Source: Pecten maximus (Eukaryota). Taken from it: a DNA stretch of 64,000 nucleotides. How positions within the stretch are numbered: the stretch's first letter is position 1; each line of letters starts with the position of its first letter. The translations under genes and the position numbers were made by a program. Below, in pieces: positions 1 to 64,000 of the stretch. Location of the stretch: positions 27,404,001 to 27,468,000 of the forward strand of contig NC_047018.1 of NCBI RefSeq assembly GCF_902652985.1, read 5' to 3'. The notes under the pieces are model-generated. The model had not been told where the DNA came from. It made no database searches and worked only from the letters and a program-made list of their open reading frames with translations.

Positions 1-1139
1 AAGAAGAGCCCATTATTAAAAAAATGAGAGAAAAAAACATCTCTAGCATCTCTAAAAACCATATGTTGAGAATATCGGTAGTTCGAGTACAGGTGTACCT
101 GCTTTCTGTGACAACTGTTTTTACATTTAATGAGATAACGGAGCGGTGGACGAGATGACCAGTGGACACTTGACCGAGACAGGTACACATTTCTCTTAGG
201 GTGGCAATGTAAACACAAAGGCGACAAGATCAGTTAGATATCTCCACGTATGCCCCTTTTATCTCCTTGGAGTTAGGGTGTACGCGTGACGCGCGCGACT
301 ACCTGTCCACGTCATTTGTCTCTCTTAAACGTAACGTTGGTCTTAGTTCATCTTTGAATTATAGATTGATTACATGCTCGTGCGATATCAGATTGACTTG
401 TTCGATTAAGGACATATATCCCCTAACATATGTAAATAAAACACAAGATTTAGTACAGTGCTGCACACGAACTCTCGTAGATCAGAGGTTCTTAAAAACC
501 TCGAGAGTCATGAGAAATCTGTTTCTCTGTAACTTGACAAGCGTTTATATAATAATCAACCACAAGGTTAAATTCGGTTGTTCATCAAACGTTAATGACT
601 TTTGTTAATGCTTCCAAACACCCGATATAAGGCAGGACACGTGCTTGGTACACTAGGATAGGCTTTCCACTACTTTATACAAATTGCCTACAGATAGTGT
701 GTCAGAAACAAACATATACTGTGGCTTGGTGGATTGTCCTCTGGAAAACCCCGGCTAACCTGTTGTCGCTATACAGCTATGAGCGAAACATGAAATGGCA
801 TGGATATTGATTGTGTAATAATCGCAAACCGACCGATTAAAGTTTCAATTAACCGTGGAGAGTTGTCAGGTGACACAATTAAGGTAGTAGTAATTCGTTT
901 GTTTTGGGTTTTACATCTTAGCAACATGCTCGTTCAAATATAAAGCCGTATGGCGCTCATTTTCATTAATAATGGGGCACTCGTGTCAGTATCCGGGCAT
1001 TCTACCCGTGATAACAACATCGGTGGAAATATCTAGGGAGACACGAACACATTGCCGTGACAACAGGTGAACGAGAAGTTACCAGGAAAACAACCATCTA
1101 GCCACACTTTTACTGGAGAAAAAAACATACAGGCCAGTA

Positions 1140-1905
1140 AACTGGGTGGTGTCTAGAGGACAATCCATCCAGTTATAGTAAACTTACAACAGACCAACTG
1201 GTGGTGTCTAGAGGACAATCCATCCAGTCACAGCTGACTGACAACAGGCCAACTGGTGGTGTCTAGAGGACAATCCATCCAGTCACAGCTGACTGACAAC
1301 AGGCCAACTGGTGGTGTCTAGAGGACAATCCATCCAGTCACAGCTGACTGACAACAGGCCAACTGGTGGTGTCTAGAAGACAATCCATCCAGTCACAGCT
1401 GACTGACAACAGGCCAACTGGTGGTGTCTAGAAGACAATCCATCCAGTCACAGCTGACTGACAACAGGCCAACTGGTGGTGTATAGAGAACAATCCATCC
1501 AGTCACAGCTGACTGACAACAGGCCAACTGATGGTGTCTAGAGGACAATCCATCCAGTCAGAGCTGACTGACAACAGGCCAAATGATGTTGTCCAGAGGA
1601 CAATCCATCCAGTCACAGCTGACTGACAACAGGCCAAATGATGGTGTCTAGAGGACAATCCATCCAGTCACAGCTGACTGACAACAGGCAAACTGGTGGT
1701 GTCTAGAGAACAATCCATCCAGTCACAGTAAACTGACAACACGCCAACAGGGGGAGTCTAGAGGACAATCCATCCAGTCACAGCTGACTGACAACACGCC
1801 AACAGGGGGAGTCTAGAGGACAATCCATCCAGTCACAGCTGACTGACAACACGCCAACAGGGGGAGTCTAGAGGACAATCCATCCAGTCACAGCTGACTG
1901 ACAAC
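1140..1905. repeat. 55-bp minisatellite, ~14 copies
   Basis: Unit AACTGGTGGTGTCTAGAGGACAATCCATCCAGTCACAGCTGACTGACAACAGGCC recurs every 55 bp (e.g. 1251, 1306). It contains a hairpin CAGTCA-CAGC-TGACTG. Degenerate copies at ~1010-1140. Confidence 0.95.
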
Positions 1906-1908
1906 ATG

Positions 1909-2090
1909 TATGGTGTAGTGAATTGTACTATACATAGCATCATGAACACGTACAATTTGTATATGATGGTGTAGTGAATTGTACTATAGTATATATAGAA
2001 CCATGAACACATATATGATGGTGTAGTGAATTAAACTATATATAGCACCATGAACACGTATTTGTTGATGCGGTGAATTGTACTATATGT
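1909..2090. repeat. degenerate ~50-55-bp tandem repeat, 3-4 copies
   Basis: ATGGTGTAGTGAATTGTACTATA...CATGAACAC recurs. Confidence 0.8.
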
Positions 2091-4124
2091 AATCTATCCT
2101 GTTTGATGAGTTTTAAACATTACATTACAATAGGATATTCTCCTAGTTCTGCCACTAATATGAATATTCATAGTGCATTCATGCTCATTTCAATTATCAC
2201 AAATAGGCTATTTGTACATACTGTCGTAACTACAATGTACAGAATATCAATAAACAAGAAAACATTTCGAAGTTAAAAATGATCAAAAACAGAGGCAATA
2301 CATTCCTAAATTGCCTATGTCGGCATGTCAAACATTTTTTGTTTTGACATTTATTACTCATCCTACTTCATATCCAATTGTTCTCTTTAACAACACTCAT
2401 TTACGCGTGTTACCTGATTGATTTTATTAATATAAATACGTCGGTATAGTAGGCTATGGGTCTTCATTTCAATAGGGGTAGAGAGGTGTATAATATTTAT
2501 TGTTGTCTGTGTAATTTTCGAGCCATTAAGTAACTAGAAATATTCTCATATATGACATTATGGAGACAGAATAAACCCCACGTGCAACAAAACGCCGCAC
2601 CACTTTATTGTTACCAGTAACTAGAACACCTGTCTTATTGTCACTTGCAACTTGCTGTTTTCTCTCAAACTACAAAATATAAGTGGTATGAATATATTAC
2701 AGTGCAATATCGTTATTAATGTAGCAATCTTAACGTAATAAACTCATAGCATTATTAGTATTAATTCAATGTGATACAATACAATGTCTGATGTTTTTAG
2801 GCTTTTATGGATATTATATTACCTGTTTATTTAATCAGAGGGTATGTATTGGTATTTATTACAAAATGCGTTTGATCTTCCTATGAAGAGAAATGAAAGT
2901 TAAATGAAGAAATGAGGACTTTGACTTTAATGGTAATCAGTATCAGGTGATATATCAGTAACACATCGGATTGGTTCTCTGTCCATAGGTCCATAATCAT
3001 GAAAATTGAAAACCAGAACAATTAACTTGTGCTATTGAAATGGGAATGCTGTACGCATGACCTCCTTCTGAACTGGCGTAAGGTGAATTGGTCTGTAATT
3101 CTTTATTTGGCAGTCAATACACTTCGTGACTGAATGGCGTGTTTCTTTACGAACGGTCACCCCTTGGACGCAACATAAAGGTTAATTGTATAATACTCCT
3201 TTATTTCAAATCTGATGCTGAAAATTTAAAATAACTCTTAATTGTAATTTCTTTAGAGTAAATGACAGGTGGACGGCTTGATGTTTACATTCCTAATTAT
3301 AATAATTTTGTGTATATGTCAAGAAGTATATGTGAATACCTAAATGTAATAAGTGAAAATCTGGGGATAGAAGTAAACAAATGAACCCATAATTTGAAAC
3401 GCTACATTCATCCACTTTTGTCGTAAATAAAATAGCGAGGACACATGTTCTTGTTCTAAACTGACGTGTCATATTTACTTTACACTCTGAAAGGATATAG
3501 ATTAGTTTATGTATATTGACCTTTCCATATAAATCGTTTATAACCGTGTCTTAAATTATATATAATACACAATATTACGGCAGGTGGTTCCTTTGTAACA
3601 GAGTGATGGTGTGTACAGTAAAGGTGAACATCAACATCATTGTTTGTGTATTATTTGTCCTTTGTGTGCAGTTACAAGTCGCCGTGTTAATTCCATGGTT
3701 ATCATGATTATATAATGAAAATCCCAATCTCATTCTTAATACAAGATTTGATAGCCAAATAGAATCCAGAGGTCTTGCTGATAGCCTTGAGGATCTGAGT
3801 ACAGTACGAGAGTTTCTAATAAAAATAATGGGTAAGAAAGGCTTTCATTAATAAATGAAAGTTTGGAATTCACTAAAATTCATTATTGATCAGAAAGTAT
3901 ATAAGAAACTGTCAAAGAAGCTTGAGGTAGCTTTTTTTATATTTGGATTAGACTCTACAATATAAAACCTTAGCATTACATAGTTCCGGGTGTACATACA
4001 CTCTACCTGTCCTGTCAGTGCCAGCCGGCATTATCTTGATAACTGTCTGACAAAGAGATACTGTAATCATTCCTGTGATTAATCAGATTTGTTAGTATAC
4101 TATATAAGCACTAGGAATGTATGT

Positions 4125-4390
4125 CTTGTAATATGTCTGATGTGTATTATCATATCCCACGGGTCCTACTACAGAACTTGTAATATAAGTATGATGTGTA
4201 TAATCATATCCCACGGGTCCTAACACAGAACTTGTAATATAAGTTTGTTGTCTAGGATCATATCTCACGGGTCCTAATACAGAACTTGTTATATAAGTAT
4301 GATGTGTATAATCATATCCACGGGTCCTAATACAGAACTTGTTATATAAGCATGATGTGTATAACCATATCCCGCGAGTCCTAACACATA
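4125..4390. repeat. 54-bp minisatellite, ~5 copies
   Basis: CTTGTAATATAAGTATGATGTGTATAATCATATCCCACGGGTCCTAACACAGAA recurs (4177, 4231...). Confidence 0.9.
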
Positions 4391-6511
4391 GATATGAACA
4401 TTTAAATGAAATAAAAACTACCCTAAATTACATATTCTTCCTCTCGCTTGTATGTTCCGGTTGGCAGCATCGAGATTATTTCACTTCACAGTAAGTGTCA
4501 ATTATCTGTTATATTTACAATGATAAAACTGAAATCCAATACGAACGTCTCCTAATAGCCATGTACTTCGAAATCGAAATCAGTGACTGAAGAATGCATG
4601 TCCATGAATGTCTTTAGGAATTTGTTTCTGGTGTCAAGGCAATAAAAGTAAAAAATTATAGAGCTGCCCATGGTGAGAGACAGAGAGGGGTGGTCTTGGG
4701 GCTACCCGGTATGGCCGGGAGGGGTCAAATAAAGCCAGACTAGGATTGGTCTGGAAGTGGACGGTCCAGGAATTATGCCAGTCATGAAAAGGTAGACCGA
4801 TGTGACCGGGGAGATAATGAACTAAGGGTCGAGGAGGGGTGGATCGGAGGGAGAATCGAGAATAGGCTAGGCTGGTAAACATGGTAAAGGAGGGCGGAAA
4901 GTTGGGAAACCGACAAGGCCAGGTGGTCGGCATGCCATCTACGGTAGACTCAATCAAATTTACATATTAGTTTAAACTTGTAAAACAGTTATCAGTTTGA
5001 TCATCTGCCATAACTTTATATCCGCGTTACAGAAAATATGGCTACACATCAAATACTGTGCCTATTACATGTAAAACCGTTATCATACTTACTCGGGAGT
5101 TCCAATGTTGTGTGAAATATTTAGATCCGGGAAGGGGGCACCTCACATGATCAACATATGTCCACAGATCGATCCATATCGTTATTATACAGCCGGACAT
5201 ATATCCTCGGACACAGCACTGTGTACAGGAATGTATCGGGGGAACTACATACAATCAATTTACCTGTTCAATTGTTTAGGTAGGTAACGCATGACGTTTC
5301 CAACAAAGACTGGTTCTATTGTGCAGTCGGGGGATTTGGATTAAAGTCCGCGCGGTAAAATAACAGTGTTCATTTACTGTATTGGTATTAAAGTAAACGA
5401 TATTGTTCAGAGTACTGGAGTCGGGAATTATGTTGCCATTTAATATGACCATACGGTGTTAACGGGGGTCTGTATGGTTGTAAAACAGAAAGGTCGCGTA
5501 ATAAGTTTCGTTACTATTAATTGTTTAAGATTATGCTCTGTTATACGTATTAAACAGTGTACGTGTGACTTATGTAAACCTTGCATTCGTTAACAATAGT
5601 CCTCATTTGATTTTTCCATAAACAAGCACAATTAATTCATAATTTATAGTTAACTATAGCGTTGTGAACAATGGATCAATATAAATAACCCTTTCTAAAC
5701 TGTAAACAAAAGTCAAGCCTGTCACAGTACTATGTAATGTCCTAGAGACCATACATTTCCATACAACACAGTGTACAGTACCTACCATCACAACACGGTT
5801 AGGTTGAGGATAGTGCTTTAGCATAATACCCAGTGGCCTAAATAAACTACGACAATTAAATGTTTGTACAACCTTTTATCCATTGGCTTATAGTTAGCGA
5901 TTAAGAATTATTCTTCTTTTTACTTAAATATTTTGACAGAACTTTATTTTTGGCACAAAGTACAAATAAATATTGTTATAATAGTTTGTGGATAAACCTT
6001 ATTATTTCCTACAAAGGCCTGTTACTGTCTCTGTGTATATATACAGACACGTAATAGTTGGTGTTTAGTATGAAAATTATTTTGTCATGATACGAACATT
6101 AAACGTCGGGGAAAATAACCAAAATACATAGGTGAAAGGAGTATAATGTATGTCAAAAATACTGTAAACGTACAAATTTTAACGTCAATCTTATCTTTTC
6201 CGCGCAGAAAACATTCCGCTTATTGATGATTGCAATAATGACAATGAATTTCGATTGTTTTCAACGATTAATATTTGGATACGCTGATTTATCATTGCGT
6301 ATACTAAATTTGATAGTTTACAATATTCAGTTCAATTATTGATGAATATTCCATTATTTTGTATAGTACCATCAAGTATAATGGAAACATTAAGGAAGTC
6401 CTGCAATATTCACCCAATTCATTCACATTTGATCTATCTAAATTCCCACCAATGTGAACCAATCCTGGTACACCTGGAAAAGGAAACCGGGAGCATGTAT
6501 TACCAGATTAT

Positions 6512-6701
6512 TACGATGGCTGATTTGTGCCATTTCGTTTTTTCGTCTTTTCGCCCAGAGAAGACGAAACATCATACGCGAAAAGACGAAATAAATTAAG
6601 CTTTCTTAATTGAGTCTTTTCGGCGCGAAAAGACGGAATTCAAGGTTTGTTAATTAAAAAGGACAAGAATAAAGACGAAATGGCACAGATCAGCCACCGT
6701 T
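6512..6701. mobile_element. non-autonomous TIR element (MITE), IS3EU-type termini
   Basis: TIRs ACGATGGCTGATTTGTGCCATTTCGT (6513-6538) / ACGAAATGGCACAGATCAGCCACCGT (6675-6700). Flanks GATTAT/CATTAT give a 5/6 match to a 6-bp TSD. TAY.. termini with a 6-bp TSD are the IS3EU signature. Confidence 0.75.
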
Positions 6702-8581
6702 CATTATACACCTATACAACTCGGACAAGTCAGAAACCATGCCTATTAGATCGGTGCTAATCTTGTCCTGATAGCTCGTTTTTTGTGCCTTTATGAACAT
6801 TGTGTAATTCATTTTGTGAACATTCATTACCAAATTTTCACAAAAAGTATAAAGTATTAGCAACGTGTTGTTTAAATGAATCAGTTTGTCAAGATAAAAC
6901 TTATGAAGTAACTTTTTATGATGCTTGAAATTATTTAATTTGGTAAGTAGGTTATAGTCCGATCAGAAGTCACAATGGCTGTCTTTGATCTCCAATAAGT
7001 AAACCAAATGCGTTCTACAAGTGAAATGGACTTTTTAGTATCCACGCAGTAGAAAATAGAAACGATATCCTCGTGTAGACTGTCAGCCTTTGTTTGGATG
7101 ATGTAATTAAAGTGATAATATTAATCCAAGTGCAAGAGTGAAAATATATCGGAATGAAATATCCAGCCTGTTAGAATCTCGATATACTATCAGTTTAAAT
7201 ATCTGCGCATTAACATATTTATATCAAATGTACTAACTCATTATCAACCTTATTATATTTACTGGATTATATAATGTATCACGTTCATCGTAAAGGGCCC
7301 GTAATCGTACGCGTATCTTAACGACGTAATTAAAATGTGTCATTTACTGCTATCAGATAATAAGTCAGTATATGTTTCCGCCTCAAATTGCAATGTATAC
7401 GAAGGTGGGCTCTTGGAGCCACTTATTAAAATCTGTGAGGCACTGGACTATACTCTAATCATCGGTACGTATGACGACAGGAGTTTTTGCACTCTCTAGA
7501 TCTGTAATGTTTCATTGGTATCCGTGTTAATGATATTTTATTCTTTTGATAATCGGTTTTGAGCTAGAAGTATGTTTTCGTGTACACGTCCATCGTAACC
7601 CAATGGAATTATACTACACTTATAACGTTTTCCAGCTAACTGTTGAATTTGAAAGAAGCGTAATTATTTCCATAAGGTACAGAAGACTCCAAATGTAAGA
7701 ACCCTTTACAAAATAGGCTCTTTAACTTAATGCATGCTATTCACCGTTTGTCGTCCCTTTCTTGGAATTTTTTGCATCTTTACAAATGTTTTAGATAACA
7801 AAAAGCACCAGAAATATGTTTCTAAAAAGGCATGCGCTATGCTTTTGTGTTCTTATTACATGTATTTAAACCACAACATAGAGTTGCAGTAGTCTAATTG
7901 ACAAGCCCTGTATGTATGCGGTATCATCGTAAACGGTATGTACTTATCTGAAGACAGTATTTTATTCGTAGATGGCAGAATGTCAAGATTTTTATTTCCT
8001 TCACACTTTAGTGTAAAACAAGAGGTCATTATAGAACAAATATCAAACATGACAGAATTTAAGTACATACTCAACTCAACCTGGAATGTTCTCCTCAAAG
8101 GTCATAACCGATTAGCTAGGTTTATGTAGAAACAAAGTGTATAGGTAGGTCATCGTGAAAATGGGCTTTCCTTTATAATGAGTGGTTAGAATTCAACAGA
8201 CGTGAGTTTGGAGCCTGTGTGACCAAACGCAGAGAGATCATAAAGAGACAGGCGTTCTCAAATGAAGAAGTACATTTTGTATTAATTGGTGGTCATTATA
8301 AATATCATGTCGGGTTTTAATACAGACTTATGCTAAAATATTCTAATCGTATGGCATGAAAACCAGGTTGCTTAAGGTGTAACTTATTCAATTTAAGTGA
8401 CCCTGATTTGAGAATTGATACTTGCAGAATATACACAACTATCGCATAATCTTTTTAGATTATTCAACATTCAAGCATTTAAAAATTGATTAAATTAAAG
8501 GGTCAATGCGCTTCCTCTAATATATTTTAAGTTCTGTTCAGGCCGTCCTGTCTTTCCTTCTGTATTTTCACAGTTTTGTTC

Positions 8582-8973
8582 CCTAACATCACTGACGAGT
8601 CCTGGACGGACGAGACAGCTGTATGATGTTCCTAACATCACTGATGAGTCCTAGTAGGACGAAACAACTGTATGATGTCCCTAACACAACTGACGACTCC
8701 TTGATGGACAAGACAGCTGTATTATGTCCCTAACATCACTGACAAGACGTAGACGGACGAGACAGCTGTATGATGCCCCTTACATCACAGAAAAGTCCTT
8801 GATGGACGAGACAGCTGTATGATGTCGCTAACATCACTGATGAGTCCTTGATGGACGAGACAGATGTATGATGTCCCTAACATCACTGACAAGTCGTAGA
8901 CGGACTAGACATATGTATGATGTCCCTTATATTGCTGACGAGTCCTAGACGGAGGAAACAGCTGTATGATGTC
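8582..8973 (+). ncRNA. tandem array of 8 x 49-nt hammerhead ribozyme units
   Basis: Each unit: ACATCA (stem I) - CTGAYGA core - GTCC N5 GGAC (stem II) - GAAA/GAGA - palindromic ACAGCTGT (stem III) - GTA cleavage triplet - TGATGT (stem I'). Unit 2 (8635-8678) has a fully canonical core CTGATGA...GAAA. Confidence 0.9.
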
Positions 8974-9029
8974 ATTAGCATCCGAACATGTTTATGATAC
9001 AGTTCTATACATTTTTCGGCATATTGATC

Positions 9030-9310
9030 TATTACTTTACACTTTATCTTTAACTTTATACATTATCTATTACTTTATAGCTGTTATTTTATCTATTCAT
9101 ACTCTATAACTTTATATTCTATATATTACTTTATCTATTATATTTTATACTCTGTTTATTACTTTAAACTCTGTGTATATATATATACATGTACATGTAT
9201 ATTACTTTTTAGTTTATTTATTATTTTATACTTTATCTATTACGTTATACTCTAAATATCATTTTATACTCTATTACTTTACACTTTATCTATTACTAAA
9301 TTATTATTTA
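9030..9310. repeat. AT-rich low-complexity tract
   Basis: Degenerate TATTACTTTATATCTC-like units directly downstream of the hammerhead array. Confidence 0.7.
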
Positions 9311-9847
9311 GATAAGCTGCCCACTTGTCTTTTGTTCAGTCCAATCAAGCAATATTACAAAGACAGCACTGAAAGTCCAGACCATTGTTCAGAAAAAGAA
9401 TCTAATTAAAACACCGGTGACTTTGGCCTTTAATCTTCATACCTTACATATTATTCTAATCAAGCACATTCAGCAAGTAATTCACCCTGGTTAACTTAAG
9501 TTATCGTGAGGATTTTCTATTTGCAGTAACGATAATTTTTCTCTTCAGAAATGAAAAACAGTCCGTAACTTTCAATTTTTCTGCCTGAAGAAAGCAGGAA
9601 GTAACCGATTGTGTTACAGTTAAAAAGCCTTGACCTCGATTTGTATACCTGAGTGTGTATATCAGTAAAGACATGTTATCAAATTTATCAAAGTAAATCT
9701 TAGTTCAGACGACGACCACTGATCGTTTTATCTGCGTTTTCTCATTTGTTAAGATTTTTAAGCATGTAATCACATTAGTAATCTTAATATCAATAGTATG
9801 TCTCTGGTTAGATCAATTCGCTCTTCTTATTCCACTTTTTTATATTT

Positions 9848-11966
9848 CCATATCTACACATTTAGGGTACCATATCTACACATTTAGAGTACCATATCTC
9901 CATATTTAGGGTACCATATCTACACATTTAGGGTACCATATCTACACATTTAGGGTACCATATCTACACATTTAGGGTACCATATCTCCACATTTAGGGT
10001 ACCATATCTACACATTTAGGGTACCATAATTACACACAGAGTACCATATCTACACACAGAGTACCATATCTACACCTTTAGAGTACTATATCTACACATT
10101 TAGGGTACCATATCTACACACAGAGTACCATATCTACATCTTTAGAGTACCATATCTACACATTTAGGGTACCATATCTACACATTTAGGGTACCATATC
10201 TACACACATAGTACCATATCTACATCTTTAGAGTACCATATCTACACATTTAGGGTACCATATCTACACATTTAGGGTACCATATCTACACATTTAGGGT
10301 ACCATATCTACACATTTAGGGTACCATATCTACACATCTGGAGTACCATATCTACACATTTAGGGTACCATATCTACACACAGAGTACCATATCTACACA
10401 CAGAGTACCATATCTACACCTTTAGAGTACTATATCTTCACATTTAGGGTACCATATCTACACATTTAGGGTACCATATCTACACACATAGTACCATATC
10501 TACATCTTTAGAGTACCATATCTACACATTTAGGGTACCATATCTACACATCTAGGGTACCATATCTACACATTTAGGGTACCATATCTACACATTTAGG
10601 GTACCATATCTACACATTTAGGATACCATATCTACACATTTAGGGTACCATATTTAGAGTACCATATCTACATATTTAGGGTACCACATCTACACATTTA
10701 GGGTACCATATCTACACATTTAGAGTATCATATCTACACATTTAGGGTACCATATCTACACATTTAGGGTACTATATTTAGAGTACCATATCTACACATT
10801 TAGGGTACCATATCTACACATTTAGGGTACCATATCTACACATTTAGGGTACCATATCTACACATTTAGGGTACCATATCTACACATCTAGGGTACCATA
10901 TCTACACATTTAGGGTACCATATCTACACATTTAGGGTATCATATCTACACATTTAAAGTACCATATCTACACATTTAGGGTACCATATCTACACACAGA
11001 GTACCATATCTACACATCTAGGGTACCACATCTACACATTTAGGGTACCATATCTACACATTTAGAGTACCATATCTACACATCTAGGGTACCATATCTA
11101 CACATCTAGGGTACCATATCTACACATCTAGGGTACCATATCTACACATTTAGGGTACCATATCTACACATTTAGGGTACCATATCTACACATTTAGGGT
11201 ATCATATCTACACATTTAGGGTACCATATCTACACACAGAGTACCATATCTACACATCTAGGGTACCACATCTACACATTTAGGGTACCATATCTACACA
11301 TTTAGAGTACCATATCTACACATCTAGGGTACCATATCTACATATTTAGGGTACCATATCTACATATTTAGGGTACCATATCTACACATTAATGGTACCA
11401 TATCTACACATTTAGGGTACCATATCTACACATCTAGGGTACCATATCTACACATTTAGGATACCATATCTACACATTTAGGGTACCATATCTACATATT
11501 TAGGGTACCATATCTACATATTAAGGGTACCATATCTACACATTTAGGGTACCATATCTACATATTTAATGTACCATATCTACACAGTTAGGGTACCATA
11601 TCTACACATTTAGGGTACCATATCTACACAGTTAGGGTACCATATCTACACATTTAGGGTACCATATCTACACATTTAGGGTACCATATCTACACATTAA
11701 GGGTACCATATCTATACGTTTAGGGTACCACATCTACACATTTAGGGTACCATATCTACACATCTAGGGTACCATATCTACACATTTACGGTACCATATC
11801 TACACATTTAGGGTACCATATCTACACACAGAGTACCATATCTACACATCTAGGGTACCATATCTACACATTTAGGGTACCATATCTACACATTTAGGGT
11901 ACCACATCTACACATTTAGGGTACCATATCTACACAGTTAGAGTACCATATCTACACATTTAGAGC
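9848..11966. repeat. 22-bp satellite, ~95 copies
   Basis: Unit TAGGGTACCATATCTACACATT with interspersed 20-bp (CACACAGAGTACC) and shorter variants. Confidence 0.97.
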
Positions 11967-13000
11967 AGAACTTCAATAGATAACTTATTAACTGGAATTA
12001 CATTGTGGTGATCAAAATGCACAGCAATAATGTAACCGTGAATCTATACAAAGTTCCAGGCAAACCAGTTCGTCAAGGTAGCAATGATATGGATAGCGTC
12101 AGCAAGACTTCATCAATGAAGTATGAAATTAATATTTTGTCCATCGAGCTATGAAGATGTCCATTACAGCGCGGTATGTATAGAAGGGCTAGGTGGTCTC
12201 TAACAAGCTGCACTCGCAAATATTTATTGTCAGTAAGGATCGTGAAACATTTGATGTTAGATTAATTTTACACGAGCGCACCTGTAAATAGGTACCATGA
12301 TGGAATTAGGACAAATATGTATTTGATAGACGTTTTAACCTTATTTAACCGTATCTGGATCCCAAAAGACTTCAAACCATATCAGTAACCCTAACAGAAA
12401 CTACAGACATTCTTAAGTCCAAAATGATATCGTGTCAAAACAGGTAAATTGTCAACAATATATAACAGCTTACTTACGGTTTTATGGAGTATAATGAAGC
12501 CAGTATCACAACTATGCAAACCCTGGTGGCAATATAGCCAGAATTCCAGGCGAGATGTGTTTTACACAAAATGTGGTATATATAATGTGTATTCCCTAAA
12601 CAAAACTTATCATGTCTAACACTAGACATTGCACATTACTTCTATTGATATAGAAAATATTATGTACACAGTGTAGTATGGTAACCGATAATTCCATACC
12701 CCTTCTGTTAAATACTATACAATGCCATAGCATTGATAAGAGTGTGTTAAAAGTAATCTGTAACATGCAATGCCTGATACGTGTACTACACAAGAATACT
12801 GCACTTAGATTAGTTCAACGACTTTGCGAGTGCGATTTGCTTGGGTTGTGTGGCTTATCAATAATTAACAAATTTCTATTTTGCTAAAGGAATTTACTTC
12901 CTCCTCAATATTCGCATGGTTGAATAGCACTAATCACCCTGTTGTTTTTATATATCTAAAACTACAATGTCAATAAAACCAATTAGAGATTATTACTCAC

Positions 13001-13143
13001 CTGTTGAAATTGTGCACAAAGTTGGTCAGTCTTTGTATGGAGCAGAAGGTTTATCCATGCGGACACTTCCTGACTTTAACCGACCCACCAGGTGTAGTAG
13101 ATTGAGAGAGTACCCCAATCGATAGCCAGTGCTATATATATAA
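13001..13143 (-). promoter_or_regulatory. candidate TATA promoter and non-coding first exon of a leftward-transcribed gene
   Basis: Minus strand: TATATATA (13133-13142), Inr-like TCAATC (~13100-13105), and a consensus donor CAG|GTGAGT at 13001/13000. No downstream coding exon was recognised in the window. Confidence 0.4.
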
Positions 13144-15174
13144 CGGGTGGTTACGTGGAGCGAACAACAATTATCCCTATACAGCGGGGCCATCTACCGG
13201 TATGGATTTTTTTTTTTTTACTGAAACACTGGGTGTGAATCATTAATGAGACAACCATCTTCCTGTTGTTCCCTAGATACCAGAACAAATATCATTAGGT
13301 ATGCTGTGGTAAAAAGCAGCAATGTTAGCATGTTTAAATACACATAATGTAGATAGTTGATTAGGTTATAAAACGGAACATACAATGTGTTTAATAAAGG
13401 GTGACGCAAAATGAGGAAGTAATAATAAATAATACAGGCATATACATGTACCATGAAAAAAAGTGTATTATGCAAATATATTATAATGTAATGATCTTTA
13501 CACAGAGCCATCAGACTTTATATTCGTTTTAGAAGTGAACGTAAAGAACGACAACTCTTTGTGGAGATCTTATTCATATTATTAAAAAGCAGTCAAAACA
13601 AAAAATATGAATATGGATGTTTTTGCAGCTTGATTAAAATCCATTTTTAAAAATAACTTCTTGCATTTACCCCGCTAAAATATTAGTCCTTCTCTTACTT
13701 TGGTTATGCATGTACATTCAATTTCATACATGTGTGTGTATTCGATGAAGATATATACTTCTACATGTCTGTTTGGCATTAACAATCTGAGAATTGTACT
13801 ACAATATGCCAGCAATTTTTAATGAATAAGTATTTTCATTTATTATATAATGTTATGGTAATTCTCTACACTACGCGCTAGAGATCACGTTTGTTTTTTG
13901 TTTTTTTGTTGTTGTTTTTTTTCTTTGTATGGATGTGGTGCGAAAGTAATTAATGATGAGCCTCAAAGTAAGAAATAAGTGAACTACTAATTATCTAGCT
14001 AATCATTTTCAACCAGAGAAGCAATTTATGTAAGCCCTTTCCCTAAATTTTGAAGTTACCCATGTTTTCTTCATAAATAAGTTATGCTGACAAACTTTTG
14101 AAGATATTGTCAGGATCAAATGGGATAAGGTTTTTCTTTCTAAAACTGATACAAACATGCGGGGTCAGCGTGCTTACTTCTTTGTCCTGAACTAATATAT
14201 GTTATTTTTCAGTTTATTCGGAAATATTTTTAAGTGTTCCAGTTTCACTATAATATGAAAGTAAAATACAAAACTTGTGTAATTTCCCCATTTTTTTATT
14301 ATTATTTCCCGTGTATTGATCATTGCAAAGTTTTACAGCGAAAATGATAAGAAACGTCGAAAATTGCCAACGCAATGATAGTTTTAGCGAAAACAGTTAA
14401 GTCTAAAAGTGTGGGCCTAGCACAAAATGCCAGGAAAAGCCATTTTCAAATAACCGCCAAATGGATCATTTTTTAAATTCTTCTCAACACAAACCTACAT
14501 ACAAAAGAATTTTGATACATTTTTTCAGATACAATCTTGCTATAAAATTGTGGTGTTTTTTTTGGTTTTTTTTGTTGTTTTTTTTAGGGTTTTTTTTTAT
14601 CATACATTACAATAATTTTTTAAACAAAAGATCAAAACGAGACTTCAACGCGACTGAAACTTCAGAAGAGCAGATCCTAACTTCCATAATGTAAAAGAAA
14701 TTATCATTTTTGTCAATTCTGCAAGCATGCATACATATTTTAACACGCTTGTAAAATATTGTATGAACATTTCCTTCAAATGGTCAAGCAGCAAAAATCA
14801 CTTAAAATCAATTACATGTACCGTGTCAAATTGGTATCTTTCACCGATCATAGCACAAAACACGAGCACGCGAGATATCATTATTCTTGCATGTTCTGCC
14901 TTTCCAGAAATGTATACGACAAAAAAAGTTACAGAAAAGTTTCGACTTCTCAGAGGTGTACATCTTAAGCATGGAATGACATCAAAATAAGGTGGAAATC
15001 CTGCAGTAACAGTCCAATACGCTTGCGTTTGTTCAAGATGCAACTGGATAGTAACAGCATTGGTCCCAAAACTGACGGATTCGTTCTGTCGTTTTGAGGG
15101 ACGAACTAACAATCATCCTCGTTCTGTCGCTGAACATTACCTTTTTATGCATAGGATGACTATGCTTGATACCT

Positions 15175-15592
15175 GATCGAAAAGTGTCGTTATTTCACCC
15201 CGCTGGTAACGAAAAGTGTCGTTATTTCACCCCGCTGGTAACGAAAAGTGTAATTATTTCATCCAGCTAGTTCATAGAACGAAAAGTGCCGTTAATTATT
15301 TTGTCCCACTGGTCGATAGAACGGAAAGTGTCGCTTTTTCACCCCGCTGGTGACGAAAAGTGTCGCTATTTCACCAAGCTAGTCCATAGAACGAAAAGTG
15401 TCGCTATTTCACCCAGCTAGTCCATAGAACGAAAGGTGTCGCTATTTCACCCAGCTAGTCCATAAGCTAGTCCATAGAACGAAAAGTGTCGCTATTTCAC
15501 CCAGCTAGTCCATAAGCTAGTCCATAGAACGAAAAGTGTCGCTATTTCACCAAGCTAGTCCATAGAACGAAAAGTGTCGCTATTTCACCAAG
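15175..15592. repeat. ~32-38-bp tandem repeat
   Basis: GAACGAAAAGTGTCGCTATTTCACCCAGCTAGTCCATA and variants, ~10 copies. Confidence 0.9.
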
Positions 15593-16944
15593 TTAAGCAT
15601 TTGTGGCATTGTTCCATGAAGTCTGTTCGTTCTTTGCTTATTGGTACATATGGTATTAAACAACTTTTGATATTTTTGCAGCCAAGAATTCTCAGGCTTA
15701 TTCAGGTTTCCCATTATACTGTATCCAACTACCGTACAAAATGTACTTCATTTTCATGGGGATTCGCCAGGACATTCGACATTACGTGTATCTATAAAAA
15801 AAATACGAAAGGTTATCTGGTAGAGTTGGTAAGAGGGACCGTAAAGATACGAATGAGAATGTTACAAATGCAACAGACAATCCTCTGTAACAATTTCCAC
15901 GGTACAGAGTCCACAGACGCGAGGCCTGTAGGCCTGTAATTTCTAGGGTTGTATATTATACAGGAACCGAGAGTTTGCCCTAATTCGTCAAACCTTTTTT
16001 TAAGGTTATCGGCTTTATGATGATTTTTAAGGTTTGACAGTTTCGGATGAATCAAATCTTGGCCGACCTTTTGTTGTGTTTTATTTTTTGCATCTTTGAC
16101 TTTCATTTCTTCCGTGATGGGAATGTCTGATAACTCATTTTCCACGACTCGGTCTCAAAATATGGACGTTGGTCTAGATCTTCGACAAACATACTATCAA
16201 AGAAGGAGTTTATTGTGTTTGCCGTCTCTAAATTTTATCTTATCGGTAGGTTCAATCTGTTTGTGCTGATTGTCTTTCATTACACTTTGACCGGAGTCAC
16301 CTGACGTACATGTACAAATACCGGGTACTTTCAAATTCAGACGTAACTTTCAAGAAGTCATAGTTGCACTTCATGGCTTCAGTCTCTTCAACGTCGATGT
16401 TGTTTTTTTTTTGTTTTTTTTAACCAAATTTTCGCTTTGAGATAGATCTATCTTACAGTCAATTTTCATGGTTTCAGATACATTTTACATTTTTCATGAT
16501 AGACCATAATCTCTCTATATGGTATTTAATTACCAAAAAAATATACAATTTAGCTTAATAACAACGCTTTACTGAAATATGCAAGACAATTGTTTGTTTT
16601 CTATATTCAAAAATATACAATTTTTGCCTCAATCGGCAATATCTTTTCCTACATATGAGAAAAAAAATGACTCGATATAATAATAGAAGAAAGATAACTC
16701 GTCATTGAAAACAAGACCGGAACAAGAATGACGTACCAGTGACCGTGTTTGACAGCTGAAACACTTCCAGCCGAAGGTGGCAACATTGTAAAATTTGATG
16801 ATTTACGGAAGGTTTTACATACCGACAACCATAAAGCAGAACTGATGTGTAAATGTGCGTGACTTGGGAACCATGCCCTCAAAATGACATTTCGGTAGGT
16901 CCAAACAACGAAGTCGAATTTTTGTAGGTTGCGTACTACAGGTA

Positions 16945-17831
16945 GGGACTCCAGTTAAAAATTTAAAAAATTACAAAAAATTATGAAAACTGCTTATATA
17001 GATAAAGAAAGTCATCCAAAGTCAACAATAAATATTTTCTTGGATTGTTTGACTGTAGATTAATTACAATTTGCAATTTAATCAATGTGTTATTAACTGG
17101 GTCACGATCAACAAGGGGAATAACTCAAATATAACGAGAAGCTTTCATAGAGTATTCGTAACGGAAGGGAAATAACTCCTACAGTATAGTCTGTTTCTCT
17201 GGTGCTGAACAAATAAATTCAAAACTGTTTTTTATCGTTACTTAAGTGTTAAAAGTAAGGTCAATACAGTACATGAGGCAGCATAATATGATCAATTATG
17301 TTCGTATATCATGAGTTGTTTGTTATAAATACTTCACGCCAATTTACAACAAAAATGTTTATGTAAATACATTTTTCTGGAAAAGGCTATACCACGAAGG
17401 GAGGTAACAGTTAGTGTGATTTTATTAAAATATTAATCGCCTTTCTCCGCTGCCATTTAGAAGCTTGAAAAATTCACTTAAAATACCTTGATATATGAGC
17501 TTTCATTTAGCATTTAGACTTTTATCGACCACAAATATTTTCTTGTTCAAAAAAACAAAAAATTCAAACGAACATACCACTCTCAGGTACGGGATATTGG
17601 CGATCAATACGTTTTACGGATGAAAGAACAAGTATTTCACTTAACCTGAGAAACGAGAAAATACCTTATAAGTCATAGATAACTGGTGACATCCTTCCTT
17701 ACTGTGACACTAAGCATCAAGGCTTATTTCAAATATACTTCAAATAACATGTGCTCGGACCAACTGTCATGGCGAATTTAGACATTACAGTTACCTCCCT
17801 TTTCACGCCATCTAGCGATAACTGAAGTCCC
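16945..17831. mobile_element. non-autonomous DNA transposon, Mutator-like (9-11-bp TSD)
   Basis: TIR GGGACTCCAGTTA / TAACTGAAGTCCC. Direct flanking duplication TACTACAGGTA at 16934-16944 and 17832-17842 (9 bp ACTACAGGT if the TIR starts at AGGG). No transposase ORF. Confidence 0.75.
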
Positions 17832-18618
17832 TACTACAGGTACTAGGCCTACCGATTTCCCATCATGATCAATGCCCATGGGGAATGCGGTGGTACATTG
17901 TAACTATATACAAGCATGTCTCCCATGTAATGCTGTGTCATGGAATCGTTGCAACCATGACCCCAAGGTCAAAGATTAAACGTGCAAATTTCCTCGGGCC
18001 ATAACTTATACGTTGTATATCTAGATGAAATGCAGTATACATTATTACATAAATCTAAACCAATGGACAATGTACTGCCAGGTCACCTTGGCCTTATTCT
18101 CAAGTTCAAAGGTCAAAGTATGTAATTTGTTTTCTATTAATTTGCTTTTGAATCGTTTCAGTCAAGATAACTTCAAATGAAGTGGCTACATAGACCTGTA
18201 TCACTCCACTTACAAAATGCAGTGCTCTTCATTGAATTATTGCGACCTTGACCTTATTTTCTAAGGTCAAACAAGTGCAAATGTTTCCAGTGATAGTCTG
18301 AGCTATTACTTTTAAACCATTGAAATTATTGTAGTGAATGTTACTGTATACACCTTAATTTACATCACCCACTGACGAAATGCATTTCTGTCATTGGATC
18401 AATGACCTCAAGGACTATGTTAAAGATGTGCAAATTTTGTCACAGAGACCAACGTATCCTCAAAGCTAAGATAAATGGCTATCAGGAGTTGACAGATGTT
18501 AAATCTAATACCAATATTACTACTGCTGTATCCCACTGACTCTGCTGAAGATAATTTCTCTTTAGCTCATTTGGTAGTGCATTTTTCTATGGTAATAAAA
18601 TAAACAACATTTATATGT

Positions 18619-18862
18619 TTATGGAGACAGGATATGGTATATAGTGATATAGATTGTGATTAGTCCCTATGGAGACAGGATATGGTATATAGTGATATAG
18701 ATTGTGATTAGTCCCTATGGAGACAGGATATGGTATATAGTGATATAGATTGTGATTAGTCCCTATGGAGACAGGATATGGTATATAGTGATATAGATTG
18801 TGATTAGTCCCTATGGAGACAGGATATGGTATATAGTGATATAGATTGTGATTAGTCCCTAT
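18619..18862. repeat. 48-bp minisatellite, 5 near-identical copies
   Basis: TATGGAGACAGGATATGGTATATAGTGATATAGATTGTGATTAGTCCC; explains the spurious ORF 18611-18904. Confidence 0.95.
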
Positions 18863-19366
18863 GATAGGAGATTGAGAGGTGTCAACAATAAATGTAATGT
18901 ACATTTTATAAAATTCTTTGATTAATCAAGCTTTGAAAATTACAATTGAGCGCTTGATTTTTATTTATAATCGAATACATTTTTTTATTATTAATGATAA
19001 TCGTAACATCACTAGTAATGTAAGGTTGATTAAATTTAACAACAATTGCGAAACAAGTTATATCTTATATTTATCACTCTTGTTGGCCCTATCATGGAAT
19101 CAAAGCCAGGCGCCTTGGTGAGAGGCAAGTACATGTACGTTACCACTGTGCCACATAACCACATATGAATTCCAGTAGGTCTGACCTTTTATAAAAACAT
19201 CAATGATGCATTCTGTAAAATATTGCCATAACTTGTTGCTTCATTTATTTTACAGGCACTGACTAGTTATTTAATTATTTTTTACAGGTACAGGTATTCT
19301 TGATACAATGAAAGTTCAGGTCATCTCAATCACATAGCAGAGTGGTGATATTAAATTTAAGGAACA

Positions 19367-20623
19367 ATGGCTGAAAATGCTGATGAAGATGACCTGTTTT
19401 GGTATGACGAACAGGGAGATTCGGATTCAGAAAATGAGATGACTGATGAGGATTCTTTACTGCAAGCTATTGAGAAAAATGATCTTGCCAAAGCAGAGAA
19501 TCTTCTCGGTATCAAAGGAGTCTCACCGAATTTCGAGCGTAGGGGAAGAAGTCCCATTTGTCGAGTTGCCTGTTTAGGATATAATGATATGTTAGAATTA
19601 CTCATATCAAAGCAGAGTTGCCTGACCACGTCCTGTCAGGGCGACACCATGTGGCTCAGGCATCCCATACACCTGGCTGCTTCCAAGGGTTTCCCCAATA
19701 TCGTAAAACGTCTTGTTGAGTGTGGGGTGGATATCAACAGCAAGGACTCTGACCACCGTACACCCCTTCACTGGGCAGCCACATACGGACATACTGACAC
19801 AGCACAACTGCTGCTTCAAAAGGGGGCAGTGGTTAATGTAACACAGACTGATGGATTTACACCACTACACGCCGCCACCTGTCTTGGACATCTTAATGTT
19901 TGTAAGGTACTGATCGACAATGGTGCTGATGTAAACAGGGTTGATGCGGAGGGATGGACTGCCCTTCACACTGCAGTGTGCTATGGGCAGCCACAGGTTG
20001 TGGAGCTTCTCCTAGAAAATAGATCTACTGTCAAAGCCTTAACTTTGGATCAGAATACAACTTTGCATGTAGCGGCAAGTAGTGGGTATCTCAGTGTGAT
20101 GGAAATCTTGCTGACCCATGACTTGGATCTGAACAGGAGAAACATGCAAGGTTTTACACCATTCCACCTGGCATTTTATCACAGCAAGATCGATGCTTGT
20201 AAACTGTTAATTAAACATGGAGTAGACATCCAGACAACAGACCTTAATGGTCAGTCACCTTTGTACTTGGCTGCGGCACGGATGAATGTGAAGCTGGTTC
20301 ACCTTCTTCTGGAATCTGGATATGACTTTAGCAAGGAAAAATGGATTCGCGACAAGCAGTTTCCATTTGTTGTCCAAAAGCTACCGGCTCTTTGTGAAAT
20401 GTTGATAGAGACTGCCAGCAATCCTAAATCCCTTCAGTATATAACTTGTTTTAAGATTCGAAATCTCATTTCTGGGAATATTGTTCCAAAAATAGAGAGT
20501 TTGCCCATTCCGAATAGCTTGATAGATATTCTAGCATTTAAATGTGGACAGTTTAGCGAGGAGAATAATTCTGAGAAAGTTGCATTTTTTTCCACAATCC
20601 AACAAGCATGGGTATATACATAA
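19367..20623 (+). CDS. ankyrin repeat and SOCS box protein (ASB-like), 418 aa, single coding exon
   Basis: ~8 ankyrin repeats (TPLHWAATYG, TPLHAATCLG, TALHTAVCYG, TTLHVAASSG, TPFHLAFYHS, SPLYLAAARM). C-terminal SOCS box PKSLQYITCFKIRNLI...IESLPIPNSLIDIL. Acidic N-terminus; splice acceptors upstream at ~19255 and ~19287. Confidence 0.93.
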   Translation: MAENADEDDLFWYDEQGDSDSENEMTDEDSLLQAIEKNDLAKAENLLGIKGVSPNFERRGRSPICRVACLGYNDMLELLISKQSCLTTSCQGDTMWLRHPIHLAASKGFPNIVKRLVECGVDINSKDSDHRTPLHWAATYGHTDTAQLLLQKGAVVNVTQTDGFTPLHAATCLGHLNVCKVLIDNGADVNRVDAEGWTALHTAVCYGQPQVVELLLENRSTVKALTLDQNTTLHVAASSGYLSVMEILLTHDLDLNRRNMQGFTPFHLAFYHSKIDACKLLIKHGVDIQTTDLNGQSPLYLAAARMNVKLVHLLLESGYDFSKEKWIRDKQFPFVVQKLPALCEMLIETASNPKSLQYITCFKIRNLISGNIVPKIESLPIPNSLIDILAFKCGQFSEENNSEKVAFFSTIQQAWVYT

Positions 20624-22388
20624 GACAAGTTTTCTCTTTATTTGATATTCCAATGTATGTGTTAACCACAGTTAATCTTTTTTTTTTCAACCAATCACAG
20701 AGCTCAAAAAGTTGTTAAAAAAAACATTCATTGGTAGACTCAATTACCTTATGTTTCTTCAGTCATTAAAGATTCCTAATCTAAGTCTTAAAATTAATTA
20801 TAAACCCTTTTCCCAAGTGTGAAAGTTTTGATTTAACAAAGTCACTGTCACTCATGAAATAACAAAATTATTCCCAATTGAAGAAGGTTTATACTTACAC
20901 TAAATACAATTAAAGAATATACTTTAACACTAATATTTCAATATTTTGATTTATATAATAATGTCATCATTTTTGGACAGTTTGTATGTACCCCTGTACA
21001 ACTTGGACAGGGGCATAGTGTTTTAGCCCAATTCTGTACGCCTTCTGTCAGTGTATCTGCTAGTGTTACATAGGTTCAAGTTTTTGGGCGTTTTGAGGCC
21101 ATTTGTCGGGGTCAAAATGAATTGGTAACAGGGACATTCATTTTGCACCAACATATTTCTAGTTTTTTATTTTTAGAGGAAGGGGTTAAAATATTTAAAA
21201 CATTTCAATACAGGACATGAGGTGATATAATGAGAAATATGACTAAACACTGATTGTTACATTGATAATTAAGAGCCTTTGCTTTCAAACTAGCATGCTG
21301 TTGATTTTAAGAGTCTTGTAGTTAAAATGTTCATGACTATTCAGTAATACTTAGGTTTTATACAACTCTATAAGCAAAAATGTTATCACAGATGTTTTCA
21401 AGAGATATTAACACGAAGGTGTGTGTATCTGTTATACTAAAAATTACATATAATGTTGAACAGGATATGAAATATTATTATTATTGCCCGGTATACTTCG
21501 GACTGTATTTCAGTTATATGCAGGTTCAAACACTAAGAACATTTTTGTTTATTGATAAAAACATTCTACTTTATTGAAAAGACATTATTGTTTATTGTTA
21601 TTTACGATGGTAAAGGTTTATTCTCAATGTTTCTTTTATTTCATTATGTTTATTTTTTGTGACAAGTCTTAGACGACATTAAATCATTAATACTGTTGTG
21701 TTATCATAATAAATACATTTTAAAAATCAAACATGTTTATTGCATTTATATAATGGTTCTTTTGTAATTTTAACATTATTAAGTACTACAATACATGTAC
21801 TTTAAAATCCTTCGTACAAATTATTTTGATCAAGACCAAAACAAACTGCAGCATCAATGAAATGGAGGGTCTTTTTCATTGGAGAGGCAGTCCACAATGG
21901 TGAAAATATATGTACAGGTGAATAAAACAAAATATTTCTATAATATTTGGTCTGCATCAGTGGATTGAACCCTGATAGAACATCCCTCTATGTAAACCAT
22001 GAAACTGCTCCTAACCCCTCTTCTGTGAGGATTAAGGAAGTTTTTACCAAATATGGTCAGCAGTAGGTTGGATGAAATGAGAGAAATAAAGGAATCTCTT
22101 AAAAATATTTCTTGTTGATTAAAGAGTGACCGAAAGTGTAATGAGTCATAATTGCCCCCAGCCCTACCCTGAACCCAGAAGGGAAGATCCCAATAGAGGA
22201 AACAGAAGTAATCTTTAAAACCTTTCCTCAGCTGTACTGATAAAAGGATTTTATCAGACAAAAGTGTAGATTGACTAGAATATCTATGTGTGACGGACAC
22301 TCAATGTTCATGTATAGAAAAGGTTGTTTTACACTTATTGTCCACCTTCAAAACCCACTGGGTTAGGAGGAAAGGATAAGTAAGGATT

Positions 22389-23486
22389 AACAAGAGGCCC
22401 ATGGGGCCTGTATCGCTCACCTGGTTGGATTAGACCAAATGTCAAAATAATGTTCATATTCAATTTGTTTTATTTGTAAAACTCTAACAATGCTATATAT
22501 GGTTATAGTGTGGGAATCCGAACTGCTTTAAAGATTAATAAAGTCCAGACTCTCTAAGGTCTGAAAGACCTCAAGAATTGTTTATAGAACATGCATTCAT
22601 CACTTTATGACTAGTAGCGATTTAAAGGAATTACCTCTATTTACCCTATGGGGCCCCGTCCCTTTGGCCCCTCAGGGACTCAGAGTCACCATTTATGCAA
22701 AATCTGTTCCCCTTCCTCCAAGGATGTTTTTGACCAAATTGGGTTCAAATCCATTCATAACTTTATGACAAGTAGCGATTTAAAGGAATTACCTCTATTT
22801 CCCCTATGGGGCCCCGCCCATTTGTACCCTCAGGGGTCAGTCACCATTTGTGCATAATCAGTTCCCCTTCCCCCAAGGATGTTTCTAACTAAATTGGGTT
22901 CAAATCCATTTATAACTTTTTGACTAGTAGCGATTTGAAGAAATTACCTCTATTTTCCCTATGGGGCCCCGCCCCTTTGGCCCCTCAGGGGTCAGAGTCA
23001 CCATTTATGCACAATCTGTTCCCCTCTCTCCAAGAATGTTTCTGACCAAATTGGGTTCAAATCCATTCATAACTTTATGACTAGTATCGATTTGAAGGAA
23101 TTACCTCTATTTCCCTATTAGGCCACGCCCCTTTGGCCCCTTGGGGGTCAGAGTCACCGTTTATGCAAAATCTGTTCCCCTTCACCAAAGGATGTTTCTG
23201 ACTAAATGTGGTTCAAATCCATTCATAACTTTATGACAAGTAGCGATTTAAAGGAATTGCCTCAATTTCCCCTATTGGACCCCGCCCCTCAGGCCCCTTG
23301 GGGGCCAGAGTCACCATTTATGCAAAATCTGATCCCCTTCCGCCAAGGATGTTTCTGACCAAATTTGGTCAAAATCCAATAAGAACTTTTTGACTAGTAG
23401 TGATTTGAAGCAAATGTTGACGGACGGACGGCGGACGCCGCACCTTGGCATAAGCTCACCGGACCTTCGGTCCAGGTGAGCTAATA
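22389..23486. mobile_element. Helentron-associated non-autonomous element (HINE/pearl-type) with internal ~157-bp satellite array
   Basis: 5' AACAAGAGGCCC...GCTCACCTGG; five ~157-bp tandem units (~22606, 22762, 22918, 23075, 23231); (GGAC)n microsatellite at ~23420; terminal palindrome AGCTCACCGGACC-TTC-GGTCCAGGTGAGCT. Confidence 0.85.
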
Positions 23487-24284
23487 AATACTGATAGTAT
23501 TTATAAACTTTCACCAACTTTCATGAAAAATGTAGCATGATTTCTGATGAAGCTCATAAGGAGGAGGAAATGGTGTTTTGCTGGGGTGGCTATGATCCTC
23601 CTCATGAATACATCAGTTCCGTCAATGACTGATTAATCATCTTAATGTGTAACTTTCTGGAGATGCTGAAATATGTGACAATGGAAGTAAAAACCAAAAG
23701 TCTCCAAGAGCTGTTTACAAAGGTGTTAATAAATCTAAGTAGCAACATCTCTGGCAAATTAACCTGGTTTGCGTTCATTATAGTTATATTAATTACACTA
23801 TTGAATTAAGCTTATTTCAAATTGAAACTTAAGCTGAATATGATTTAATGAGTATCTGGCTTGTATTTTTTTTTTTTTTTTTTTATTATATTTTACTCTG
23901 ACCTCACACTGCCAGGCAGACTCACAGGATTTTAAGTAGATTGTCCATTATGAATCACTATTGTAGTGAAAGTTATGTCAAAGTTTGACATACAGTTTCT
24001 GAGGAGAATTTGAAAATGAAACAATAAGAAAAGACATTGAAGGAAATAGGTGTCTTGCTTCAGCAAGTCTCCTGACAATGATTCCACATTGAGAACAAAA
24101 TTTGGATAATATTTCCTAGATGTTTATTCAACATCAAACACCATGAAATGTTTTATAGATTAACTTAACACATGTATTGTTACATGTTGAGTAAAATGTA
24201 AAAGTTTGAATAATTTTACAATAAAAAAAATCTGAAAAACCTTATCACTAATTCACTGTCAACTGTACTTGGTCCTCCCAGTCA

Positions 24285-26298
24285 CTAGTCTTTTAACTGA
24301 GCTTCGTCCTCTCTATCACTGCATATCATGGTTGGTTGTTGGTCATTATCATGTCTCTGCAGAACTTCTCTACATCTACTGCAATCCTGTTCTGTTGATC
24401 GAAGAACTACTTGTAGATCAGGGCTAAACTGTGTGGCCAGGTCAACTTCCAGCATATGACATCGAACTGAAAAAAATGAACTGAAACACTTGATACGTCA
24501 AGTTTTGTTGTTTTTTTTCTCTGAATTGCTTCAGTGAAAAACTTTACAGTATCACAAAGAATACTTCATTCAAAACATATGCATATTTACTAAGACAATA
24601 TAAGTAGGAAGTAATAACTGCAACATCCTCAAGCGTTACCGATAAGTTGGAACTTTATTGTCTACTAGTTCCGACCCTATCGCAGGGTCTTCATCAGGAC
24701 GCTTGAGGATGTTGCAGTTATTACTTCCTACTTATATTTAATTATTTACTCTAACTGCCCGGCATACCTATAAGGTATCCAGACTCAACGTGAAGTACCA
24801 CACTGAGAAAACCCACTGATTTCCAGCTGACGTTGGCTCCTTTCAGGCTTTCTCCTCCTTAGTATTTTACTAAGACAAGAATCACATGCTATTAAAATTC
24901 CCTTTAGCTAAAAACAAATCTTGAGTAGTGAGTACTAGCGGGTAATGCAAAATTTTATAAGGACTACTTATTTCTTGAACAGTAGATTTTATATTTTTCT
25001 TGGGGAAAAAAATTATTTTCACAATTAACATCAGAAATGGTAAGGAAACACAAAAGTAGCAACAATATTGTTAGATTGATAAAAGTGAAGTTTATCATAC
25101 TATATAAAATCTTACAATCATTATCAAGGTTATGCAGCATTTATTTGTCCTAGCTTCCTTGTAATAGGAAGGAGTAATGTAAAATAGCCTGCCCGTACAG
25201 GGCTTCAAACTAACAACCTCTTGTTCTCAAGGCAAAAACCATACTACTAGGCTAAGGCCTCGAATTAGTGACCTCTCATAATCAAGGCAAACATCCGACC
25301 ACCACAAAGCTAACGGGGAATTCCCACTAGCCTGAGCTCAGTAAGGTGAATTTATGCTCTCTGCTTTTACATATGTAGCAGGCCAGGCTTTAATTTTAAA
25401 TACTGTACATAGTTGTATGGTCGCCTTCTAGCTTCGGGCTAGGGGGAATTTCCCTTTAGCTCAGTCGGTAGAGCAGCGGACCAGTAAGCCGAGGGTCGTG
25501 GGTTCGATCCCTGCTGGCTGCACACTACTCCTTGAACTTTTACACATACTTACCACTGTGTTTGATCATGACCTCCTTCAGATTGTTCAGGTCTCTATTC
25601 ATGCGGTCTATTTCATTCATTGCTACATTGTGTGTGTAATTCAGAAGTTCAGGTTTGGGACATTGCACCATGTCCTTCTCTTCAACTTGACTACAATTGA
25701 AAATTGACTTCAATATCAATATTCTAATTCATGCATTAACCTATATACATTATCACATGGACAGATCCCCTCCTATTGGAGTTTACTGTGTTCTCTCATC
25801 TATCAATTTCAAATTACTTTATAATACCGGTTTAAAATTGTGCATATTTTTGTATCTTTATTAGGTTATGAAATCCTAGAAATTATTAATTTGGAGAACA
25901 GCAGAAGAATTTATTGTAACATCTCATGAGATAACTCCATTGATTATGAGCAGTAATTACAATAGCCTAGTTTCATTTAATAGGTCCTATACCGTGGCTG
26001 AACGTGCAAAATTTTAAATGTGAAAACATACTAATTACTGAAGTACAACATTATCTTCTGTTAATTACAGTGTTGATGTGGAATAGTCGGGATATCTTAG
26101 CATGCTACAGTAGTATCAAGATTTAGCTCCCTTCCATTGAGATTTGCAGGAAAATCTGCCGAAAGGGTTATTGTATTAGCCTAATATTAGAAAAGTTACT
26201 TGCTCTTATTATCATCTCTTATGTATTCTGCATCAAAACACATACCATAAACTGTACATAACTTACCATTTCCTTTGTGATCCACTAAAATTTGACAT
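24285..26298 (-). CDS. SYCE3: synaptonemal complex central element protein 3 (SYCE3)-like, 116 aa, 3 exons
   Basis: Exons 26298-26267, 25690-25554, 24466-24285 (GTAAGT donors, AG acceptors, 351 nt, open frame). Protein: MSNFSGSQRKCQVEEKDMVQCPKPELLNYTHNVAMNEIDRMNRDLNNLKEVMIKHSVRCHMLEVDLATQFSPDLQVVLRSTEQDCSRCREVLQRHDNDQQPTMICSDREDEAQLKD. It aligns by eye to human SYCE3 as recalled from memory (PEERNY...LNKDLEKLLEEMEKISV...D...NPTL...RRLE...CKE). Confidence 0.7.
24599..24865 (-). mobile_element. Penelope-like element terminal (pLTR) fragment with inverted segment
   Basis: 13-bp TSD TTTACTAAGACAA (24586-24598, 24866-24878). Perfect 40-bp inverted repeat 24597-24636 / 24699-24738. Minimal hammerhead followed by AATAAA on the minus strand. 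Confidence 0.75.
24660..24700 (-). ncRNA. minimal type I hammerhead ribozyme (Penelope-type), core variant GGAA
   Basis: Minus strand: GTC-CTGATGA-A-GACCCT-GCGAT-AGGGTC-GGAA-CTAG-TA-GAC. Palindromic stem III ACTAGT; the canonical GAAA reads GGAA. Confidence 0.75.
25450..25522 (+). pseudogene. tRNA-derived sequence (SINE head / pseudo-tRNA, AGT in the anticodon position)
   Basis: A box TAGCTCAGTCGG, D arm GCTC/GAGC and B box GGTTCGATCC are present. The acceptor stem (TTCCCTT / TGGCTGC) cannot pair and the anticodon stem has two mismatches. Confidence 0.7.
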
Positions 26299-26926
26299 TT
26301 TCTTCGAGTTGGATTTTGCCACCGTCGAAACTTCAGCTCCCACTTCAGCAGACGAGTCTCGGATTTGTTGACTTTTTTAAATGACTGATCTATTATGAAA
26401 TTTCTATTTTAATATCCTTTTTATTTGTGATTCTTACATTAATGATCACTCAAAATTATTTCATTTAAACAAAAACACAATGTTTTTATCCAATGGAAAT
26501 TTGATAGTCATTAAATGCAGTCGGACGAGTTCATTTTTGGTTGAAGGGGTGATGGCCGTATTTAGAATTAAGGATGCGTGTCTCATCACAATACACGTAA
26601 ACATAAATTAAAAACGAATTTGAAAGTTGCTTCAAATCATTCCTTCTTTTGACATCATGACCTTGGTGTCCGGAGTCAACTTTATATTTCAAACGACTTG
26701 TTGATAGATTATTAGACAACTGAGAACATGCTAGGCTAAATTCATGTAACGTGTTATAGGATAATTAGACCCTAGGTCTATCTTCCTTTTAGATGAAACA
26801 TATCTTGACCTTATATCATTCTTCAAATATGCCCAGGGAAATGGGTAATTAACTTGTATGTATGATGCATATTGTCAATATCGTATTGGGATAAGAATAT
26901 GTCAGTCTGTTTAGACCTCAGGACTC

Positions 26927-27209
26927 TATGGGGCGCCGTTTTACTATTTATTCCCATTTGGTGATATCACCTATTCGAATAGGTGATATCACCTATTCGA
27001 ATGAGTGATATCACCTATTCGAATAGGTGATATCACTCAAGAACTTTTTAAAGTGATATCACCTATTCGAATAGGTGATATCACCTATTCGAATGAGTGA
27101 TATCACCTATTCGGATAAGTGATATCACCTATTCGTTTCATAAGTGATATCACCCATTCGAATAGGTGATATCACCAAATGGGAATAAATAGTAAAACGG
27201 CGCCCCATA
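26927..27209. mobile_element. MITE with IS3EU-type termini and internal palindromic 22-bp repeats
   Basis: Long TIRs TATGGGGCGCCGTTTTACTATTTATTCCCATTTGGTGATATCACC; 6-bp TSD GGACTC (26921-26926, 27210-27215). The interior is tandem GGTGATATCACC-TATTCGAATA. Confidence 0.9.
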
Positions 27210-28805
27210 GGACTCAGGGCCTTTACCAAAGTCCAATGTCAAATGTGCCCTGGATCATTGCTTTGAATTATGTTCAAATGAATGAAATCTGACCACTTTC
27301 AGGGTCACCATCGTGGTCAAATGTGGTGAAGTCTTCTGGGATGGACAAAAGGCGTCTCGATATATGGGCCAGACATGCTGCAGTATAACGGCCAAATTAT
27401 TGGTTGGATGTTTAATTTGAGGTCATGTTACTATTTCTTTGATATTTTCAGCAAATATTTCAATTGGTGTCAAAGTCCAAATACACCAAATGCGAATGCG
27501 GTCGCCACTGTGAAAATTCCTCTCATTTCCTATTACACTGTAAAAACTATCGAACCCGTAGCAAAGTGCTTTAATCCCTAACTGGTACAACGAAATGTCA
27601 GTGGATCATTTTCTCTTTGGGGACGCAAAGCTTGATATTAACCATAATAAAATTCTTATTTGCAGGTCTGTACAAATGTTTTTATCAGGATCTAACAGAT
27701 TTAACATTTAATATGAGTTTGTCCAATCAAATACCAAGGTTGCTAATTCTATTCTCTTCATTTTCTTGCTCAATTCTGTTCTTTTCCTTTTCTTTCTTTC
27801 TCTTTCTGACACTCTCCTATCCAATCTAAATCCCTCTTTCCAACACCAACTGTGCATTAGTAGCAGAAAAATGTTTGATCGTTTTTATATCTGTTAATTT
27901 GACGTCGTCTTAAATTTACTTTGGTTTCACTGATCTTGTCGACGAAGGAAGTTAAGGATACCAAAGAAGGATTACGAGTGAACATGGCGAACGATACTGA
28001 GCACATGATGTGGCGAACATTAAAAAGTAGGACTAATGTGTGTTAGAAAACCAGTCTACTTACGTCGACAAGACAAGATAAACCACATTTCTTCATCTTA
28101 CAAAACTCTACACAACTTTACATTCTATTTTTTGTTGGTGTTATCTATTCCGCTTCTTTCTAACTTTTAATCCCCGTCTCCGTTAAAATACAATATTAGT
28201 ATAAATAATCTACAGCGTGACAAATTATATATACACCCTTGTTACTGAAAGGACGTAAGTTGTATAACTTTTGTCCAATCCATTTGCTTTTATCTGCAAT
28301 AAAATTGATTCAAACTGACAAAACGCCCATTAGATCAAATATGTATAGTTAAAAGGCCGACATCGTAGTCTGACTGTGGCCCTTTGTTTTTCTTCCAGGG
28401 AAATGTTAACATTCATTTCTAAAGCATTTGGCTACAATAAAAAAAAATAACATTCTTAATAGAGGCACCAGGATAACAAAGACAAGCGGGTTTTTTGTTG
28501 TATGAGGCGCCACACATTAAATAAATCATCTGTTAGAGTGAAGCGAAGGGAAGTTTCCCGGACCTGGGAGTGGAATTTTGACAATAAATTCAAATTGTTC
28601 GAGACTAAAAGTACGTAAAAAAAAAAAAAACCCAAAAAAACCCAAGAGATCCCAGAGGGATCTTTGCGCCCACAATTGAATGATCCATATCGGTCATCAG
28701 TCAAATGAAAGACTGATATTATCTCTTTTTCTTTATTCACTATTCCTCAACTTTATATAATAGGATATAACATGAGTAACCCACAATTGTCAAAATCCGG
28801 CGGAC

Positions 28806-29132
28806 AATGAATATAGCAAAATTGCAATCATTCGGGATCGTTTTCTAGAGAGCAAGTTGCACGAATTCATCGAAGCTTTCAAAGTTATATCTGACAGGCG
28901 CGGATCCAGGATTTTAGAAAGGAGGGTCCAGTAATTTAGTGATAATGCGAGCGCCGTAGATGCGAGCCGATTTTTCTTCTTCTTCTTTTTTTTTTGCGAG
29001 GGGTGTGCTAAGGCCCCAGCGGGTCCATGGCTGCGCCCTGAAAGGGAAATGAATATAGCCGCAATCATTCGGGATCGTTTTCTAGAGAGTAAGTTGCACG
29101 AATTCATCGAAGCATTCAAAGTTATATCTGAC
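28806..29132. repeat. ~85-90-bp direct duplication flanking a short MITE-like insert
   Basis: 28806-28895 repeated at 29048-29132. The insert 28895-29040 begins CAGGCGCGGATCCAGG and ends GGCTGCGCCCTG. Confidence 0.8.
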
Positions 29133-30869
29133 GTGACTTTCATGTGCGAGAATAATATCGAAAGTTTGTAACTTGCTCGTGTAGAGAAAGTTATTGACTT
29201 TTCATTAATACACCATATCTAGAAAGTCAACATGGACTAAAACAAAAATAAAAGACTTTTAAAACAGTTTTTCGCTAACGGATCAGAAATCAAATCGGAG
29301 GTCGCAGTGTGTTACGCGTGCGTGCGTGAACGTTCATAATATTAAGCTTCAACTTTCGGCCATATTATTTTTTGATTTGATTAAAACATGTTTTATTTGC
29401 ATCAATATATACAAAAGGATTGGGCAAAGGCTTTCAAACTGTATGAAGCCATTTCCCAATTATATATATGTTTTTAAATCTATCCACAAATGACAATCAT
29501 AACATGGGATCATCGCAAGCATACATTAGAGAAAATTAATTCCATTACTTTCTGTGAAATTAAGATATGAACAGCACCCATTTTCAATCTATTTCCTGTT
29601 TAGGCAGCCGCAGAGATATCCTCAAGAATTTTGAAGGCTATAAAAAATTGTCCTCCGACGAAAAAGGGGGTGGGGAGAGTCCTGTCGGCCATGTTGTTAT
29701 CTGATCGATCCCAAAATGCAATGCACAACAAGGTATCAAGATGAACTTACATGCGAAATTTGGGAAAGATCCCTTTTAGTACTTTCTGAGAAATAGCAAT
29801 AACATGAATTGTTTACTGATGATGGTGGGCTGAAAAGCTGATATTGGAGGGAGGAACACTGAGAAAACTTGATTAATATTGAAATAATGTATACTTAAAC
29901 CTCATTATTTCTGTCCATTTGGTCAGAGACATATATATATATATGTCTCTGATTTGGTGTGGAGGTAAAAACCCAATAATGAGAAAACAGTCCTAATTAA
30001 ACATCATTTCATAGAAGAAAGCCTATTAATAAAATTGCCAAACACACATGTCTATTTCAATTTTCATTTATTCTACATCATCAAACAGCACTGTATTATT
30101 AATCATCACATAAATAGATCCATTCAGTTACACTTTTACTCCAAAACTATCCAGCTGCACAATAATGTAGTTCAAGATTAACAGCAGAGCTTTCAGCTTT
30201 CCTTCAAGTCATATTAATTCTCCATAAATATAACAATGTGTTCGCACACAAAAAATCATTTGTATGTGAAGAGATATATCTCTTAATCTATATTTTACAA
30301 ATTGGTAACATAATATGTAAAGTTGTTTGAAACAGGCCTTAATCCACAGCTGTTGTAACGATATTCGAATGATCATTAAAAATACTGATAGAGTTGATAT
30401 CTACAGAATGGTGAGAGCGATTTCCTAAGTATAAACATAGAATATGAACAGGTGGGTCCTCCAGATGTCCAGTTGACATTGATACCCTATAATAGCCAAA
30501 CAAGTGATTTCTATGTCTAAAATCAGCTGTAAATGTAAACTTCACTTTCAGAGACTCCACCACTGGTTAACATGAATAAAAAACTGTTTTTCCAGAATAG
30601 TAGTAGTTCACTATTTATCTTTAAGTACGTCTACATGCAGCACTGATGTCTATTATGACTTAAAAGCTGTGTACTGGTCAATATGGACTAGAGCAGGTTG
30701 CAGGTGCACCACTCAGAAGTATGACAACAAGTCTGTCCTTTGGACAATTTGATTGCTGGGTGAACATCCAGGGTAAAACATTTTTTTTTAACAAAATGTG
30801 TGACTAGTGATTAAGCTGTTTTCTACCACAATACCCTGTGTTATTCAATTCTCAGACCATCAGGTAATC

Positions 30870-31240
30870 ATTACAGCTGTTGATTAACAATCTGTTTAAA
30901 CCACACGTGGTATAAACTCTGTACGCATTTCGATTGGCTAACACGGTGAACTTTGACCCAAGCTGCAATTGTTATTGACGTCATCAATAATCCAATGACG
31001 TCACATCACCGGGTCCCGGACGTCACCGGTACACTTTATTTGCATATGCGAAATTATACTTGGCCACGTTTCCCTTTGATTCAAGATGATATTATTGTGG
31101 TAGAAACAGGTCACACGACTCGAAATTGCTGGATATGGAATTTATTTCACACTCGTAAGTTATTTTTTAAAAGTTGCAAAAACTCGTGTGAAATAAATTC
31201 CATATCCAACAACCACTCGTTGTGTAACCTCTATATATAC
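30870..31240. mobile_element. probable non-autonomous DNA element with subterminal inverted repeat
   Basis: Perfect 22-bp inverted repeat 31131-31152 / 31186-31207; CpG-rich relative to flanks. Family not assignable by eye. Confidence 0.45.
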
Positions 31241-31469
31241 ACTACTTCTGAGATAAAACCGCAATGTTATATCTACAACAATAAACACATTATATCACAA
31301 ATCTGTATCTAGGTAATTATTGGGAAAATTGAACAACAATTACACATACTATCAACCTTGGTATACAGGCAAGCATTCAAGGTACAATTTTAGGCCACCA
31401 TATGTCTATTGTGTTGTTATATGATTGTAACATATTTTGATTTTAACAACCTACTATTCACTTCACTTA

Positions 31470-31985
31470 CATGTCATTAACTACACGAGACTGTTAACTA
31501 CACTAACCTGTCATTAACTACCACATATATTGTTAACTACACTAACCTGTCATTAACTGCCACAGATATTAACTACACTAACCTGTTATTAACTATCAAA
31601 GTTGATTGTTAACTACATTAACCTGTCATTAACTACCACAGATATTGTTAACTAAATTAACCAGTCATTAACTACCACAGCCTATTGCAAGTGATTACAA
31701 CTTTGAAATGTCATTACTTCCACAACCTATCATTAACTAAACTTACCTGCCATTAAAAATCACAACATGTGGTTAATTAATTTAACCAATCATTTACTAC
31801 TTCAACCTAGGGTTAACTAAATTAACCTGTCATATACTACCTCAGCTTATCGTGAACTATATTAACCTGTCATTAACTATCACAGCCTATTGTTAACTTC
31901 ATTAACTTGTCAATAACTACCTCAGCCTACTGTTAACTATATGAACTTGTCATTAACTACAACAAGTTAACTACATGTCATTGAT
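31470..31985. repeat. degenerate ~38-bp tandem repeat
   Basis: TAACCTGTCATTAACTACCACAGATATTGTTAACTACAC-like units. Confidence 0.8.
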
Positions 31986-32287
31986 TTGAACAATTTGTTG
32001 TAAATCACATGTTCTATTACACAAACAAAATTTGGATTTGATATCTGACAAACACTGTTGACTGATAGATTACATTAACTCTGTGATGTCTATACAAAGA
32101 AAATAATGGAACTAGCAAAATAGATAGCACCTGAATGACAAATATTTGTATCTGGTTGATATCCAAAATCAATAAAAAATAAATAACAATAGAACAATCA
32201 TGTGATACAATCAACATTAATCGTTGGGTGTATAATCATATCAAAATTTGAAAAAAAATATTTATCACATCATTGACTAACTATATG

Positions 32288-37148
<4,861 letters not shown>

Positions 37149-39397
37149 TCATTCATCGCCAAAAAGGAATAAATCTTCTTCAACACAGAGCTCCTTATCA
37201 GTAGGAATTATATTCTTCACGGAACCGGAAATGGAAATGGCAGGTGCCCTCCCAATGACGATAGTCGAAAGAGACCATTCAGTATTTCTTTTCCGTTGAA
37301 GTTTGAAAACTGATTTGTGACACAATAAAAGTTGTTTTATTCCAATAAATCAATTTCATAACGAAGTCTTGACTTAAACAAAAAATATTGGTTAGGAGGT
37401 GTCGTAAAATGCATATTCCCATTTACGGTACATTAACGCACGAGTCTATTTCAAAACACATGTGAACGAAAACATTTTACAAACCACGTTGAATACGCTG
37501 AAGAACACCAGGAATGTAAGACTGTTTATACACCATTTTAAGTTTATATAATAATTCAATATCATATTTAACTTAAATACGTTTGAAGAACTAAATCCTT
37601 TGTTTAATTTGTTAGATTTTATTTAAATCGTGAGGGTATTTGTTATACAGCGTAAACGTAACAGCATCTGCGATCGGTTTGTAAATCAAAATATATTATA
37701 CTTTAAACCTACCACAATATAATGTCTCTTGCTTATCCATAAATTGGTCCAATGAAGTGTTTGTCCTGAAATATTACCCATTTTACAAAAAAACACCAAA
37801 CGGTTTTTCGAATATTAATGTATTTAGATCTAGTACTGTACAGTTCCCATGGGGCCAGTCTCCTTTATTGACCGACATTATACCATAGGGTGCAGTGGAG
37901 GAGGCCGTGTTTGAATCACATCCGGTAGTGTTGTACACATTAACATAGATCAATGGCCACAGATCATCGGACTTCAGACATGATGCCAATAATGACACAA
38001 AATGTCCTGTCTGAAATTCATGTATTATGTATTATGTAAATCCTTACAAAAACTCTTTCTTCATAAGAACAGTAGTTGACTGGAAGATTTGGTTGTGTGC
38101 GCCAAAACAGTCAAGGGATTCAAAGTATCCCTATCAAAGCAGTGCAAATAAAGGCATTGCCCTCTCTCCCTCCTTCGCGTAAAAAAACAGAATTGGGACA
38201 TTCAATGTAACGATACAGATACAGATATAAAGAAAGCCAGAGTTTCCTCTGGCCCTCAGACAATTGTAATTTGGAGAGGTATATATATACCAAGGGATGA
38301 ACATATCTTCCAAATATGTGATAAAAGAAACATTAGAGATGAGTATCATTATATATTTGAATGTACATGTTCTGCTTAAGAAACTGTTACCTACCATCCA
38401 GAGAAAACGCTGTTCAGTTATTATTATTATTATTCACGGCATAGAGAACTTACAATTGATGTTTGTTTAAAATCACCCATGCATATCCAATACTACTTGA
38501 ATCAGTAGGGACTAGAAAATCTGAGCACAGGTAAACGTTCTTTATTTCACACCTGATTACATTTCACATATCATGCTGGTAAGACAATTGGGGAACTTGA
38601 TAAGTCCCGAGTGTTCCAAGTGAAACTGTATTGAGAATTCCGAACAGAATTTTTTGATTTTTACAAATGCGGAAGATATTTCTTGGAAACCTTTTGCGGC
38701 GAATTTAAAAGGGGGCGAATTTTTTTGTGTTGCTCAAGGGCGAAAATAACCTGGTACCGCCCAGTCGTGGTGGGTGACGTGATAAGCATTCATATCTAGT
38801 CAAAACAATCCACAGGTGTCCCAATTAGTGATGGATAATTTTACAGGTATCAAATAAGTTTTGTAGATTAGGCCTATTTGAAAGCAGACATGTTAATGTT
38901 CTGACCTAATTTAATCAACATGTATCACCAATTTTTACAATAGCGCTTTCGTAAATGCAACAGGTTATGTAGACTATGCTTTCAATGTATTAAACGGACC
39001 ATTCATTACAATTATATATCAATAGTTTCTGATTTAAATAAAATATATAACCATGCGGAGACTCAACATTTACATATCTAACCTATATACAAATATGTTT
39101 AACTTAAGTGTCACAAATGAAACATGTACTGTTTTAGGGGCCTATAGCTTCACAATGTCCGAGCGGCTTCACGATTAATAATTATAAGCGGTAACCATAA
39201 GAATGATCGCGAAATGAAGGAAGTTTACGATCAATTAAGTTTTAATTTAAAAAAAAATACTTCAGGGAGTCGTCGTTACATATCAGATTTACATTGGATG
39301 TGTTTGTGTCTAATGGTTTTACTTTTTTGCTGAGAAACATAGTTTTTTACTCCATGTTAACAGTGTTAAATAGTTGGAACGTAATAAAGCAATGTTA

Positions 39398-42226
39398 GTT
39401 CATAGTTCATAGTATTCGACGTCCTTGTAAGCTTGTGGCTTCTGTCGACGCATCTTCATGGTTGTACACTCATTTGCAGGTTGCGCAGAGGACACGTATA
39501 CAACTTTTATATATATACATTAGTAGCAAGAAGGTAAAAACTTTACTGGATGATTGACCCAATGCTTATTGAGCCTAGATTTAAAAGTATTAAGGGACGG
39601 GGAATCTACTACTGATGTGGGAAGTCGATTCCATGTATTTACAATCCTATTTTTAAAAGCTTGTCCCCTAATATTAGTGTTGTACCTAATCTTTTTAAGT
39701 TTTTTGGAATTCCCTCTAGTATTAAGGTTATCAAGTGTAGGTATTACTTGTTGATTAGATATGTCTAAATTGCTAATCAATTTATAGGTTTGAACCATGT
39801 CTGCTCTTAATCTCCTATATTCAAGTGATGGAAGTCCCAGATGACGCAGGCGTTCTGGATATGATAGATCTTTTAGTGATGGAACTAGTTTAGTGGCCCT
39901 TCTCTGGATGTTTTCTAGTGACATTTTGTCTTTCTTTAACATGGGAGACCATGTAGTGATATTTGTTTCTAAATAGGGGCGTACTAGTGACTTGTAAAGG
40001 TTTAGAAACATTTCTACATTCATACAACTAAAGGTCTTGAATATTAGGCCCAAATTTCTGTTTGCCTTTTTGATTACTGTGTTAACTTGCTCACTGAATT
40101 TTAGATTTTTGTCTACAAGTACACCGAGATCTCTTTCACATGTTACTAAATCTATTTCATGTCTAACACCTAGTTGTGTTGTTTCATATTTGTTTTCACT
40201 TTTTTCTCGGCCCAAGAATAGTCGCAGATGTTTGCACTTGTCCGAGTTTAGCTCCATCAGCCATTTATCTGTCCATTCACAGACTTTATCAATATCATTC
40301 TGGAGAGATGTTCCATTATCACCTTGAATTGATGGTTTATATAGCTTGGCATCGTCGGTGATATAAATTAGAAAAAGTAAGGGCCCCAGTACACTCCCTT
40401 GTGGAACTCCACTGGTGACCTTTCTAGTGGTTGAGTGCTGTCCACTTACAATTACTTCCTGCGTCATATCCTTGACGAAATCTTGTATCCACTCCAAAAG
40501 TTCTCCTTTAATACCGTACCCTTCTACTTTTGTTAATAGCCTTTTATGTGGGACCTTGTCGAAAGCTTTTTTAAAATCTAAATAAATGGCATCAATTTGT
40601 TGGTTTTTGTCCAGGGCTTCTGTCCAGTCTTCCAAAGTTTCTAAAAGTTGTGTTGTACAAGATCGCCCACTTCTGAATCCGTGTTGATTTGTTGATAGTA
40701 GTTTGTTGTCTTCAAGATGTTTAACAATATCATCTCTAATAATTGATTGTAGAAGTTTACCAACGACTGATGTTAAGCTGATGGGTCTGTAATATCCTGG
40801 ATTTTTTTTACTACCTTTTTTGAAAATTGGTGTGACTAATGCATGTTTCCATTCAGCTGGCAATTTCCGTGTTTGTATCGATTTCCGAAAAATAATTTCC
40901 AATGGTTTGATAATCTCATTAGCTGTTTCTTTGATAAGGCGGGGATGAATTTGGTCTGGGCCTGGAGATTTGTTGGCTTTAAGTTTATTTATGGCTTTTC
41001 GTATTTTTTTTTCTGTGATGACAAGGGAACTGATGGTGTTTTGTGTCCGGGTGGGAAATTCAGGAGGTTCGTTTGGGCCTTCGTCGACAAATACACTGGC
41101 AAATTGATAATTCAGAGTCTCTGCTTTTTCCTTGTCATTAGTTGTCAATTCTCCATTTGTTTTTTCTAGCTGTGTAACTTTATCTTTTGTTTTTGTTTTT
41201 TTGCGGACGTAATTCCAGAATAATTTGGGATCGGACTTGATTTTACTGGCCATTTGCTTTTCGTAGTGATGCTGTTGGCTCCTGATCGCTTTGGTTGCTT
41301 TGTTCCTAGCATCTTTATATTTTGTGAAGTTTTCAGGAGATTTGAGGTGTTGATATTTTTTCCAAAGAGTTCTTTTTTTCCTAATCACTTCTAGTGTCGT
41401 TCTGTCTAGCACATGGGTACCTTTCATGTTGCCTGGTCGTTCTTTGCTCACTGGTATATGGTGTTCAGTAACTATTGATAATGTATCAGCAAAAAATTTC
41501 CAGGCTTCATCCAGGCCCATGTTGTCCATAGCATCCCAAGTTACTGCTCGGAGATTGTGACGTATAGCATTGTAGTTTCCTCTGTTATAATTTTTTTTTG
41601 AGTTTGAGGGTGGTGGTTCTTCACTAAAACAGGTGAGTTTAAAACTTAATGACAGATGGTCACTGAGACCTAGGCCGGCATTGTACGAGATGTTTTCTAT
41701 CATATTTTCCTCATTGGTAAAAACAAGGTCGAGCAATGAGGGTTCATTTCCTTCTCTAAAACGGGTAGGTTCCCTTACATGCTGGTATAGAAAGTTATCC
41801 ATTGTTAAATCGAGGAATTTTGAAGCAATGTGATCCACTCCTACTGAAGTGCTAAATGTTGTCCAGTTAATTTCCTTAAGGTTAAAGTCACCCGTGATCA
41901 ATAGATGTGATGGTTTAATATTTTGAACAGACCTGAAGTGGTCTACCAATTCTTGGAAATTTTCTTGGGTGCTGTTTGGGCTACGATAAATACATCCTAA
42001 AAGCAGGGAGTCTTTACTGCTTAGTTTTACTGAGCACCAGACTGATTCCTGATATTCTAAGTTGTCAATCTGAATACAGTTTATATTGTTTTTAACATAA
42101 ACTACAATCCCCCTTCTACAGTTTGAATATGCGCTGTTGTTAAACTGGTTGTAGCCCTCAATGTTGTAAGACATAGACCAGGGTTCGAGTTTGGATCTTT
42201 TGGGGAGAATTTCAATCAGCTGGATT
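39398..42226 (-). mobile_element. 5'-truncated CR1-clade LINE
   Basis: 7-bp TSD AATGTTA (39391-39397, 42227-42233); short tandem 3' tail (ACTATGA)n; ORF2 with APE endonuclease and RT motifs. Confidence 0.9.
39520..42174 (-). pseudogene. LINE ORF2 (APE endonuclease + reverse transcriptase), N-truncated, in-frame deletion at the RT active site
   Basis: GCIYRSP, ITGDFN, LDLVFTN, SDH (endonuclease); YRPISLTS, QHGFR, YLDFKKAFDKVPH, GVPQGSVLGPLLFLIYI (RT). The expected ND...(F/Y)ADD segment is collapsed to IYITDD. Confidence 0.9.
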
Positions 42227-43930
42227 AATGTTATGGTAGTTCTTGTTTGATTTATTAGAATTAAAGTACTTAATAGGATGACTCATTATCAACAATCATA
42301 TTTGGGCAAGTTGATTGATGGTTCTGGCAAGCAAATATTAAAAGTACAATATAAAAGTTAAGCCCTGTAATGTATATGTTGATTTAAATCTTGGTGTCTC
42401 CTACATTGTTAGTATTAATACAATGAAATATCATCTTGATTTAAATTGAAACACTGAATAAATGAAACCAAAAAATCATAATTGAATAATAAGCAGTGGA
42501 ATATTAAATCAGAACTTTAGAATAAGATATTTTCCCATCATACTCTTGTCAGCAGACTTAGCATTTCCATATATACATACCATTGAAATTGTGTACCAGG
42601 TATGCATGCAGTCATCCTTACCAAATACCATTACCTGTCACAAACTGTGGCATCATAAAAATGTTCAGTCATGCTTCACTGCAATTGAGTACAAATACAT
42701 TTAGATTGATTGGTACAATAATGGTATGACCAATTAGATGTGTTTTTATTACATAACGTGTTAGCCTGAGGCTGGTAGGTGTCATTGCTACACATGTCAT
42801 AGGTGGGATCGTTTTGTTGTTACAGCCAATTCCAATGTCAAAACACTATCACAATAGGACTGGTTGAGTTCTTTCCCTGTTCTACCTAATTATTGGCCTG
42901 TCAGGCTACATCAACCCAGACAAATGACATTCTGAATTCTATTCAGTTGTACTCTCCACAGCATACTTAAGTATACCCAAGGAGTATCTCACCAGAATTA
43001 ATATTTTACCTTGACTAAGTGATGTGAAAACGTCAAAGACTTGTGAAAGTTTATTTTGAATGGGTAAGAAATGTGGCCTTATGGTATTACAATATTAATT
43101 TATTAAGAATAAGAAATGCTACCTTGATAATACTGTAACACTTGCAAATATTTTGAATTTAATTATACTATTACACCTGTGAATTAACATTAACTAAAAT
43201 GAAATGAATTTGAAACTGTAGGATTCAAATGTTATAATTGTTAGAACAGCTTGCACAATTGAATTATGTTGTTGTGAATTGTTTAATTAATTAATTAATG
43301 TCTGTGTTCTTTTAGAAGAATCTGTAACAATATTTGTTGTTTAATGGGATAAAAAGAAGGAATTTATCACTAAAAGATAAAGAAATAATGTAACATCTGG
43401 TATAGATATTAGTAAAATTAAATTACGTAATATTTTTTATTCCTGAATATTATGCTTTATAATCTACATACGTTGTATATATCTTGGCTTTGTAGAAACA
43501 TGATCATCACAGTAAAAGTAAGCACATAGATAAACAAGTAATTGTCAGTGCACATATTGAAAAATATATGTCACTTTGAACAAGTTTTCAGGATTCAATT
43601 GAAATGAAAGTAAACTATGTAATGAAATCCAAATTTATAGATATTTTACTCGGCTTAATATGCACAAAAGATATTTTCAAAAAAAAATTATATACAGTAC
43701 CTTTTTTTGCATACATGCACTATCTTTCGTTGTAACTTTATCCGTCAGGACCAATTTATGAATATGCATTAAATTATTATGTCTGTATGCAAAAACATTT
43801 TCACATTTAATTATGAAGATGTAGGTCACAATATTTCTATAATTATTTTGCATTCCTGATAGACTGTCTTATTTAATAAATTCTCTTAGCAAGAGAAACA
43901 CAATTAATGATAATATAATTCTATTTTTAG

Positions 43931-46900
43931 ATGCGCCTTGGTATTGAAGATTCTTCATTTGAAGAGGCATATGCTCCCAAAACTAAAAGAAGGAAAATGA
44001 CTAGTTACAATCATTCAACTCGAGGTAATCCAGAGGGAAACAGCATATTACAGGAGGACCAACCTAAACTGACAGCGCCCCCTAACAGTGATAATGACTC
44101 TCTTAATTCCTCATTCGGCACAGTGTCTAGTCCTCCAAAGAAACGTAAGATGTTCAGGAACCAGAAACAACTTGCTAAAGCCACACAGAAATATCACTCT
44201 AAGAAAGACACTATGTACAGTGACACAGATCTGTCTACTCTAGATCAGACAGACACTCCAGATTCTCTCAGCATGATCAGTGCCATCAACCCAGTCTCGG
44301 ATATGTCTATGCAGACAACATTTTCGCGCATGCAGCGACCCATGGGACGAGCCGATGTGACAATGGAAAGAGCAGTACAGCGTGCACGAGGACAGCCTGA
44401 TGGGGCAGAGAAGTCTTTCCACAGGATGGCCAGTAAGGGAGTACAACGGTACCCTACCATTGAGGAGGTGAGGGAGTCAGCTGAGGGTGTAACAGATACA
44501 AGCTCCAACCGTAGTGAGGGAGACTCTGGTACACTGATGCCTCCTCCAGCAGCCCTACAGCCAATGGAGCGCAGGAAATCAATACGAGTAAGTAAAAACT
44601 GTCAATTAATTCTCATAGTAAAAATTAATCTTACTACAAGAATTGTGTCTAAATATATCCTTGAATTTATTTTACACAATATATCACTAATGAAACATTT
44701 TCCCATGATAGGTAAAGATTTCCAGAGCTGCTAGCAGTGCAGCAGGTAAACTTAAAGGGTTAAAGGCAAAGAAAAACCTGAATGACAGTCGAACAGGAGT
44801 TAGTGCTGGGAAGAGGAGGCTGGAGGACTCGCAGGCGATAGAAACAGATGGTATGTGTTAATGATGGTGCTTACAGTTAATTTTGAAAAAGTTTGTCTAT
44901 AAGACATAGTGTGATACCACTGTATTTGTGTCATCAAAGTATGGTATATTATCTCATACATGGTTATATAACTGGTCTATGCTGTGTGATTTTATACAGT
45001 TTAAGTTTTCAGCATCTGTATTGCATGAGTGTCTTGTGTAATAAAACAAATATCTGACATCACAATGCAGCAATTATTATTTAATATTACAACATCGACA
45101 ATATCCTTATCTTTCATACATATACTCATGAGGGAGACTTGTATTTTCACTTTGCACATTTATTACCAGAATCCAAGAAAACCAAACTGAAGGAGCTTCC
45201 ATTCAAGGACAGAAGGAAAGTGAGAAAAATGTTGAAGAATAATTTCAACATGATTCAAAGGTCCAAACAAATCTGGGATGAATTAAGGAGGTAAGTTACC
45301 AAACACATCAAAAATAATTCAACAGTCACCATCTGTCTCTCATTGATTTTCATCAAGCTTTACCAGAAAAGTTTATAGCCATGAAGAAATATCTTGTTGA
45401 TGGTTACATTTACATCATTATTGAAGCATCATGGATTACAAGTTAGATATGGTGGTGAACCTTAAATGATAGGGCCTTAAGTTTGTTATAAATTGTTATA
45501 TATTAAAACTTCCCGATCACTTGCACATTCTCTAAAAATACATCCACTGTGTAGACAACACAAGTGTTTAAGCATTTGTTACAACATATTTTTCATAATT
45601 TATGATTTGATTAATGCTTTTTTTTTTTTTTTTTTTTGTGAAGACATGACGTGAAGGAGAAGAGGAGGTCGGAGTTGTGTTCAGAACTTATGACTATGGT
45701 CAAAGGCAACATGAAGGAGGTGAGTCTAACGTTAATTCAGACCATCCTGTTGATTGGCTTTGTACAAACCACAAACTTGGACAGTGTAATGACCAACATG
45801 GAGGTATGGCCAAACACTGGCTATATAGCAACAAATTCCAATTGAAATTTTTTTTTTAATTAGGGTCATTAGTCTTCAGTGAGGTCACATGTTAAAGTCC
45901 TCTTAAATGAAATTATAGCAATATCCATGTACCTTGATTCAGAATCTATACTGTATGAAAAATAGAAGTACCACTGTCCTACATCAGCATTACAGATATG
46001 TAAGATGTCTATCATTCTTCATGTTTAGGAATTAGATATCCTGTTGTAAGGAATTATTGACCATTATGAAAGTAAAAACTATATTTGACCAATCCTTTCC
46101 GACAGCTTTCCTTTGCCCACGACACAGCACGAGTGCTTCAGTGTTTAGTGCAGTATGGTACCCCAGATAAAAGGGAGGAAGTCTTCAGTGAGCTCAAAGG
46201 TATGTATAATTGTGGTCTGTGTCCAGCTATATGTATATATCGGGATCATTTTCAATACAGGTCACCAGTTGAATTGACAACACAAAAGTTTATGTGGAAT
46301 ATGTGTAAAAAAAATCATATTTCATAAGTGGCTGTAAAGGCAGTACTTTCACATCTGTGAAATATTATTTCTATGGAGTCAATTTATTGAAGTAAAAGTG
46401 TCATTTACTTGAATCCATTTACAAATTACTGCATTACCTTTCCACCAAATAGGCTGTAACATGGCCACCATTTAGTCTCTGAAACTGCTTGATGAAAATA
46501 AACATTTCAAACCACATAAGTCTGAAGCTTCACCTGGAAGTGAAATCTGTCATTTTACACTGACTGATTGGCTTTGCTGAAAACTTGAACAATAGATTTC
46601 CAGTGTTGTACCAACAATACAGTGGTGTTGTCATAGTGATGTGATATACAGGATGGATCTCTAATAGAGCCAGGGATACTGTCCGGAAGTAGAGCTGATT
46701 TTGTCGTTAGGTTTATTATAGATTTATTGATTAGCTGTCACCAAATCTTTTAAGTTCAGACATGTAAACCGTTATTTTTATCAAAGAAACTCGAAACTCT
46801 ATCTTGATTACATATTATTATGTTATAAATATATGAAACTTACGTTTGTATCAATCTTCTGTTTTACAGATCAGATGTGTGTGATGGCCAAGTCAAAGTA

Positions 46901-49900
46901 TGCCAAATTTATCGTGAAGAAGTTTTTAGTGTATGGGTAAGTAAACACAAACTTACCGTTACAGGTCTGGAGTAATCAAAATGCAATATTATTTACAAGA
47001 GGTCAGATACCATAAATGATATGTTTATGCTTTGGATTTTCACCAATTTGGGATGGATATTTGAAAATAGTACAGCCAGTTATCATGTGTGATGTTTCTG
47101 TGGCCACACATTATCACTGTAATGTACATAGAGGTGATAAAATAGTTAACTTTATTATATAAGAAACCTAATTAGAAACCTCTAATTCTAACTCGGTCAA
47201 TTCCTGATCAAATCTTGATTAGTAGTATTTTATTTTTAATATAAATATCAGCTTTATATCGTAAATGATGTGTATGCAAATGAATAATGTCAAGTATGTA
47301 ACACATCGTATTGTTATGTTCAATCAGGACAAAGGTACATCGAAATGCTGTAATAAAAAGCTTCAAAGGAAGTGTGAGGAAACTGATACGCCACAAAGTA
47401 AGTATACTATACCATCTAATATTCCCCATTAAACACTAAAGATAATCACTAAGCTGTCTTAGCTACACACACCAGAATATTGATGTCTACAGGAAATGTT
47501 TTAATGTTAATCTGTCATCATAGCCCTCCTTTTGATGTATTATCCAGAATGAAATGTCCCATTCATAAAAATCTAATCCTATCAAAGTTATATTGCCAGC
47601 ATCTTAAGTCACTTACAAATGTCTTGTTGTATTTATATATATATATATGTTTCATATTCTTCAGGAAGCATCAGATGTCGTGGAATTTGCCTACAACGAA
47701 TATGCCATCGCAGCACAGAGGTTATCATTACTAGAGGAGTTTTATGGACCCAGTTTTATGCTTTTTAAGGTAAATTTTAATGTCATATACAATTTTATAA
47801 ATAAATTAAGAATCATTTTGAATTTCATAAATCATTTTTAGGACTTGAAAAAACTTCTTAAAATTCTACTTTACATTGTGATGTTTAATGGAAAACCTTA
47901 AGCTACCTCAGTAGGCATTCCCATTATTGTGAATGGAATCTAATTGGTACACTGAAAGGTAATTTATATCGTTATTTTGTGCTGTTTGTAAGCTTAACAA
48001 TTTGTGACAAAAGAGTTAAATCAAAACCCTTTACCATGCTCACTGACTACGACACATGTTATTTTAGACTCCTGATGTGAAGTCTCTGGATCAGATGTTA
48101 CTAGTACAGCCAGACAAACGAGACATGATTCTCAGTAACATGAAGGACGCCCTTCTCCCTCTCATAGAAAAGTAAGTAGCTGTTTACTAGGATTTTTACT
48201 GTATATAAAAATGATACTCAGTTAAACGAATTTTCTCTCTCACAGGTATTAGCAAGTTCAGTTTGAAAATAAAGATTTGGGTAGAAACTGAAACAAAAAA
48301 TAAAAGTCAAATCAAATCAAATACTTTAATTATCATCATATTATACACTTGGTTCTTCTTTGTTTACCAAAGATATGTAGAGCAGCTAGTAATGATGTTT
48401 TATTTATTCTTGTTCTGCTTGTTTTGATAGGGAAGTGCTGAAACACACAATGGTCCACAGAGTTTTCTTTGAATTCTTTGTCTATGCATCAGACAAGATG
48501 AGGACGGTAAGTTATTTTGAGGTATTATAACATCAGTTTGTAAAACAATTCTATACAAATGGCTTTATGTAGTGTTTTGGGTTTGGGAATTTCATCTTTA
48601 ATCCGTTTTCTTCTGAATAAGAGTAACCTATGTTAACTGAATAATATGTAATGTTAAAAGCAAAGATTATTATTATTTGATTATGAAATGAAAAGGGAAT
48701 GTTTTATCTCATCAAAATGGGTACAATGACAAGTTAGATGAAAATATTGATCCCATTATATAGAGAAAACTCCAAGTTTAAAGATAAGAATATACCACTG
48801 TTATTTAATGGCACTGTTTATTGTATGTTTCAGGACATGGTTGAGTCTCTGAGAGACTGTGTTATCCACATGATGCACACACGTGATGGTTCCAGGGTAG
48901 CCATGTACTGTTTCTGGTACGGTACAGCAAAGGTCGGTACCTGTCTCTTTACAATGTTTTATCTTGATTAACTTCATTATTACAAACCTTGATAACTCTC
49001 ACCTTCTGTTTGTGATAGCTTCAGTAAAACGTGTACATAGGTATAGATATAGATTATTATGGTATGTTATATAAACTATATGTTTAGATTATTGGGATGA
49101 TACTGTAAGGTAGTGACTACATGTGTAGTATGTTCTTCATGAATGTTTTACTCAAAGTAGATATCTAAAAGTTTTATTTCAAGTGGAATTCAAACAGTCT
49201 GTATTTATTTTGATATTTCACCACTGAAACATCTTAAAAAATCTGAAGAAATCTTAGACTAACTTCTCATACAGTTGGAAATTTAATTCATTTTTGCATT
49301 TATTACATGTAAAGGTATCTTGTGGACAATTATGGATTATTGACCAATAACTTGAATAATCTATCGACTATTGATACATATCTATATAATATTTTCCAAA
49401 CTGATATTAAAAAGCTAATATTAAATTTATTCTCTGTGTTTTAGGACAGAAAGGTGATCATCAAGAGTTTCAAGACGCACGTAGTGAAGATATGTAAGGA
49501 GGAGCATGGTCACATGGTGTTGTTAGCCATGTTTGATGTGGTGGACGACACCAAGATTGTACAGAAAGCCGTTCTCGAGGTAAGGCCACTAGTGGAAATC
49601 ATGTTTACTTATTGCATGCATCATTCCTTGAAGTTAAATTTCATAAAACTTATGAAAAGCTGTATACAAATTAATTAGGGCTGATGGTTCCAGACTAGTA
49701 AGTATGTTAGAAGCAGGTGATAGTGTCTACACCATACTGACTTCCTGTAATACATTTATTGTTTTTGATGTACTAGGATTTTATATTAAGATTTTAAAAT
49801 TAATTCATTTTAATCCAACAGGAAATGTTGAAATCTCTAAATGAAGTGGCCACAGACCAACATGGCAGGAAAGTGTTACTCTACTTACTGAGTCCCAGGG

Positions 49901-52490
49901 ACCCCCATCATTTCCACCCCGACATTGTACGTGTGCTCGTAGAGGGTGACAAGAATCCTCACAGGTAGGTATTTCCTTATCAACCTAGTATAGATATCGC
50001 ATTATAGTTTGAATTCTATTTGGAACATTGGCTTGTTTATTTAGTCTCATTGATAGATAGAAAAATTAAGAACATGATTGAACATCCTCATTCAAAAAGA
50101 TAAAACAGTCTTATCAACATCTGTTAAAAAAATCGTCGGCAATCCTCAAACACTTTTACACAAACCACTGGGATTTATTATGAGTATATTGTCAATTTAT
50201 AAATGGCAGATATTTATCGATGTCAATGTGTTGTCTGTTCTGTTATAGTAAGAAGGACAAGGCCGTACGACACCGGGAACTACTGGAGTTTGTGTCGTCC
50301 CAACTGCTCCAGTACATTGTAGACAACACACGTGATATGGTCCTGGACAACGCTTCCATGCTTCTTCTCCTGGCCATTCTCACCCACGCTATTGGTATGT
50401 AGATTCTGTTTCCCTTTTCACCAACATTTTTTTTCACAATATTAAAACGATACAAATTTAAAGTAATATTATGTGAATGTGATTTCTTCAACATCTTTAG
50501 TTTCACAGCACAGATTTATATTCAATTCAGTTTATACCTAGTAATTATTTCTAGTAGGATGGGAATTTTTTTTTTTTAGATACATCGCCAAATGATGTAT
50601 TTAATATGAAGATATTTATAGAATCGCAATTTCACATGTTTCCAAACTAGCTTTGAAAATACATATCTCAAATTTGTCATGTGATGGAAGTTTATTGAAT
50701 TCTTGTATTTCCTCTTATATTGAGCTGTTTTATAATTTCAGGCGATCCTTCTGCAGCAATGAAGGCAATGGCCAAGATTGCAGCAGAGCCATTTGTAGCT
50801 GGAAGTCTGGACAACATGCACATAGTGGAGCATTCAGCAGGTCACATGACGCTAAAACGGCTGATACAGAATGACCGTGATCGTATCCAGGCAGGGCACA
50901 CAGGTCAGTTGTGTAGCACCTGTAGTTGTTGTCAGCACTGTGGCTCAATGATGCAGGTCCCCACTACATACCTGTGAGGTCAAATATCTTTGGGTCACAA
51001 GGCTTACTATGTTGTGACAAATCTTTGAGGTCACAGGTCTGAGTTTACGTCACATGACTCTGGTGAGGGTCACATGACTTGGATAAGGCTACAAACTTAC
51101 TGTATGGTAGCAATTCTTTGAAGTCAACAGTCAAAAGGCGGGCTTACTGTATGGTAGCAAGCATTGATTTTGAGGTCACTAGACCTGCATTATTAGGTCA
51201 AAGATTCTACCTAAGTCTTACTCTGTACGTAAAGTCTTCCTAGCTGACTGGTAGCTATACAGTGTTACAAGGTTTTCAGACGCAACATTCAAAGTTAGTC
51301 CTACTCAAGAGTTGTTCAGGCCTGGTAGTTACATGGGACAGTCTGTACTCCAAGAGAGAATAAAATAATGTTTTGGGAGGAAAAATGATAAAATAACCCA
51401 TCATTAATGGAAAACTTATTATGGTAATTTTTTAGCTTTTACCTTCATTCTATGAATGAGAACACTGGAGATGTTTTTCTACTTCAAACGTAGCACGAAC
51501 AAGACCTACCAGATATTATGTCGGGTCATGACAACTACCCTTACTCATTTCACATCAAATACATTATAAAAGTACATATTTATATACATGTATTATATAA
51601 AAAAGATTTCTGAAGAGCATCCATATACACATTTTAGATGAAAAGCTCGAGGGTCATCTTGAAATTGTGCTAGTATCCTCAAGATGATCTCAAATATCAG
51701 TCTAACATGTGGTGAGATGATAAGTATGTATTTGATATCTATAAAGAAATATCAAGATTACTTCTCCAGAGTAGAAGACAGAAGAAAATGACATTAGAAA
51801 TGTGGTCTACTTACAGTGCTATTTTCCCAAGTGCTCCTCGATACCCTGACAGAAGGGTCTCTCAAGTCCTGGGCGGCGTGTAACAGGGGATGCTTCATGC
51901 TCATATTGTAAGTATAAAGCTATTTAATGACTCTGTTCATTGATTCAAACTGAGTCATATATTGAGAGGATGTGAAATTTCACAGTTTATTAAAAAATCT
52001 TTGTGATTTCAAATTCCAATTTGTTGGTTTGATGTAAGAGCAGATTATCTTATCCATCCTTGTCTTTTGACAATCAAAACCTCAATAGTTAACATGCCTC
52101 CTTGTGCTTTGATAATCTAATTTTTTTTCTTTCATAAAGCTTAAAGTGTAGAATGTTTAAGAAAAATAACCATTTCTTATCACAAATCGCAAGTATAAAA
52201 TCATTTTTGGGGCCAAATTTCTAGCAAGGTTTTAGCAAAGTATGGAAAACTGAACATATATTATCTAATTGCCTGTACATATATATTAATTGTATTACAT
52301 AGTGTATATATTGAGTTTGACCTTTTTGACTGTTCTTTACAGCCTGTTGGAGCTTGACCATCCAGACATTACAGACAGAGTGATCACACAACTGACCGGT
52401 ATCAGGAAGGCACTAAAGAAAATGACATTTAAAGGAGCACAGATTCTCCTACAGAAACTGGACGCTCTCAGTGGAGAATACAAGCTCTGA
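43931..52490 (+). CDS. PUM3: Pumilio homolog 3 (Puf-A/KIAA0020/Puf6 family), ~810 aa, 17 coding exons
   Basis: Exons 43931-44587, 44712-44850, 45170-45290, 45644-45719, 46106-46199, 46870-46936, 47328-47397, 47665-47769, 48068-48171, 48431-48506, 48834-48932, 49445-49579, 49822-49964, 50249-50394, 50742-50903, 51817-51907, 52343-52490 (2433 nt, open frame). Motifs FAHDTARVLQC, KSKYAKFIVKK, LLEEFYG, HTRDGSRVAM, FDVVDDTK, GRKVLLYLLSPRD, NRGCF. The start codon is less certain. Confidence 0.92.
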
Positions 52491-52690
52491 ATAACTACAG
52501 AAACTGGACGCATCCAAGCTCTGAATGACTATAGAAACTGGATGCTCTCAGTGGAGAATACAAGCTCTTAAAGACTACAGAAACTGGACGCTCTCGGTGG
52601 AGAATACAAGCTCTGAATGACGACAGAAACTGGACGCTCTCGGTGGAGAATCCAAGCTCTGAATGACTACAGAACTGGACGCTAGAGAAT
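52449..52690. repeat. 46-bp tandem repeat made of the last PUM3 codons and stop
   Basis: CTACAGAAACTGGACGCTCTCAGTGGAGAATACAAGCTCTGAATAA at 52449, with copies at 52495 (short), 52529, 52575, 52621 and 52667 (partial). Confidence 0.9.
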
Positions 52691-55399
52691 GCACCTAGTG
52701 AATATCAAAGAAAAGCTTGGTAAAGAATTTTGTTTTGAATGGAAACAGAATTGAAGACTTGTTGGAGAACTGAAATAGTAAAATTACAAAAACGGTGTAT
52801 CGTCCATCAACTACCAGAACCACTGTATCAGTTTTGCCTCTGTTTTAGTGGAGGAGTCTTGGCAAAGTCATCAATAAACATTTCACCAGTTGAAGCAGAT
52901 GAAAAAACTTTTGCAAATCATGATACAGAGAATGATAATGAATTTAAACATACTTATTTATATCTAATAAAGAGATTGGGAGAACATCATTAAACTGTTT
53001 ATAGGCATGCTGAATCCAATGGTTGTGCATGTATGATAAATAAATCTTGAGAATGATAGTCAGCTTTGTATTTGCTTTAAATACTAGTTTGGATTTCCGA
53101 GTTAAACTATGACAGCAGGACGTATGTGTGTCTACAAAAGTATTACTGATGCGGTCATTACACAAATGTAATGACAACTACTGTGTTGGGATGTGCAATT
53201 CCTTATATAGCTGTTTGTTGTGCATTATGACTGTATAGGGGATGGTGATTGTCTTATAATTGTGAATGAACAGCATGGACTGTGGACACTACTTCATTTA
53301 CAGCTACAGAAACTACGAGAAACTACTGATTCAAAATGACATTATTGGGTAAAAAAGAAGGGTTAAAGTGAGATCTAGCTAGAGTGGGTAACTGCAAAGG
53401 AAGATAGACTATCTGGATACTTGTCAAATAAATATGAAAAAATAAGAATTACATATGGCATTAGAACAGTTAAAACATCGACTAGTCATCTTGTAGCTTC
53501 CTACATTTTCTTGTTAATGCATTTTCCTTCAGTTTCCTCTTCCATATTTCTTTCGCACAAAACACAGATACACACAACTTTTAGAAATTGCAAGAGGCTG
53601 ACACTTGGCTAGGTTTAAATTTCAGATTAAATGCTCAAGTTTGCGAAATGATAAAACTAAAAGGAAATGTAGGCTTTTGATTTCTGGCAAATTTTTCCTG
53701 ACCTCTCCCGGTAGTTGCAATGCAGAAAGTTCACCATATACTCCATTTGAAATTAAGGAACTGTGTTGGCATCTATTAGGAAATTATCTACCACTGGATG
53801 GGATTTCTAGTTTTAATATTTATACATTTTATGACATGTCCTTGTTGCATTATAGTTTTATGTTGAAATAAATGTTTTACTCAGAAAATAAAGTGATGCT
53901 TTTGTTTTAAATGTGTTATTTTGCCAATGTCTTACACATCTGTTAACATTGATACTTCCATATAATACCTAATTTTAGCGACTTCACACCTAGCCATTTT
54001 GAAACGACCATTGCTGAATGAATTTACACTTTCCATTTTACCATTCCACTTTCAAAGGTGTAGGCTGTTACGTACGCCACATTGGTATATACACGTATCT
54101 GGTTAACACAAGGTTCATGTAAACATGTATCAGATAATGGTATATTTCTATTATAAGTCGGATAACATGGAAGCTACCTTAAAAGTGGATTTTTCTTAGA
54201 TATCAGACAGACTTAGTCTTCACTTAATTTTCAAAAAAGTTTATTTTCTGAAGTCGTGGATAACCAGCAAAAAGAAAATAAGACACCATTTCTTGATAAT
54301 TCACTATCTACATTGTAGTATATTAAATGAGATTGACAGAATCATTCAAACTACATTTCTTGAACCTGTTTTTCCCATAATTACACATGCAGTAATATAT
54401 CGGTTGTTATGCTACCTGCTATTTCCATGGTGTTCAGTTATACAAGTCTTTATTACATTTTTACCAGTGAAATATCAAATATCAATATTTATCACTTGTG
54501 AATTTTCACAAGTAGATTTTGCCAATATTGCATAGTAGCCTTGAAAATGAAAAATATCAATTTTTCTTATTTGACCGATCAAAACACTGCTTATAAACAT
54601 CAATGGGAGACTTTAAAGCTGCCCCGAAAATTTTTACTATAAATATATATGTGATAAACAGAATATCAAACACTATCTTGTGCACTCGTGAAAAATAACA
54701 AAATATTAGCCCGTACAGGTGAAATACATTTAATATTACTGAATACACTGCTAGATATCCTCTACAATATTAATGGCCCTCAGCAAGGTAACATTTAGGT
54801 TCTACATATGAATATTTATACAATTTGAACCTTAATTAGAACTAGAAGCACTAACTAGAACAGGACCTCATTGGATGTACCATCATGTTGCTAGTGTATC
54901 TGAACACAGGACATCATAAAGCAAACAAAGATTTTTTTGAAAATATTTATTAAAAAATAAGGTTCATGTGTGTCTGAACAAGCACTAACATCAAATTTAC
55001 ATATGATTTTATTTTGGTGACAATCTTCATCACAAAAAATAGTCTGCCAATATAGTATTTTATGTACAATCAGCATTTTCAATCTTTAAATAATACTGTT
55101 CCATATCAGTGAATATTGAATTTACTGACATTTATGGGTTAGTATCTGCCACATTATCGATTGTGACTTGTGTCAGTCATTGTAACATACACACAATCAC
55201 TAGGATTGTCAAAAGCTTCATTGCACAATCCCAAAAATAGAGTCGTGGTAATCCATTAAAACCATGTCCACCACTAGATAATCTATTATAATCCAGGACA
55301 CTTCCATTCTTTCCAACCTATACACCAGGAGAGTAGTTCATTCCAATCCTTTACATCACAGTGGGCTGCTGAAGTCCTGTACTCCATCAATCTTATCCT

Positions 55400-55760
55400 G
55401 TATTCCCAAATAATCCACTCCGATCCATTACAGACTGTATAATCCATTTTAATCCTGTTCACAAGATAATCCATTCTGTGTCCATCACAGGGAAACCCAT
55501 CGTGTTCACAAAATAATCCATTCTGTGTTAATCACAAGATAATCCATTCATGTCCATCACAAGACAATCCATTCTGTGTTGATCACATGATCATCCATTC
55601 TGTGTCCATTACAAGACAATTCAGTCTATGTCCATCACAAGATAATCCATTCTGTGTCAATCACAAGATAATTCATTCTATGTCGACCACAAGATAATCC
55701 ATTCTGTGTCAATCACAAGATAATTCATTCTATTTCTGTTCTCCAGATTATCCGTTCTAA
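55400..55760. repeat. degenerate ~26-27-bp tandem repeat downstream of the ABCA stop
   Basis: CACAAGATAATCCATTCTGTGTCAAT units. Confidence 0.8.
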
Positions 55761-55903
55761 TCCTGTACACCGCCGGTAGTGATTATACATTTTCTAGCCT
55801 TTATTGTTCACATTTATTTAGAAGTAACCAACTGTATCTCACTTCCTGTGACATGCAAAATGTGTTTTCCACCGATAGCCTTTAAGTTTCAGGTTAAGAT
55901 TTT

Positions 55904-58900
55904 TTATATATGAAATCCATCTTGCCCATTTACGTCATTATGAGACTCGAGGACCCTGGGTTTACGTTTGAGTCGGGGTTTGGGTTGTGAATATTTAACC
56001 TGACTTATCTCTCTAATGGTTGTGTACCCTTCACTGTTGGTTCTGTCCCTAGGTGGAATGGCCCGTATAGTGGAGTAACCATCACCCACTCTCTCCGCAC
56101 CACCAGAATCCCCGAGTGTTGAAGAACTTGTCCTCCTGTCTGTATTAAGGGTTGTCATACTTGTTCTAAGACTTACATTGTCATGTGGTAATCCATCTGT
56201 TCAAATAAATTAAGACTATTTTTGAAAAGCTAAAACCTATAAATAAAGAAATATATGAGATGTATCTCAGAAAAAATGATTGGTGTTGGTATTGAAGTTA
56301 GTAGGTAAAGATGATGTACATTACCATTTATCTATTGAAGGTCAAATAAAATATCATTATCAAAAATCTTTACAAAATCTAGCACAAAACACGATATCCC
56401 AAGGTGTTATTTTATATCATGGCGATGCCAGAATAAGTGCCACACAATACCTGTGATGTCCTCTGCTTCTACAGCAGTTGCGTCACTGTCCAAAGAATCG
56501 GTCTGCATTTTGGCAAAATTAATGAAAACCTGCAAATTAAAGCAATACCAATATATCAGCTATTAACACTGTCAGCAATTGAAATACATGTTTTCCATAA
56601 ACTGAATTTGTGTAAGCAATGCAGATTGTAAAATTACACAAGTAAAAAATTCCAGTCTGAGTGATAAAGGGTTCCTGGTCAAATAAAGATTTTTACTTGA
56701 TTTTAGTACATCGTACTAGTATTCAGGGAGATACAAACTTAATGTATATGACTGTACATTTGTTTTGCTTTAATTGTCTTTTGGTGTATAATACATTACT
56801 GGTAAACCTAAAGTATCATTATAATCTATTATTGTCCAGACTAGTCTTACGATGAAGTGACCTTAATTTTGACATCTCACTCTAACTTTGACCTTTAGGG
56901 AACAGAAATAGGATTGTAATGCTACTCAATTTACAGTCATAAGAATCATACCTGTAGGAAATGATGGCTATTTAGAAGATTACTTTAATGTCAATGTGTT
57001 TTTTATGTAAAGAATAATAATTAAGGGGACACAACTCCAGACACTGTAAGTTTACTGATTGTCTTGTTGATGCCTTGGTATATGGGAGATGGTTACCTGG
57101 TCTAACGTAGTTTGTGAGACGGAGTAGTCCTCTATGTTGAACCCTTCCTTGACAGCCTCTATCTCGGAGAAGATGTGAGACAGAGGTACATCAGACCCCA
57201 GCTGGTATTGAAGCATGTTATGATGTCTTTCACGGAGGTTGGCAGATGGAAAAGTCTCTTGGATAAAGACATCTACAACATCCAGATCAGGCTGGTCGCC
57301 TGCTATCCGCACCACCACAATATATCCATCTCCAAACCTGTTTACAGAAATACAGCATCCTCTGTCAATGTGAATTCTTAGTAGCAATGGAGAGAGGTAA
57401 CACTTAATAATCAAGATATACAGTATTAGCATTCTATGATAGCAAACTTAATGCAAAAAGTTACTGCAATTAATATAACAAAAATATCACTTGAATTTTG
57501 TTGCAGAGTGATATCTTAACAAAATGTGACTAATAAAAAAATTTGAAAAGAATGAATGGTAAATACACACATAGTAGGAGACAACATAAGAATCAAATGT
57601 ACCTGTGTCATATTTGACAATTGAAAGTCGATTAAGATCTTCAATATTTAAATACTTGTATAATATAATATGTATCCTAGCAACAAAATAAACACCAGTC
57701 TGCCTTGAAAAAGCCTGTGAAAGCAGAAAGACCTTGTGAAAGTCTGGAGTTTTGCTGGTTTTTTTTTTTTTAATATTTCCAACGCAAGGAATTTACATTT
57801 TACAAATCTTTCTCTTTATATATTGCTAGAATAGTATTTTGTGATCAATGAAGTGTTATCTAATACATATAATACCTTGTTTTGAGATGCTGTATGCTAC
57901 CAATGCCTCTGAACCGTCCATTCACCATAATTGCCAGTCTGCTACACAGAGCTTCACACTCCTCCATACTGTAAAATAATGATCAAGTCAGACACAAATG
58001 TCTCCAATTCTAACGTATACTGTATATATAATGATCAAGTCAGACAGGCCCAAATGTCTCCCATTCTAACGTATACTGTATATATAATGATCAAGTCAGA
58101 CAGACCCAAATGTCTCCCATTCTAACGTATACTGTGTATAGAATGATAAAGTCAGACAGGCCCAAATGTCACCCATTCTAACTTATACTGTGTATAGAAT
58201 GATCAAGTCAGACAGGCCCAAATGTCACCCATTCTAACGTATACTGTGTATAGAATGATAAAGTCAGACAGGCCCAAATGTCTCCCATTCTAACGTATAC
58301 TGTATATATAATGATAAAGTCAGACAGGCCCAAATGTCTCCCATTCTAACGTATACTGTATATATAATGATAAAGTCAGACAGACACAAATGTCACCCAT
58401 TCTAACGTATACTGTATATACAATGATAAAGTCAGACAGGCCCAAATGTCTCCCATTCTAACGTATACTGTATATATAATGATAAAGTCAGACAGACACA
58501 AATGTCACCCATTCTAACGTATACTGTATATACAATGATAAAGTCAGACAGGCCCAAATGTCTCCCATTCTAACTTATACTGTAAATATAATGATAAAGT
58601 CAGACAGGCCCAAATATCTCCCATTCTAACTTATACTGTAAATATAATGATAAAGTCAGACAGGCCCAAATATCTCCCATTCTAACTTATACTGTAAATA
58701 TAATGATAAAGTCAGACAGGCCCAAATATCTCCCATTCTAACTTATACTGTATTTCAATGGTAGAGATTCAAGTAACTCTATTCCCATTTTAATCATTTT
58801 TCTTGCTTTTTGAAACTGGACGTGAGAAAATTTAGCAGGTTTTTTTTTCATTTGAAACTGCAATGAATATTCAGAACTTGATAATTCTCCTAAATTTGTA

Positions 58901-61900
58901 TACCTGTGAGAAGTAAGGATGACAGAGCGGCCATCTTTGACAATATTGTTGATACAGTTCCACAGAAATCGTCTAGCTACTGGGTCCATGCCTGCTGTGG
59001 GCTCGTCCTATTAAACAAACAATGACAACATTTTTAAGAAATGGTGAATACTCTCTTTTTCTAATTTTAGATTCATTAAGCAAATCATAAGATTTCTAAC
59101 TTTATAAAAAATAACTACAACCTATTTTCAATTCAGTAAATCATATTTTGGGTAGAGATCAAATGTTCACGTGTATCTCACCAGAAATATAACAGAAGGA
59201 TTGCCTATAAGAGCAATGGCGGTAGAGAGTTTGCGACGGTTTCCTCCAGAGTAGGTTCCAGACGGTTTGTCAGCATACTGTGTCAGTCCCAACTTAGTAA
59301 TGGCCCAGTCTACAACCTGTAACACCAAGTACAATATACAAAATCCATTCAAGGGTATGTTGTATGCTGTAAAAGTAATAATACACAAATATTTTTTATT
59401 ATCCCTAAAATATGGTTTCACAAAATATCTACCTCATATTTTATTATCTTGATGATTAAAGCATCATTGACATCATTGTCTAGAGATGTATTAAAGTACA
59501 TGGAGCATTTGATACCATGATTTAATATAATTTTATAAACACAAAAAAATGAGTGTTCTGTTACAATTCAAAGAAATACAATTAATATAACTGATATAAA
59601 ATACCTTGGTAGGTATCTACTGGGTATATAATAACACTCATACTCACGTCTTTGATATCTGATGAAGGGATCCCTTTTATCCTGGCAAAGAAACAGAGAA
59701 CCTCCCTGGCAGTCATCAGCGGGTCAAAGGCATCAAACTGAGGACAGTACCCAATGCTGCGCCGAACCTCCTTCACTGCTGTTACAATACTGTAAAGATA
59801 GCAGTTTGAGGTTACACAAAGATCTAGTGGTCACAACACTAGAGAAACAAAGATTAGAGAAGGTGAAATGGGATCGTCAACTAGTAATACTGTGAGTATA
59901 GAGAGGTTAAAGGTCACATACCTGAATCCATTGATGTATGCATTCCCATGTGTCATTCCTAGGTAGCCTGTCAACATTTTAAAGGTTGTCGTTTTTCCTG
60001 CTCCATTAACACCCAGTAGTCCAAAGCACTGACCCTTTGGAACACCCAAACATAGTCTGTCTACAGCAACATGGCGCCCTTTTCCTCCCGGCACCTTGTA
60101 CACCTGCAAAAATTAATGGAGCAATCTGTAATCAATTCTCACAATTTACAGTTTGCAGAGCCAGCTATGTTGTTTTCAGAGCCTGTTTTATTGTCTCATA
60201 AACAGTGAAATAAAGACATTCTGGAACACTCTCTCACAAATGTTTATAATGAAGCAGTCCAAGCCCCACTTTATTTGCACTCTTCTCCTTCTAGAAAATA
60301 TCTTCCGTTCACTCGATTTGTAGCTCTTATGCTTCTGGAAGATCTTCTACCTCTTCCATATCGAAGCCGGAAGATTTATCTTCCAAGATGGCTGCAACCA
60401 TTTTTTTATGACACATACATGTGTTATTTTGGGTTATATTCTCCCGGTTTACTCGATTTACATATAACAGAATGCGATCTTCTTAGAATGCTTCTCTTCT
60501 GAGAAGAGAGCAAATTGAGTGGGGCTCTGGAAAGCGTCTCTCAAACATTTGTAATGAAGCAGTTTGAAAGAGTCTCTCACAAACGTTTGAAATGATCAGA
60601 AGCAGCCTGAAAGGGTATCACACAAAAGTTTGTAATGAGGCATTCTGCAATTGTCTCCAACAAACATCTGTGACACTTTGTCTATCTAGTGTTTAATTTT
60701 ACCTTGGTGAGGTTGTCTATCCGAATAATGTCATTTTCCCCATCTTCCGATAGGACACGAGCCCTCTCCCGGGCCACATCCTGATCTTCATCCTCCACCT
60801 CCTCTTCAGGAGTCGCACCCACCCTGTATGAGGAAACAGCACTGTTATAAGACGATGAATATGACAGACCAACAGAAATACTAGACAGTAACCATGCAAT
60901 CTAAAAATCCTGTGGAATAATTCCAATCATTCATTTATATTTATTAAAGTCTTTCCAAAGAGTCCAGTTTATAATCAACAGTGAGCATATTTTCAATTTT
61001 TACCACCTTGATAGGTACATGAATTACTATATTCTATATATTCCTCTGTTATGACCTCATGAGAGATATATAAATCACTATAACCAGTTTAAGTACTTAC
61101 TTTTTATGAATGAAGAAGTTGTGTTCTATGAGGAGGTTTAGCAGGAAAAAGGTAAGGCCACACAGAAACATGGAAAAGAGGTTCTTGCCAACCTGTCCCC
61201 ATTTTAGGGGGTTTACAATGCCGTCTAGATCTGAAACACAAATTATGATAATGTCACTCAAAGTAGAATCCTAGGTCAGTTTAAGAAGTCTAGGCTATTC
61301 TAGTGCTGTGTGGGACAGGGTTTGTATGTAAAACCTACCAAACTTTTTGAATGCTGTGGTGTAGACTTGTGACCGTGAGAGTTCCAGCAGACCCTGACCT
61401 AGACAGAACTGGGGTAGGACCAGCAACACTTGCTTCAGGATGTCGTTTACTTCTCCCAGGGTCTAAACAACAAAAACCATTAACATCACTTTACCGGTTT
61501 GATTCCATGGGTCAATACATAAAGTACTAGGTAGATATATATACAACACTACCAGTACCTGATGGTTGTTAATTGGCAATTAATATTACAATATCTGCAT
61601 GGAACGATCGGTCATCTCCATCAGATACTGGTAACAAGATTATATATCAGTAATTAGACTGTTATATTTCTAAGTGCCTTAGAATAATATACAACGTATT
61701 CAGTTGATTTTGGATATGAAACTTTGAGTTTACCAGTGGTTCACCAAAGCTTAACTGTAAAACATAATTAAAAGAATTAATTAGGATGTCTTTAACTGAT
61801 GGTTCTTTGAGATAATGAGGGGTAAGTTGTCCTTAACAATTTCTTACTGGGTCATCGTCAGCCAGGAACTCTAGGATAAATGTGGCCAGTGTGGAGGTGG

Positions 61901-62851
61901 TACCTAGGAAGATGTTGACAGACTTGAGCGTTACCATAGCAGTACTGGGCACCCGGAACAGGCGAGAAAACGGGTACATTACAGGAATCATCGCCCAACT
62001 GTCGTGATAAAATGATTAAAATATGTCACTTGATATAAAGTACTGGGCATAAAATGTACACTAACAATAACAAATATTAGCATAATTTCTGTCTAAAATG
62101 TTAAAGCGCGCAATGATAAAAATAAAACAAAATGTTAATAATCAACCAAAAACACAGTATGTACAGACAATCTCACAGTACTTACCCATACATCACCAGT
62201 AGAAGTAAAAGTGCCGGAAAGTTAGTTTTACTGACATAGGCTTCTCGTTGAAATGCCACAAATATACATATACTCAGGGCAGCTGATACAAGGTAATTCA
62301 GCTGAAACACATGAAAAAATAGATACTTCGTATACTGGAAAGTATGACTGATTAAAAACTCTTTATCAGTATATCTGGAGTTAATGATGTGGTCAAGTAA
62401 ATGTTACAACATATAGGAAGGTCAGTTCTGGTATACATAAGCAAATGTAGCCAGCATTATGTTAAAGTATACATGTTGTCAGTGTAATTCAATGTATCCA
62501 TATACAAAGGTATTATAGCACCATATACACCATGTAGGTCGTTGGTGGAGTGTTATGAAATGTGAGGGATTGCTGGACTGGAACATGTACATTAGTGTAC
62601 AAGTGATGTTGTAGAAATTATAACTGAATATAAATAGCACAATGGTTATCAGACTGAGATATCTGTGACTTACCATGTCCCAGGTGAAGTTTCCTATCCA
62701 GTAGATAGTGGGGTGGATACCGCTTACAAATTGTAAATGTTTGGAATCCAATATTCGCTCCTCGATCAGAATCATTACAAAGCTTGCTGGTATGAAGGAC
62801 ATTGCAAAGATTACACAGGTGGAAATGATGATATCAGTCTTACTGGTGGCT
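55904..62851 (-). CDS. ABC transporter subfamily A (ABCA1/ABCA2-like), 3' part: TMD2, NBD2, C-terminus; continues upstream of the window
   Basis: Exons 62851-62674, 62301-62186, 61998-61848, 61462-61339, 61230-61101, 60823-60703, 60103-59922, 59789-59648, 59316-59182, 59007-58904, 57968-57876, 57337-57097, 56529-56451, 56196-55904. Motifs [18 protein letters not shown], Walker [21 protein letters not shown], signature [10 protein letters not shown], Walker [34 protein letters not shown]. Confidence 0.93.
57966..58752. repeat. 56-bp minisatellite in an ABCA intron, derived from the splice acceptor, ~14 copies
   Basis: Unit AATGATAAAGTCAGACAGGCCCAAATGTCTCCCATTCTAACGTATACTGTATATAT. The terminal unit supplies the true acceptor at 57969-57970. 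Confidence 0.95.
60262..60526. mobile_element. MITE in an ABCA intron
   Basis: Imperfect TIRs AGCCCCACTTTATTTGCACTCTTCTC / GAGAAGAGAGCAAATTGAGTGGGGCT; inserted in a degenerate tandem repeat. Confidence 0.65.
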
Positions 62852-63639
62852 CTAAGGAGAGATAAAGATAAAATATTGTGTTAAATTTCTGAAAAGATAT
62901 TTTAAATAATGGAAAAATGTTAATTGTTCCAAGACAAATTTGGATCAACAGCTTTCAAACAGTGCTGTTTTACCCAATTCATGGACAAGTTTTACTTCTA
63001 TAGTGTGGATAAAGTTTATCATATGGTGACAAAAGTCTGGTTGTATTTCACATTAATATGAAATATCATCCCAGTTAATTCCAGAACAGATAAGGCATCC
63101 CCTGTCTCTGGATATCAATTGGAATGGCTGCTCTCAAACAGAATAACTATAGAATGTCTAATGAAATATCTTAAATCTGATAGAATACTGATTTCTATAT
63201 TCAAGTTAAGAATAACAAGACAATTTGGTGAATAAATGATGTGAAATTAGATGCCAAGACTGCACAGATAAAAGGATTTGTGTTGTAACTAATTCTACAC
63301 AATGTTTGGCAGACCCACCTCATTCAAAATGCAGTTGGTGGTATTTATGTGAATGAGAATTAGTATTGCTCATCTTAGTCAGCAAAATCAGAAGTTCAAT
63401 GCAAGTGAACCCCAATTAAGATGAATCTATGCCCCAGTGACAAGAAGAGCAGCAGTTAGAGCCCAAACAATTTTTTCCCTTTGATATAGGTCAAAGGTCA
63501 AAATGAAGATCAGAGTGACCTACTTTTGGTGCATGACACACTACCTTACCTAGAGTCCTGTTTGTTTATGCAAACAAACTGTCTTGTCAGTTTTTAAATG
63601 TAATATTTCAAACATATACCTTTACAGACCTGCAAATGT

Positions 63640-63952
63640 TAATACAGGCCTTGGAAGTCTTTGTCAAGGCTCGTATAAAAACAATATAAAATCACCAGGT
63701 CCGTCTTTATTTCATAAATGAACAACATCGGTCCAACCGTCGGACCGCAAAAAACGAAAACAGTCCTGGTGAACCCATGACCCAAATATAAAGTGCCAGT
63801 GACAAATAGTGTAGAAGATAGCACCTGGACAAGATAGAGTGTGGAAGAATGAAAGACTGAAGGACAGAAGGACGGAAGACTGTAGGATGGAAGGATGAAC
63901 AAGCACAATACAAAACTATAGTGCCTCTTGGACACCAGTGGGGACTTATTAA
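63640..63952. mobile_element. probable short HINE-like interspersed element
   Basis: GGAC/GAAG microsatellite-like block followed by CTATAGTGCC and an imperfect terminal palindrome, the same architecture as 22389-23486. Confidence 0.4.
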
Positions 63953-64000
63953 TTGTTTGCAATTATGAAGCAGGTATTGTCCTGTTTGTTCCCAGACAAA

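Follow-up and report, generated by a model that had tools for sequence, protein, structure and literature searches.

SYCE3 folds as a helix-loop-helix with Pro-53 in the loop, and mutagenesis of the mammalian protein has identified Trp-41 and Tyr-44 as the residues that drive its higher-order self-assembly (PMC6556580). In the mouse, the coding sequence is distributed over two exons (PMC3102746). The central element of the mammalian-type synaptonemal complex contains further short helical proteins, SYCE2, TEX12, SYCE1 and SIX6OS1, which have been traced to non-vertebrate animals (Fraune et al., 2013, cited in PMC4132317; PMC13693662). SYCE3 itself is stated to be vertebrate-specific (Fraune et al., 2013, cited in PMC4132317), and according to a paper of October 2026 the only mammalian-type synaptonemal-complex proteins missing from a sea anemone are SYCE3 and a second HORMAD (PMC13693662).

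The locus compared with SYCE3 here lies in a window of 64,000 nucleotides of the Pecten maximus genome (contig NC_047018.1, positions 27,404,001 to 27,468,000), and all coordinates refer to this window. LOC117325682 comprises three exons on the minus strand, with a coding sequence at 26298..24285 and a product of 116 amino acids. Its parts, as delimited with transcript contigs from two sequencing runs (X1 and X2), are:

26299..26409, minus strand: 5´ UTR, minimum extent (X2 contig record 7 ends at 26409, X1 contig record 1 at 26347)
26267..26298, minus strand: coding part of exon 1, consisting of ATG, nine codons and TG (the start of codon 11), followed by the donor GTAAGT
25691..26266, minus strand: intron 1, 576 nt, GT..AG, phase 2, absent from the X1 and X2 contigs
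25554..25690, minus strand: exon 2, 137 nt, C11 (part) to S56 and the first base of the V57 codon, present in the X1 and X2 contigs
24467..25553, minus strand: intron 2, 1087 nt, GT..AG, phase 1 in the V57 codon, absent from the X1 and X2 contigs
24285..24466, minus strand: coding part of exon 3, V57 (part) to D116 and the stop codon TAG (24287..24285)
24254..24284, minus strand: 3´ UTR, minimum extent (X1 contig record 1 ends at 24254)

Exon 1 is translated as MSNFSGSQRK and, with the split codon TG/T, gives residues 1-11; exon 2 accounts for the greater part of helix 1. The donor sequence is GTAAGT at both introns, and each acceptor consists of a pyrimidine tract followed by AG. The first-pass annotation, made by eye, had proposed a clean spliced gene of 116 residues, and this is borne out by the transcript contigs, in which both GT-AG junctions are crossed exactly in two runs from two studies. 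X1 record 1 has 431 nt and a word depth of 269, X2 record 7 has 416 nt, and jointly the contigs span 24254..26409. On the plus strand the skipped segments begin with CT and end with AC, which reads as GT..AG on the opposite strand. Intron 2 contains a SINE-like repeat as well as a perfect inverted repeat of 40 nt. Translated, exons 2 and 3 match residues 12-56 and 57-116, respectively, of the LOC117325682 database entry (P0003) with 100% identity, in agreement with the claim that the genome is that of an invertebrate, here a mollusc. RefSeq labels the product ‘uncharacterized protein LOC117325682 [Pecten maximus]’, 116 aa. The gene had also been described as hidden. It is indeed missing from the list of unspliced open reading frames, because its coding sequence is spliced, but it is already modelled in RefSeq, albeit unnamed, and the term was an overstatement.

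The open reading frame is more than a product of chance. That the locus is non-functional, either a chance reading frame or a transcribed pseudogene, is hardly credible: its small size is the one feature that would fit, and against it stand the precise splicing in two studies, the intact reading frame, relatives that are recognisable in other phyla, and orthologues in three other scallop genera that have kept 72-76% identity to the Pecten maximus protein.

The large open reading frames of the window comprise an ankyrin-repeat ORF, an adenylate-kinase exon, a LINE and an ABC-transporter exon. Nothing among them resembles the surroundings known for SYCE3 in vertebrates, and the window shows no conserved synteny; this comparison was given no weight.

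Profile searches place the protein in a family with relatives in bivalves, gastropods, a chiton, a hemichordate, sea urchins and corals, which have in common the pattern V-R-C-H-x-L-x-VDLATQF-x-P and a CxxC pair. The family alignment holds 23 invertebrate sequences from four phyla. Full-length searches were made with database proteins of the family, P0003 from Pecten maximus and others such as P0001. With single exons as queries, exon 2 retrieved the Mizuhopecten orthologue from a library of 1.84 billion representatives, exon 3 alone had no match in a word-indexed protein search, no Pfam family was matched, and only chance matches (E >= 0.7) were obtained against the PDB. None of the species-named entries among the 49 family matches is a vertebrate. 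Within the 918-Mb genome, the full-length protein matches a single locus, and a six-frame scan with the Pfam SYCE3 profile (PF15191) revealed no better one, the best of the other matches having E 0.6-0.75, which is chance level; this insensitive scan missed even LOC117325682. The single copy and the lack of both a rival candidate and a vertebrate co-orthologue support orthology with SYCE3, short of proving it. A literature search on the locus names of family members returned nothing. Judged by sequence, this family of molluscs, hemichordates, echinoderms and corals is related to SYCE3.

PF15191 (Synaptonemal_3) is the top Pfam family for the scallop protein, at 22.6 bits and E 9.7e-5. The affiliation proposed by the first-pass annotation is upheld by this rank and E-value, although the score stays below the gathering cut-off of 27 bits, an operational threshold trained mostly on chordates. 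The same family comes first for four scallop orthologues at 21.3-27.9 bits; two of these score 21.8 and 21.3, and the Argopecten protein, with 27.9 bits, is above the cut-off. A hemichordate member reaches 25.6 bits, corals have PF15191 as their top match with E 0.0035 and 0.044, and 13 of the 23 family members match it at E <= 0.1.

Comparison with solved structures led to the same protein. As a single sequence, the Mizuhopecten orthologue has SYCE3 as its first PDB match (E 0.013). The profile of all 23 invertebrate sequences matches residues 6-83 of the 88-residue SYCE3 chain (4r3q/6h86) with E 1.6e-6, and the next match is at E 2.8. A profile of seven molluscs does so at E 5.6e-4 (residues 11-83), and a profile of six non-mollusc sequences, which has no sequence in common with the former, at E 4.1e-6 (residues 4-78). 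The E-value drops as the profile is broadened, from 5.6e-4 for the molluscs to 1.6e-6 for the 23 sequences. Among 177,635 PDB sequences, no chain other than SYCE3 fell below E 0.76 with any of the three profiles, for which the next matches were at 0.76-5.5. In a language-model atlas, three PF15191 clusters came first with scallop-orthologue and coral queries (0.88-0.92, 187-208 shared features). RCDG1 (PF15725), BORCS7 (PF16088), BORCS8 and GCN5L1/BLOC1S1, which are similar in size and in helical-hairpin character, attained 0.77-0.87 in the atlas, as against 0.88-0.92 for the PF15191 clusters, and the HMMER searches of Pfam and the PDB with the family retrieved none of them. SYCE2, TEX12, SYCE1 and SIX6OS1 are not among the Pfam, PDB or atlas matches of the family either. 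The resemblance to SYCE3 first seen by eye is supported by the Pfam ranking and by the matches of the profiles to the solved chain, and SYCE3 appears as the top and sole meaningful match in every full-length sequence test.

Convergence would offer another account of this likeness, in which two unrelated families of short helical-hairpin coiled-coil proteins came to have a similar composition. Helical hairpins are common, single scores of 15-28 bits are modest, the sequences share little pairwise identity, and the structure searches described below gave no specific match, all of which could be expected under convergence. Yet the PDB holds thousands of coiled coils and SYCE3 alone scores, with three profiles of which two are disjoint. 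The alignments are collinear throughout and interrupted by just one gap of a single residue, the loop proline, an Asp and a Cys are in register, and the composition bias term in HMMER is small (1.2 bits). We consider convergence quite improbable; as far as alignments can tell, the homology to bona fide SYCE3 is significant, full-length and collinear.

The alignment allows the two proteins to be compared residue by residue. Both are small, with two helices and a short proline-containing loop, and they are collinear over residues 4-83 of the 88 in SYCE3. Conserved pairs (scallop/mouse) include L45/L25, S56-V57/S36-V37, D65/D45, P72/P53, L74/L55, R79/R60 and C88/C69, and the position of Tyr-11 is Y or H in the invertebrate family. 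Of the matches to SYCE3 listed by eye in the first-pass annotation, HMMER recovers MNRDLNNLKEVMIKHSV at the end of SYCE3 helix 1, DL/DM, SPDL/NPTL, LRSTE/MRRLE and CRE/CKE. The remaining one, PELLNY/PEERNY, did not hold, with scallop Y29 opposite mouse R9 and H31 opposite Y11 in the ungapped alignment given by HMMER. The gene structure is comparable in that one intron falls within the homologous coding part, as in mouse SYCE3 (PMC3102746); in the scallop this is the phase 1 intron in the codon of V57, a residue aligned with mouse V37. In contrast to SYCE3, the scallop protein has approximately 20 extra N-terminal residues, which bear one more intron, as well as an acidic C-terminal tail. Its hinge, VDLATQF-x-P, has one residue fewer than that of SYCE3 and hardly varies, many invertebrate members have a Cys-His pair at 59-60, and the family has CxxC where vertebrate SYCE3 has FxxC. 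Two features stand out:

24420..24466, minus strand: signature block VRCHMLEVDLATQFSP (V57-P72), comprising the end of helix 1, the hinge and the loop proline
24372..24383, minus strand: CxxC pair C85-S-R-C88 in helix 2, invariant in 23 sequences from four phyla

Of the 16 columns of the signature block, 15 are invariant in seven mollusc sequences, T68 and S71 being variable, and L62, V64, F70 and P72 are invariant in 23 of 23 family sequences. P72 is aligned with Pro-53 of SYCE3, C88 with the single Cys of the mouse protein, and C85 with a Phe. A zinc site formed by C59/H60 and C85/C88 was considered and rejected, since positions 59 and 60 are variable among gastropods and urchins and the CxxC alone is constant in the family.

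AlphaFold2 predicts a helix at residues 31-69, a break at 70-71 and a second helix at 72-98, with pLDDT 95-99 in the core. The break falls at the proline that is aligned with Pro-53, so that the modelled protein is a helix-loop-helix with a proline in the loop, like SYCE3. A Foldseek search of the PDB with the monomer model found no match, and VIA-align against 48,161 representatives yielded nothing more specific than generic long coiled coils (Z about 5), from which SYCE3 could not be told apart. The fold search is uninformative because the monomer model appears extended.

Taken together, these lines show LOC117325682 to be a single-copy, transcribed three-exon gene whose product belongs to a family reaching from molluscs to corals and has significant profile-level homology to almost the whole of SYCE3; we regard it as likely that this helix-hinge-helix protein is a homologue and, most probably, the orthologue of SYCE3. 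On the model of SYCE3 from mouse and human, two chains would pack as an antiparallel four-helix bundle, and the proline hinge could open and thereby permit end-on assembly. The scallop protein would then be located in the central element of the synaptonemal complex, and in meiotic prophase it may join SYCP1 of the transverse filament to the remaining proteins of the central element. Six-frame scans of the genome for TEX12 (PF15219) and SYCE1 (PF15233) identified no partner protein; they gave chance-level matches only and are too insensitive for short split exons to bear on the partners.

A true SYCE3 homologue could have a different job in invertebrates, for instance as a small coiled-coil adaptor acting elsewhere than in the synaptonemal complex, and have been recruited to the central element only in the vertebrate lineage. 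One argument for this comes from the self-assembly residues: as noted in the first-pass annotation and reproduced in the HMMER alignment, W41 is replaced by M61 and Y44 by V64, and the residues at these two positions are aliphatic in all 23 invertebrate members. The scallop protein thus lacks the W41/Y44 pair, a feature taken from mammalian mutagenesis that lies outside the definition of the family. The VDLATQF hinge, which is very rigid, and the invariant CxxC are both without counterpart in vertebrate SYCE3 and, like the high word depth in one run (269), point in the same direction. On the other hand, Y/H at the Tyr-11 position, the D45/D65 pair, the loop proline, the heptad pattern and the overall two-helix length have been kept, and the retention of a small single-copy gene across four phyla fits a core function. 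Moreover, other central-element proteins are reported from non-vertebrate animals in two papers (PMC13693662; PMC4132317), and the partner set therefore probably exists. We find a separate function unlikely, if less so than convergence, and favour a SYCE3 orthologue acting in the central element.

The first-pass annotation suggested that SYCE3 may date to the bilaterian ancestor, where it may have had a different mode of self-assembly. The dating is supported by the distribution of the family and is probably too modest, because corals carry family members. One intriguing possibility, which we advance tentatively and give slightly less than an even chance, is that SYCE3 is not a vertebrate invention and is at least of cnidarian-bilaterian age, such that the full mammalian-type set of central-element proteins would be ancestral to eumetazoans, with the rigid hinge and the CxxC pair, possibly an inter-chain metal or disulfide site, coming first and W41/Y44 later. 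If so, the W41/Y44 patch would be a vertebrate replacement, in which another assembly chemistry is used on the same scaffold.

In conclusion, the findings extend a known family and do not represent a new kind of system, since one scallop orthologue already exceeds the Pfam cut-off; the databases half-see the family. With SYCE3 relatives present in molluscs, hemichordates, echinoderms and corals, the gap stated for non-vertebrate animals (PMC13693662) would be closed, and groups studying meiosis outside the vertebrates would have a definite candidate for knockout or localisation work. Comparison of the invertebrate signature with the mammalian mutagenesis data lets the ancestral parts of SYCE3 assembly be tested.

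The gene LOC117325682 lies on the minus strand, and its 116-aa reading frame is assembled from three coding segments.

Coding segments of LOC117325682
26298..26267, minus strand: coding part of exon 1, MSNFSGSQRK plus TG
25690..25554, minus strand: exon 2, finishes codon 11 (TG/T, Cys) and runs to S56 and the first base of codon 57
24466..24285, minus strand: coding part of exon 3, finishes V57 (G/TT) and runs to D116 and a TAG stop

Each donor reads GTAAGT, and a pyrimidine tract precedes each acceptor. When contigs from four public runs were compared with 23900-26500 (2,601 letters), the introns 24467-25553 and 25691-26266 were found to be skipped exactly, with GT..AG on the minus strand (one contig each, from two runs and two studies). 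These two contigs jointly span 24254..26409 and give a 5´ UTR of at least 111 nt and a 3´ UTR of at least 31 nt; in the remaining two runs, matches are confined to repeats within intron 2. The exact junctions in contigs of two studies establish the model as a real spliced transcript, and thereby the three-exon frame proposed in the first-pass annotation. RefSeq already models the gene, but without a name: the translations of exons 2 and 3 agree at 100% identity with its 116-aa protein P0003, listed as “uncharacterized protein LOC117325682 [Pecten maximus]”, and that of exon 1 is likewise identical. The transcripts differ from the assembly at three positions. Two differences, derived by hand, are non-synonymous (24322 C>G on the plus strand, C105S; 25628 T>C, N32S) and shift toward the residue of other scallops, and the third, at 24360, is synonymous (L92).

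Intron 2 carries two repeats. At 24597-24738, a perfect 40-nt inverted repeat has its arms 62 nt apart; contigs of the other runs match it with mismatches, one of them joining the arms on opposite strands, and it is probably a small hairpin-forming MITE-like repeat transcribed from elsewhere in the genome. At 25372-25552, a stretch with a tRNA-like head (GGG..TAGCTCAGTCGGTAGAGC..GGTTCGATCC) is covered in all four runs by many contigs at 95-99% identity, with very high summed depth and loose ends on both sides. ARAGORN found no intact tRNA there, and the element is probably a tRNA-derived SINE.

The first-pass annotation had also pointed to a resemblance to SYCE3, and profile searches bear this out at the level of sequence homology. 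Taken separately, the exons matched no Pfam family and, in the PDB, did not match SYCE3 even at E ≤ 10; a word-indexed protein search with an exon piece gave no homologue. Among 1.84 billion representatives, exon 2 matched a single protein, the 116-aa “uncharacterized protein LOC110442796” of Mizuhopecten yessoensis, and a search with the latter retrieved P0003. Full-length analyses used these and other database proteins. Synaptonemal_3 (PF15191), the SYCE3 family, is the top Pfam family for all four scallop orthologues: the Pecten protein scores 22.6 bits (E 9.7e-5; gathering cut-off 27 bits), Mizuhopecten 21.8 and Ylistrum 21.3, and Argopecten, at 27.9 bits, exceeds the cut-off. Against all PDB sequences, SYCE3 (4r3q/6h86) comes first with the single Mizuhopecten protein (E 0.013), reaches E 5.6e-4 with a seven-sequence mollusc profile, and E 1.6e-6 (31.4 bits, residues 6-83 of 88) with a 23-sequence full-length profile, for which the runner-up chain has E 2.8. 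A non-mollusc profile (hemichordate, urchin, coral and one unnamed sequence), which has no sequence in common with the mollusc profile, finds SYCE3 at E 4.1e-6 (residues 4-78). PF15191 is matched at E ≤ 0.1 by 13 of the 23 family members, the hemichordate scoring 25.6 bits, and is the top match of two coral proteins (E 0.0035 and 0.044). In a language-model atlas, three PF15191 clusters come first for a scallop orthologue and for the coral C-terminal half (scores 0.88-0.92, 187-208 shared features). The score grows with profile breadth, disjoint profiles agree, and no competing match was found among 177,635 PDB sequences, as true remote homology would predict and coiled-coil composition would not. 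The sequence evidence thus supports homology of the scallop protein to SYCE3; orthology is probable. One ESM Atlas cluster, “(California timema) hypothetical protein”, has 219 members, mostly chordate, with PF15191 in 55%; its name is automatic, from a stick-insect record that represents either a SYCE3-like protein of an arthropod or an entry that is mislabelled or a contaminant.

P0003 matched this locus alone in the 918-Mb assembly, and a scan of that assembly with the Pfam model found no better PF15191 candidate elsewhere. In Mizuhopecten yessoensis there are two copies, the second of which is more divergent (P0010, LOC110466489, 57% identity, 113 aa). Searched against 5.8 billion proteins, the mollusc profile found 49 relatives, in mussels, many gastropods, a chiton, the hemichordate Ptychodera flava, two sea urchins and the coral Porites evermanni, together with unnamed metagenome and transcriptome proteins. 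No named vertebrate protein is among the 49, so that the invertebrate and vertebrate forms have complementary distributions, as orthologues should. The hemichordate and sea urchin members place the family inside deuterostomes, and the coral members date it back to the cnidarian-bilaterian ancestor or beyond, earlier than the bilaterian origin first suggested. Six-frame genome scans for TEX12 and SYCE1 lacked the sensitivity to bear on their presence.

The invertebrate proteins share the block S-V-R-C-H-M-L-E-V-D-L-A-T-Q-F-[SN]-P. Of the 16 residues V57-P72, 15 are invariant in the seven mollusc sequences, T68 and S71 being variable; across all 23 sequences L62, V64, F70 and P72 are invariant and D65, L66, A67 and T68 nearly so. 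A CxxC pair (C85, C88) is invariant in 23/23 sequences from four phyla, whereas vertebrate SYCE3 keeps the second Cys alone. Most members, but not all, also have a Cys-His pair (C59-H60), about one helical turn from CxxC across the hairpin, and the two pairs might together make up a metal or disulfide site. With the family alignment as input, AlphaFold2 predicts two helices, 31-69 and 72-98, separated by a two-residue break at 70-71 (core pLDDT 95-99); structure searches with the predicted model gave no informative match.

Residues of mouse SYCE3 and their counterparts in scallop P0003, from HMMER alignments
Mouse V37: scallop V57
Mouse W41: scallop M61
Mouse Y44: scallop V64
Mouse D45: scallop D65
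Mouse P53: scallop P72
Mouse F66: scallop C85
Mouse C69: scallop C88

The alignment of SYCE3 with the family has a single one-residue gap, at the hinge. Replacement of W41 by M and Y44 by V had been read correctly by eye; the PELLNY/PEERNY match is shifted by two residues relative to the ungapped alignment. With offsets counted back from the S-V pair, mouse Tyr-11 faces H31 in scallops and hemichordate and Tyr in urchins and corals, and the coral N-terminal helix Y-E-N-M-I pairs with mouse Y-D-N-M-L without a gap. Higher-order SYCE3 assembly is controlled by Tyr-11, Leu-15, Trp-41, Tyr-44 and the Pro-53 loop (PMC6556580). By this measure, the family conserves the loop proline and position Tyr-11 in kind, but not the Trp-41/Tyr-44 patch.

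Intron 2 is in phase 1 within the V57 codon, immediately ahead of the signature block. Indirect signs suggest the same exon boundary in other molluscs. Unrelated insertions fall exactly between V57 and the preceding residue in a Mytilus isoform (P0016) and a Pomacea-like model (P0027), and in many ORF-style calls on genomic contigs (P0023, P0025, P0031, P0033, P0035, P0044) homology starts at V57, preceded by a Phe/Leu/Val-rich read-through of a pyrimidine tract. Intron 1 sits in an N-terminal extension without vertebrate counterpart, which leaves one intron in the SYCE3-homologous part; in mouse, too, the SYCE3 CDS is on two exons (PMC3102746).

No informative synteny was seen within the window, in which the following were observed.

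19367-20623, plus strand: intronless ankyrin-repeat ORF, 418 aa, the C-terminal part possibly a SOCS box, which would make it ASB-like
32485-32901 and 34010-35061: two minisatellite arrays, with long repetitive ORFs on both strands
36831-37118, minus strand: adenylate-kinase P-loop (GPPGSGKGT...LSSGDLLR) in an exon-like ORF, probably part of a neighbouring AK-type gene
39520-42174, minus strand: intact 884-aa ORF with LINE-type endonuclease and reverse-transcriptase motifs

The paper naming SYCE3 reported it from every class of vertebrates (PMC3102746). In a 2014 survey, the statement that “SYCE3 is specific for Vertebrata” is referenced to Fraune et al. 2013, and the survey obtained SYCE3-like scores in vertebrate groups only (PMC4132317). 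Literature searches combining SYCE3 with invertebrate or bilaterian terms, or using member locus names, turned up no description of SYCE3 in an invertebrate. The databases see the family in part, with PF15191 in the precomputed Pfam column for the Argopecten and Ptychodera proteins. In conclusion, the scallop protein can be classed as a new invertebrate member of the known SYCE3 family. By analogy, it would act as a synaptonemal complex central-element adaptor, dimerising as a helix-hinge-helix. An invertebrate homologue contradicts a statement repeated in the literature, and offers a testable candidate.
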